This document shows positions 1 through 64,000 of a stretch of DNA of 64,000 bases, piece after piece. The first letter of the stretch is position 1. Every line of letters begins with the position of its first letter. Under the pieces are notes generated by a model. It saw only the letters and a program-made list of their open reading frames with translations, did not search any database and was not told the origin of the DNA. The position numbers were made by a program, and so were the translations under genes. Source of the DNA: Podospora anserina (Eukaryota); NCBI GenBank assembly GCA_017654855.1, contig CM030332.1:5270001-5334000 (forward strand), written 5' to 3'.

Positions 1-438
1 AAAAGGCATAAGCCTGGTTTGTCTGCCAAGTTCACTGGTCAAGATTGGTCACTGCCTGCGTTGGACCCCGCCTTGGCTCGCACTTGGCCACTCTCAGTAC
101 AGGAGTCCTCCAACCCCCCGGAGCTGACCAACGTCACAGCCTCGAGCAGGCTGAACACCTTTTCCCACCGCACAATCTCCAGGTTTTTCTGCGGAAAGTC
201 CGGGGACATCCGCAACTTTGGCTCTTTCAAGTTTTCTACACACTCTTGACAGAAGACTAGCTCTTGTTGTGTTTCAAGCCCATCTCACGACCCCGCCTTC
301 TCAGTCTCTGTGACCCAGCGGTCTTGAGTTCTTCCATCCACCTCCACCCGCCAGGTCAGCATACCCCGCTCCACCGCTAGGCCGGCCAGAAAAGCTCACC
401 ATCTGCCACAGAAAGAACGCACCAAACACCAAGCAACA

Positions 439-2166
439 ATGTCCAGCAGAAGCCGTGTCGAGTTCGACGAGCGCGAGTACGTTCGGGACGCACCTCCTCC
501 TCGTCGTGCCCCCGTCCGTGAATATGACGACTACCGTGACCCCGCAAGGGTCCCCGCTTTCATGTTGCGGGAGGAGAGGCCAAATCAAGCCGGCCAGTTG
601 GTGCTCAGGGCAAGAGAGGTCGAGACCATGGAGCGCCAGAGGCCGAGATCTCCCAGCCCGGAGATTCGGATGAGGGAGCGCATTGTTCAGCGGGCCAGAA
701 GCGTCAGCCCAGGCCCAAGGCGAGTAGAGGAGGATATCCGGATCCGCCAGGTCGAAAGGACACGCGAGCCCAGCCGGGCCCCTTCGGAGAGAATTCGCTA
801 TGTTGAGAGGCCCCGTTCCCCATCGCCTTCGATCCACGAGCGCATCCGCATCACAGATCGGAGAGAAGAGCGCCGGAGCCCAAGCCCGGCTCCTCCGCCG
901 CCGCCGCCGCAGCCCCAGGTCATCAAGGGCCCAACTATCGAGAGAGAGGTTATCACACATTACCGCGATATTGACCATGGTGAGTCATCCACTACGGCGG
1001 TCGTCCCAAGCTGAACTGGTTGTACTAACTCATCCTAGGCATGGTTGTAGCCCGCCCGCCGTCGCCTCCTCAGCGTCACGAGCACCGTGATACTGAGATA
1101 GACATTTATACTAATCGCAAGGGTACCACCGAGGTGGACATTCACAAGCACACCCACTCGCACAGCCGTGGCCGGTCTGTAGAGCGGCCCTCCCGTCCCG
1201 TTGTCCACGCCTACGAGGACGACCTGGTGGTCTCCACGAACAAGCACCTCCATGTGGACATTGAGCGTCGCCGGAGCATCTCCCGTGGCCGTCGCGCTCA
1301 CTCGGCCGCACCCCCTGTTATCGACTACGACGACGAAGCTTACGAGATCAAGTCCCGGATCGATGCGCGCGGCAAGATGGGCGAGGCCTGGAACGGCATC
1401 ACCAAGGATTGGACCATCGTTGATGTGCCTCCCGGAACCGAGCGTGTGCGCATGGATGGTGCCGGTGGCGCCTCTGCTGAGGTGACATGGCAAAAGTACA
1501 GCGGTGTTCGCCGGGCCAAGTTCATCCCTGACCGTGACGAGAAGAGCGTTGTTTCCGAGACCTCCACCACTATCTCGGACGCCCGTGACCGCAACCGTGA
1601 CCGCGACATTGAGCGGGAGAGGCGGTTGAGTGTGCAGATCATTGACAAGGACCGCCGGGATCGTGACGATTATGAGAAGATTACCGATCGCCGTCTCACC
1701 ATTTCCAAGTCGAGGACGAACTCTCCTGCGCCGCCTCCCCCCCAGCAGCGTCGCAGTGAGACCTGGACTGAGATCACCAAGGACTTGGTCTGCCGTGAGG
1801 CTATTCAGGAGATGGGCTATGAGTATGAGGAGACCGAGTACTTTTACTACATTATCGACTTTTTGGCTCACGTAAGTTCACGCTCACCTTTTCTACATGC
1901 TGCCGATAGATTACTAACGCCCTAAACAGGAGGAGGTTGTCCGTCTTGTGAACCTCTCGGACCGCATCCGCCAATCCCGCAAGGACCGCGCCAGAGAGAT
2001 CCAGTACGAGCGCGAGTGGCGCGATGAGTGGGAGCACCGTCACCACCACCACCACAGCCACAGCCACAGCAGCAGCAGACACCGTCTGGATGACGAGCGC
2101 GTGGTCGAGCGTGAGATCATCTACGACAGCCACCGTCACCCAGGCGGTCGCCAATATCGTTACTAA
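439..2166 (+). CDS. Arg/Glu/Pro-rich intrinsically disordered protein of unknown function (3 exons)
   Basis: Exons 439-979, 1039-1871, 1930-2166. Introns GTGAGT..CTAAC..TAG and GTAAGT..CTAAC..CAG join three ORFs in frame. RSPSP repeats, mixed-charge tracts, a small folded-looking domain WTEITKDLVCREAIQEMGYEYEET, His-rich C-terminus. Confidence 0.8.
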
Positions 2167-2948
2167 AAGCCCGGCATGATACGACTTTGGCGACTTTGGG
2201 GATGATGAATCACTGATGATGATGAATGTGTGATGACGTCTTGCTGTTATAGAAACTTTTTGTTTTGTTGTTTCTGGAAAAGGATGATGATGATTGTGTT
2301 TTGGATGATACCAACCACCAATGCATGGTTAATAATGAGCTTGAAGAGTTGACCAGTGGTCATTGTCATGGAAGGAGACAAGAAGTGGATGGGTCGACTT
2401 TTGTTTTTCTAGTTTTGGATATTGTTTTCATGTTGGTCTTTTATCATGGTCATGTTTTGGTTTGATGTCTTGCGAGTTTTTTTGGTTATTTTTTTAACGA
2501 CTTTTATGATTACATACATCATTAACTAGCGAGTTGTGAAAAAAAGAGAGAGAGAAATGCTTTGAAATATCTTGATGATCCTTGTGGTGACATTTTTGAG
2601 AGAAGGGACTTGACATTCGTTCCAAAGCATGAACCTACATCCTCTTGAGACTACAGGGTTATGGCATGTTTTGTAATACAGTGACTATTTGTGTCCTTCC
2701 TCATATCGAAGTCTGCGCTATTATATTGACTTGCCGAGCCAGTTTTCCACCATAAATACCAGGCCTCGCAATCCCGCTTGTTGAAAAGAACAGACCGGAA
2801 AACGGTGTCATCGCCAACCCATCAGCAGAGGATCATCCGACCGAGAGGGAGGCAACAACACCTTCGCTAGAACGGTACCATTCACGCCGCCCTATTCTCG
2901 TCGGACCGACAGAACGTAGCCCAGAAAAGCACCCATCGAGCACGACAA

Positions 2949-4868
2949 CTAAGTATCAAGACAGCTAGAGAGCACCTGCCTGACCACATCCTCCAGAGCC
3001 TCACCCGCCTGACTCCCCAAACCCCAAACCCACTGCCTGCTTACCTTCTCCCCCCCTTCCGCAAAAGCCCCAGTCACCTTCAACTCAGGACCACCCTCAC
3101 TAAAGGTAAACTCAAACCCGATCCCAAAACCCCCCGTCTCATCCACCAACCCCTTCTCATCCGACCTCGTAGCCCACCTCGCGAGACCCTCCTCCCCCGA
3201 AGAGGAGTTCCCTTTCAACCCCTCCAGCACCAACATGGAATGCGCCGTCAACGCCCTCGGCACAGCCCCGTTGATATACCACACCGCGTCATTAGCATCA
3301 AAGTACTCGTCCGGACTGGGCGGAAACACGCTCTGCAGCGGATTCCCACTCCCCGGCTGCGACGATGTCGGTGGCGGTAACGTCCAAACAGCGAAACGAG
3401 GGCCGTCAGACTGGGGAGGTTTGACCATCACCCTCAGTCGAGACTGAGGCGTGATGTCCACGTCAAACTCCACCGCTGGAGGGCTGTACAATACCGGGCC
3501 GATATTTTCCGAGTCAGCTGCCGTGCCCGCGCCGGGTGGTGTGCGGACCGGCGGTTCCCTCACGAGAACTGAAGCGGGCAGGCCGGCGGAGCGTAGAGCC
3601 TTTGAATAGGCGAGGAGATGCTGGATGAATTGGGCGATGTTCCTCTCGTGTTCGAACCACGAGACGATGGGGCCGAGGAGGGAGTACACCGGAGCCGAGG
3701 TTTGAACCGCGTTCCTGTCCTCCCGCCGCCTTTCATTGATTTTGTGGGCGTGGGAAAGCTGTAGGGCCAAGGCTAGGCTCAACATTTCGGCGACATCGTC
3801 TTTTGGTCTTGGTGAGCCTGTTGTGTCCTTTGCATTCTCTTCCTCCAACGAGGCAAGTTCGACCGACATGGTCGAGGTTGGACTCATGGCGTACGTGACA
3901 GAAGATCTGGACATCCGCACATTGCGGCCGCCAAGCGTTCTCGCTTCTCTGTTGATCTCATGCCACAGCTCTTGAGCAAAAATGGTATTGCGTGCATCCT
4001 TGACACGGTCGACAAGTGTTGCGTTTTCTGGCAACGGATCCGGCAACGACGATTGTCCGACAACCTTGTCGTTCTCGAGAATCCTGACGCGTATGCGCCG
4101 AGATCCACCGCCCCTTCTTCCGAGCTCCAACTTGACGGACCCATCGTCGGCTCTTCTCAGCGGTGCAATCCCGCTGTTCTTGAACTCTGGGGCGGCGTTC
4201 AAGAAGCCAAAGCTGACACACATGGTTTGTGGTTCCTGAGCCATGCGAGCAACTCTGAAGCCGGCTTCCTTGACTGTGGACACCTCGGCCCAGTACTTCT
4301 CCTCAGCCTGGATCTGGTGTTCTAATCTTGACTGTGCAGGCTTCGCCATGCTGATGCAGTTGTCCAACGCCAGGTATCGTTGGCCTATAGCTGTCATTCT
4401 CATCTCCGTCTCTCTTGACTGGGCCAGGGCGGTGGGCGCTGCGAGCATGGTGGCGCCTAGGGTACCGAGACCAACAGTCGCGCGTGTTTCTTGGCTGAGT
4501 GTGCTGGTAGCTTGAGTCGGCATCTCCCTGGAGATTAGCAGGGAAAGGAAGTCGAGGGCCCAGTTTGATGTTGCCAGGGCGGCTTGGGTTTGTTGAAGGA
4601 GTTCAGCCCGTACGGCGTTAATATCCGGGGTTTCGGTCGACTCCTCAGCTTCGGTCTCGGCAGGTTCCTCGGCCTCGTTGGAATCGGTCATTTCAACATC
4701 ATTCTGACCATTTTTCTGTTCAGCAGCGGCGGCTTTGGCTCTTCGAGCTGCTACCATGGCTTGGATGCCGCCAGGTTGTGAGCGTGCCCGGGCCCAGAAT
4801 TCAGCGATATTTTGAGGGCCTCTTGGCTTCGCCGCTGGCGGTTGCAGGTTAAAGGGTCGGTCGTCCAT
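2949..4868 (-). CDS. med17: Mediator of RNA polymerase II transcription subunit 17
   Basis: Single 639-aa ORF from an ATG. Recognised Srb4/Med17-like segments ALDFLSLLIS, FGFLNAAPEFK..IAPLRR, ARNTIFAQELWHEINREAR. Confidence 0.85.
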   Translation of the reverse strand: MDDRPFNLQPPAAKPRGPQNIAEFWARARSQPGGIQAMVAARRAKAAAAEQKNGQNDVEMTDSNEAEEPAETEAEESTETPDINAVRAELLQQTQAALATSNWALDFLSLLISREMPTQATSTLSQETRATVGLGTLGATMLAAPTALAQSRETEMRMTAIGQRYLALDNCISMAKPAQSRLEHQIQAEEKYWAEVSTVKEAGFRVARMAQEPQTMCVSFGFLNAAPEFKNSGIAPLRRADDGSVKLELGRRGGGSRRIRVRILENDKVVGQSSLPDPLPENATLVDRVKDARNTIFAQELWHEINREARTLGGRNVRMSRSSVTYAMSPTSTMSVELASLEEENAKDTTGSPRPKDDVAEMLSLALALQLSHAHKINERRREDRNAVQTSAPVYSLLGPIVSWFEHERNIAQFIQHLLAYSKALRSAGLPASVLVREPPVRTPPGAGTAADSENIGPVLYSPPAVEFDVDITPQSRLRVMVKPPQSDGPRFAVWTLPPPTSSQPGSGNPLQSVFPPSPDEYFDANDAVWYINGAVPRALTAHSMLVLEGLKGNSSSGEEGLARWATRSDEKGLVDETGGFGIGFEFTFSEGGPELKVTGAFAEGGEKVSRQWVWGLGSQAGEALEDVVRQVLSSCLDT

Positions 4869-5930
4869 AATGGCGACTTTATGAGGTCCTCTTTATGATG
4901 AATGAAAATGTGCCATGTGCCTTGGTGCTATGTAGAATGCTCTTATAACTGGCGATACGATGGTTGTTGATACCTGCCGTTGATGTTCACAGTTGGCGGT
5001 GGAGTGTGCACCAATGAAGAGTTAGTTTGTTGCCTGAAGCGGTTAGCGTGGAAGCCGCGGAATGGGGGTCAGAGCAGGAGAGAAAAGGAAACTGATAGGG
5101 AATTGATGGCCGGCTGGACTTGTTTAGGAGCCGCTCAGAGACTCAATCTTATTAACCTCTCTTCTCACGATAAAACTGTGAGTCGTCTTTGGGAATTGTC
5201 TTCAAGGCTGCGTGATTCCGATAAAAGTTTGAACCACAATATCTTGGACCAAGTTGTTTGATGTGAGTTGGAAGCTGCAAGCTGTAGTCGCGACCGATGA
5301 GGCTTGAGATGCTCTGTAAGGTGGGGCCGAAGTGACCCTCCCACTCGAGCTCCAGGGTCCCCCGCTGCTCCCAAAAATCTCAAAAACCACCTCAGCTCCC
5401 AAATTATGTCATTGCTCTGACTACCCACGGAGTCTTTGATCCCAGAAACCCCTCACCTGGCGATGCAACCAACAGGGCGCAGGAGGTGCAGACATTGGGG
5501 AGAGGGAGCAAGGGACCATGTGAGGGATATTTGACATGTGCGACACCGGCGCTTCTTAACTGGTGAGGTGTTGTCCAGTCTGAGGTGAGGAACCAAAGCT
5601 AGGTAGGTAAAGAGAAGAGCGGGAGCTGTGCCCTGGAAACCACCCCGCGCTCCTCGATAAGATAAGAGCTCCTGCCCACTGCTCACTAGACTGGGCTCTT
5701 CCCACTGGGTCGGCCAAGGGAGGCACTCGTCAGCTGCAGTTGGCGTGAGCGTGGTGCTGATATCCTCGAACCTCATCCGATTCTCCGTTTTCCGATTTCC
5801 TGTCTTCCCAACATTCAAAAAGGCCGGACTAACCGTGCCCCGCCTGCTCTCTTCCTCCAATTCTTACCCCCCTTGGTACTACTGAATATCCCTACGTACT
5901 CTCACACCGGGCTCCTTTGCGGCCTGGAGC

Positions 5931-8595
5931 ATGCCTTTACCTGACACACGCTTTTTACTTCGGCCTTTCTCCATCGTCATCTATCCGATCTGGACGCTAC
6001 TGGCCTTTTTCTACCGCCACTCCCCCCTCCGTTTCCTTTCCTCGACTCTCCAGCCCCTTTTCGGACTTCGCAACACCACTGACATTGACCCCGAGACACC
6101 CGAGCCAACATCTACTACCAACATGTCGGCCAAGAAGAAAATCGCCATCATGACCTCGGGAGGTGACTCCCCAGGCATGAACGGCGTGGTGCGCGCCTGT
6201 GTGCGCATGGCCATCCACATGGGCTGTGACGCCTATTGCATCTACGAAGGGTACGAGGGCTTGGTCCGTGGCGGTGACCTCATCCGGAAGATGAATTGGT
6301 ACGATGTCCGCGGGTGGCTCTCCGAGGGCGGTACTCTCATTGGAACCGCCCGGTGCATGGCCTTTTTCGAACGCGCTGGTCGCCTTGCTGCTGCCAAGAA
6401 CATGATTCTACACGGCATTGACGCCCTCATCATCTGCGGAGGAGATGGTTCCCTGACTGGCGCGGATCGATTCCGTGCCGAATGGCCCTCGCTGCTCGAC
6501 GAACTCGCTGCCAATGGCGAATTTACCACCCAGGAGCTTCAGCCATTCAGACATCTCAACATTGTCGGTCTCGTCGGTTCCATTGACAACGATCTCTCTG
6601 GTACAGATGCCACTATTGGTTGCTACTCTGCGCTTGCAAGAATCTGCTATGCTGTCGATCTCATCGAGGCGACAGCCTCTTCCCATTCCCGCGCTTTCGT
6701 CGTCGAGGTCATGGGGCGGCATTGTGGCTGGCTTGCTTTGATGGCCGGTGTTGCGACGGGTGCCGATTTCATATTTATTCCGGAGAAACCTAGGGAAGAC
6801 AACTGGAGAGAGGAAATGTGCAGCATCGTTGAGCATGTAAGTACACCCTCTTCTGGGACGTCATTCTGTTCTGGCTGAAGCTAAACGAGTCAACGACAGC
6901 ATCGCAAAATCGGCAAGCGGAAAACGATCGTGATCATTGCCGAGGGAGCACTCGACAGAGAGGGGAACAAGATCACCCCGGCAATGGTCAAGGATCTTCT
7001 TGCGGACAAGGACGGCCTCGGACTCGACACCAGAATCACGACACTGGGCCATGTTCAAAGAGGCGGGACAGCTGTTGCTTACGACCGTATGCTGGCGACA
7101 CTGCAAGGTGTTGAAGCCGTCAAGGCTGTTCTCGAGGCCACCCCTGAGACAAAGACCTGCGTCATTGCCATCACCGAGAACAAGATTGTCAGAAAGCCCC
7201 TTATGGATGCGGTACAAGACACCAAGAAGGTGGCCAAGGCAATCGAACGGCAGGACTTTGAGGAGGCCATGGGTCTACGGGACGCCGAGTTCTCGGAGCA
7301 ATACAAGTCGTTCATGATGACTACGGCGGTCCAAGTAGACAAGGAGCTGTTGCTGCCAGAGAAGGAAGTACGGCTCCCCTCTCTCCACTCGCAGGTTTCC
7401 TGGGTGCTGACAGACTTTACAGAGAATGAGGATTGGGTTCATCAATGTCGGCGCGCCCGCCGGCGGTATGAACGCTGCAGTGCGCGCTGGTGTAGCTTAC
7501 TGCTTGTCCCGAGGGCACGAGCCGATGGCGATTTACAACGGCTTCGCCGGATTTGCCCGGCATCATGCCGACAACCCTGGAGCTGTCCGACCCTTCAACT
7601 GGCTTGAGGTGGACGGATGGGCCAGCAAAGGTGGCTCGGAAATTGGAACGAACCGCGAGCTTCCAGGCGAGTCCGGCATGGAGACCATTGCCAACTTGAT
7701 TGAGCAGTACAAGTTTGACGCTTTGTTCCTCATTGGCGGTTTCGAAGCTTTCCATGCTGTCTCTCAGTTGCGCAAGGCTAGGGATCAGTATCCATCCCTG
7801 TGCATCCCCATGACATTACTCCCCGCCACCATCTCCAACAATGTGCCAGGGACAGAATACTCGCTCGGTTCGGATACTTGTCTGAACGAACTGGTCGAGT
7901 ATTGCGACAAGATCAAGCAGTCTGCCTCGGCTACCCGGAGACGTGTCTTTGTCATTGAGACGCAAGGTGGACGCTCTGGCTACGTTGCGACGCTCGGTGG
8001 TCTTGGTGTTGGTGCGTCGGCCGTGTACACCCCGGAAGAGGGTGTCAGCCTCGATATGCTCGCTGCGGACGTGCGCCATCTCAAAAACGTCTTCGCCCAC
8101 GACCAGGGCCAGAGCCGTGCCGGTCGCCTCATCTTGATCAACGAGAAGGCTTCCAAGGTGTACAATGCCAAGTTGATTGCCGACATCCTCCGCGAAGAGT
8201 CACATGGCAGGTTCGAGAGTCGCGAGGGTATCCCTGGTCACATGCAGCAGGGTGGTGTACCGTCGCCCATGGACAGGTGCCGGGCTGTCAGGCTGGCCAT
8301 ACGGTGTATCCAGCACCTGGAGCAGTTTGGCCGCAACGTGCACAACAGGGTCAAGGTGGACCCCATGAGCACAACGGTTATTGGCATCAAGGGCGCGAGC
8401 GTGGTCTTTACGCCTGTTAAGCAGGTTGAGGAGGAGGAGACGGACTGGCCCAACAGACGGCCAAAGGCGGCGTACTGGCTGGGCATGAAGGAGATTGTCG
8501 ACATTCTGGGTGGCCGTCCCAAGTATGAGCTCCCCGAGTCGGACTTGACTGGTATCAAGGCGAAGGATGTCAAGCGTGGGATTGTGCCGCCTTGA
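5931..8595 (+). CDS. pfk1: ATP-dependent 6-phosphofructokinase (3 exons; alternative start at ATG 6123)
   Basis: Exons 5931(or 6123)-6836, 6900-7367, 7423-8595 with GT-AG introns. Motifs [51 protein letters not shown]; duplicated regulatory half [22 protein letters not shown]. Confidence 0.97.
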
Positions 8596-9160
8596 ATGGG
8601 ATGGGACTGAAGAGTCGAAACAGGAAGTCTTTTGACGGTTGTTTCTCTCCGTGACTTGGGCTGTCATTGCTGCAATGATGATTCATCAAGTACCACTTTC
8701 CCTTGTTGTCGTCTAGCATCACCGACGAAGGGATCGGTAAATTCATGCAGGAAGGGAAGGGGGAAAATAGACAAGGACAAAGGCTCGGGACTGGTTGGTG
8801 TGAGGGGGGGTTATAGGATGGATGAGTGGGCTTTAGTTAGGGCAAAAAACACCATCATCTCTACCACTACCTTGGCACCGATACAAGAATAAAAAAGGAA
8901 GCTGTAAAGTGCAACAATAGACTCTGGAACGCATAGCTCCTCAATATGCAGTTATATGTGTGGTTGCTTGGCGAGAGACAGCACTCTTGGAAATGGTATC
9001 ATATTTGTTGAGAAACAATCTGGCAACACTTCTGTACAATAACCCAGCTAAATTGCCACCCTCCGACCGACTCCTTGATTGATTTGAGCGAGTGAACGAG
9101 CGAACAAAAGCCATTCTCGTTTCCAAAATGGAAATACACACCGATGCACACAATCTCTCT

Positions 9161-10909
9161 TCACGCCTTCAAAAACGACAACCACCCCCGATCCGGCTGC
9201 CTCAAATCCTCCACAAAGTCCTTCACCCTCCTCTGCCTCTCCTCAATAACCTTCTCCTCGGCCGACCACCGATCCGTCACCTCCTGCTCCCGCTGCGCCT
9301 GCCGCTCTCCCCACAGCCCACCAAACCACCCCCTGTTATTCTCCTTGGTCGTCGCCATCCGCTGTTGCTGCCGCTCCAGCTCCTCCCTCCTCGCCTGCTC
9401 CTCCCTCTGCAACCTAGCCACCATCTTCCCCCAGTTCTCCAGCCCCGTCACAAGACAGTCCCTGCACACCCTCCTCACAGGCTTCATCTCCCTCAAGTTC
9501 GGGTTAATCTTGTGAAGCTGCTCCTCCGCGACATCAACCGCCTCTCTAGTCCAGGATAGTCCTTCCTCTCTCGCGCCAGGGTTGGTGGCATACATGATCT
9601 CTCCAATGTGCAGGCTCAACGCAGCTTCCTGACACCTCTCGGCTGCGTTGCGGATAGGGGGGGCGATCCCATCCCCCGGTCCTTCTGGGTACGGTGGGGG
9701 GGTGAAGATTTTGGCACAGGCGTTGTAGACACCCGACCAAAACCCCCTGTTTTGAGAAGAGGGTTTTACTTTACGTAGCTGGGAGGTCAAGTCCAGATCT
9801 GAGGGGAGGGGGAGCGAGCGACGGGCTTTGAGGAGGGAGATGTACACGGGAAGGGCAAAGTTGATGTCGCCTTGACGAGCGCGGAAATCGGCATAGGCGG
9901 TGAGGGTGTTGAGGAGGTTTTCAGACGGCAACCCGGCTTCCTCGTTGAGGGTCATTGTTTTTGGGTCGAGGGGGGGGGCGGGGGTGGTGTTCTCGATTTG
10001 TTTGAGGGCGAGGTGGAGGGCGTCTTCGTAGATGATGCTTGCTGGTCCGGCGATACCTTTATACTCTAGCCAGGAGCCATAAGCAAGGCCAGCGTCAATC
10101 TTCTGGCGGTCGGTGAAGCCGACCGTGTTGAGGATTTTCAGGTAGATTTCGTTTGGGTTCTCGTGACGGAGGATGCAATCTTCTTCTCTGGGGGCTTTAC
10201 GGAAACCAGGGGGGACGGGTTTTGGATAGGGGTTGGAGGGACCGATCATCGTCCCCGGGGGGAAGGTTCCCCCGTTTGCTGTGTCCCAGACCCAACCTTC
10301 CATGTGCTCGGCGGCTTTGGCCCAGAACATCATTGCGTCGAAGTAGGCTCTTCTCCACTCTTGAGATTTGGCCGTGATGTCCTTCGTTCCCTTGGGGCCG
10401 TCTGGTGCGTCCTTTAGGCCGGCTCCCTCGAACTCTGGGTCGTGTAACCGCTTGATTACTGTGTCGATCCAGTGTCCTACTTGGATCCAATCCACCGCAT
10501 TGCCGTGCTTAGGGTCGTAGAGGGCGATGTTGGCCATACGCATTCGGAAGCGGGTCATGAAACTCCATTCTTCTGTTGTGGGATAGTCCCTTTCGTTGCG
10601 CTCGCAAAAGTAGGCGAAGGAGATACCAAAGATTGCGAAGCCGGCGATCCAGATGTAGCCGACGTATTTGATTCCCGTCAGGATTTCATATCTGAGCTGA
10701 GCCCTCCGCTCCGTCGTCATGTGTCGTACTCTCGTCACCCGTGTCGACGTCGAGCTCGAGGGCACGGAAAGAAAAGGGACGTCTGGTCGGGCGCGGAGGT
10801 TGTGACGAGCTACGGCGGCCTGGAAGAAGTTGCGCTGGACCGTCTGGACCCCCGCCCGGCGCAGCATGAGGCGGGAGGACCGCATCGTGACTGTGGAAAG
10901 CGAAGACAT
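9161..10909 (-). CDS. Probable mitochondrial single-pass membrane protein with helical-repeat C-terminal region (possibly Mgr3-like)
   Basis: 582-aa ORF. Arg/Ser/Thr-rich, acid-poor N-terminus typical of a presequence; one hydrophobic helix (YVGYIWIAGFAIFGISFAYF); TPR-like helices; coiled-coil C-terminus. Family assignment is inference. Confidence 0.7.
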   Translation of the reverse strand: MSSLSTVTMRSSRLMLRRAGVQTVQRNFFQAAVARHNLRARPDVPFLSVPSSSTSTRVTRVRHMTTERRAQLRYEILTGIKYVGYIWIAGFAIFGISFAYFCERNERDYPTTEEWSFMTRFRMRMANIALYDPKHGNAVDWIQVGHWIDTVIKRLHDPEFEGAGLKDAPDGPKGTKDITAKSQEWRRAYFDAMMFWAKAAEHMEGWVWDTANGGTFPPGTMIGPSNPYPKPVPPGFRKAPREEDCILRHENPNEIYLKILNTVGFTDRQKIDAGLAYGSWLEYKGIAGPASIIYEDALHLALKQIENTTPAPPLDPKTMTLNEEAGLPSENLLNTLTAYADFRARQGDINFALPVYISLLKARRSLPLPSDLDLTSQLRKVKPSSQNRGFWSGVYNACAKIFTPPPYPEGPGDGIAPPIRNAAERCQEAALSLHIGEIMYATNPGAREEGLSWTREAVDVAEEQLHKINPNLREMKPVRRVCRDCLVTGLENWGKMVARLQREEQARREELERQQQRMATTKENNRGWFGGLWGERQAQREQEVTDRWSAEEKVIEERQRRVKDFVEDLRQPDRGWLSFLKA

Positions 10910-11729
10910 GGCTGTCGATATCGTTTTCGAGCTCGGATGTGGGATGGTGTAGACTGGATGGTGTGGTTACCGTTATGGTGTCATTGGTTTAGCACATAGC
11001 TGGCTGGCAAAGATACCAAGCGCCGTCGCCAGCACTGGAAAGGTATGTATGGCTTTCGGGACGTTGGTCGAGCTCAAAGATGGGATTTTTGTCAATGACG
11101 ATGGATGCTCGTAGCTCGAGATGCCTCCACTTTTCTCCAAGGGTTCCTGGTTCGGCTTGGCGAAACCCCCACCCCACATGAGCGTCGAAGCTGAAGCTTG
11201 GGCCATCGAAGAGACGACCCCCCCTTTCCTGGTCCATCACCAACAACGGGCCGCTCCTTCCCAGGTCGCAATGTGAAGCAGCATTTGTAGGCCGGATCTT
11301 ACTTAGCACGAATTCAAGATCGACATCATGCAATGGCCCAGGTCTTGGCCCAGAACCTCCCCAAGCAAGAGGCCCATGTGAAACCCCACCCCACCAAACA
11401 CTTCCCTCTGCGATGGGCTCCCGAGAGCTTATGTGACAAATGAGGCTCTCATGGTCAATTCCTATAGACCGAGCCTTTACTTCTGCAGCCCCTTTATGAT
11501 CACTGATTTAAGTGCTGACTCCGGCCCCACGATGGCCAGAAACGAGGTCTTGAACGATGACACTCTCTTCAGTCACTCCTCTTCATTTTCTCCCGTCCTG
11601 TAGACCAGGACCCTCAGCTCCTGGAGAGCAGCCATACTTTCTATATCTATCGACAACTTCAAGGCCGGTCCATGTTGCATCCTCTCTTTAAAACCCATGA
11701 TCCTACCCTTCCCCTGACCGCCTCTCACA

Positions 11730-13061
11730 ATGTCAACAACAACCCCCTTCATCCCCACCTGGAACCCCAAACCCTTCCCAGGCATCTCCCTCTCCGCCGG
11801 TGGCCTCTTGGCGCTCGCAGACCTCCAAACGATAGCCAAACGCACCGCCATCACCGGCGGCGCCTCCTGGGCGGACGCCTTCCTCCTCGCCCCCGGCCTT
11901 CACTACCAGCAGGCAGCCGGGGATTTGTTCCGCAAAGGCGGTAGTGGTGGTGCTTCGGCCATAACCAAAATAGTAGATCAATCCTCCCCTGACAGAGAGG
12001 TGACCCTCCAGCTCAACAACGCCGCCACGGCAGAATACATCCAGTCGATCGCCAAGCCAGGACAAGAAGTGGTGCTTGATATTGGGCGGGTCAGGGAGAC
12101 AACAAGGGGGAAAAGGTATTTCTTGCGACGGAGCAACGGCGGGAGGAGTGCGGTTGCCTGGTCGGAGGAGGAAGAGGGGGTGGATGGAGGGTTGGGGTGG
12201 GTTTCGCACGTGTTATATCTCTCGACGCTGTTTTTGACAATGGGGACGATAGTAGTAGTTGTTCTCTTCAAAGATTGTCAGTCGCCCTTTTCTTTTTCCC
12301 TGCTGATTTAGCAAGAGCTGATGATGATAAAAGGGTGGTGCCTCATGTCTATACTGGGCTACATGACCTCCCGCCTGCTAAACATCTGCATTATCAAACG
12401 GCGGACCTCCCAGCAACCTAGAGATCCCTCCCCTTCCCGTTCCCCTAAGCAATCCAAAAGTGGCTCCCGCCATCGCAGTCGCAGCCGGGTGTCCGAGTAT
12501 GCACGCCGCGCAGCGACGTATCTTGTTTCTTTTGGTGATGATAATAAGACTGCTGTGAGGCTGAGGGGGAAGATGTCTGATCTTGGGGCGGTCACGTCTG
12601 ATGCTTGGTTGAGGAGTAAGACCAACGTCGAGGGGTACTTGGAAGCGACGGCGAAATTGATAGTATGGGTGGTGGCAGCCTTGTCAGGGAATATGACACA
12701 GGTGGGGAGTCTGATGATGATGGTGTTGTTGATATTGTCAGCGGGCTTGCTGGCGGTGAGTAATAGTCGAGCTGGAGGGGTGAGGGTTAATGGGCGGGTT
12801 GCGAAACTGGGAAAGGGGGATGTGGAACAGGGGGAGAAAAGAGGGGGCTTAGGGTCGACGACAAGTGTTGACAGTGTGGGGAGCGGAGATGGAAGAAGGA
12901 GGGGAAGGGGGGATGAGTGCAGGCCTGCTACTGCCGCTGTGGATTCGAGGGCGGGAGAGGACGGGGCGGATTCGGCGGAGAGAGGTGAGGCCGGGCATGG
13001 TGGCCAGGTGCGTGTTAAGTGGAAGGAAAGTTTGGAGCGGAGGCCGGATCAGCATGTGTAA
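11730..13061 (+). CDS. Hypothetical multi-pass membrane protein (2 exons)
   Basis: Exons 11730-12276 and 12334-13061. Intron GTCAGT..GCTGAT..AAG restores the frame (KD-W-WCLM). About 3-4 hydrophobic helices. Confidence 0.7.
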
Positions 13062-13605
13062 TTGGTGGGACTTTTGGCTGGTGATGGTGATCATCTTAGA
13101 CACCATCGAAACCCATGGAGGACGGTAGGTGAGCACGGGGTTGATATAAGGTTTGCAGACGAGAAACTGGACTTTCACCTATCTTCTTGGACGCAGGATT
13201 GTGGCGCCAGGGTAATAAGCGCAAGTGTGCATGGCTTTTGAAAGAGGTACATTGGAACATGCAGAGAAGTACCCTGTGTTATGGGACACTGTGTGGGAAA
13301 AGTGGCTGCCAAGTTCAGCTGTAGTGACAAGATACAATTGCAAGGCAAGCTAACAGGGGCGCGCTTATCGAGACCGCAGTAGAAAGCGTTGGCTAACCCA
13401 TTGACACCAGGCCGATATTTCAGCAGCCAACAACCTCGAATTTAGCGGTATAAAACATTGTGGCCACTGTGAAACGTAGCCCGGTCGAGCAGAACTGGCC
13501 TTCCAAGGCGGCTTCACCCGTCTGCTAGCTGGCCTCCCGCGGGCTGGCTATCGAGGCTCTCAACCTGTCAGAGCATCAAGTAAATGCATTAGATTGGCCC
13601 GTCAG

Positions 13606-14978
13606 CTAAACGGGCCCTATCCTGAAAGCGTCCTTTTGCACTATCCTTTCGTCCTTCATGATCTCCCAGAACTCTTGATTGTGCTTCTGAAGCTCCTCCT
13701 CCTCTTTCTCTGCGAATTCCACGTCTGGCTGTTCGAACGCGGCAATTGCGCTTTCCAGGGCTTTTTTCGGAAACCCGGTAGCGTTCAAGAGCGAGTCAAA
13801 TCTGGACTCGGGGGTTGCTAACGGGTCAAGCTGGGCCGCAAGGGTGTATGTCCGCTCTGCTTGCGAAGGCTTGACGATATGTACTGTCTTGGTGGGTTTG
13901 CCCGTTGGGAATGGCGAAACAAATACAACATTTGTGACGGCCGCGTTGGCATTGGCCAACTCTACCGGCGTCTTGTTCTTTTCCGAGATGTCCCACCTCA
14001 TGATCTGACCTCTTGGATGGCCCGTAAGAATGACTGTCCCGTCATAACTCATACTCAAGCAAGAGGCCGGCCCGAGCTCTGGTGGAGTTGCCCCAAAAGG
14101 TGACTCGATTTGTACCACGGTCGATGCCTCTTCTGATGACGGCCCGAGCAGAGGCTTCTCCCCGAACAGTTCTGTGACGAAAAGTGTGCCGTCCTCGCAG
14201 GACGCGCAAACAGCCCGCGATGAGGGGTCTAAGGAGACGCACAGAGGAAACTTGGGAAAGATGAGGGTCCGCAGGGCGTCGCCTGTTTGGTAATTCCAAA
14301 TGATGCAAGACTTGTCCTTGCTGGCTGACACGCAGAAGTTTGTGCTGGCACTAACACTTGAGTTTGCGGACAGGGCCGTGATGCCTGCCCTGTGGTTGGA
14401 AAGGCTCCTCTCCGGTTCCGGTTCGGCGGCTGAGTCCAGCTCCAGAAGCTGGGACATGGACCACACATGGATATCGGAGTCATCAGAGCCTGTGAGAATG
14501 TGCGTGGGCGTGGCAACCACGCAGGAAACTGCCTGAACGTGGCGCGCAGGAGTCGACACTAGTCGGCCAGTGCATGTCTGTTTGATAGTGGTCAGTATCA
14601 AATGAGAAGGGGGCGGTGGGCTGGGTTCATGGAAGTTCTCACCTCCCATAACATGAGACGCCCTTCAGCTGTGCCCATGATGAGAACATCGCCGGACAAG
14701 GTTACACATCGTATCCTTTCTGGAAAGGCAACAAATGCCTCCTGGTTTCCACGTAACCTCGAGTAGACGTGCACGTAAGCTTTGCCCTCCTGCGCAGCGA
14801 ACACATGCGTCTCGCTCACAGCAAGACAGTTCACTGGAACTGAGCTCTTTTTGAAGGTCGACTTGATGGAATAAGCTGGGCTCAGAGTATGAGTGTAGAT
14901 GCCGATATCTTTGGAGATGGCAGTGTTGGATGAGAGCGGAGGGCCGCAGATGGCCGACACAAATTCTTCCGACAGCAT
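13606..14978 (-). CDS. ipi3: Pre-rRNA-processing WD40 protein Ipi3 (Rix1 complex), 2 exons
   Basis: Exons 14978-14643 and 14577-13606; intron GTGAGA..CTGAC..CAG. WD repeats (GRLMLWE-TCTGRL, AHVQAVSC, LTGSDDSDIHVW, VSASKDKSCIIW) and a short C-terminal coiled coil. Confidence 0.88.
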
Positions 14979-15408
14979 CTTCCCCTTTCTCTCTGGTGGA
15001 AGCAAGAGAGGTCTATCCCCTTGCGTCGACCTCGTTGTGTCGGTGAGCTGCTTCTCGTTTTCCTTCCCGTCCCACACCAGAACCCGGGCAGCCGTTTCAG
15101 AGAATTGCGCAACGAGCCAACCACGAGGGGAAATAACGTCGTCCAGTTCTTGCGGTCTCGAGTGACGCCAAATGACGGGCAGCCGTCAGTTGAAATTCCG
15201 GCCGGTGAGTGCAGCTGGTAGCACGAACCCACTTGTGTATCGCCGTGAGACAATCACGCCCTTGGTTCGCCTCGGATCAGACCACGGAATCAGAAAAGAA
15301 GAAAGCAACAGTGAACCGGCCGCAAGATGGAGATATTTTTGAAAATCGGACGCCACTATTGACGTGTGTGGGGTGGTGATCAGTGTGATATCCGTCGCCC
15401 TGTGAGGT

Positions 15409-15417
15409 TGAAATTTT
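15409..15417. promoter_or_regulatory. RRPE-like element (TGAAATTTT) upstream of ipi3
   Basis: Resembles the ribosomal RNA processing element of yeast ribosome-biogenesis promoters. About 430 bp upstream of the ipi3 ATG, next to a poly-T tract. Confidence 0.35.
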
Positions 15418-16389
15418 GCCCATATTCTTTTTTTTTTTTTTTTTTGCTTGCTTTTCCCATGCCTGCTACCTTTTAGCGTAGCAGCAGCTTCGGGAATTTA
15501 GCGCCACGAAGGCGCACTGACCTCTGTGGGGGATCTCAGGGACCCAGGCACCCAGGATCCCCAGTCGATTCCGTGTCGATCTCAGCCGCAAGGGAAGTTC
15601 GTCTGGGGGGTTCACGGGTGCGGGGGTAAGCGCTGTAACCCTGGATCGCGGTTTTCAGTCTGGGGGTTTAGTTCATCTGAATGATGGGTTTGGATGTGTA
15701 TATTTCGTCTCGTCTGTTTGCCACCCTCAACTCAAAGATCAGGGTTTTATGATCAGAGTCTCTTTTTTTTCTTCTTTTTTTTTTTTTTTGCGCGGTGATC
15801 GTTGCCTTTTTTATGCCTTCATGCACCCTTTCGCCAGTCTGATTTGGCATAGGTAAGCCACGGCTCATGCAGCTCTTCGTTGTCGGCTTGCAGCAGCATC
15901 CTGCTTTTCTGGAGGATGCATCTGACATGGCCACTGACGGGAGATAGCACCAGCCATCTATCTGCCACCAGTCACCCGACAGACAGCGCCAATGACGGAA
16001 GAGAAGCGCTGCATGTTTTGATCTGAAGCAATTCATGGACTGGCGCCCCCTGCATCAGATAGACGCAAGGCCGTATCTCAGCTGGCAACTGAACCTGTTC
16101 GGGAAGCCGACAGATGGGCAGCATGAACCCACAGTCCGGTCTCCGAGTCTCGTCGTCATATCTCCATTGTGACCTGTCTCAATCTGGAATCTTGCTTTCT
16201 TTTCCACGTCGTGTGTGGTGTGTGGTGCAAAAGGTGCTTCCCGACGGCAGGCACGGTTGCATTGTATCGACCACCTCATGATGAGTGCCCATCAAGACTT
16301 ATACGAGACGTGGTCCAGGGCCAGGACCACGTAGCTCTCGCCTCTCCTACTCCCATCGCCGACCACCGCTTGGCTCCCCTGCGACTTCC

Positions 16390-18807
16390 ATGTCGGACCC
16401 CGAATTGGCGGTTACACTGGTTCCTGCCTCCCGCAGCTTCATAGCGCACGAGCACGCTCCGTACCAGGCAAGCGTTACCAAGGGCAGGGCACGAAGCAGG
16501 GCAAGAAGCAGGAGCACGCACACGAGCACGCACACGAGGAGCTCCAGTCTCGGATCGTCTGCACAGGGGACTCCCCCACGGCGATCAGTCTCGAGCATGA
16601 AAATACTTTTCCCCTTGACTCTCTCCCCAACTTTGCAGACGCAGACACCCACCGATCCCATGGATTCGTCCACCACGTCCAATGCAGAGTCGATCTGTTC
16701 TTCAGCCAGTACCAACGAGATGGACCACATCCATAATGAACCCCTGGCCGACTGCAACTTACCCGAGATGCTCGTGCGGGACCTCGAGACCTCTGAAGTT
16801 GTGTTTAGGACAAAGTCCATGACTGCTGGCTGCCCGTCTGCCGCTTTTGCAACATCCAGCGAAGATGAACACGGCGATGAGGAGGACGCAGGGGGCAAAA
16901 GCGAGTCTACCGACTCCTTGAGCATGGCATCCAGCGGCATGGACCCGCCGCCCTCCATTCGGGTGCGAGGGCATTCAGTCACCACAGCAGCTACCTCAGT
17001 ATCCGGTCGACGCTCTTCGTCATTCTCACAGAAAGCCCACTCGCAATCTTCCCCCTCCACGCCACCTTCTTCACCAGCGATGGCCCAGAACCATCATGGA
17101 ACTTGGTTCGATGCGGACGGGGAGGGTGACGCCACCATCAGCTCGAGAATCCAGGGGCCGTCCCAAGATGTCCAGAGTCTTACTGGCGGACACAGTAGCG
17201 ATATCAACTCGTTTTCCTACAACGACGGGATGAAAAGACAAACCGAAGCTATTGCCTATCACCTTCGTCCGAACAGCCCCAACTCTTACGAGCGACCTTG
17301 CACGCCCAGCAGTCAAATCAGTCAGTTGGTTCGAGAGAGGCCACGGTTAGTCAACATTCCGCCTACTGCCATCCCCAAACGAAAGTCGTCACTTAATAGG
17401 GGCCACGTTCGCACAATGTCGGGTAGTTCAGTGGCGCCGAGCAATCATGAAATTCTCCGGAGGACGTCGGTGGGGCAGTTGGCACCTTCTGCTAGCATGC
17501 AAGTGCTTGGGCCTCGAAATGGTGAGAGATATGGGGAGAGTTCACGTCCGCCTTCAAGAGGTCGAGATGGCAATGGCCACGTGCACGCTCGCCGGTCAAA
17601 CGGCGCTTTCTTTCCTGACAATCTCAGTGAAAATGTCTTTTTGGATGACGACGAGGAAATACGCGCGACAGGTGTCTATGATCAGCCAGTTCAGACCAAG
17701 CCACACACGCATTCTCTCAACGGAAGGACCTCTGGTGGCCCAGCTACCAATATCCAGGAGATCCAACGCACCACGCATTCGACGGCGTCATACACAACGC
17801 CCGGCATTCCTCTGCCACCCGACGTACTCGAGGTCCTGCGGGTTTCGGTCTCTTGTTTCCCAGAAACGATGCTCACTACCTCCAGTCTGACAGTCGATAA
17901 TATCCGGACATATTCGAGAAAACTTCGTCATGGAGGAATGCCAGATTGCGACTTCATGAGCGACGATCAGTCATTGTTTTCCTCCGGGGACAACAGCCTG
18001 AAGCCGCGGCCATCAAGGAAGTGGAAGCTGAATTGGTTCGGACAAAGTCATAAGCTTACTAAACATCAACAACACGGACGCCAGCAAACCCAGTTGCTCT
18101 CTGGAGGCTCGGAGGATGTCGATGCTCTTGGACAAGTTCGGTCTCCCAGGAAGACTACAGAGGCTTCATGGAGGCCCATCAGGGCTATTTTCCCTTTCGG
18201 ATCCGACTACCTCTGTGATGCTCTCTACGCACACGTACTGGCCTACAACTACATTAGCACGTTATGCCCCCCACCTCCAGTGTCATCACTACGCCAACAA
18301 GCGCCAGGATCAGCGGGCCATCGTCCTTCTGGCTCGTCTTCTGACGACCCAAATAGCAAAACCAGAGTGCCCAAGAAGGCAGCCAGTGTCCTCGGCATGC
18401 AGGATGATAACGCCCATAACAACAGACCAACAACACCTAGCAGCGGTCCGCATCACCGACGCAGCAGATCGCACAGATTTCTGAGCCGGGATAGTCATGG
18501 AAGAGGCTCGCTCAAATCGAGAGGCAGCACTGCTTCTGGGTTGGAGGGCAACGACAACAGCAACAGCAATGGCAACAATGCCGTGGCCTCCGGAATGCGA
18601 GAATTACACGCTGGGCTGGCCAAATGTATTGCGTTGCTTGTTTCGACACTGAAGAAGACCGAGGCGGGTGACTTGCAAGGAGTTGAGAGTGGCGGAGATG
18701 CCAACACGCTTCTTATCAGGGAGAGGGAGGTGCATGATGAGTCGGGCGCGGTGGATGTACTCTTACTGCGAGCGCTCTGTGAGGTGGTGAGAATCTCCGA
18801 GGCATAA
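16390..18807 (+). CDS. Ser/Arg-rich largely disordered hypothetical protein
   Basis: Uninterrupted ORF; the track start at 16285 is GTG and the first in-frame ATG is 16390. Ordered-looking islands PLPPDVLEVLRVSVSCFPETML, CDALYAHVLAYNYI, LLRALCEVVRISE. Confidence 0.8.
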   Translation: MSDPELAVTLVPASRSFIAHEHAPYQASVTKGRARSRARSRSTHTSTHTRSSSLGSSAQGTPPRRSVSSMKILFPLTLSPTLQTQTPTDPMDSSTTSNAESICSSASTNEMDHIHNEPLADCNLPEMLVRDLETSEVVFRTKSMTAGCPSAAFATSSEDEHGDEEDAGGKSESTDSLSMASSGMDPPPSIRVRGHSVTTAATSVSGRRSSSFSQKAHSQSSPSTPPSSPAMAQNHHGTWFDADGEGDATISSRIQGPSQDVQSLTGGHSSDINSFSYNDGMKRQTEAIAYHLRPNSPNSYERPCTPSSQISQLVRERPRLVNIPPTAIPKRKSSLNRGHVRTMSGSSVAPSNHEILRRTSVGQLAPSASMQVLGPRNGERYGESSRPPSRGRDGNGHVHARRSNGAFFPDNLSENVFLDDDEEIRATGVYDQPVQTKPHTHSLNGRTSGGPATNIQEIQRTTHSTASYTTPGIPLPPDVLEVLRVSVSCFPETMLTTSSLTVDNIRTYSRKLRHGGMPDCDFMSDDQSLFSSGDNSLKPRPSRKWKLNWFGQSHKLTKHQQHGRQQTQLLSGGSEDVDALGQVRSPRKTTEASWRPIRAIFPFGSDYLCDALYAHVLAYNYISTLCPPPPVSSLRQQAPGSAGHRPSGSSSDDPNSKTRVPKKAASVLGMQDDNAHNNRPTTPSSGPHHRRSRSHRFLSRDSHGRGSLKSRGSTASGLEGNDNSNSNGNNAVASGMRELHAGLAKCIALLVSTLKKTEAGDLQGVESGGDANTLLIREREVHDESGAVDVLLLRALCEVVRISEA

Positions 18808-19628
18808 CGATGTTTGGTTGTATTTGTGATGGATTTAATGTTTAACGAGGTGTTGACAGACGGTGTGGACTGGCAGGAGGTATTTTGGCGGCGCAGGTTG
18901 CTACTTGGGTTGGGTGGTCATGTATGGGTGGGCGGGTTTTATATGCTTGATAATACCCCTTTGTGACGGTGGTATGAAAAAAAGGGAAAGGAGTCATATG
19001 TACAATAACTTGTGCTTCGGCCTCATAATAATGCTGTATTTGATGTCCCCACATTGTTCGTTTCTTGCTTGTTGATTCTGGAAGGCACAGATCGAAAGCT
19101 GCCAAGCAACCACCTGCAGGGGGACAGGCTCTTTCCATTTTTGGATCAAGCGGGTGAGCGGGGATGGAGGGACATTTCCACCACACCTCCACCACACCTC
19201 CACAAACCCACAAACTATTTTGACCGTCTGATTTCTTAACCTCCGAACTCACTCGGAGGCCAAGACCGAGTCTGACAACCACCTCCGGACCCCACCGCTC
19301 GGATCCGCTCCGTGACACCCCTTTTCCGACCTATGCTGCCGGCCCGTCCCTTCTAACTGCCGAGTGATTTCGGACGAAGTGAACAGACACGCAACGCCCG
19401 AGGTTCACAACTGTATTAGCAGCTTGGGACGCGGTGCTACGGTGAGAAACGCGCTCACTTGGAAACTTGCCGTGGAGCACTCGGAGGATTTGCTATTGGA
19501 GGTTGGATTAGAAAGAGGAACCGTTCTTGAGTTTGGGTCACGCTTGTCCTCTTCATCCTCTTTTCTCATTTGACCGGTGGCCGCCCCCTTTTTTTTTTTC
19601 GTTGATCCGGTGCCCTGCAGCAAAGAAA

Positions 19629-22444
19629 ATGGAGACAGCCGGAGAGCAGAACATCCCCGCGAGTGCTCGGCCTCGGGTAACGAATGCTTGTGAGGCATGT
19701 CGGTCGGCCAAGGTTAAGTGCATGGCCAGTAATCAGTTGGGGATATGTAAGAGGTAGGTTTTTTTTTCTTTTCTTTTTCTTGTCGGGTAGGGGGAGGGGA
19801 AGGGGTGTATAAAGGGTTGAGTTGTCATATTTGTCTCCCCCCCCCCCAGACCGTACACACACATTGTGAGATATGTGTATGTGTCTTTGATCAGGAAATC
19901 ACTTGTTCTTGTTTGCAATATAGATGATTAACAGTTGTTCTTGTGTGTGTTAGATGCCTGGATTCCAAAAGAGAGTGCATCTTCAAAACTGGACCTCGAA
20001 CTCGACGGCCGAAACAGTCGAAAAGGTATGATATTCTTTTTTATACCAGGTCATACCCGACAAGTAAAAGTTCCCTACCGGATATTTCCAAGTTATTCAT
20101 CTGTTGACATCACCTTTTTTTTCTCGCTCACATAAAGATCCCAATCCTCCACCGACCCAACCACCTCCACAACCGCCCCCCCTCCCCTCCCACCACCACC
20201 CGGCCCCTCCAAAACCTTCACAATCGACATCCCCATGCCCGCCGACGACGACGTAACCGACAGCTTCGAGGTCCTCCGCCTGGCCCACGAGTCCACACTC
20301 AACAACTTGGTTCCCCACCTCTCCTCAGGCGAAGAAGACCAAGAAGATGAACCCATCTACGACTACGACTACGACAAGAACGCCAACATGGATTGGCTCA
20401 ACACCGAGCAGGCCTCCAACTGCGGCTCGGTCATCTCCTCCCATGCCTCCTCCCTTCCGATAGGGGCTTCGGCATTGTCCACCCCGCCAAGCAGCACCAC
20501 CACCGCTGCTACCACTGGCACGAGATCCAAGCAGAAGAGCAGAATGGTGGCTAGCTTGGGGCTGCAGCCGCAGTTCAACGTTGATTCGGCGGGCAAGTTA
20601 CTGCAGACGTTTACGGGGGTGATGTTGAATCACTTTCACTGTTTGGTTATTGATCCTGAGCGGGACACGGTGGCGAGTTTGGCGAAGGAGAGACCGTTCG
20701 TTTTGCTTGCTGTGCTGGCGGCGGCGAGCGGGAGTCGGACGCTGCAGGGGCACAGTTTGTATGATGAGGAGTTTAGGAAGATTTTGGGCTTGAAGTTTGT
20801 GGCTGGGGGGGAGAGGAGTTTGGAGCTGTTGCAGGGGTTGGTGGTTTACATTGCTTGGTTAGTCTTTCGTGAGGACGGTTGGTGGGAGCGCTGACATGGG
20901 ACAGGTATCCGTTTCATTTGCGGCCAAAGAACAAGCAGGCGTACCAGTATATACGTATGGCGGTGGACATTGTCTTTGATCTGGAACTCAACGAAGACCC
21001 GGGGACGGACCGGGTTGATGTCCCGCCCACCGAGGCGAGGTTGGAGGAGATAAGGACGTATGCGGCTTGTTATTATCTCGCTTCGTCGTAGGTTTTCCTG
21101 CCCTGAACCTTCTCGTTGGCAGGAATCTGACACGGTCACCAGATTCGCCGCCACGTGGGGCCGCACCCCAACTCTAGCCTACAACACCTACACCGCCCAC
21201 TGCTGCGAAATGCTCTCCCGCCACAGCCCCCTCAAAGGCGACCAGGTTCTGGTCTGGCAGGTCAGACTTCAGCGGCTGGTGGAGGAAACCAACGATCTCC
21301 GCCGGACTCAGAGGGGTGGCGCGCATTCCCAACAAAGTGAATACCAAATCAACCTCATGATACGAGGAATGGAGACGCAACTCAAAGAGTGGGAGGCGTG
21401 CATGAGCCGCGAGCTTAAAAACACTCGTGAGTCGTTTTAGTGCTTCCCCGATACCAAACTCACCCAACCTCTGGCTCGCCGGGTACACCACCCAACCCTA
21501 TCCCTCACCGCTGTCCACCCCCTTCCCCATGCCGCCCAGATGCTAACCCCGCCCCAGCATCCCTCCGCATCCTCCTCCTCTTCACCCCCCTCTTCCTCTC
21601 CGGCGCCCCCCTCCTCAAGCTCCCCTCCGCAAAACTAACCCCCCTCCTCGACCCCTCCCAAACAACCTTCCGCGCCGACGCCTCCAAGCTCTCCTCTCTG
21701 ATCCCCACCCTCCGCGAGTTCTACTCCTACTTTTTGTCCCTCCCCGCCCAGGAAATAAACGCCTTCATGGGACAAGAATGGGGCTCCTTCATCCTCGTCA
21801 TCATCCTCGGCTTCAGGATGTGTTTCCCCATGGCCATCTGTCCCGATTGGGACGACAAGCTGGCGCGAGAGAGGATAGGGATGGGGGAGTTTTTGGGAAA
21901 GATGTGTGGTGATGCCGCCGGGGAAGAGGGGGGAAAGGGGAAGGGTACGTCTATGGATGTTTTGAGTGCTAGCAGGATTGTGCTGGGGGTGGTGAAGAAG
22001 AAGTTTGATAGACGGGTTCAGAGGGTGGAGCGGGAGCAGAGGGAGGAGCAGGAGAGGCAGACGGGGTTGATTGGGCGGGTTGTGGAGGGGTTGGGGTTGG
22101 GGTTGGGGGGTGGAGGAGGGGGGCAGGTAGCGGGCGGAGGAGGAGGAGGAGGAGGAGGACATGATGGTAGTATTGGGGGTTGTCCTATGATGGATGGGAG
22201 TATGGAGGGGTATTATGCTTATTGGGACGAGACGTTTGCTGATACTGCGGGACTGGGAGGCGGTGGGTTTCAGGGTCCGAATGTTGGACCTATGGGGGGG
22301 GGAGGGACGACGACAACGACGACGATGACGGGGGGGATACCGCAGCAACAGCAGACGATGCCGCAGGTGAGTGGTGATCTTTGGGGTACGATGACTATGG
22401 CTTGGACGCAGGGGGGGATGACTTTTGATGGGATGGGGCAGTAG
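19629..22444 (+). CDS. Zn(II)2Cys6 fungal transcription factor (6 exons)
   Basis: Exons 19629-19753, 19954-20025, 20138-20857, 20905-21087, 21143-21426, 21558-22444, all GT-AG and in frame. Splicing rebuilds CEACRSAKVKCMASNQLGICKRCLDSKREC; fungal TF middle-homology segment SLELLQGLVVYIAWYPFH. Confidence 0.9.
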
Positions 22445-25400
22445 GTGTTTGTGGTCATATATTTGTTCATAAGATCTTGATGTAGGGTTGGTTGATACGT
22501 TAACTGAAGACGTGTTTTCTTTTCTGTTTCGAACTCGAGGGAGAATCAACAAATTTGAATTCGGACACGGCTCAAATGATGGTCTGATATTGCCTTCGGA
22601 ACACCTGGGCCAAATCTGTTTGTTAGCGTTGCATGCGAATCAGGAGGCATGCCAAGTGTGTGACAGCTGCCTCGATTGCTGAGCACTGCCTGCCGTTTCG
22701 TCCACCGCGTGGCTCTGAATATTGCAGACTCAAAGGCATGTGATGAATGGCTCGAGACCCTGAAGCCACTGGATATGTTGTCCCGCAAACTTCCACCTCA
22801 GTGGCAAGTCAGTCCTCGTCATCAAAGTGATGAACTTTTACACTGTCAGCCAATCAACGCCCACGCCCACCTTTGCTACAAGTTTATACCACGCAAGTGT
22901 AAACGTCAACACGCTCATCTCCCAAACCTATAAAAACCCCCTTGATCCAATACTCGCCCAAACCGATGACCCTTAGCACCGGGCAGTACTCCTCATTTTA
23001 ACACTAGTCCGAGCCTCTCACTTCCTTTTCCATCAGGAACCAAAAACCACAGATAAGAGCCCGCCTCCCACGTCCGGGTCCCCAGAACATGTGACCCGCA
23101 ACCCACGCAGGTCATTGACGTGAGCGGGATCTCTCCAATAAACTGGACCTTCTCCACGCGGGATGATCACTGCATTTTCGTTGGGTGGGAATTTCCCTCC
23201 TCCTTGAAATTGGTTGGGCAGGAATTTCCCTTCAGCCCACCTTACAGAGAGAGAGAGGTGCCGTCCTCGGGTTAAATGAAATGGCGAAAATAGGAAACGA
23301 TAAACTCTCCCAAACCGGTCAACTGTAATAAAACGGATCACAAAACGGTGATAACACCCCTTGCCCTGACCTTGCAAGAAAAAGAAAAAAGAAAAAAAGG
23401 AAAAAAGCCGAAAGACGGTGTTCGCGCCAACAGATCTGCAAGAAGCTTGTCTCGGCTCCGTGGTCAATGCGTTTTGGGCGATGACAGGAACGTTTGCAAA
23501 AGAACGTTGCCCCCTTGCCGGCAAGCCCGACCCCTTGCTGCCCCACTCGGTTCCCCCCTTTCTCGATCGTCCCTCGCCTCCCCGCGCTTGCGATAGAACT
23601 AGGCTCCGAGGCAGGGGTTTGGATCACGACGACAAGGTCCCAAAACAGATCGATTTCTGGCCTTGTGATATCTTGACCTTTATGTGACAAGATGCTCCCC
23701 CATCCACGTTCTCATCAGCTAGTTCCGTTGGGAGCCGTACCCGGGGCCCCGGTGCTCGTCACGTCAGTCGCACTGTTCGCGGGTCTTTTTTTTTCTCTGG
23801 AGTTTCGTTGCTAAATTAAATGAACCTAGTTGTTGAACATGAAGATCAAACCCCAAACAGTGGCATCGAAAACGTGGTGTGATACTTGCCTTGGTAAGCC
23901 TACCGGTCAGCAAGACTCTGACTGGAGCGAGTACCCCAGGTCTCACCAGCTTCTGGACTTTTTAAAAAAAAAAAAAGAAATAGGCTAGCCTGCGGTCGGT
24001 GGTGTGGCATTCCTCCTGCTCCTGGTTCAGGGATCTTCGAATCCCGCGATTTTGACGGGTATGCATGCTGGAAAGAAGCCGGAGCCACTTAGGTACCGTA
24101 GCCAGATTGTACTTGTAGGTCTGACAATGGGGGCACGATGCAGGCGGAGGGGAAGGGGAGAAGAGGGGACCGAAGCAAGCCACCACTACCACACCATCAC
24201 CTACTCTCCGAGGGACACTGGAGCCCTGGACCTACGCAGCCCGTCCTCCTCCACCCCACCATCTTGGGGTGGTGTGAGAAACCCTCGCTTTGCGGCGGGA
24301 TTGCGACTGGATCAGGAAGCCAGTTTTCGCTGGGCCTTGAGACATTGCTTGCGCGTGACCATCAAGCCCATCTCGATGAGCAAGGCCGCCGAAATATTGG
24401 GTTCTGCCACGTTGGGAGCCATCTCAACCCCGCAGCGGACAAGGTGGTAAATAAGGGTGTAAGGCAGCCCAGCCGTCTCGGACAGGATTCCGTGCGGTTC
24501 ATCCTCCATCCACGAGCCTCAGTCAGCATGAATCTCTTTCCGTCTGGTGTGACAAAAGTCGCGGGGATAAAGTTGGGGCCCCGCGATTGGTGACGAGGCG
24601 AGAGTCCTGGGTGACGCGATGTCCAGCTATGTGAGAGATCTTGGTTGCCGCCGAAAATGACCGTGTATTGATATGGGCCTATATAAGTCATGGTGTGAGG
24701 CTGAAGGTTGTAAGCATACTTCTACGTGTCGCTCGGCAGCTTGCACCGTCGACGCGCCTCGACGACGATCGTGCACAGTGATATCAGCCTGTTTGCCCTT
24801 GACCTGTTGGTCGTCTGAAGTTGCTCCTCAATGCCACCGGAGTGACTGAAGTGGGAAGCGGCCGCTTGGCGTCGCTCGATTCGAAGAAGGCTATCTCGAA
24901 GAAACATGTGCATCTGCAGAGCAAAGCGCAGGCCGAACGCCATTGGGCGTATCTTGATCACTGCCCTCGGCGTGATGCAGTGCTTCCCTGCTTACCATGC
25001 CGGCTCGGGAATGGGCCCCAGCATCGTCGTGCATCTTCGCATTCAGCCAGCAGGCACCGAGGAGGTCCAGGTGGATGTCAGTCGTGTGTGATGGCGTCCT
25101 TCTTTAACCCTTGAGAAGTGTGGAATCATCTGGTTTCATTCGATGCGACCCTGTTCATTCCGGTTCCCGCACGTACGGCCGGCAGGTGTAGAAGACGAGT
25201 TAAGAGTTTTACATTGTCGGGTGCCGAGAATCCGGGAGGTCAGCTTTCAGGAATGTTGACCGTGATCTCATGTACTGAGACACTCAACTTACCTTATCCT
25301 CGCCAGAAGCAAAAGATGTTTGGGTGGGACGCGACTCGGGCTGTTTCTGGCCTGGGCACGTTCCACCTAGTCCCGCTTGCTGTGGGTCCTCCAAACATAA

Positions 25401-27464
25401 CCCTTGGGCCGAAAACGGTCAGAATCTCCGGTGTGGAGATGGTCCACTTGTTTCGCCTTTTTTGTCAGTTCTCCACCTCTCCCGTCATCCCTTCAAGATT
25501 GATCATCACTCGCACGGGCATGGATGGAAGGAGATGTCTTGCAGCTCCGACGACATGGAAGCTTCCATTCATGCGATTCTAGTGTGTTGTGTTCAGTAGA
25601 TTTCGGGCGACATTCAGCCCTCTTGGGCGCCTTGGCATCAATCACTCTATGCCCTCTCGGTGCATGCGCAATGCCCATGGCCATGACTGCGGGATTTGGA
25701 AGCATGGCAAAGGGTGCCAGGCGATGGGGGTCACTACATATGGAAGTCCATATACGCACCATTCAGAGCTAGGCCTCTCAAGCCTTGCCAGGACTGAGGC
25801 CGGTCGGATTCAGCCGTGAACCCCCACTACTATTGACCCCTCTCGGCCATCTTACACCGGTCTTCATATTTACTCTCATCGAACCCACCATCTTTGATGC
25901 GAGTCCAACCTACCGACTTTGAATTCTTCTCGGTTTTCCCGAGGTCCACGAGGCTTGAAGACTTGTGGGCAACAAACAAGGTTCAGCGCCGAGGTTGGTG
26001 TCGCCTCTTTCTTTGTGCTTTTGGCTTCTCACGCTGTTGGATGGTTGCGTCTATTCAAAGAAAAGTCTCTCCAGGCTGGTTGCTGAGATTGCAAATGTCA
26101 AAGGCACGCACTCGAGGGCATTCACGAGACTAGGCTCAAGAAGCCAGCCAGGCATGTACATGTGAATAAATCTGTGGCCAGCGGGGTCTGCGGCTTCTGG
26201 AATAGTCCGGCATGATCGTGTGTAGTGTCGTGGGCGTCACAAGGCCCTCGTGCTGCCTGAACGCTAAGTGGGTGCACGGCATGATCTTCAGAGACTCATG
26301 GGCTGCCTGTTCTTATGGCAAAAGCTTTTCGTAGATGTTAACATCATACGAGCCAGCCAGGTCAGATTCTGCCAAACTTACCGTGTCCAAGGGACAAACC
26401 TTACAAAGATAGGACCATGGTTGCCCTCTCTCGGGCGGAGGTCTCAGATGTAAGTTTTCCTGTGGCTCACCGTTGACAGTGCACCGTTTCCTCTTCTTCA
26501 CCTTGCGCCGTCTGCAACCGTTCCTTCCTTCTTATCGTTGATAATCGATGCGCGCACAGGACAGAGTCTTGCCCAAGCTCCCTGGCTCCCTGGGCTCCAT
26601 GTCAGGATTGAAAGACGTGCTGCAATCTTGTTTCTTGGCTGACCAGGACCAACAAGCGCGACGCCTCGCTCGTGCCTATCAGCAGCCAGGGCACAGGCTC
26701 CTCTTTTTTTCTTCTGCGGCACTGGGCTGGGTACATTGCGACAGTACCGTGCCTCGACCCAACGGTACCTGTGGAAACTGGAACCCCCCCCTCCCCCCAG
26801 CATCCCATCATTTGATTGAAAGCCACCAGCCGTTCGCTCACTCGGCTGAGCACTGAGCACAGTCCCGTCCCAAATCCCGCTTTTGCAACAGCTCAATCCT
26901 GCACAGCACACAAAGCTGCCCCCTTCCCACCCACCCAATCTTTCTCCAACCCCCAACTTTTTTTTTTTCCCCAAACGTCGTTGTCCTCGTTTGCGCTGCT
27001 GTACCTGGCTGTGCTGCACCACTCCTCCACGGGCTGTCATATTGCGCGCCCCTCCACCCTCGTCATCACATCACCAATCTTTAATCATTTTTTTCTCTTC
27101 GCCCGCGTCTTTCAGGTTGTCGTCGCGTCTCCCTGTTCCATCTGCGCGCGCCCAGTTCCGACAGGCTGCCAGCGAGTCGGTTCAAACCAATTCGCACCGG
27201 CCCGCGACTCGCCCGCCCTATCCATCCCAACCATCCACCATCCACCACACCGGACACCCCGACCCGACCAGGCCAGGCCCGACCACATCGCCATCCGTAC
27301 CTGACAGCTAACTGCTCCACTAGCACAGCTGTCGCTGGTCAATCCCGTCGCCCATCTCCACCCGTTCTTCCCAACAGCGCACACGCACTCACACTCGCAC
27401 TCGATCGTCGCGATCGTCGCCCTGGCCGCTGTTGGATAACGCGACGTTGCATGCATCGCGAGGC

Positions 27465-29177
27465 ATGCCTGGGGATCAGAATTCGGTCGGTGCATCCTCC
27501 AACGGACCGGCTCCCACTCCTCAATCATTTGCTTCTTTGACAAGCAACGGCAACGGTGTCAAGTCCTATCTCGCAACAACAGCCGCTTCTGCAAATTATG
27601 CAATGGCCGCCTCGAGCTTTCTCCCTGCGCAGCATCGGACTCCGGCGATAGGCAGCGGCTTGGGTACCTACCCGCCTGCCCTGCCAAAGGCCGACTCTTT
27701 TGACGCCAACGGCAATGGCCACGCGACCACCCCCCTCGGCACTCCGTTCTCTACCACCCCGCCCACCCTCTCCGCCGCCGTCATCCGGAACCTCCCCAAC
27801 GACACGGACGAGAAGTTGTTGCGCGCCATGCTCGTGTTCTCCAAGGACCTCGCCAGCATCGAGTTCCTTCCCGACGACAAGGGCTTTCGCGCTGCTCACT
27901 TGAAGTTCAAGAGCCCCGCCGGCGCGCTCGAGGTCAAGAACAATCTTGACGGCAAGTCCAATCACTCCAACGACGCCGACATCATTGTCGAGATCATTGG
28001 CCCGACGAGCCCCTCGTCCATGGGCAAGCGATACCCGAGCGACGCGACCCTCCCGGTTGGCACACCCGCAACGGTCTCTGGCGGCCCCCCGACTGCGCCG
28101 TCGTCGCGCCAGCAGTCGCGATTCAATAGTCACTTCCACACTATTGAGAAGACAGCGGTGGGAAATGGCGCATACGCTGGTGACTTTCGAACGGCAGACG
28201 GCCGTTTTGACGTCTTTGGTCCTCAGTCGCCCATCGGAACGCACCCGAACGAGCGCAACGGCATGCTGGGCAAGTCGATGATTGACGCCACGAATGACGA
28301 TGAGGACACGGCGCAACTTCTCGGGAAAACCCACCTGTTTGCCGAGAGCGGCCTGCAACGCCGACAGACTGCTCCGCACATCCCTATCACGTCGCGCATG
28401 GCAAATATGTCTCTGAACATCAACACGCAGTCTGTCCAACCGATCGGTCAGTATGGTAATCACCAGGGCTTCGCCACCATGTCGCCAAGCATGATGACCT
28501 CGGTCGGCGGATTTCCCTTACCCCAACAATACAGGACACACATGCCGCCCGCTAACCCAGCCGATCAAAACCCGCCCTGCAATACCCTCTATGTTGGCAA
28601 TCTCCCGGTCGATACGTCCGAAGAGGAGCTCAAACAGCTGTTCTCGAAACAGCGGGGTTACAAACGGCTTTGTTTCCGCACCAAGCAGAACGGACCCATG
28701 TGCTTTGTAGAGTTTGAGAACATCACCTTTGCCACAAAGGCGCTCAATGAGCTGTACGGTTTCCAGCTCCACAACAGTGTCAAGGGAGGAATCCGTCTGA
28801 GCTTCTCCAAGAACCCGCTTGGTGTTCGCACAGGTCAAGTGCCCGGCCAAAGCGGTCAAGGAGCACTGAATGGGCCGAACGGGGGACACGTCGGAGCCAA
28901 CGGCTTCACCACAGCCAGCGGGCCGCCCCCAGGTCTCCCGGCACAGCCTCCTCCAGGTTTGGGCCTGAACAGAGCCGGGTTCTCGAGCTCGCCCGGGCTT
29001 TCCAACCCGTACTCGTCTCCGACCTACTCGAGTCCCTCCACAGATGTTTATGATCAGTGGAACAACAACCTCATGTACGGCAACGGCAACAGCGCACACA
29101 TGGTGGGCGCCAACGGCAACAACGGGTACATGATGGGCTCGAGCGCGACCTATCCCAGCCACATGATGGGTAGATGA
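27465..29177 (+). CDS. whi3: Whi3/Scw1-like RRM RNA-binding protein
   Basis: First in-frame ATG 27465 (track start is TTG; in-frame TAG at 27321). C-terminal [57 protein letters not shown] is characteristic of Whi3/Scw1. Degenerate N-terminal RRM (VIRNLPND); N/G/P-rich low-complexity tails. Confidence 0.88.
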
Positions 29178-29542
29178 GTGCCTCCTGATCATGCCGTCAA
29201 TAGAACATGATGTTTCACTTGCTATTTCGGTTTATCATCTCGCATGTTACCACAGCGACTGGGCCTTCTGCTCTTTCCAAGTGTCTTGGTCCGTGGCATT
29301 GCGTGGCATGGCCTCGGTGTTGGGTGGAAAGCGGCTTGACTTGTTGCTGATTGCATCAAATTGGTGTCTTTGCAATTGTTGTTGGGAGGAAAGCGAGGTT
29401 TCGACGGCGTCTCTCGAATTTTTTTCTCCATTCTTCCATTCCCCCCGCTGGCCTGATTATCACCATACAGCGCTTGTTGCATTTTTCGGTACTCTTTTAT
29501 GTGTTTATTTGTTTATTTTTGTTCATTTCGACGGGCACAAGG

Positions 29543-29545
<3 letters not shown>

Positions 29546-29578
<33 letters not shown>
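29546..29578 (+). repeat. Poly(T) homopolymer (33 nt) downstream of whi3
   Basis: Directly visible T run. Confidence 0.95.
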
Positions 29579-29581
<3 letters not shown>

Positions 29582-31354
29582 GAGTGATATCATCATTATA
29601 CCAGACGCATTGGGAGAGTGCTTTTGGCTTTTTCCGGCCCTCCTTTGGGGCGATTTGTCCTCACGGCACAATCGGCTCTTGGTTTCACGCATTACAACAC
29701 CACCATACTGTCAAAGCGGCGGCGTAAAGGGGTCAGGGAGGAAAGGTTGGGTGGGAGTAATCATGGCCAGTGGCGTATAGCATCGGTTCATCATTACACC
29801 AAACAAGCGAAGCATATTCTGGTGACACGCATTTTGTTGAAGGGTTTTCTTTTTTTTTGGAGGGAGTTCTGGTAAAGTTGATGTGGCTTTTACACACCTG
29901 GGTGGGAAGCGGGATTTGTCTTTCCAGAATTTCTGTTAAAGCGAGGGCAATGGGGGAGGTTAGGAATCGGGTATAGGAGGTGGGAGGTTTGGGGGTGGGT
30001 GTTGGGAAAAGAAGGAGTTGTGGTTTGTTTGTAACCTGTACGACTGCAATGTTAGTTGGGAAGGGGATATCAAAACAAAAAGGAGGTCGGTGGGTTAGGA
30101 AAGGGGGAGGGGAACTCGATTCAAAACGCGGGAAAAAAAAAGAAAAACAAGAAAAATCATCTCAACACGCAAACATACGGGACCACCATAGTACGGAACC
30201 ACAACACGCACATCTTGGGATAACTGGTAAAAGAATTGGCACGGGAAAGGAGGGGGAAGCACTTGATACATACTCTATTCTTTTTTTCTTTCTTTTTTTC
30301 TTTTTTGCTCTTTTCTACACATACAAAACGGATCGCATGCAAAGGATTTTTCCGCACAACACTGGTTTCATTGTTTTTTTGGGTTGGATGGTTTTTGCAT
30401 TCGAGATGGCCATTTGACCCGGGTTGCTGTTATTTTGTCATTCTTCTCCAGAGCACTCGCTGCTCTGCCTTTTTTTGGCCTTCCTGTTGTGAAAGTTTCT
30501 TTGAGAGCGATGGCAGACAATACATTCCAAGTGGTTATGCATAACTTTGGAGGATACCCTAGTGTCAGCAATGCCATATAAGCGGTTGCTTCTTGTGACA
30601 ATTGTTTGTTTTCATAGCCGTGGTGCTTTGAAACTTGGTGTGATTTGCGTTCAGTATGTTTGTGCATCTAGTACAGGCTGATGGGCTGTCTTGGTGGTGA
30701 ATGGCGATGTCTTTTAGGTTCTAACGGTTATGCTATGCGTCTATGTCGTGAAGAGAGTTAAGAATTAAATAGGATGAATGCCTCGAAGGTTAGGTAGATA
30801 GATGTATAATTTTCAATATGTTGAATGCCATCTTGATCAGAGGACCTCGGAATCATGGTTACCTGCTTGGAGGGTGTCTTGAGAAGCTCGTCCACGATTT
30901 CTACAGATTACCAGACCGTCTTTAAATCCTTTTCAACCCTTCATACCAGCCTCTTGATTATCTATTTGGGACCCATGATCAAAGAGAGGCCGCCTAATTT
31001 AAGTGATAAAGCGACACGGTGGGGAATATGGAATTATTAGGAGGAGGTGGGAGAAGATATGCCCAGAAAACTCAGGCTCAGGAGGTCTTCATCAGCCATT
31101 ACACAACCACGATTCTCGGACGCTGAAATCTCAGAAAAAGTATGACATCAACAGCCCAATATCATCGGCCTAGATTTGCAAAAAAAAAAAAGAAAAAAAA
31201 AAGAAGAGGGTATATATATACTCGGAAACAAACCTTCCCAACAAGGCTTGACAGCCAACATGAACAAAACACATCATCAAACAAACGCTCCGCTCTGCTC
31301 AAGTCACAACTCAAACCCCCTCCCGCCACCTTATAAACCCCCGCTCAGTTCACC

Positions 31355-32452
31355 TCACCTCGCCTTCTTCCCGAGTACATAAATCCCCCACAAATCCCTC
31401 ACCACCCCCACCCAACCCGCCAGGCTCTTCATCACATTCATCATCCCAACATACCTCCAAACAAAACTCTCCACCCTCTCAAAATCCTCCGCGTAGACTT
31501 CCCAAACCGCCTGCACCCTCTCCCCCTCCCCCTCGGGGTTCGTCGGCGCCTCAGCAACCAGCCTCGTGACCCCATCCTCCCCCTCCACAACCCTCATCTT
31601 CGGCCCAACAACCAACGCCCTTCCCCTGATGCCCTCATCAGCCATAAGCCTCGTCCCGGCATCAACCACGTCCCCCAACTCGGCCTTTGGCGCCCCAGCC
31701 AGCAAGGCGATCCCGCTCGCCGGTAGAAGAGGTGTGTCCACAAAGTAAGGGTTCACACAATTCACCCTCACCCCCCTCGTCCAGCTCGTCCCCCTCAGCG
31801 CCCTGAACAGTCCCATAACCCCGTGCTTGGAGGCGGTGTACTCGGTCTGTCCCGGCAAGGGGGCAATGCCGGCGATGCTGCTGACGAGCAGGATATGTCT
31901 GTCCCTACCTGTCCCGTTCCGAGGGAGGTAGAACATGGCCAGGTGGACCGTGTACGCCACACCCGTGAGGTTCACCTCCAGCACCTTCAACCTCGGCTCC
32001 TCCGGCTCGTTGTTTTCTGTTTTGCTGCCGTTGCGGCGGGGGGAGTCGAAGCTGTTGTCCATGTCCACCACTCCCGCGGCGGCGACTACGCCTTCTATGC
32101 CCCCCGTGGGGGAGTTGGCGACGGCGAACTTGAAGAGGGAGAGCTGGTCGGTCCAGGAGGTGACGTCGCAGTGGTGGTGGTGGAAGGTTTGGGTTGGGTA
32201 GGCGGTGCGTAGCTCGGCGACGAGGGCGTGGCCTAGGCTGTCGTTGACGTCGCCTATGAAGATGTGAGACCCAAAACTTGCCCAGTGCCGGGCGAAGGCT
32301 GCGCCGAAGCCGGAGGCGCCGCCGGTGATGAGGATTGTTTTGCCCGAGAGGGAGGTGGTGGAGTAGGGGGCGGTGGTGTCGACTGGGGAGGATTGGCGGA
32401 CTTGGGAGACGATGGACCAGGAGCCGTCGTCTTGGTCGGTGGTGAAGACCAT
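31355..32452 (-). CDS. Short-chain dehydrogenase/reductase (classical SDR)
   Basis: ATG at 32452. TGGASGFG Rossmann motif, CDVT, AAAG, VNL, catalytic YTASK. Probable 5'-UTR intron 32638-32482 (GTATGT..CTAAC..CAG). Confidence 0.92.
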   Translation of the reverse strand: MVFTTDQDDGSWSIVSQVRQSSPVDTTAPYSTTSLSGKTILITGGASGFGAAFARHWASFGSHIFIGDVNDSLGHALVAELRTAYPTQTFHHHHCDVTSWTDQLSLFKFAVANSPTGGIEGVVAAAGVVDMDNSFDSPRRNGSKTENNEPEEPRLKVLEVNLTGVAYTVHLAMFYLPRNGTGRDRHILLVSSIAGIAPLPGQTEYTASKHGVMGLFRALRGTSWTRGVRVNCVNPYFVDTPLLPASGIALLAGAPKAELGDVVDAGTRLMADEGIRGRALVVGPKMRVVEGEDGVTRLVAEAPTNPEGEGERVQAVWEVYAEDFERVESFVWRYVGMMNVMKSLAGWVGVVRDLWGIYVLGKKAR

Positions 32453-33888
32453 GGTTTGAGATTCGGGGGAGGGTGTTGTATCTGAGAGGGGAGTTAGCAA
32501 TGAGGTTCATGTAGCAGGAGGGAGGTGACATATGGGCATCAATGGTCCACCGCCAATCTCAGCCTCACCATTCCGGCCGAGGGGCTAGACCATGGACTTG
32601 AGAGGGGGAAAGGGGGGTGGGGAAAGGGGGTAACATACACGTATATACTAGTCCAGACCAAGTGACAAATTCTCACGATGGACCAAAATATAACGTGACA
32701 GAACAAGCTCAAAACATCACCAGAAAAGAAAAACCAGAACCAGCTAGATTAAACGAAGCCTGAAGTAGTTATATGTGAAAGCCCTCTGGTGGGTCAACCC
32801 ATGCGCCGCTCCCAATGATAGACATCCAAGCCATCCTTGCTTGTCACCACTTGTCAGCAGCCAAAGAGGATCCAACCTGCAAGGGTGTGCGCAAATGCAA
32901 GATGTGCAGGGGACATGACAAGCGGGACTTGCATTTTGGGGAATAGCCCATCCGAAAAGATAAAAAAAAACCAACCTGCTCGAGATACTACCATCACTGT
33001 GTCTAGCATCTCACAATTGGGGCCGTGTTACCCATCCACAGCACCAATCCACTGGTAAACACGTCGCACAAAAAATTAGCTTTTCCCTTGGAAAGAGGGG
33101 TGTAATGTAACCCGCCTATAAGCCATGTAAACTGGGTACCTATCTTCAATCCTTTCTATCGGTGTGGCTGTTGTACGCTAGGAACAAAAGATGTGGTGAT
33201 TTACGAGTAGCTGAAAAAAGGCTGGCCGCCACGAATTTTCTGTTGAGAATACAACCCGACAGCGGCAGGATCTAGCCGCGACTCAGCTGACATACATCAG
33301 AGACTCATCAGAGACCACAAAAAAAAACTGACATTTTACCAAGACGAGACATTCGCGGGCTGATATAAAACTCCCCGGGCTTATCTCCGTGATATTGACG
33401 GGTGTGGAGTTTTTTGTTTCTTTAAAAAGGCAGAGAGAAAGATCCAGTCGGGCAGGTGCTTCAATTTTCGGCTTTCAACAACAATCGCTTGTCTTTCTCG
33501 GCCCGGGGGCGGCTTGTTGGATCGGCTTTGGCCGCGGTGAAGGTGTGGAATTGTAAGTAGGGGGATTCAATTGGGCACTCGGTGCAATCTTTTGCCCGGA
33601 TGTTGTTCATCCATTTGACTGCCCCTGCCCGACGTTGAAGATGATGTCAAAAGTTGAAAACCACCAGCCTCGAAGAGATGGAATCCCAGCCCTACGGTGT
33701 CCCCAGTGCCCCACGGCCCGCTTGTCTGGCGGGACCCCTGCGCTAAGTCCCGCTGCGGTTAGCGAGACGTCACCCGGGCATCCCACCCACGTTTCCCAGT
33801 GTGTGCCCAGTCCGATTGCGGGGCATTGGCGGGGCCCCGGGCCAGATGGAACGGCGAGCGACAAAAAGTTCAAAACCTGGGGGGCGAC

Positions 33889-33895
33889 TGACTCA
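33889..33895 (+). promoter_or_regulatory. Gcn4/CPC-1 response element TGACTCA
   Basis: Perfect consensus about 110 bp upstream of the ATG of an amino-acid biosynthetic gene. Confidence 0.75.
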
Positions 33896-34005
33896 CCTAG
33901 TGTTTTCCCCCCCTTCATATATCCAGTACCTAGTGTCGCCGGTCGGGGAGTTTTTCCACTTCTTTTTAGACTCGAGCTGATATATACCTCCTAAATCTAC
34001 CCAAC

Positions 34006-35239
34006 ATGTCTCAATTGCCCGTTAAGAACGTCGGTACGTCCCTCTGCGCGCGTCCCTGAGCTTTGGTTTACCCCGCCATCGTCCGAGGAACCTTGAGAAC
34101 TGACGGTTACCCCTGAACAGGTGTGCTCGGCTGCACTGGTTCGGTCGGCCAGCGCTTCATCCTGCTCCTCCAGCAGCACCCGTCGCTCAAGCTCGTAGGC
34201 TTGGGTGCCTCATCTCGATCCGCCGGGAAGAAGTACCGCGACGCTGTCAGGTGGAAGCAGGCACAGCCTATCGCTCCCGATGTCGGCGACCTGATCGTTC
34301 GCGACTGCAAGGCCGGCGAGTTCGCCGACTGCGACATTGTCTTCAGCGGCCTCGACAGCGACGTCGCCGGTGACATTGAGAAGGAGTTCCAGAATGCCGG
34401 CCTTGCCGTCTTCTCCAATGCGAAGAACTACCGCCGCGATCCCCTCGTCCCCCTGGTCGTCCCTACCGTCAACCTCGACCATCTCAATCTCATCCCCCAC
34501 CAGCAAAGGACGCTTGGCCTGAACAAGGGCTTCCTCGTGTGCAACAGCAACTGCGCCGTCATTGGGCTCGTCATCCCCTTCGCCGCCCTGCAGGCGCGTT
34601 TTGGCAAGATCGATACCGTCTCCGTCGTGACCATGCAGGCCGTGTCGGGTGCGGGATACCCCGGTGTTAGCAGCATGGACATCATTGACAACGTGGTGCC
34701 CTTCATTTCTGGCGAGGAGGACAAGCTCGAGACGGAAGCACAGAAGATTTTGGGCAGCATCAACGCCGAGGCGACCGCCTTCGAAGATCAGAAGACGTTG
34801 AGAGTCTCGGCAGCCTGCAACCGGGTCCCCGTGTTGGATGGTCACACCGCATGTGTGTCCCTGCGATTCGCCCAGCGCCCTCCCCCAACGGCCGAGCAGG
34901 TGAAGGAGGCCATGCGGGAATATGTCTCCGAGGCACAGCGGCTGGGATGCCCCTCTGCTCCTGAGCCACCCATCAAGGTGTTCGACGAGCCCGATAGGCC
35001 GCAGCCCAGACTGGACCGCGAGCTCTCGAAGGGTTACACCGTCAGCGTGGGTCGTGTCAGGGAGGACGACAGTGGTATCTTTGATATCAAGTTTGTTGCC
35101 CTGAGCCACAACAGTAGGTCTTTTCCCCTCTGAGAAGTGATGCGATGAAGCGGTTGCTGACATTGTTATAGCTGTCATTGGTGCCGCCGGTTCTTCCATC
35201 GTCAACGCTGAGGCTGCGGTGCTCAAGGGTTTCGTCTAA
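34006..35239 (+). CDS. hom2: Aspartate-semialdehyde dehydrogenase (3 exons)
   Basis: Exons 34006-34033, 34121-35113, 35172-35239. [13 protein letters not shown], catalytic [37 protein letters not shown]. Confidence 0.97.
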
Positions 35240-36923
35240 GCTATGTAAAGAATATATCATGATGAATGTACGGATGGGAAGAGGCATTGATACGGAGTTT
35301 CTAGGCATGGTTTAAAAGTGGCAATCACAACTTCATCAGCGGTCCATTGAGGACGAGGTAACAAACCGCCAGGTTAGTTATGCTTGATTCCTGCGAGGCA
35401 ACATGTTTCCGGTGATCTGGTTGGTCGTGTGTGATGCTCAAAACGTGTTTTTTGGACACTGCGCGTAACCGCTTTCTTGTGGTAACTGGGCATGTCTCGA
35501 ATAAGCTCTCTTGAGAAATCTTCCTCGTGATGCAAGGTCCGTGTAACGGTGGCCGGCTGGCCTCGGGCCACCGGGTCCGGGGTTTGAGTGAGTCGGGCCC
35601 GGCCGAATGGGGACGAGATCTCAGCGGGCCGGTGGTGGAACTCGGAACTGTCCCAGTACAGAACAACCCCACGAAGCGGTGAGAAACCAACGACGTCAAC
35701 TGTGGGCATGTTTTGAACCCTTAAAACTTCTCAGCCTGGTCTTTTGAGTTGAACTGAACTGCGGCCACTAGCATGGGGTGACGTCCGTCGTCTGGTGCAT
35801 GCCAGATGTCAAGCTTTGCGAACAGACAGGGAGATAGTCGGGGCCAGAAGTTCTTTGCGCACTGTTTTCGAATATTCCTCGAGTCTTGACTTTGGTGGAC
35901 AGACAGGTTGTACCACGGTCAGGGTCGTCTGACCTGCGTAGCCGTTGCGCATGTGTCTTGCAGCGGTAGAGCCATGGTTAGTCACAGGTAGTATCTGGCG
36001 ATGAGTGTTGCTTCGAGAGGTGGGCGATGAGACCAGGTGGACCATGAAAAGTGCCAAAAGTGACCCTTTGTTTACCCCAGGTCCAGGGTTGTCGAAGTTG
36101 AGGAACCACATCTTCAAAGCTCGGGCCTCAGTCCCCGGTTCAGGGGACTTCGCTACGATGTGTTTTGAGTGATCGTCGTCAAGGGTCCAACTCTTATGCT
36201 GCCCGTTAGCAGATGATCCGGGTTTTTGGAGTAAAATGCAGGACCGTGTTTGTTTTCTTTCAGGGTGTTCGAGGCAGGGTTGAAACTGCTGTGGTTCATG
36301 CACTGACTTGGCCTTCAACAAGGTCTTGATACTCCGTACACCGAGGCCTGTTCTTGCACATGTGCCATCTTGGGGGGGCACGAGAAGACCGTCGAGTTGC
36401 AAATTTGATATTCGGGGTTTGATTAAGTAAACAAGAGGGAAGATTTGACCTGAAAAGTCAGAATGAAGCTTCAAGATGAGAGCACACCCAAACGCGGTTG
36501 ATGTCAAGGAGGCACATCTTTGATCTAGAACATCTTCAACAAGATGGGAATCCTAATTATGGCGGGGTTGTAGATGTGGCGCTCGGGCCACAATAAGGAT
36601 CTAGCTTCTTTAATGAGCACGCGTGGGCGCGAAGCCGCAGCCAGAGTCCGCGTTGTTTCCACTCTGGCAACGTCTTTGGATTGGTCCCATATCCCGACCC
36701 GATGCTCCCGATCAGGGGCAGTGTCTCCTCTACACTACAATACGGATACTAACCACTGTTCACTGGGACTGCTTGTGTCGTATGTGTGTTGCGTAATGCC
36801 AGGACCGCCGACTTGAACTTCTCCGATCTCTTGTCTCTCACCGCACCGATCAAATACTATCCCTAGCAGACCACCACTGTCGCCAACAGCTTGTCGCAAT
36901 AATCTCCTCAATTCCTCGTAACC

Positions 36924-39397
36924 ATGTCCCTTGGAGGAGACACCACCACCGGGACCGCCCCAGAGCAGGGCGCCACTTCACCAATATCAGCGCCGCAGAC
37001 TCAGAGCGATGAACCGTCGCCACAGGTCCAAGATGTTCTTTCATCAGAGGTGCGCAGACTTGTTCTAGAGTTGGGAGCCAGGAGTCTGGAAGCTGACCCC
37101 GCATGTTGATCAGATCGGTATCTCGGTGATGTTAAACCGACTGAAGCAGAGCATTGCTTCGGCCAAGGTGCGATTCCTCTCCAATATTAGCCGGTAGCTT
37201 GAACAACTACTGACTTTTGCTTGTCTGGATGGTGTAGGAGTTTTCCAATTTCCTGAAGAAACGATCGGCGCTCGAGGATGAACATGCGAATTCGTTAAAG
37301 AAGATATGCCGGCAGTCACAAGAGAGTATGGCCCGATCCGAGCATCGTGGCGGATCTTTTGCGACAGCATACGAAGAGATGATGGTCATTCACGACCGAA
37401 TGGCGGACAACGGGCTGCAGTTTGCTATGTCCCTGCATCAGATGTCCGAGGACCTTCAGGAACTGGCTGCTATCGCCGAGAAGTCCAGAAAGGGATGGAA
37501 ACAAAATGGCCTATCTGCCGAACATCGCGTGGTTGAACTTGAGACGGCTATGAGGAAGTCCAAAGCCAAGTACGACTCTCTTGCTGAAGAATATGATCGG
37601 GCCCGCACCGGAGATACTACTGGGCGCCAGGGAGGCAAGGTGTTTGGGTTGAGGAGCCACAAGTCAGGCGCACAGCACGAGGAGGATCTGCTACGAAAGG
37701 CCCAAGTTGCGGATCAAGACTATCAGACAAAGGTGCAAGTTGCCCATACCGAACGAAAGGAGCTGCTTGAAAGGACGAGGCCTGAGACGGTCAAGGCGCT
37801 GCAAGATATCGTCAAGGAGTGTGATTCGGGGTTAGTGCTGCAGATGCAGAAATTTGGTAAGTGCGCTTTTTCATCTCTTTCTCGTTGACAAATATTGACA
37901 AAACATGTAGCCTCGTTCAATGAAAAACTGGTCCTCAGCAATGGCCTTAGTATCAGCCCCTTGAAGAATGGATCTGAGGGACGCAGTCTCCGCGAGTCGA
38001 TTCTGTCCATTGATAACGACAAGGATTTGAATGATTACCTGGCCAGCCAACATGCCAAGGTGCCGCCAAAGGCTTCTCTGCCGCAGTATGAACACAATCA
38101 TGTATGTCACGTTTCTGACAGTCATCTGCTCACACCTGCTAACATACCGTCCAGCTCATTGATGCCTCGACTCGTGCTCTAGCAACAACTTACACACAAA
38201 AACAGTCACAAACCCCTAGCTCTGCCCAGCCCCCGCTTCCACAACCCGGAATGTTTCAACAAAACGCGAGGACGAGCACTTTCTCTGAGACTGTTGCCAA
38301 TGTCCAAAACCAAGGCCCGTATGGTCATAACTATGGCCAGAGTACCAGCTCGATTCCCATATTAGGTAATCCCTCCTCTCAAGCACTGCACGAGAGGAGT
38401 TTCAGTCACGGGAGCGCAATGGGACCAGGACCTGGAGCGGCCAGCCAACAACAGTATGGACAGCGTGGTTCGACGCCCCAACAAACACAACCACCACCTG
38501 GGTCGAGATTTAATGGAGCATACAACTCTCCCTCGTCCCGCGACGGGCCTCCACAACTTGGTGCTCTTCCTTTCCAATCTTCTCAGCCCCAGCAGCCTCA
38601 ACAAACCAATTTCAGCCAGCTTCCTTCGCAGCAAACCGCCAGCGGCCCGGTATCCAACTCACTTCAACAACATCCGGTCGTCCCTCCGCAAGCTCATCGG
38701 AACTCGCCTCCCATTGCACCTCAGATGGCACCATCTCGTCCCGTGTTTGGTGTCAGTCTCACCAGATTGTACGAGCGGGATGGCTTGGCCGTGCCGATGG
38801 TGGTATATCAGTGCATCCAGGCGGTGGATTTGTTTGGTCTGAACGTTGAAGGCATCTATCGACTTTCGGGTTCTGTACCCGCCGTCAACAAGCTCAAGAC
38901 TCTGTTTGATACGGACTCGAGCTCCAGCAATCTCGACTTTAGAAACCCGGAGAACTTCTTCCATGATGTCAACAGTGTTGCTGGCTTGTTGAAGCAGTTC
39001 TTCCGGGATCTGCCTGATCCGCTGATGACGAGGGAGCATTACAGTGCCTGCATTGATGCAGCTAGTAAGTATCGCATGGTCTCTCTTCCATTGCTTATCA
39101 CTAACCAGTACACCAGAAAACGAAGATGACATTGTGCGTCGCGACTCGCTCCACGCAATCATAAACAACCTTCCGGACCCAAACTACGCCACACTTCGGG
39201 CTCTTACTCTGCATCTTCACAGGGTCATTGAGAATTCGGGGGCAAACCGCATGAGCTCGCAGAACCTGGCCATTGTGTTCGGTCCCACGCTCATGGGCAC
39301 GGCACCGGGGTCGGCCATAGCGGATGCTGGCTGGCAGGTGCGTGTTATTGACACGATCTTGCAGAACACGTTTCAGATTTTTGATGAAGATGACTGA
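36924..39397 (+). CDS. rgd1: F-BAR/RhoGAP protein Rgd1-like (6 exons)
   Basis: Exons 36924-37049, 37114-37167, 37238-37856, 37911-38101, 38155-39064, 39117-39397. FCH motif (LNRLKQSIASAKEFSNFLKKRS); RhoGAP motifs VFGVSL, EGIYRLSG, KQFFRDLPDPL, NRMSSQNLAIVFGPTL. Confidence 0.92.
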
Positions 39398-39829
39398 GTT
39401 GGTTTGGCGGGTCTGTAATATGGGATGTGTGTGTGTATCTACTCTTGATCATCACCTGTATTTGGGCAGCCCGGAGCGGGAAGGACTTTGCTTGTTTGAT
39501 CATGTTGGGGACGAGGGATTTGCATTGGCATGGCGGTGTTGTGTGTCGATATTTTGAAGGGCACAGCTTGTCGCCGAGGAAGATTTTGTACAGTTTCGAT
39601 GTAGCTACTTGGTGGAGATAGGGATGGGGCGATGGGAGTTTGTAGTGGCGGAATGTGATTGAAACAGATGTGTAGGTATGTTGGGGGCTATTTGGTCACC
39701 ATGGTAAGGTGGAAGTTGGGGTAGGGACATTGTGTAGGTTGCAGGACATATAGAATTCCCCTAGAATGCACTGTGGTAGAACAGAACCATGGGCCATTGT
39801 TCTACATCATGAAGCATACACCAATCAGA

Positions 39830-39903
39830 TCCTCTGTGGCGCAATTGGCTAGCGCGTCTGACTGTTAATCAGGAGGTTGGAAGTTCGAGCCTTCCCGGAG
39901 GAG
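39830..39903 (+). tRNA. tRNA-Asn (GTT)
   Basis: 74-nt cloverleaf: TCCTCTG/CGGAGGA acceptor, GCGC D stem, TCTGA-CTGTTAA-TCAGG anticodon arm, GGAAG-TTCGAGC-CTTCC T arm. Confidence 0.97.
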
Positions 39904-39907
39904 ATGC

Positions 39908-39912
39908 TTTTT
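39908..39912 (+). terminator. RNA polymerase III T-tract terminator
   Basis: TTTTT four nt after the tRNA end. Confidence 0.75.
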
Positions 39913-39997
39913 GGTCTGTTCCGTTCTTTTTTGGACCGTTTTCCATCAAACTGATTAATTTCCCACTTTCGGACCTCGCCAGCAAATGGGATTGGTG

Positions 39998-40461
39998 GAT
40001 CGAGTTTGCAACATGCCATTTCCATCTGCGTAAGGTGGGGTTCCTCTCGGCGGGATCGTGCACGTCATCGTTGCGGGATCCTTCTTTTTGGTGGTGAATC
40101 CGATCTGCGCTTGGCTTGGCCGGCTCGGCATCGCTACAATCGCCTGCAAACGACAAACGAATTGAAGGCTCGATCTGGATCTAGGGGGCGTTGCCAGGGG
40201 GTGAGGGTTGGATCGTAAACCTGTTATGGATATGGTGATGGATAAGGGAGGGAGAAGAGAGGGAAGGGTTTGGTTTAAATAGCTGATGTGGAAGGAGGTT
40301 GTTGTTGTTCAGGTTCCGGACTGCTTCTTGTATCACAACAACCACCTTTTTTATTTACTCGATCCGGCGACCGTTCAGGAACACATTGCTAGATGTTGGT
40401 TTGATTCTGCGCCGTCTCGAAGATTATTAGTGCCCGAGTTTCGGAAGCGGCGTTTGAGATC
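39998..40461. promoter_or_regulatory. Cluster of GATC motifs in the al-1 promoter (candidate White Collar light-response region)
   Basis: Nine GATC at 39998, 40054, 40077, 40102, 40172, 40178, 40211, 40361, 40458, against about 2 expected by chance. Confidence 0.5.
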
Positions 40462-40535
40462 GGCTTGCTTCTGCGGTTCCCCTTCTTCTCTCATACTTAC
40501 TTAGACTTCTGTTGTCGTTGCTCACTGCCGAAAAG

Positions 40536-42462
40536 ATGGCGAATGAGAAGCCAAGGACCGCGATTGTCATCGGTAAGACAGTTTTCTCTGAACGTGAGAC
40601 ACGACAGGATTACTGACACTACTTACTACAGGCGCTGGAGCTGGTGGAATTGCCATTTCTGCTCGTTTGGCAAAGGCGGGGTTGAAGGTCACGGTTCTGG
40701 AAAAGAACGACTTCACGGGTGGGAGATGCAGTATCTTCAGGTCCAAGGCCGGGTTTCGTTTTGACCAAGGCCCTTCGTTGCTGCTGCTGCCAAACTTGTT
40801 TCGTGAGACTTTTGCGGATTTCGGCACCACACTCGAGGCTGAGGGTGTAGAGCTGCTACAGTGCTTTCCCAATTATGATGTTTGTATACCCCCCTACCAC
40901 GTTATTGCTAGTAGCGTACTAACGTTGCCCAGATTTGGTTCTCTGATGGCGCTGTCTTCAGGAGCAGCACTGACACAGCTGCCATGAAAAGAGAGATCGA
41001 GAAGTGGGAGGGGCCAGATGGTTTTCAACGGTATCTCAACTGGCTGGCAGAAGCTCACGGTCACTACGAGATCAGCCTGCAGCACGTCCTACATCGCAAC
41101 TTCACCAACCACGCCCAGCTTGCCGACCCAACTTTCGTCGCACCCACCATCGCCCTTCACCCGCTCGAAAGCATCTGGAGCCGAACCACTCGTTACTTCT
41201 GGTCAGACCGTCTCCGGAGAGTATTCACCTTCGCCACCATGTACATGGGCATGTCACCTTACGACGCCCCCAGCACCTACAGTCTTCTGCAGTACACCGA
41301 GCTTGCCGAAGGCATCTGGTACCCCAAAGGCGGCTTTCAAACCATCCTCGCGGCCATCGAACGTATTGGCCGTCGTCTAGGCGTGCAATACCGCCTCAAC
41401 ACCCCCGTAGCTAAAGTCCTAACTGGCGGACCAGACGGCAAGACCGCCACGGGAGTCCTTCTGGAGTCTGGTGAGAAGCTGGAGGCCGACCTCGTCATTG
41501 TGAACGCTGATCTTGTTTACGCCTACAACAACCTCTTCCCTCAAGAATCCGAGAACAAATCCGTCGGCCCAACAATCACCCCTTACGCCAAGGACCTCTC
41601 CAAGCGTGAAGCCTCCTGCAGCTCCATCTCCTTCTACTGGAGTTTCTCCAAAAAGATCCCCGAGCTGGGCACCCACAACATTTTTCTCGCGGATGAGTAC
41701 AAAGAGTCGTTTGATGCCATTTTCAAAAGGCACACTCTCCCATCTGATCCATCTTTCGTATGCCCCCTTCTTCCACAAACCATTCACTAACATGTCTCCA
41801 AGTACATCAACGTCCCCTCCCGCGTCGACCCAACAGCCGCACCCCCAGACAAGGACGCCGTAATCTGCCTCATCCCCGTAGGCCACCTCTCCGCCACGCA
41901 CCCGGCCTCCTCCTGGCCCTCCCTCGTCGCCTCGGCCAAAAAGGCCGTCCTGGCCACGGTAGAGAAGCGCACCGGCCTCAAGAACCTCGAATCGTTGATC
42001 ATGGAGGAAACGATCAACTCTCCCCCCGAATGGCAGGCCAAATTCAACCTCGACCGCGGCGCCATCCTGGGCCTGTCCCACTCCTTCTTCAACGTCCTCT
42101 CCTTCCGCCCGAGGACGAGGGCGAAGGGGGTGAGGAATGCGTACTTTGTCGGGGCGAGCACGCACCCTGGCACGGGGGTTCCGATTGTCCTTGCCGGGGC
42201 GAAGATTACGGCGGAGCAGATCTTGGGGGATAAGAAGATGGAGGTTCCTTGGGTGCCGCTGAGGGAGTGGAAGGGGGATGTGCAGGCGAAGCAGGGGAAT
42301 GAAAAGAGGGGGGGGGGGAGGTTGGATTTGGCGAAGAGGCCGTTGTGGACGGATGATTGGAATTTGTTTTTGTGGAGTGTGATTGGGTTATTGGGGGTGG
42401 TGGTTGTTTTCCTTGCTGGACCGGCTGCTTGGGGGAACGGGGGGTTTGTGGGGGATTGGTAA
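40536..42462 (+). CDS. al-1: Phytoene desaturase (CrtI-type; albino-1/CarB), 4 exons
   Basis: Exons 40536-40572, 40632-40879, 40933-41757, 41803-42462. VIGAGAGG dinucleotide fold, FRFDQGPS, EGIWYPKGG, YINVPSRVDP, CrtI signature YFVGASTHPGTGVPIVLAGA, C-terminal hydrophobic helix. Confidence 0.96.
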
Positions 42463-43186
42463 AGGGTAATGATAATATGGGGGGAACCATGGGCGTGGGA
42501 TTTTCTTTTTCGGGGAGTTATGGTTTTGGGTCGGGGTTTTGTGTACTTATTTCTGCTTATAGAAAGCTTGTTTGTACTTGCTTCGGAGGATCAAGACTTG
42601 TTCGACACTTGCGGAGAATGTTGCAATGTGGTCGAGGGCAACGGTCCTCTCGATTGTTTGTTTGCTTTCTCATCACCACAACCACAGCATCGTACATCAA
42701 CGGCCAAAAGAAAATTAAGACACCCACCCACCCGTCAGTGACTTCCAAAGGTACCAACTATCCAGCACAAAATGGCAAAAAATCAAAAAGCTCACCAAGC
42801 CACCTAGGGTGGACTCGATTACGAAAACCCCCAAAGGTTTTACCCCAAGAAAGACTCAAACGGACACCCCTCTTGGTGACTCTTTGGTCCTTACCCAAGT
42901 CGGTGCCGCAACTCCCACACACTGCTAAGCCATTTGGCAAGAGCAGAGCCAGGAGTTTCGTTCGGTGAAAAGAGCAGTGGTTGACCTAATATGTAAACCG
43001 TGCATTCGTGGGGTTGCTCTGCTTTTGTTCGCCACTTTCCCACGACCTCATCTTCTCTCCTCGCAGCTAGCTGTCTTCTGTGTGGCCCCTGCTTGAACAA
43101 ACGGTATTCAACATTACAAGAAGGCAACTCCCCTCTTCTATCTTCAATATGTCAACAAGGGTCTAGCCCACAAACATATCATAAAT

Positions 43187-44512
43187 CTACAACTTCGACT
43201 CCTTCGCTTCCTTTTCAGGCGGCTGCAACCTCACAAGACCCTGCCACACAGCGTTAGCATTCGTCACGTCACTCTCGAAGCAGAAAAAGACTCACCTCCT
43301 GCACACAAGTAGCCAACAACGTCCCGTCCTTTGCAAAAATCTTCTGCATCACCACCCCCCTCCCATCCCCCGCCCACGGACTCTCCATCTCATTCATCAT
43401 CCACTCATCCGCCTTGACCCTCTTCGGCTCATGGAAATAAATCGTATGGTCCAAGCTCACCATCATGCCCAACGTCGGTCGTCCAGCCATATCCCTCGGA
43501 TCATCACCCATCCCCTCCCACTGATGCAGCGTCCTGACCTTCTCCTGCATGTCGGGCTTCAGCTTGTCAAAGTCTTCTGGTTTGAACTGGGGGAACCTCC
43601 ACAGGTTATGAAGTCTAGTTACGGTGCCGATGAAGTAGCTGTCGCTGATGTAGGCCAACGCCTCGAGATGGGCGGCAGTGCCACCGGTGATTTTCCCTCT
43701 TGACCGCAGCCATTGGCGTGTCTTTTTATCGCGGGGATTGGTGGACGTGCCGCTGGGGGAAATGATTTGGATCTGTGTTCCTTGGAAGGGGCCTTGGGTC
43801 ATGGAGGGGGGTTCACCGTCGTAGTCGTCGGGCGGGGGCTGGACGGGGAGTTTGGTGACTGGATCGATGGGCATAGCGCTGGAGTGGGAGACTTGTGTTC
43901 CCGGGGCACCGGAGGAGCCATCCTTGACAAAGGAGATGGTGGTGGTGAAGATGCAGCGGCCCCGTTGGCGGGCCTGGACGGTGCGAGTTGCGAAGCTGCG
44001 GCCGTCGCGGACCTGCTCAACGTGGAAGAGGATGGGGAGGTTGGAGGCGCCGGCGAGGAGGAAGTAACAGTGGCAGGAGTGGGGGAGGAAGTCGTCGGCT
44101 ACGGTGCGCTGAGCGGCGGCGAGGCACATGGCGATTACGGCACCGCCGTAAATGCCACGAGCTCCCGGCGGGTGCCAGGGTTTGCGGGCATTGGTGAAGA
44201 TGTTCTGGGGGCGGAGGTTAGCATTTTGGATGGCTCGTATTGGTGGTTCTGTGAGGTGGAGAAGGATTGGGTGTGAGAATCACGGCTTATGGCACATGAG
44301 GCCATCCGGGAAAGATATCCCGGTTGGAATGATTCTCATGAGACCCAATGGAGGCGGTGAGATTGAGATATCCATGACTTGCCGTCGGCAAGTCAGCCAC
44401 TCTCACTTACAGGACCTAACACAGCCAACTCTGTCACTTCCAAGACATTTTCAATGGGCGCCTTGTTGGGGTCGGGAGGTGGCGGCCTGAGCAATGTTGC
44501 GCGGTTCTCCAT
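43187..44512 (-). CDS. tes1: Peroxisomal acyl-CoA thioesterase II (TesB/ACOT8 family), 3 exons, PTS1 SKL
   Basis: Exons 44512-44411, 44204-43296, 43240-43187. RGIYGGAV, HSCHCYFL, RDGRSFATRTV, AYISD, SLDHTIYFH, CVQEGLVR; spliced C-terminus ends KESKL-stop. Confidence 0.93.
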
Positions 44513-44771
44513 GGTGCGGGTGGCCCGGATATCTTGTCGCGCTCCTATATATATAACGAAATACCACCAAGTGAGTGATTGCACAAGACTGGTGGTGATT
44601 CGGAGGACGGTGCGGCGTGCAAAACAGTCAAAAAGACACAGGCAAGAGAAAACAGCAGGCAATGAGATAAGGCGAATGGTGATATTACAGGACAGGAAAC
44701 AGTGTTTTCCTTTTAAAAGAACAAGCGCGGCTTGGAGCTGATGGGTTGGAGATAATCCCAACGTTGCTTTT

Positions 44772-44787
44772 ACCGAGGCTCCTCGGT
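44772..44787. promoter_or_regulatory. Inverted pair of FarA/FarB-type CCTCGG sites upstream of tes1
   Basis: ACCGAGG-CT-CCTCGGT perfect inverted repeat about 260 bp upstream of the tes1 ATG. Confidence 0.6.
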
Positions 44788-45655
44788 GCTGGCTGCCGTT
44801 AGAGAGAAGTTCGGTCGGTAACAGCCGTCGCAGCCCTGAGGTGGCACGCCCAGGCCTGTGTCATTGCCAACCCTGCCAGTGGAGGAACCCCCGAACCTGG
44901 TCCTGGACCCTGGGGTTGTTTAGTTGAATACCGATAGGGGTACTTTGATAGAAGGGTACTGAACATGGATGGTCAGTGTCAGTGTGTGAATCTCATCTTA
45001 AATCGAGTCTGAGAGCTTTTTTACTTTTCTAGAACGCAATTTCAAATCTCTATTAAATTGAAGCAGTTCCACCTCACGTCCAAAGTGCTATTTATTCTCA
45101 TATGAGTTCATGTTCTTGATGGCTGTGGCTCAAAATGCTGCCTACAAGCATATTCAATAAAGATGCTATTTTGGGCCATGTCGTTTTGAAACCCCAGGCG
45201 CAGGTTTCAGCGTCTCACCCCGCTAAACTCCACTGCCAACAGCACACTCGGCCGCCGGGCCAACCTGTCTGACAGGGTGACAGCTCGAGAACACGTGAAG
45301 GGGGGCGGGGCAACAGAATTCCAGACGGACAACGTCATTTGGCATCGTGGGTCAGGGATGCAGTGAAATGCGGCCATGCTGGTCAAAAGCAACAACTCCG
45401 CTCTCCACTCCAGTCCACCTCCACCCCCTATCTACGACTTTATCTCTGCGAGAGAGTATTCGTAGCTGTGTATTGTTTGAAACCAATAATAGTCACCGCC
45501 TCCCTACCGACGGTGCGACTCCGAGCTCGGTGCACCACGGGCAGACGGACGAGCAACAGCCCATCAACTCGGAAGTGCCTCATTAGCCGCCCGACCGCAC
45601 GAACACAACGGTTGCTAGACTTGGGAAGCTCAGAGCTAGAACCCAACCTACAGTC

Positions 45656-48600
45656 ATGTCGGACGCGGGGGAGAGGTAAGAAAGACAGATAGCTCCTTTG
45701 CTAAGAAACCCTAATCGAAATCCATCCTCGTTGCTCCGAGCTCCGAGCTCCATAGCTTTGCTGGACAACCTGCTGACGACGGGTGTTTGTTATCTCTAGT
45801 TCGCATCGACGAACGAAATCCTCTGCCCTTTCACTCCTGAGACGCAAAGCTACTGGCGGTGCCGGTGACGACAACATGTCTACAGCTTCGGTCGAGGACA
45901 CTGGCGCAGCGAGCACCAGTCTTGCCGGCGATTCGACTACCGCAACATCCCACGCATCTCTTACCAACGCCCACCAACATTCCAGGGGCCACAGCTCCAA
46001 GCTCTCAGTCTCTGGGAGCACCATGGGCCGTACACCATCACACAATGCCCCTTCGGTTAGCGGGGCTAAGTCTCCCAATCCGCTGGACAAGGGCGCCTCC
46101 CTTGAGTCATCCGTCAGAAAGTTCCGCATCGTTGAAGCTCTCCGCAACGGTGACACTGCCTCCATCTCCAAAGCCATCCGTGAAAGCGCCGAAGGGGGTC
46201 CCCGCACGAGCACCTCATCCTTCAACACAACAACCGGCCCCCTCGAAGATACCACAATACTTCACCTCGCCATCCAGTGTGCCGAGCAGCCCGTTGTTGA
46301 GTACGTTCTGTCTGACGGCGCTGGTTCTCTTGATATCAATGCTCGGGACAAGGATGGAAATACACCCCTTCATATCGCGGCAGCTCAGGGCCGTAGCCAC
46401 GTGGTTGGACTCCTTCTAGCAAACAAGGAGATCAACGATGCCATCGCCAATAACCAGGGCCGCCTTCCAATCGATCTTGCCCGCAATCCCGAAATCTTCC
46501 AGCAGCTGCAGCTCTCGAGATCTCTGTTTGCTGAAAACAAGATCAGGCAAGTTCAGGATCTCATTCTCCACGGCGAGTTCAAAGTCTTGGAGCAGGTGTT
46601 GGAGGAACCTCGTTTCAAGACAGTTTTGGATATCAACAGTACCGAATTTGCTTCGGACCCAGTTACAGTCCAGGCTGGGGGCACCCTCTTGCACGAAGCC
46701 GCACGCGCCAAAAACACTCGTCTAATTCAAGTTTTGCTTCTGCATGGCGCCGACCCCTTCCGCCGGGACCGCAAGGGCAAGCTCCCGCAAGATGTTACCA
46801 AGGACGAGATCACACGTGCCATGCTGAAGAAGTCACCAGCTGCCGTAGCGGCGCAAAGGGGGATCCAAGAGAAGGCCGTCCTGGGGTCTGCTGCCCAAGG
46901 CGTTATCAACGCGACTCCTGGTGATCCGCTTGCTGGCCGAGAGGCCCGTGAAATGAAAGGCTACCTCAAGAAGTGGACCAACTATAGAAAGGGGTATCAG
47001 CTGCGGTGGTTTGTTCTGGAGGACGGCGTGTTGAGCTACTACAAGCACCAAGATGATGCAGGCTCAGCCTGCCGTGGTGCTATCAACATGCGCATCGCCA
47101 AGCTTCACATGAGCGCTGATGAGAAGACCAAGTTTGAGATCATCGGGAAGTCATCGGTCAAGTACACACTCAAGGCGAACCACGAAGTCGAAGCTAAGCG
47201 CTGGTTCTGGGCCCTCAACAACTCGATTCAGTGGACGAAAGACCAGGCTAAGGAGGAAGAGAGACAAAAGGCCCATAACGCGGAGTTGCTGAAGCAGGCC
47301 AAAGCCGAGATTTCGGGTACTAGTATCTCTGAGCCACCTAGCGAGAACGCGAGCTACATTGAGCCCCGCGGCAGCATCCAGCTTTCACGGATGCACTCTT
47401 CCGGCAAGTCTCACAAGAGCGGACTTCATGGGGCTGGCACTGTGGACAGCCATGATGATGACGAATTTGCTGACGCGGCGACGGAGGCTGGCAAGACTGA
47501 TCATCACGGCGAAGGTGATTATGAAGATGATGACTATGGTGAGGGTTCGAGTGGGCAGGATGCTCCGCCAGTGAATAAGGATGCTTTCAACATCACTGCC
47601 CAGTCGGCTAAGCTGCAGCTCGATACCATGGCACACGTCACAGCCGCACTACTTCAGGAGGCGAGCAAGAATCCCAGCCTGACTCTGGGCGATACTAAGG
47701 CCTCGCAAGCTCTGTCGACTTATGACGCCGCCATCCGCTCGCTTACTGGGCTTATTGGTGACCTTTTGCGCATCTCAAAGGACCGTGATGCCTACTGGCA
47801 GTATCGCCTTGACCGCGAAAGTGAGATGCGCCGGATGTGGGAAGACAGCATGGCCCAGGTAGCCAAGGAGCAAGAGTCCCTTGAGGCTCGCGTCAGTGAG
47901 GCTGAGGCCAAGAGAAAAGCTACCAAGCGCATCCTCAAACAGGCTGTTGAGACCGGCATTCTTGACGAGAGCCAGACACTACCACCACCTGCTGCTTCCA
48001 CTTCTGCTGCTGCTACTCCAGCTATCGCTGCCACCACCGCTCCTCAGGATAGCACTCAGGTGGAGACGGCGGCAGCAGACTCTGTGAGCGCAAAGTCCCC
48101 CGCCCTGGGAGGCCTTTCGAGACGTGAGACGGTGATTACCCAGATCGCCGACATCTCGGATTCAGAGTCAGACGAGGAGGAGTTCTTCGATGCAGTTGAT
48201 GCCGGCCAGGTCGAAGTATCGCAGTTGCCACCGTCCGAGATCGCGGAAGCCAAGAGTGAAAACCAGATCGTTGTGTCGGGTGAGAACGACATCAGCGATG
48301 CCTTCAAGGGGTACGAAAATGGCATTCGAACCCGTCTGAAGATGGAAGCAGATAATAGGCCCAAGATTTCACTCTGGGTAAGTTTCATGCGGCAGGCAGC
48401 ATTCGAAACTTTCCAGCTAACTGTCTGTAGGGTATTCTGAAATCTATGATCGGAAAGGATATGACCAAAATGACCCTCCCCGTATCTTTCAACGAACCTA
48501 CCTCTCTTCTGTACCGCTGCGGCGAGGACATGGAGTATGCCGACCTTTTGGATCTTGCGGCCGACCGCTCTGATTCGATTGAGCGTCTGCTCTACGTTTC

Positions 48601-49627
48601 TGCCTTTGCTGCCAGCGAATACGCCTCGACTATTGGTCGTGTAGCCAAGCCTTTCAACCCTTTGCTCGGTGAGACGTTTGAGTACGTTAGACCCGACAAG
48701 AACTACCGCTTCTTCATTGAGCAAGTCAGCCATCATCCTCCCATCGGTGCTGCTTGGGCCGAATCGCCCAAGTGGACCTACTACGGTGAATCTTCTGTCA
48801 AGTCAAAGTTTTATGGTCGTTCCTTCGACATCAATCCCCTCGGTACCTGGTTCCTCAAGCTCCGTCCCACCCACGGCGGCAAGGAGGACTTCTACACTTG
48901 GCGCAAGGTCACCTCGTCGGTCGTGGGTATCATGACCGGTAACCCAGTTGTTGACAACTACGGACCAATGGAGATCAAGAACCACACCACGGGTGAAGTC
49001 TGCCACATCGAGTTCAAGGCCCGAGGCTGGAAGGCTTCCAGCGCCTATCTCCTGACAGGCAAGGTGCTGGATGCCAGCGGCCATGTTCGGTTCAGCTTGG
49101 GTGGCAGGTGGAACTCCAAGATCTACGCCCGCTTCACACCAGGGTATGAGGCGACTGTCGAAGAGCCGGCGGGTGGTGACTCCGGGTCTATCTACCGGGG
49201 CAGTCTCACCTCGGCCGACCCCAACAAGGCTTTCCTCATCTGGCAGGCGAATCCCCGCCCTGAAGGCATCCCATTCAACCTCACTCCTTTTGTTCTGACG
49301 TTCAATCACATCGATGATAAGCTTCGCCCATGGATCGCGCCGACTGATTCCCGCCTGAGACCGGATCAGCGCGCGATGGAGGATGGGGAGTACGATTTTG
49401 CCGCTACGGAGAAGAACAGACTGGAGGAGGCGCAGAGAGCGAGGAGAAGGGAGAGGGAGGCCAGGGGGGAGGAGTTTACCCCGGCGTGGTTCAGCAAGGC
49501 GAAGTGTGAGATTACGGGAGAGGAGTATTGGCAGTTTAATGGGGAGTATTGGAAGAGGAGGCAGAAGGCGGGACCGGAAGGGAGTTATGAGGAGGTTTGG
49601 AAGGGTTTGGAGCCCATCTTTGAGTAG
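45656..49627 (+). CDS. osh1: Oxysterol-binding protein, Osh1/Osh2 type (ankyrin-PH-FFAT-ORD), 3 exons
   Basis: Exons 45656-45675, 45800-48377, 48431-49627. Ankyrin [11 protein letters not shown] domain [35 protein letters not shown] signature [18 protein letters not shown]. Confidence 0.95.
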
Positions 49628-50047
49628 AGTCATGAGAGGCTTGGTGGTGGGGAGACCAAAAGGGGGAGGAGCAGGAGAGGTAAGAAGGGGAAGGGTAATG
49701 AGGCTAGGTTTGTGAAGCCGGTTGAGGAGGTAACTGGCAGTGAAGGACAGGAGGTGAAGGGATGAGTTTGGGTATAGCATGATGATGGGGGAGTTTCGGG
49801 GGAAAAGCGAATTGAGGGAGAAGGCATTGAAGGAACCTATATAAACCTGGTTGTTCTGCAGGGGAGTAATACGAATTATTTCAACAATTGCGCCCAGTAC
49901 CTGAGTGTATTATGTGTCAAGTGCAAGAAGCAAAATCAACAATGTGCAGATTATGAACAACGACCGCTGCATTTGAATCAAATGTGGGCAAAAAGAGTCT
50001 AAATGTCTGTGAAACCCCCAGAAGGGAGATGTTTCTAGTGATTCTAA

Positions 50048-50121
50048 CTCCTCCGGGAAGGCTCGAACTTCCAACCTCCTGATTAACAGAAAGACGCGCT
50101 AGCCAATTGCGCCACAGAGGA
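50048..50121 (-). tRNA. Variant tRNA-Asn (GTT) with disrupted anticodon stem; possible pseudogene
   Basis: Identical to the other two copies except GA>TT at tRNA positions 30-31 (window 50091-50090), which breaks two anticodon-stem pairs. A and B boxes intact. Confidence 0.8.
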
Positions 50122-51092
50122 TATTGATTGTTTTCTTGTTGAAAAGGGGGCAAGGAATAAGGCTTTTTGTCGCGTGGATGTGGTGGAGTGAAGTGGAAGC
50201 TGGGGGACCGACTCAGGGGGTTATTGTTTACTTCGGTTGGGTGGGCGACGAGAGGGAGTGACAAATGTGAGCATGCCTGCAGGCTTGGACTTGGGCTGTA
50301 TATATCTATATGTGATGTGCGAGACTTGTACTCGGGTTTACCTACTTGGTATCTGTGGTGTGAGGGAAGGCTTTTGACGAGACTGAGTGAGACAAGAAGA
50401 TCATATATAAACTTGAACCTTGTTGGCAGGAAATATCACTTAAAATTTTTAGCTGTAACAACACGGACACCACCGCGACTGGAAACTGGGTATACAGCAA
50501 ACGTAATTAAACAGTCCGCTCATGAGATCTCTTTCAGACCCACGAGCAAAAAATAATCAGGACAGCCAAGACCCCAAAGTCTCACCCCCCCACCCCCCTC
50601 CCAAATAATCGCACACTATCTTAAAAACTCCCGATGTACTTGACCTGTCTCCTCCATCTCAGATCAAACCTTATTTTATTCACTTGTCGTCTTCTTCCCC
50701 ATCCACACCCGATATACTGTCGTGTCACCCGTCATGGCAACAATCATTTTTTTCTTTGCTGTCCCCTTGATATCCTTCCCCCTCTTTCATAAATTCAAAA
50801 ACCTGTTGGGTATTGTACTCCTACAACGCCCTTCCCTTCTTCCCCAAAACCTTTTTTTGGCCCACGAGGGCAGCTGTTGATACAACCGGTCATGGAAGTG
50901 CCCTGGGCCTTTAAGCCCAAATGAGTGATGCTGTGATTGCGCCGAGTAGAATGCAAAAAGAAAACGCCGAAAAAGAATCAGAAACGATTCCGTGAGAATC
51001 CAAACAGCGCGCCGAGATCATGATGTCTACTGGCGGCGAGCCACATGTGCAGCTCATGTGCTGTACGCTGTGTCGAAGTGGAAGAGTATGAA

Positions 51093-54000
51093 TCAAAGCG
51101 TTACTCCTTCCAAGTTGAGCACCTTGCTCTTATCTCCAAGGAACTCGGAGCGGAACTTGATGATGCCTCGAGCGATAACGTCGAAGTCTCTAACCTTTTG
51201 GGCCTTGTATACCTGAAGAAGCTCACGGAGCCCTTGATTGAACCGAGCTCTTTGTTCGCCGGTGAAGTCTGATTTGCCAAGTTCCAGAAGGATTTGGTCA
51301 TCTGGGGTAAAAAGAAGACCAGTAAGTCAGCGCCGGGAGGGGGGAGGATGGAAAGAAATGAGAGCTCTGATGTTAGCAGCCCGTCAGAACTTGGGGAGAA
51401 CTTACCAAGAATCTTGATGTTGCTAAAGTGCTGGAACTCGCAGTTTTCAGGGCACTGTTGATTGTTCAGTTCATACGGACAGAGCGGCTTTTGCACATCG
51501 ACCCTGCTGCTGTACGTCAAGGATTTGACGCCGTTAGGCACGGTCTGTTCAAACTCGGGATGGAAGCGATAGGCACGGAAAATATGCAGAGGGCTCTTAT
51601 ACGGCATAAAGGCACGGTCCTGCTTCTTGATGGGGTTGCGAGTTTCCTGTCATACTGTCAGCCATGCATCTGAAGAACCCAGAGAAAAGACATGTACTTC
51701 TCCTGTTGCCTCGACTTCGACTTCTTCGACCTCCTCCCGAGGCTGGGCAGCACTCGATATTTGATCAGGTAATGGGACTGGTGGATGCTCCACGTCATTC
51801 ACGTCGCTGTCAACAATGCCGCTAATAATAGATTCCGCTGTGGTTGGACTGGGCGCTTCAGAATCAATCTCCATGGGCGTCGTTTCATCGACTTCTTGGT
51901 TAGTAGAGGGCTGAGGTGTCTCAAGGACTGCAGCTGGAGCACTCTCATCATCTGCTCGGACATCTGGATTACTGTTGGGTAGAGAGCCTTCCACAGATTG
52001 GCGGCTCTCTGGCTCGCCACCGTCCACAGACATGACGCTTTGGGCTTGTGCCAAGTCACTGCTGCTGGGATACTGGGAACCGCTGGAGCTTGGTGTGTCG
52101 CTGCTGAGAGCTTGCTTGGGTTCATCGGCTTGTTGGGGCGGAATATCTGTCTGTGACGGCTCACCTGAAGTTTTGACTTCATCAACTGAGACTGCCTCTG
52201 TCACCTGCGCATCGTCAGGAGCCAGAGACGCACCAGAAGATGAGAGCCCCTCGACATCAGCCGATGCTACCCCTTGCGGCGGAGGCACTTCTATTACATA
52301 TTAGTTGTTCGTCTAGACTACGAAGTCATATAAATCATGAAATTAAGTACCTGTCCTATCATCTCCAGAGTTGAGCCCGCTATCTTGGGGCGCCTCTCTG
52401 TCAGATGGCGTGCTGACCTGGTCCGACTGGGCAGCCAGCATCTCCTTCTCAATCTCCGCTTGTAGCAACGCCTCCTCTGCACGTAGCTGCTCCAGACGCC
52501 GCCGTTTCTCTTCAAGGGCAGCAAGGCGGCCGTGCTGTGCGGCTTTCTGTGCCGGGTTAGAAGTTGCGGTATCTGAAGCCTTGGGAGGCCTAATCGACGT
52601 GGCTTCCGGGGTGGGCTGAGGAGTTGGCCTGTCTGACTGAGCAGGGCTACTCAAGACAGGAGTGCCAGCATTCTTAGGTTCTGGTGTTTGGCCTGACTGA
52701 GTCTGTGCCCGCGAACCTGCCTGGGGCAATTTCGCTTTCCGCTTTGCTTCAGCCAACGCAATCATCCTTCGCATTTCCTGAATCTCTCTCTCCTTGATGG
52801 TGAGTTCAGTGTGACGTTTTCCTCCCAAGGCTGGGCCAGTTAGTGGTGTGTGCAAAGGGGTTGTAGAAGTTAACAATTGTCGCTGTGGGAGGTTTGTCAA
52901 TGGAGGGAAATCGCGAATGGATGGCCCACGTGATGCAGTCGGACCATCTTTCGACTGCATCGATGATGGCTCGTCAGTGGGAGAGCCCATATCCATGTCC
53001 ATCTCTTCATCGTCCGAAACGTCGCTAACGTCAATGATGAGAGAGGCTTCCTGGCGTAACTGGCCAAACGGCCGCTTTGTTGATCCAGCAGCGGATGGGT
53101 AGTCAACGAAATCAGCAGCGACCGGTCGCTTGCGCTGACTTGCCGTGTTGAGCTGAACGTTGGCAGATCCAACGATGCCAGGAATGGGTGGTGTTGGCAG
53201 GCCACTAGTCTGAACAGCGAGGGGGCCTGGCTGGGAACTGGCAAAATTCAAGGTCATGCATGAGGTGCCGGCAGGTTGGTGTTGCGGTGTAGCAACCGTA
53301 GCAGTATTCACAGGAGTTTGAGAACCTGCCTTTCCAGCTCCAGACGCTTGCGCCTCTCGAGCCTTCTGCAAGGCTGCGATCTTCTCCTGGAGGATGCGTT
53401 CTTTTTCTCCTCGAATCTTGGCTTTCGGTCCCGTAGGCGGGGTAGGCTTCGGTGCTTCAGCCGGAGCTGGTGCTGGCGCTGGCGATGGCGCTGCCGCTGG
53501 GTTTGGTGGTACAACTGCGGGCTTTGGGGGAACGACAGCCGGCCCTTTTGCAGCCTTGGCGGCGAGGAGACGAGCAATGCGATCCTTACGCTCTTCCCCT
53601 TTACTCTTGGTTACTGGCCCCGCCGTATCCTTGGACTCAGGTTGTGTCCCTTGTGCTTGGGCCGTCGTGGGACTATCCGCACTTGCGCCTGGCGACCGGA
53701 CAGTCTGTGCTTCCGCCTTTGCCTTCTCTACAACAGGCTTGGGCAGTTCAAGATGAAGATCTCCAAACAAGGATTTGATCACCTTCTCATCAAACCCTTC
53801 GTCGAGATAGGTTTGATATTTGACTCCAAGGGCCCACAACCGTAGGATTGCTTTTTGGGCCTCCTTCTTGGCTTCTGGCACCGATTTGAAGGTGTCCAAA
53901 TAGTTGGCGGGACTTTCTGGAGTGCCGTTGGCATTCGGAACCGTGGACGACTGTGGCTGCAGGCCGGGCAAGCCAACATTTGTCACAGGCGGGACGGTTT

Positions 54001-54854
54001 CTGAAGGGTTGTTGGACTGTGGTTTTACGACATTGGAAGGCCTGGCTCCTTGGGATTGGGATGCGGGGGTTTCGTTCGAGCTTTCTCTGGGTGATAGGAA
54101 TGGAGAGTAGGACGCGGACCTATCGCGAGCTGCAAGGATTTTGTTAGCGACCTCTTGTGGCATTACAAAGGCATAACTTACAGGCAGTACCATTGGCCTT
54201 GGACCCAGTCTCACCTTCGTCTTCATCATTGCCATAGAAGCCACCCTCCGGTGTATCAGACGCACTGGTGGGTTGACTGGCGACTGTACTCGGGACAGCG
54301 CTTGGCTGTGTGACAGGAAGCTTTTTGGCAGTCTGTTTCGGGGGGCTGGCCGGCGGTGGTGACTTTTGCGTATCATCATAAAGATCCTCAAACTGGCCCT
54401 CACTCAACTCGCCTTCCTCCATCTCGATGCTGACGGCCACTTGGGCAGCGGGTGCTACAGGTTGTGGGGCCTTTGTGCCAGGAATTACGGTTTGCTGGGC
54501 AGAATGAAGGTTTGGAATGGTGGGCGTGTATAAAACTGGCAACGGCTGTCCCCATGGATTTGTTGGTGGAGGTGCGGCTGGGAAAGCATTGCCCATAGCG
54601 CTGTTTGCTCCCATCCCAAGACCAGGTATGTTGCTCGCGTTGTAGTTGAAAGAGCCTTGAGCTGCATTCTGGTGGGCTTCGGGCGGCGGCGGGAAGGCAC
54701 TCGGAGCACCGTATGTCGGCGGCGGAGGAAAGGGTGGTGCAGGGTAGGCAGTGGGGGGTTGGTAACCGTACGGAGACTGCGCCGCTGGAGGGGGAGCGGG
54801 ATGGCCCTGATATTGATTGTATGGCCATGGAGTAAAGCCTGGATACTGTGACAT
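51093..54854 (-). CDS. red1: Red1/ZFC3H1-like nuclear exosome-targeting scaffold with C3H1 zinc finger (5 exons)
   Basis: Exons 54854-54182, 54129-52351, 52290-51698, 51646-51406, 51301-51093, all GT-AG and in frame. YKSPL..FRAYRFHP followed by PLCPYELNNQQCPENCEFQH zinc finger; N-terminal EEGEL motif; coiled coils; Pro-rich disorder. Confidence 0.75.
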
Positions 54855-55510
54855 TGTGAATATTTACCAGCAGGCCAAGTTTGTTGGACGCGCGCCGGAT
54901 TGATTGCCCTGATCAATACTCGAGAGTTCGGGGAGAGCTGGCGAGAATTGAGACTTGCACAGCTGCAAACTTCGGCCGACGGCGGGTGGCGGCGTCTATT
55001 ACGAATATCGAACCTGAAGCGATAAAATATTTATCTATCCTCAGAACGAATGAAGCAAGCAATGCTTCAAGGACGCGCGGAAAGTTCAGCGTAAGCCGAT
55101 GCAGAATTGATTATGGCGATCTTTTTTTCGCCGGATGCGCGTTGCCTCCTGACAGTGGCAGAAAAGGAACGGGGGGGCCGCACGAAATTCCCAAGAGACA
55201 GCAACCGAATGAGTCGAGAACACGCTTAGGCCTTGATTGGCTAGTGGCTATTACGACGAAGCACAGACCACATCTATACTGGAGTGACTTGGTGACATCA
55301 GAGGGCACAGGCTACCATTCGGTCTAAGCTTCAGCTTGGCTCGAGCTTTGTTTACTCTGGACCGGTCTGCTAGGGGCAACGCGACTGCCATCAGGCCTCA
55401 AGGGCAATAAATCGCAACAAACACCAGAATCAAGTCCCCTCCTTTCACCACCACTTGCTGCAGGCACGATCCCAAGCTAGGTACCCGCTACTCTAGCACC
55501 TGCGTGCTTG

Positions 55511-55531
55511 CTTGCATCTTGCATCTTGCAT
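55511..55531 (+). repeat. Tandem (CTTGCAT)x3 upstream of myosin II
   Basis: Three exact 7-nt copies visible. Confidence 0.9.
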
Positions 55532-55717
55532 CTTTTCTCTTTCTCTTTCTCTCTTAAAAGAACCTGTTTGCTTTTTCCACCTGCAATTCTTTTTGCATCC
55601 AGGGTCTTTTTCAAAGCTCCCTTGTTTACATGACGGAACGGCGGTTAATAGCAGCAGAACTACAAAATTGCTAAACGGAAGAATCCCATGTATCTTTGAT
55701 ATCTTCATAACATCACC

Positions 55718-58700
55718 ATGTCGGTTCGCAACAATCCGTTCGCGAGGAATGCCTCACCTTCGACAGGTTCGAATGGGCCAGGCGGTGGGCCAGGCAGACC
55801 AAAATCGACACTTATCCCCTCATCGCACTCTCCATTCTCGGGAATGGCCTCCCCACCCTCTCACGTCCGCACTCAGTCACAAAACTCGGTTGCGTCAACC
55901 ATGGCGCAGCCAATGCCCCTCCGCACCGCCAATAGTCATGCTCGTCTACTTTCTAGGGACGCCAGCACCGCGAGCTCGAGCTCGGGCACATTCGCCCCAT
56001 CATTTATCAAGACGGATGACTTGAGAAAACCCACCGACATTGTCAAGGGAATTGAAGGGGAGAATGACTTTTCTGGCAAGAAATACGTGTGGCTTAAGGA
56101 TCCACAGACGGCTTTTGTCAAGGGCTGGGTAGTCGAGGAGCTGCCAGGGAACAAGATACTGGTTCAGTGCGATGATGGGAGTGTGAGTATTTGTCCCTAT
56201 CATTCTGGCTGGTACAAACTGACCACCGCGATCTAGCAACGAGAGGTCGACGCAGAAAGCGTCGACAAAGTCAACCCCGCCAAGTTCGACAAGGCTAACG
56301 ACATGGCCGAGCTGACGCACCTGAACGAGGCATCCGTCGTCCACAACCTCCACATGCGCTACATGTCCGATCTCATCTATACCTACTCTGGCCTGTTCTT
56401 GGTCACAGTCAACCCCTACACCCCACTCCCCATCTACACGAATGAATACATCAACATGTACAAGGGCCGAAACCGGGAGGATAATAAGCCCCATATCTAC
56501 GCCATGGCCGACGAGGCCTTTCGAAATCTGGTGGATGACAATGAGAACCAGAGTATTCTTGTGACTGGTGAATCAGGTGCAGGAAAGACGGAAAACACCA
56601 AAAAGGTCATCCAGTACCTTGCTGCTGTTGCAAGGTTGGACTCGACGGCAAAGAGCAGGGAGCAGCAGCATTCTACCCTTTCGGCTCAGATTCTGAGGGC
56701 CAATCCCATTCTGGAAGCTTTTGGAAACGCTCAGACTGTGAGGAATAACAACTCGTCGCGATTCGGCAAGTTTATCCGGATCGAGTTCAATCGGAATGGG
56801 TCGATTGCTGGTGCCTTCATTGACTGGTATTTACTTGAGAAGTCCCGAGTCGTGAGGATCAACTCTCAGGAGCGGAATTATCACGTTTTCTATCAGTTGC
56901 TCAAGGGCGCTGATAGGAGGCTCAAGCAAGAGTTCCTGCTGGATGGGCTTGATGTGGAGGACTTTGCTTATACCAGGGAGGGTCAGGATACTATCTCCGG
57001 TGTGTCGGACCGCGACGAGTGGAACTCGCTGCTGGAGGCGTTTGGGGTTATGGGGTTTGATGAAAGCGAGCAGGCGGCCATTCTGAGGACCATTGCGGCG
57101 GTGCTCCATCTGGGTAATCTGAATGTTGTCAAGGAGAGCAGGTCTGCGGACCAGGCTAGACTGGCACCGGACGGGAAGGAGGTTGCGGCCAAGGTTTGCA
57201 AACTGCTAGGTGTGCCGTTGCAGCCTTTCTTGCAGGGGTTACTGCACCCCAAGGTCAAGGCAGGAAGAGAATGGGTTGAGAAGGTGCAGACTCCGGAGCA
57301 GGTTCGGTTCAGTATCGATGCTCTGGCGAAGGGCATCTACGAGCGAGGCTTCGGGGACCTGGTCACGAGAATCAACCGGCAGCTTGACCGGCCTGGGATG
57401 GGGCTGGATGATACCAGGTTCATTGGCGTGCTGGATATTGCTGGTTTTGAGATTTTTGAGCACAACAGTTTCGAGCAACTGTGTATCAACTACACGAACG
57501 AGAAGCTGCAGCAGTTTTTCAACCACCACATGTTTGTCCTTGAGCAGGAGGAGTACGCCAGAGAAAAGATTGAGTGGCAGTTTATCGACTTTGGGAAGGA
57601 TCTACAGCCGACGATTGATTTGATTGAGCTGCCGAACCCGATTGGTATTTTCAGCTGCTTGGATGAGGACTGTGTCATGCCCAAGGCGACGGACAAGACC
57701 TTTTCGGAGAAGCTGAACTCTTTGTGGGATAAGAAGTCACAAAAGTATCGGCCTTCGAGGTTGGGACAGGGGTTCATCTTGACGCATTATGCTGCCGAGG
57801 TGGAGTATTCGACCGAGGGGTGGCTGGAGAAGAACAAGGACCCGATGAACGACAATGTGACTAGGTTGCTGGCTGCTTCGACCGATAAGCATGTCGCGAA
57901 TCTGTTTGCGGACTGCGCCGATCAGGATGATGAGGTGGGAGGGATGAGGAGCAGGGTGAAGAAGGGCTTGTTTAGGACTGTTGCTCAGAGGCACAAAGAG
58001 CAGCTGTCTAGCCTGATGGCGCAGCTGCATTCGACGCACCCGCACTTTGTGAGGTGTATCCTGCCGAACCACAAGAAGAAGGCGAAGCAGTTTAATGGGT
58101 TGTTGGTGCTGGATCAGCTGAGGTGTAATGGTGTGTTGGAGGGCATCAGGATCGCGAGGACGGGGTTTCCCAATCGGTTGGCCTTTGCGGAATTTCGCCA
58201 GCGTTATGAGGTTCTCGTGAGAGACTTGCCGAAGGGGTATTTGGAGGGGCAGGCGGTGGCGAGGTTGATGCTGGACAAGTTTGGGTTGGACAGGTCGCTT
58301 TACCGGGTTGGGCTGACGAAGGTTTTCTTCCGGGCGGGGGTGCTGGCCGAGCTGGAGGAGAAGAGAGACGCGCTGATTTCGGAGATCATGGCGCGATTTC
58401 AGAGCGTGGCGAGGGGGTACATGCAGAGGAGGATTGCGTTTAAGCGGTTGTATCGGGCGGAGGCGACGAGGGTGATCCAGAGGAATTTCCAGGTGTATTT
58501 GGACCTTTGTGAGAACCCTTGGTGGCAGTTGCTGGTGAGGATGAAGCCGCTTTTGGGCGCGACAAGGACGGCGACGGAGGTGAAGAAGAGGGATGAGATG
58601 ATCAAGCAGCTGCATGACAAGATGAAGTTGGAACTGGAGAATCGCCAGAAGCTAGAGGAGGAGAGGAGGAATGTTCATGCGGAGCTCAACAAGATTCAGC

Positions 58701-61700
58701 AGGTGCTTGAGAGTGAAAGATCGCTTGCGCTGGATAAGGAGGAGATCTTCAAGCGGCTGCAGATGAGGGAGGCGGAGCTGGAGGACAAATTGGCTGGTGC
58801 TCTGGATGATCAGGAGAGATTGGAGGACCAGCTTGATAGTCTTCTTGACGCCAAGAAGCGGGCCGAGGAGGATGTGAACAGCTATCGTGCTCAGCTGGAG
58901 CAGGCAGCTGGTCTCATTTCTAGGCTGGAGGCTGAGAAATCGGAGCTTGCGGCAAAGGTGGCTGATCTGGAGAAGTCCATTGACGAGATCGCCAAGAAGC
59001 AGTCTGAACGCAGCGCACAGGAGGCGGCTTTGGAGGATGAGGTCAAGATGCTGCAGAGCCAGCTCTCACTCAAGGATAGGAAGGTGCGGGATATGGAGAG
59101 CAAGCTTCTCAAGGCTGATCAGGATCTCGATATTAAGCTGCGGACTGTCGAAAAGGAGCTTCAGACTTCACGAACCAAGAACTCGCAGCTCAGTGCTGAG
59201 AACCGGGAGATTCAACAGCAACTTGCGCAATTGTCCAAGACTTCTACCGACTATGAAGACTTGGTGCGCAAGAAGGAGAGCGAGCTGGCGTTGCTTCGTT
59301 CGGACAATAAGAAGTACGAAATGGAGCGGCGTAGTCTTGAAGATCAGCGCAAGACCCTCAGCGCCGAGAGGGAAAAGACCGCCGAGCGTCTTCGTGACAT
59401 TCAGGCGGAACTCACTGCGGTGAGGGCTCAACAAGACCAGCTCAAGCGAGAGGCTGCAGATGCCAACAAGCTTCTCCAGGCTCGGCTCTCGGAGGATGCC
59501 CAGGCTGATGAGAACCGTCAACTTCTCGAGGCACAGGTCAAGGACTTGAAGGATGAACTTTACAAGGTTCAAATGGAACTTAGTAGAGAACGTCAGTCCC
59601 GCGACGATGTTGCCCTTCTTGGCGAGCACAAATACAATACCCTGAAGGAGGAGTACGACCACCTTAATGAGTCCAAGATCACGATTGAGAAGGAGCTCTA
59701 TGCTCAGCAGGACACTCTTCGCCGTATGATGGAGACGCGGGCTGCTGCTGAGAAGGAGCGCGATGAAGCCAGGCAAGAAATCCGAGCTCTTCGTGTGGCC
59801 AAGACGCAGGCTGAGGAAGCTCGCCGGGAAGCAGAGATTATCGGTGAAAGGGCTGCTTCCAAGATTGCCCGTGAAAAGGAGGAGAGCCTGCGCAAGGCTC
59901 TGGAGTCTGCCAGCAACAGGGTGAACTCCTTGGAGGAGCAAGTCGCCGACCTGACCTACCAGATTGAGGATCTCAACAAGGTGATTCTTGAGTCTGGAGA
60001 GTTTGGACTGAAGAATGACCAGGCCAAGGAGCGGTTGGAACGCGAGCTTGTTACTGTCAAGGGTCGGTTGGCTGCTTCGGAAAATGACAACAAGGCTTTG
60101 CTCAATAAGCTGCAACAGAAGGGGCTAGAGATTGCGAGGTCTAGCTCGAGGGCGAGCGAGGCTTCCAGAGGCCAGATCATGGGTCTTCAGCGGGAAAAGG
60201 CCAGGCTGGAGGAGCAGAACGCGAAGCTCAATAAGCAGCTTGGTGACTCGCAGGTTACCATCGCGTCTTTGGAGAAGAGACTGGAGAAGCTGCAGCTCAG
60301 CTTGGAGGATCTCAACCATGAGGTGGCCAGGGAGGTGCAGAACAGTCGCGCTGCGGAAAAGGCTTCGTCGAGTGCCACCGCGCAACTTGCTGAGGCGAAT
60401 CGGACTATTGAGTCTGAACGGCAGCTCCGCACACACGCTCAGGGCACAGTCCGCACTTTACAGCAGACACTGGATTCTCGCGACATTGAGCTTGCTGATC
60501 TCCGCGGACAATTGTTGGATGCGCTCAAGATTGTTGACCCTGAGTTTGTGCCTACGATTCAGTCTGAGGGCGGTGCCGACAAGTTCCTCAGCAAGAATCT
60601 TGATCTGGCTCGCAAGATTGAGGAGCTCCAGCAGAATCTCCGGGTCCAGACTGCAGCTCGCGCTAACGCCGAGGCTCATGTTGTAGAGTTGAGAGCAGCT
60701 AGGGCTGAGTCTCCGACTAGAACTCGCCATGGGGAATTCAACCCTAACGAACCCGTCTTTGAGCCTGGCTCACCGGAACAGAAGCGGTCCAGACCTAACG
60801 GCCGTCACTATTCCGGTGCATCTACTCCTCCTCGCCGCTTCGCCACGGTCGAGACTGACCATCTCGACTCGGTCAAGTCTGACAAGACAGCTGACATTCT
60901 CAGCTTCAACAACCGCCAGGACCTCAAGGCTGAGGTTGAGGAGCTGCAAAACCAGCTGCAGATTGCGCACATGCAGAACAGGCACTTGCAGAGCCAGCTT
61001 GAGCGGTCTGTGCCGGATCCCCAGGCTACTGTTGATGAGAGTGGCCGTGTTCAAAAGCTGGAGCAGATGAACAGCAAGCTGCACCATATGCTTGATGAGT
61101 CTTCGCAGAAGGTGTCTGCGCTTGAAAAGGCGCTTCATGCCGGTGAGCTTTCTCTCCGCGACATCCAGACTAGATCTCACGAGGAGATTCTGGATCTGTT
61201 GCATAGCCAAGAGGACTCCCGCCGCCGTCTCCTGTCTGATCACAATGATGCCATTGGGGAATTGGCCCATATCAAGGAGCACTTTGAGAGACTCAGACAC
61301 GACAGGGCCAAGATCGAACTCGATCTCCGCGATGCCAAGTCCGACCTTCAGGAGATGTCACTTGCGCGCGAGCAGGAAGCCGCCAGCCGAAACCAGCTGC
61401 TGCAGGAGTTTGCTGACTTGCAGATCCGCTTGGACTCTGAGACCAGCAAACTGGCTGATGTTGCTGCCAACTTGCAGTTGTACAAGGGTCGTGCGGATGA
61501 GTACTTTGCCAAACTTGAGAACGCCGAGATTGCTGTGCTCAAGGCTACCAGGGCCGAGCAGTTTGCCAAGGCGCAAGCAAAGGATGCGGAGGATGCTTGT
61601 GCTGAGATGATGTCTGAAAGGAAGAGGCTCGACGGCACCATTGAGGATCTTCAGCTCCAGAATCAACGCTTGGAGGAGAAGATCGAAGACATGTCGACCG

Positions 61701-63106
61701 ACCTTGAGGCTGCTACTCAGGCCAAGAAGAGGCTGCAGCACGAGCTGGAGGATTATCGCAATCAGCGGGCAAACGATATCGAGGACAAGGAGTCGAGCAT
61801 GGAGCAGCTTCGCAAGAAGTATCAGGCCGAGTTTGGGACTCTTACCAAGGAGCTTGATCTTGCGAGGGAGGAGAAGCTGTTCAAGCAGGCCGAGATTACG
61901 CGCTTGCGTGAGGAGCTTGACGAGCTGAGGTCCAAGTGGGATGACGAAGTCCTCAACAGCTCTACTTGGTCCAAGGAAAAGGCTCGGTTGGAGTCGACGC
62001 TCTCGGATGTTATGGCTTCGAGAGATGAGGCTGTTAATGCTCACAACGATGCCCAGGGCAAGATTGTGTCGCTTCTTCAGCAGGTGCGGAATCTTCGGAC
62101 GTCGGTGGATGATATCACTGCCGAGCGTGATAACCTTGCCCGCGAGAAGCAAAGCATCGAGGCTCGGTTGAAAGAGGCCAAGGCTGGTCTGGAGGACTTG
62201 GCCAACAGTGAGAGCCCTTCGCTGAGGAATGCTGCGAACATCGACAAGGAGATTCTGGAGCTCAAGTCTGGTTTGGCTCAACAGCAGGATATTGCTGCTG
62301 CCGCGGTGGAGAAGATGCGCCGCGCTGAGGCTTTGGTGTCTGAGGTTCAAAAGGACATAGTGGCTGAGCGCGAGGCTAGCGCCGAGTTGCACAAGCAGAA
62401 GAATGTGCTGGAGAAGTCGCTAAATGAGGTGCAGCTGAAGCTGATTGACTTGGAGACGAAGGGGTATTCGGCTGCCAGTCATGACATCAAGTTCTTGCAT
62501 AAGCGCATCCAGGAGGTTAGTTTGTTTATTTCTTCCACGTTGTCAAGTCCTGGATGCAACACAACACCCTCGAGGTCCCCTACCCCCAAGCTTTAACCTT
62601 TCAGCAGAACACTAACATTACCCCCAAATTAGCTCGAATCGGAACTCGAACAGCACCTGAACGAGCGGAGCAAATCCCAACGATCAGTCCGTAACGTGGA
62701 CAGGACCGTGAAGGACTTGCAGACACAGATCGACCGGAAGGACAGGCAGAATGTGCAGCTGCAGGAGGACATGACGAGGATGAGGGACAAGATGGACAAG
62801 TTGCTCAAGACGATTGAGGAGCTGCAGGCGTCGGAGAGCTCGAATGAACTGCAGGCGAGGAGGGCGGAGAGGGAGCTGAGGGAGGAGAGGGAGAGAATTA
62901 TGCAGTTGGAGAGGGAGCTCGATAGCTGGAAGGCGATGAAGGACCGGCCTTCGGGGGCTAGTGTAGCTACGGGGGCGAGCGTCTTTGGGGGGAGCGTGAG
63001 GGGGAAGGGGTGGAGGAGCGATGGGAATATTTTGGTGGAGGATGGGAGAGTCCCGCAGCGGAAGAGCAGCATTAGTAGGGTGCCTAGCTTGAAGGGGTTC
63101 TTGTAG
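55718..63106 (+). CDS. myo2: Myosin type II heavy chain (3 exons)
   Basis: Exons 55718-56182, 56237-62515, 62633-63106. SH3-like N-terminal domain, P-loop GESGAGKT, LEAFGNAQTVRNNNSSRFGK, DIAGFE, QLRCNGVLEGIRI, IQ motifs, long coiled-coil tail. Confidence 0.98.
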
Positions 63107-63524
63107 GGTGAGAGGGGGGTTTCCAGGGTTAGGATGGGGTTGGATGGCTGGTGAGAGAGCTTGGGGGGATATGATGATGGATTATGGATATGTTCTTTGA
63201 TGAGTTACTTTTTCTTGGGGTTTTTGGGAGCGAGAAGGGGAGAGGTAAAAACATGGATGGGTAATGGGGTGGTTGTTTGAAAATATTTGTGGATTGCTAT
63301 TGTTATTGTAGCTGGAGCTGTTGGTTGGAACATGCTTTGGTCATATTTATCATAGTGTGTATGGGAGTAGCATAATGTACAAGTGTGTTTATGCATAGCT
63401 AGATATTGGGGATGAAGTGGACGTTTTGTGAGTGAACTTGTTTTCAGAGTAAGGGGTGATATCAGCAGAATTGCGGTAATCACCGGCACCATAATGGCTG
63501 AATCGTCACAAAATCTACAACAAA

Positions 63525-63598
63525 TCCTCTGTGGCGCAATTGGCTAGCGCGTCTGACTGTTAATCAGGAGGTTGGAAGTTCGAGCCTTCCCGGAGGAG
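63525..63598 (+). tRNA. tRNA-Asn (GTT)
   Basis: Sequence identical to 39830-39903; T6 tract at 63609-63614. Confidence 0.97.
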
Positions 63599-64000
63599 AT
63601 GTTATTTATTTTTTATCATTAAATAAATGCTTTTACAGGTCTTGGCATTTTTTTGTGTTTGTTTTTGTTGCTAGACGAAGCTTTAGAAGCTTTGTTTTCT
63701 TCTCACCTGCCAAGCGACTCTCGCTTCCTAGCAACAAAAAGACTATGCCTTTTCCCAGCTAGTCGGATCACGGACTTGACATGAATCCTTTGCGGCGGGA
63801 TATTGCGGCGTGGACAAGCCCCCCTTTGAGGCACGGAGTTGGTTTGGGGAATAACTCTGGGGGTATCAAGCGAACCGAAATTTCATGGGCCACCAACACA
63901 CACAGCGCTATTGATGGGATGTCAAAAACAATGGGGTGCCACGGGCAGGGGGGACAAGCGGGTAGGTGCAGCGATGCGATTGACTGACAGCTTGGTAGTC

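Follow-up and report, generated by a model that had tools for sequence, protein, structure and literature searches.

A young self-pairing insert as the probable source of the structured first intron in a fungal tes1-like gene

Intron 1 of a tes1-like gene, which encodes an acyl-CoA thioesterase, is 206 nucleotides (nt) long and carries an RNA fold that is strong against chance and whose core is absent from the orthologous introns of relatives. We lean, with slightly better than even confidence, towards the reading that this is an old short intron holding a young self-pairing insert of ~136 nt, which is tolerated, slows splicing and does not represent a conserved regulatory RNA. The gene lies within the window (the whole 64-kb stretch of DNA that was analysed), and its parts are as follows:

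44411..44512, minus strand: exon 1, coding part, 34 codons (MENRATLL...LAVLGP), with the ATG at 44512-44510
44205..44410, minus strand: phase-0 GT..AG intron 1 of 206 nt, following ...LGP
44217..44223, minus strand: branch-point motif UGCUAAC, intron positions 188-194, with the branch A 13 nt from the acceptor
43296..44204, minus strand: exon 2, 303 codons, encoding the acyl-CoA thioesterase double hot-dog domains
43241..43295, minus strand: intron 2, 55 nt, the internal comparison for intron 1
43187..43240, minus strand: exon 3, ending ...KESKL-stop

The C-terminal -SKL of the product is presumably a peroxisomal targeting signal type 1. Exon 2 matches three Pfam families (PF13622, E 4.4e-25; PF20789, E 5.4e-37; PF02551, E 9.6e-24), and the gene, with N- and C-terminal 4HBT_3 hot-dog domains, agrees with the definition of an acyl-CoA thioesterase II of the TesB/Tes1 type. 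The end of the exon-1 peptide and the position of the intron recur in relatives.

The original prediction, made from the sequence alone, placed a 206-nt intron 1 at 44205..44410, and its exact borders are borne out by contigs of RNA-type runs. The 44204/44411 joint (CT..AC, that is, GT..AG on the minus strand) occurs in contigs of runs X15 and X16, with a loose end in X18, and the intron 2 joint in those of all four runs used, out of six guessed to be of RNA type; the spliced joints of the four show RNA content. The splice signals of intron 1 are consensus (GTAAGT (GUAAGU) donor, TGCTAAC branch and CAG acceptor), and weak signals are thus not the reason for its retention. A reading of intron 1 as a stwintron was rejected, as an internal branch/acceptor set is missing and the contigs show a single joint, with no alternative. 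The suggestion that the commonest introns in this DNA measure 45-65 nt has rough support: intron 2 is 55 nt long, and a rule-based intron finder, which returned 117 candidates for the whole window, mostly false positives in GC-rich DNA, gave as credible only the few with long open flanks, of 45-65 nt.

Intron-1 sequence that is unspliced and joined to exon is present in contigs of all four runs, which come from four studies, and contigs of X15 and X17 extend across the entire unspliced intron. Unspliced contigs of the 55-nt intron 2 were found in none of the four runs, a zero that is not proof of efficient splicing, as rare variants get dropped by assemblers. Rough k-mer depths for unspliced versus spliced intron 1 are 162 versus 304 in X15 and 3.9 versus 33 in X16, giving apparent unspliced shares of ~35% and ~11% in runs of different studies, from depths that are means per contig and unfit for ranking the two forms or forming their ratios. 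The occurrence of unspliced transcripts in four of four runs fits slowed or controlled splicing, with the reservation that total-RNA libraries are expected to show the pre-mRNA of any long intron anyway. Translation into the retained intron meets a stop after 5 intronic codons.

Comparison of the folding energy with shuffled sequences, the check that the original prediction had proposed, favours a fold better than chance: the sense strand of intron 1 folds at about -63 kcal/mol (z -4.88), with 0 of 200 shuffles as good, and a second, separate script gave z -4.37, with 0 of 100 dinucleotide shuffles reaching the energy. Across a background of 199 random 206-nt windows the mean z was -0.07 (sd 1.14, minimum -4.07) and none reached intron 1, while the antisense strand of the intron scores only -2.3 and intron 2 is without structure (z +1.1). 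In absolute terms the energy is ordinary, matched or bettered by 37% of 3190 windows, which reflects the high GC content of the genome and the low G content of the sense intron; a GC-regressed absolute energy over the same windows (residual z -0.64) was set aside for the shuffle z-scores. An ordinary long intron that merely happens to hold complementary words would account for this unremarkable absolute energy, and 6 of the 199 background windows do lie at z -3 or lower, but the shuffles, the background z-scores and the presence of four separate near-perfect helices within 136 nt make chance a very improbable explanation. The other strongly folding windows (8447, 15451, 60771 and others) have nothing in common with intron 1, and several are coding.

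The predicted fold consists of these elements:

44397..44406, minus strand: closing helix, 5′ strand, intron positions 5-14, GUGAGAGUGG; overlaps donor +5/+6
44375..44395, minus strand: hairpin 1, perfect palindrome of 9-10 bp, intron positions 16-36, pair probabilities 0.78-1.00
44357..44362, minus strand: UCUCAC, early partner of the donor-proximal GUGAGA, intron positions 49-54
44266..44349, minus strand: hairpin 2 domain, intron positions 62-145, 7-bp and 9-10-bp stems around two small hairpins
44251..44259, minus strand: closing helix, 3′ strand, intron positions 152-160, CCACCUCAC; within the segment that aligns to the intron of relative L006

Much of the architecture first proposed recurs here. 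The palindrome 15 nt from the donor has perfectly matched 10-nt arms and occurs nowhere else in the window; the two arms at 44266-82 and 44330-49 (7 bp plus 9 bp) form the stem of hairpin 2, a domain with pair probabilities of 0.68-1.00, most of them at least 0.9. Its inner hairpins lie at positions 88-93/100-105 and 106-122; the CCGGGA/TCCCGG hairpin is present, and although it and a neighbouring short helix had been thought to compete, the two coexist in the fold of lowest energy. The branch point and acceptor stay largely free, as had been claimed: with the intron folded alone, the probability of being unpaired is 0.64-0.99 for the branch A residues, the final 12 nt are largely single-stranded, and the helices leave out the 46 nt at the 3′ end. 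At the base of the structure, the closing helix (9 bp with one bulge, duplex energy -11.8 kcal/mol) has a modelled probability of 0.90 in the intron alone and of 0.44-0.56 when flanked by 60 nt of exon at either end, and the predicted fall to 0.56 speaks against our main reading.

As originally predicted, the modelled fold reaches the 5′ splice site. It involves donor positions +5 to +9, and the partner in the full-length RNA differs from the one first named. That pairing, GTGAGA (44357-62) with TCTCAC (44401-06), is present and is the minimum-energy one in the nascent 56-nt RNA (GUGAGA/UCUCAC, 49-54); at equilibrium it is replaced by pairing with 152-160, and its probability in the full-length ensemble is ~0. 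The donor-proximal GUGAGA has three alternative partners (positions 49-54, 133-138 and 156-160), and donor positions +5 to +9 have an unpaired probability of 0.2 or less in all contexts tested; +7 to +9 are paired at nearly all nascent lengths of at least 56 nt, the sole exception being +8 at a length of 100 nt when 30 nt of exon are included. Positions +1 to +4 are for the most part unpaired when the intron folds alone, and the U1 target is only partly covered, with a cost of 4.4 to 9.2 kcal/mol of ensemble energy for opening -3 to +8.

A function of the 21-bp palindrome in DNA, as a dimeric transcription-factor site or a first-intron enhancer to which the RNA fold is incidental, would suit its perfection, its uniqueness in the window and its place in the first intron, ~120 bp downstream of the ATG. 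We hold it to be exceedingly unlikely: ~0.2 palindromes with arms of at least 10 are expected by chance per 64-kb window (one was seen in 4 of 20 Markov simulations), such a site accounts for just 21 of the ~136 structured nt and could be matched to no named motif, and the difference between sense (z -4.9) and antisense strands points to RNA.

The history of the intron can be followed in metagenomic relatives with protein identities of 67-80%, seven of which have upstream sequence. Six of these seven carry an intron at the same codon boundary, L008 being the one without, and the six introns are 60-105 nt long and unstructured (z -0.68 to +1.13). Two parts of intron 1 are distinguished by the comparison:

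44237..44261, minus strand: ancestral-looking segment, intron positions 150-174, aligning to the 73-nt L006 intron at its positions 14-37
44265..44396, minus strand: approximate extent of the lineage-specific insert, intron positions 15-146, give or take a few nt at the borders

The segment 150-174 is identical to the L006 intron at 21 of 25 positions, with one gap, and 0 of 300 shuffles reach its score; this alignment amounts to one 25-nt segment, a point that would count against the main reading. The core (15-146) has no similarity to any of the six orthologous introns in local alignments assessed with shuffles (p 0.10-0.67), a procedure used in place of a MAFFT alignment of the seven introns, which had 31% column identity and was uninformative, and the intron of L001, the closest relative by protein (80%), is without any similarity to intron 1. 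By parsimony over these six introns, the change would be an insertion here and not a loss elsewhere. Conservation across orthologous introns, to which the original prediction had looked for support, fails: the folded core is absent from six of six, and there is hence neither conservation nor an alignment on which covariation could be tested, so that no conserved functional RNA, recognizable by presence and covariation at orthologous positions, emerges among them. A cmscan search of Rfam (4227 families, E up to 10, positions 43900-44700, both strands) gave four weak hits, all far under the gathering scores and none within intron 1, in agreement with the earlier statement that a TPP core is missing and extending it to the other families.

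Intron-hosted small nucleolar RNAs (snoRNAs) are common in fungi, and the stable hairpins within an expressed intron could mark a hosted small non-coding RNA: a snoRNA, or a milRNA that Dicer cuts from hairpin 2. This is very unlikely, given that Rfam yields no match in intron 1 even at E up to 10, that inspection of the sequence reveals neither C and D boxes in their canonical order nor the hairpin-hinge-hairpin arrangement of H/ACA RNAs, that hairpin 1 is without a pocket, that the hairpin 2 stem comprises 17 bp, is bulged and carries a branched loop, and that relatives lack the core.

Helitron ends have a CTRR motif after a hairpin, and sequence inspection, in which this motif was missing, led us to reject such an end. 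More generally, the insert might be a mobile element present in several copies (a MITE, a fold-back transposon or an introner-like element) that landed in the intron, its stems being the terminal and subterminal inverted repeats. A lineage-specific insert of nested, almost perfect inverted repeats is what this predicts, and PMC8469720, in its available text, describes fungal introns that proliferate and bear long terminal inverted repeats. The account is nevertheless unlikely. A second copy is absent from the other 63.8 kb of the window and from ten related loci (L001-L010), where the best match to the insert is 17 nt (E 0.15); the borders of hairpins 1 and 2 show no target-site duplication, just 3-nt coincidences (TGG, CCT); and the inverted repeats stop short of the intron ends. 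As to terminal inverted repeats of the insert itself the picture is mixed: hairpin 2 has arms of 17-20 nt, and a repeat spanning the whole insert is absent. Among bacterial and archaeal contigs, the 21-nt palindrome and the 20-nt hairpin 2 arm match only 4 and 2 bacterial MAG contigs, respectively, in matches that extend to at most 26 nt, about chance level in 596 Gb. The position of the intron, common to six of seven relatives, is also old and not newly gained, as that of an introner would be. To the extent covered by PMC8469720, PMC9024468 and PMC12403724 in the text available, fungal symmetrical (stw)introns and introner-like elements resemble intron 1 in internal symmetry, predicted double-stranded RNA and restriction to a lineage. 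These elements are multi-copy, lie where no intron stood before and carry terminal inverted repeats of 45-55 nt together with a nested donor, whereas intron 1 has an old position, a single copy seen so far and an unpaired 3′ end of 46 nt. The notion of a small fold-back remnant, an alternative that the original prediction had raised, comes close to our main reading.

Such an insert probably arose by local inverted duplication, by template switching or from a small fold-back element. One template-switch event can yield a perfect stem (PMC8794818, available portion), and the hairpins attributed to replication template switching in the accessible parts of PMC8794818 and PMC10710096 resemble those of intron 1 in their near-perfect stems and their sudden appearance in one lineage with no intermediates. 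Template switching is a candidate origin. Near-perfect stems could also mean selection, which would tell against the main reading.

According to the main reading, a short and unstructured ancestral intron at a conserved position would have grown, in this organism's lineage, by ~136 nt that can pair with themselves. In the pre-mRNA, this added stretch would form a hairpin of 9-10 bp without mismatches and also a three-way domain built on a 17-bp stem, and the 9-bp closing helix (5-14 with 152-160) would tie off the whole of it. Folding would thereby remove 156 of 206 nt from the linear path and shorten the distance from the 5′ splice site to the branch point from 192 nt to ~36 nt plus a helix end, a path within the ordinary intron range here, so that the spliceosome would still cut intron 1 out exactly; the structure thus presumably makes the extra length tolerable. 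The closing helix and its earlier co-transcriptional counterpart, the partner at 49-54, would occupy the donor from +5 onward, and U1 snRNP would have to compete with RNA structure. Intron 1 would consequently be spliced more slowly than the neighbouring 55-nt intron, and the unspliced RNA that builds up, with its early stop, would give no enzyme. In yeast model introns, pre-mRNA hairpins that sequester the 5′ splice site inhibit splicing; the predicted pairing over donor +5 onward and the presence of unspliced RNA are in line with this, whereas the U1 target is covered only in part here. We infer that pairing at the 5′ splice site causes the retention of intron 1.

Long yeast introns commonly contain stems that shorten the distance from the 5′ splice site to the branch point, with sequences that are little conserved from one species to the next (PMC12350175, in the text available). 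The structures and zipper stems of long Saccharomyces cerevisiae introns (RPS17B, RPL7B and RPL28) have multi-way junctions and belong to a long-intron class, as far as PMC12350175 and PMC12311795 are accessible, and intron 1 is like them in being of the long class, in its multi-way junction and in a sequence poorly conserved across species. Set against the features of zipper stems given in the accessible part of PMC12350175, the predicted closing helix agrees in its pairing (9 bp, one bulge, probability 0.56-0.90) and on the branch side (33 nt from position 160 to the branch A at 193), but it starts too early, at +5, with only the inner 4 bp beginning at +11, and its linker of 4 + 32 = 36 nt (47 nt with the inner 4 bp only) falls outside the 42-85 nt range except in the latter form. 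By these yeast criteria, as the available text of PMC12350175 states them, the closing helix would lie too near the 5′ splice site for it and the A complex to coexist, which weighs against the main reading; the shortening may then come from the inner helices alone, with a modelled path of ~87 nt. Unlike the yeast zipper stems, the closing helix here should compete with U1 and not dock beside it, and its host is a filamentous-type fungus with introns of ~55 nt, in which the fold is known from prediction. Among the matches listed, no paper dealt with structured retained introns in filamentous fungi, although such papers may exist.

The intronic TPP riboswitches of filamentous fungi provide another comparison, as structured intron RNAs that could control splice-site use; intron 1 differs from them in having neither a TPP-family match nor conservation. 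The insert might instead be a dedicated, species-specific splicing attenuator, in which redundant CUCAC partners sequester the donor-proximal GUGAGA. The balance would be tipped by a signal, be it temperature, a protein or a metabolite (CoA or acyl-CoA, for instance), and thioesterase output would be set through retention and the premature stop. The pairing of the 5′ splice-site region in all folding contexts, the three alternative partners and the stop after 5 codons would suit such a device, as would an apparent unspliced share that varies by run (~35% in X15, ~11% in X16), but contig depths are unfit for measuring ratios. The promoter also contains a pair of Far-type CCTCGG motifs, which places the tes1-like gene in a regulated pathway. 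Against this, the core is absent from all six orthologous introns, no Rfam family matches, nothing points to a ligand pocket, and CUCAC-like words are probably ordinary in C-rich fungal introns, and we rate the attenuator as distinctly unlikely. More doubtful still is its fuller version, a newly evolved bistable RNA in which GUGAGA is passed among the three CUCAC partners and a temperature or lipid-metabolic signal sets splicing. If true, a single step, the gain of self-complementary sequence, would have created a regulatory structure in an intron, and the signal would set the proportions of spliced tes1 pre-mRNA and of that retained and degraded. The ligand-, protein- or temperature-responsive cis-regulatory RNA that had been suggested at the outset is not supported by a dedicated sensing element or by the relatives, and the insert probably has no dedicated sensor function.

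Nothing so far indicates a new class of RNA regulator, and no long-standing question is opened. What the locus offers is a clean natural comparison of the same intron with and without a large structured insert, with 60-105 unstructured nt in the relatives and 206 nt here, 156 of them in the folded domain. If our main reading of an old short intron with a young, tolerated insert is true, a fungus with very short introns copes with an abrupt gain in intron length only because the added sequence folds away, and the price would be slower splicing of a peroxisomal lipid-metabolism gene.

We mapped contigs from four public sequencing runs (X15–X18), from four studies and taken by guess to be RNA, over positions 42900–45000. 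In X15 and X16 contigs, 44204 is joined directly to 44411, with ends reading CT..AC on the plus strand and GT..AG on the gene strand, and an X18 contig beginning at 44411 carries 17 loose letters that match the start of exon 2. The predicted intron 1 coordinates, 44205..44410, are thus exact. The spliced joint of intron 2 was seen in all four runs, and from these joints we conclude that the runs contain spliced RNA.

Features of the tes1-like gene, read from the sequence
44512–44510, minus strand: start codon ATG
44512..44411 (coding part), minus strand: exon 1, 34 codons, MENRATLL...LAVLGP
44410..44205, minus strand: intron 1, GUAAGU at the 5′ end and CAG at the 3′ end
44204..43296, minus strand: exon 2, 303 codons
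43295..43241, minus strand: intron 2, 55 nt
43240..43187, minus strand: exon 3, short, ...KESKL then stop

Both hot-dog domains of acyl-CoA thioesterase II, the N-terminal (PF13622, E 4e-25) and the C-terminal one (PF20789, E 5e-37), are matched in exon 2. The C-terminal -SKL (43187–43240), which we take to be a classical peroxisomal targeting signal, fits a putative Tes1/Pte1-type peroxisomal thioesterase, and the label 'tes1' is sound because of these domains and this end. An inverted pair, CCGAGG-NN-CCTCGG (44773–44786), occurs once in the window, some 262 nt before the ATG and near the 5′ ends of RNA contigs. According to an excerpt of PMC5068947, the Far/CTF1 fatty-acid regulators bind CCTCGG, and on the strength of this motif the gene is probably fatty-acid induced. 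The contig 5′ ends vary by run (X16, 44714; X17, 44785; X18, 44634; X15 reaches ~45035), and may reflect a second start further upstream or another transcript that overlaps this one. In the 5′ untranslated region, one window base at 44571 is missing from all four runs, either through variation between strains or through an error in assembly. A divergent neighbour (45777–48440, plus strand), a long open frame of 887 aa stop to stop with putative ankyrin-like and PH-like regions recognized by eye, is separated from tes1 by a 1.3-kb intergenic region.

The complementary repeats named in the original prediction are all present where it placed them, and the sense RNA of intron 1 folds at −63 kcal/mol, better than all of its 200 dinucleotide shuffles (−44.7 ± 3.8 kcal/mol; z −4.88, 0/200 equal). 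With exact joints, stems and this z-score, the observation of an unusually folded intron is confirmed. A separate script with 100 shuffles gave z −4.37, and intron 1 is more extreme than 199/199 windows of 206 nt drawn at random from the same 64 kb (mean z −0.07, s.d. 1.14, minimum −4.07; z ≤ −3 in six). Three results weaken the signal. Its absolute energy is ordinary for GC-rich DNA, as 37% of 3,190 windows fold equally well or better; the signal appears only relative to the intron's own G-poor composition. About 0.2 perfect 10-bp-arm palindromes like the one in intron 1 are expected per window, and one was present in 4 of 20 simulations. The antisense strand reaches only z −2.34, and the signal therefore points to the gene-strand RNA rather than to DNA symmetry alone. 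Other strong 206-nt folds (z −3.7 to −4.1, 30 shuffles each) lie at 8447–8652 (minus), 15451–15656 (minus, non-coding by appearance) and 60771–60976 (plus), and none of the three has sequence in common with intron 1.

Predicted helices of the intron 1 RNA (minus strand), in intron positions counted from the donor (1 = 44410)
16–36: hairpin 1; most pairs at probability ~0.9–1.0
62–68/139–145 and 73–82/128–137: two stems of hairpin 2; most pairs ~0.9–1.0
88–93/100–105: inner hairpin; most pairs ~0.9–1.0
5–14/152–160: closing helix GUGAG-A-GUGG / CCACCUCAC; duplex energy −11.8 kcal/mol

These hairpin probabilities apply in three contexts: the isolated intron, the intron flanked by 60 nt of exon at both ends, and the transcript starting at the ATG. 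The predicted closing helix reaches 0.90 in the isolated intron and 0.44–0.56 once exon flanks are added. The original prediction covered the 5′ splice site with a GTGAGA/TCTCAC helix (5–10/49–54), which is the minimum-energy pairing of a nascent 56-nt transcript and has near-zero probability at equilibrium; the overlap stands, but the final partner is 152–160. At nascent lengths of at least 56 nt, +7 to +9 are paired in nearly all folds, the sole exception being an unpaired +8 at 100 nt with 30 nt of exon. The ensemble-energy cost of opening −3 to +8 is 4.4 kcal/mol for the isolated intron and 9.2 kcal/mol with flanks. When the intron is folded by itself, its branch A residues and final 12 nt stay mostly unpaired, in agreement with what had been proposed.

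Scanning the exon-2 protein against metagenome contigs returned 10 loci, including eight clear orthologues (57–80% identical); the eighth, L005, is cut within the intron and duplicates the 3′ end of L003. An intron lies at the identical place (after ...LGP, before N-I-F) in six of the seven orthologues with sequence upstream, whereas L008, at 57% identity the most distant of the relatives, has none there, its codons for ...LGPDVFTNAR being contiguous (L008:1200–1400). The six introns measure 66, 105, 60, 83, 73 and 98 nt and are unstructured (z +1.13, −0.17, +0.50, −0.17, +0.15 and −0.68). In local alignments with shuffled controls, intron 1 positions 150–174 align to 14–37 of the 73-nt L006 intron (21/25 identical; 0/300 shuffles as high), with a weaker L007 match (p 0.047), and the core (15–146, approximate borders) resembles none of the six (p 0.10–0.67). 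The simplest reading of these sequences is that an ancestral intron of ~70 nt would have received ~136 nt in the Podospora anserina lineage; judged by alignment, the 3′ strand of the predicted closing helix (152–160) is part of the ancestral intron.

The insert may have arisen by a single template-switch or inverted-duplication event, the kind that can yield perfect stems (excerpt of PMC8794818), or as a small fold-back element. A fold-back remnant, one option of the original prediction, is viable; neither the remaining 63.8 kb of the window nor any of the related loci showed a second copy of the insert, and its 20–21-nt pieces matched just a few bacterial contigs, where the matches did not extend. 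The L007 intron (1903–2000) is ~25 nt longer than that of its close relative L006 (1928–2000), and the extra sequence is self-complementary (GCATGG/CCATGC plus a short tandem repeat), a putative second, independent self-pairing insertion at the same intron; taken whole, the L007 intron shows no significant structure.

Unspliced intron 1 attached to exon sequence was assembled in all four runs.

Unspliced intron 1 contigs (strand not known; depth is the mean per contig)
44175–44440: X15, depth 162 versus 304 for the 60-nt spliced junction contig
44185–44345: X16, depth 3.9 versus 33 spliced
44175–44785: X17, depth 9.5; no spliced intron 1 junction contig assembled
43401–44295: X18, extends 91 nt into intron 1

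Background DNA is an unlikely source, because coverage upstream of 44817 is absent from three of the four runs. Over 42900–45000, unspliced intron 2 contigs were found in none of the four runs, a zero affected by assemblers discarding rare branches, through which a short retained intron could be lost. Because depths are averaged, rare branches dropped and strand not known, we claim only that unspliced intron 1 RNA is abundant enough to assemble in 4/4 runs, against 0/4 for intron 2. In the translated sequence, retention would append VSESG and then a stop.

Splice signals do not explain retention because they are consensus; a UGCUAAC motif lies 13 nt before the end of intron 1. Structure over +5 onward would compete with U1 binding, which fits the unspliced RNA. 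The closing helix, once formed, would loop out 156 nt and leave a path from 5′ splice site to branch A of 4 + 32 = 36 nt plus the helix end, the corresponding distance being ~40 nt in intron 2 and ~45–70 nt in the introns of L003, L004 and L006 (hand count); without it, hairpins 1 and 2 alone would cut 192 nt to ~87 nt. The insert may thus be tolerated by being folded out of the way.

The closest functional analogue is the zipper stem of long yeast introns, which, in an excerpt of PMC12350175, is poorly conserved in sequence; disruption of the RPL28 stem lowered retention there, and such stems are therefore not always enhancers. As modelled, the closing helix begins at +5 and leaves a linker of 36 nt, against 42–85 nt in that class, and so is not a canonical zipper stem. 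In their internal symmetry, symmetrical stwintrons and introner-like elements resemble intron 1, but they are multi-copy and at new positions (excerpt of PMC8469720), whereas the position of intron 1 is old. No Rfam family, the TPP riboswitch among them, matches intron 1, in agreement with the earlier failure to see a TPP core, and inspection of the sequence revealed no snoRNA box layout. Of the proposed splicing-control RNA, the fold at the 5′ splice site stands and retention is plausible, but a conserved regulatory RNA is not supported, the core being absent from the six orthologous introns. It is improbable that intron 1 arose in one step as a species-specific attenuator of splicing in a lipid-metabolism gene. 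We regard it as a long intron with structure, or as an insertion that pairs with itself inside an intron, both already known kinds.
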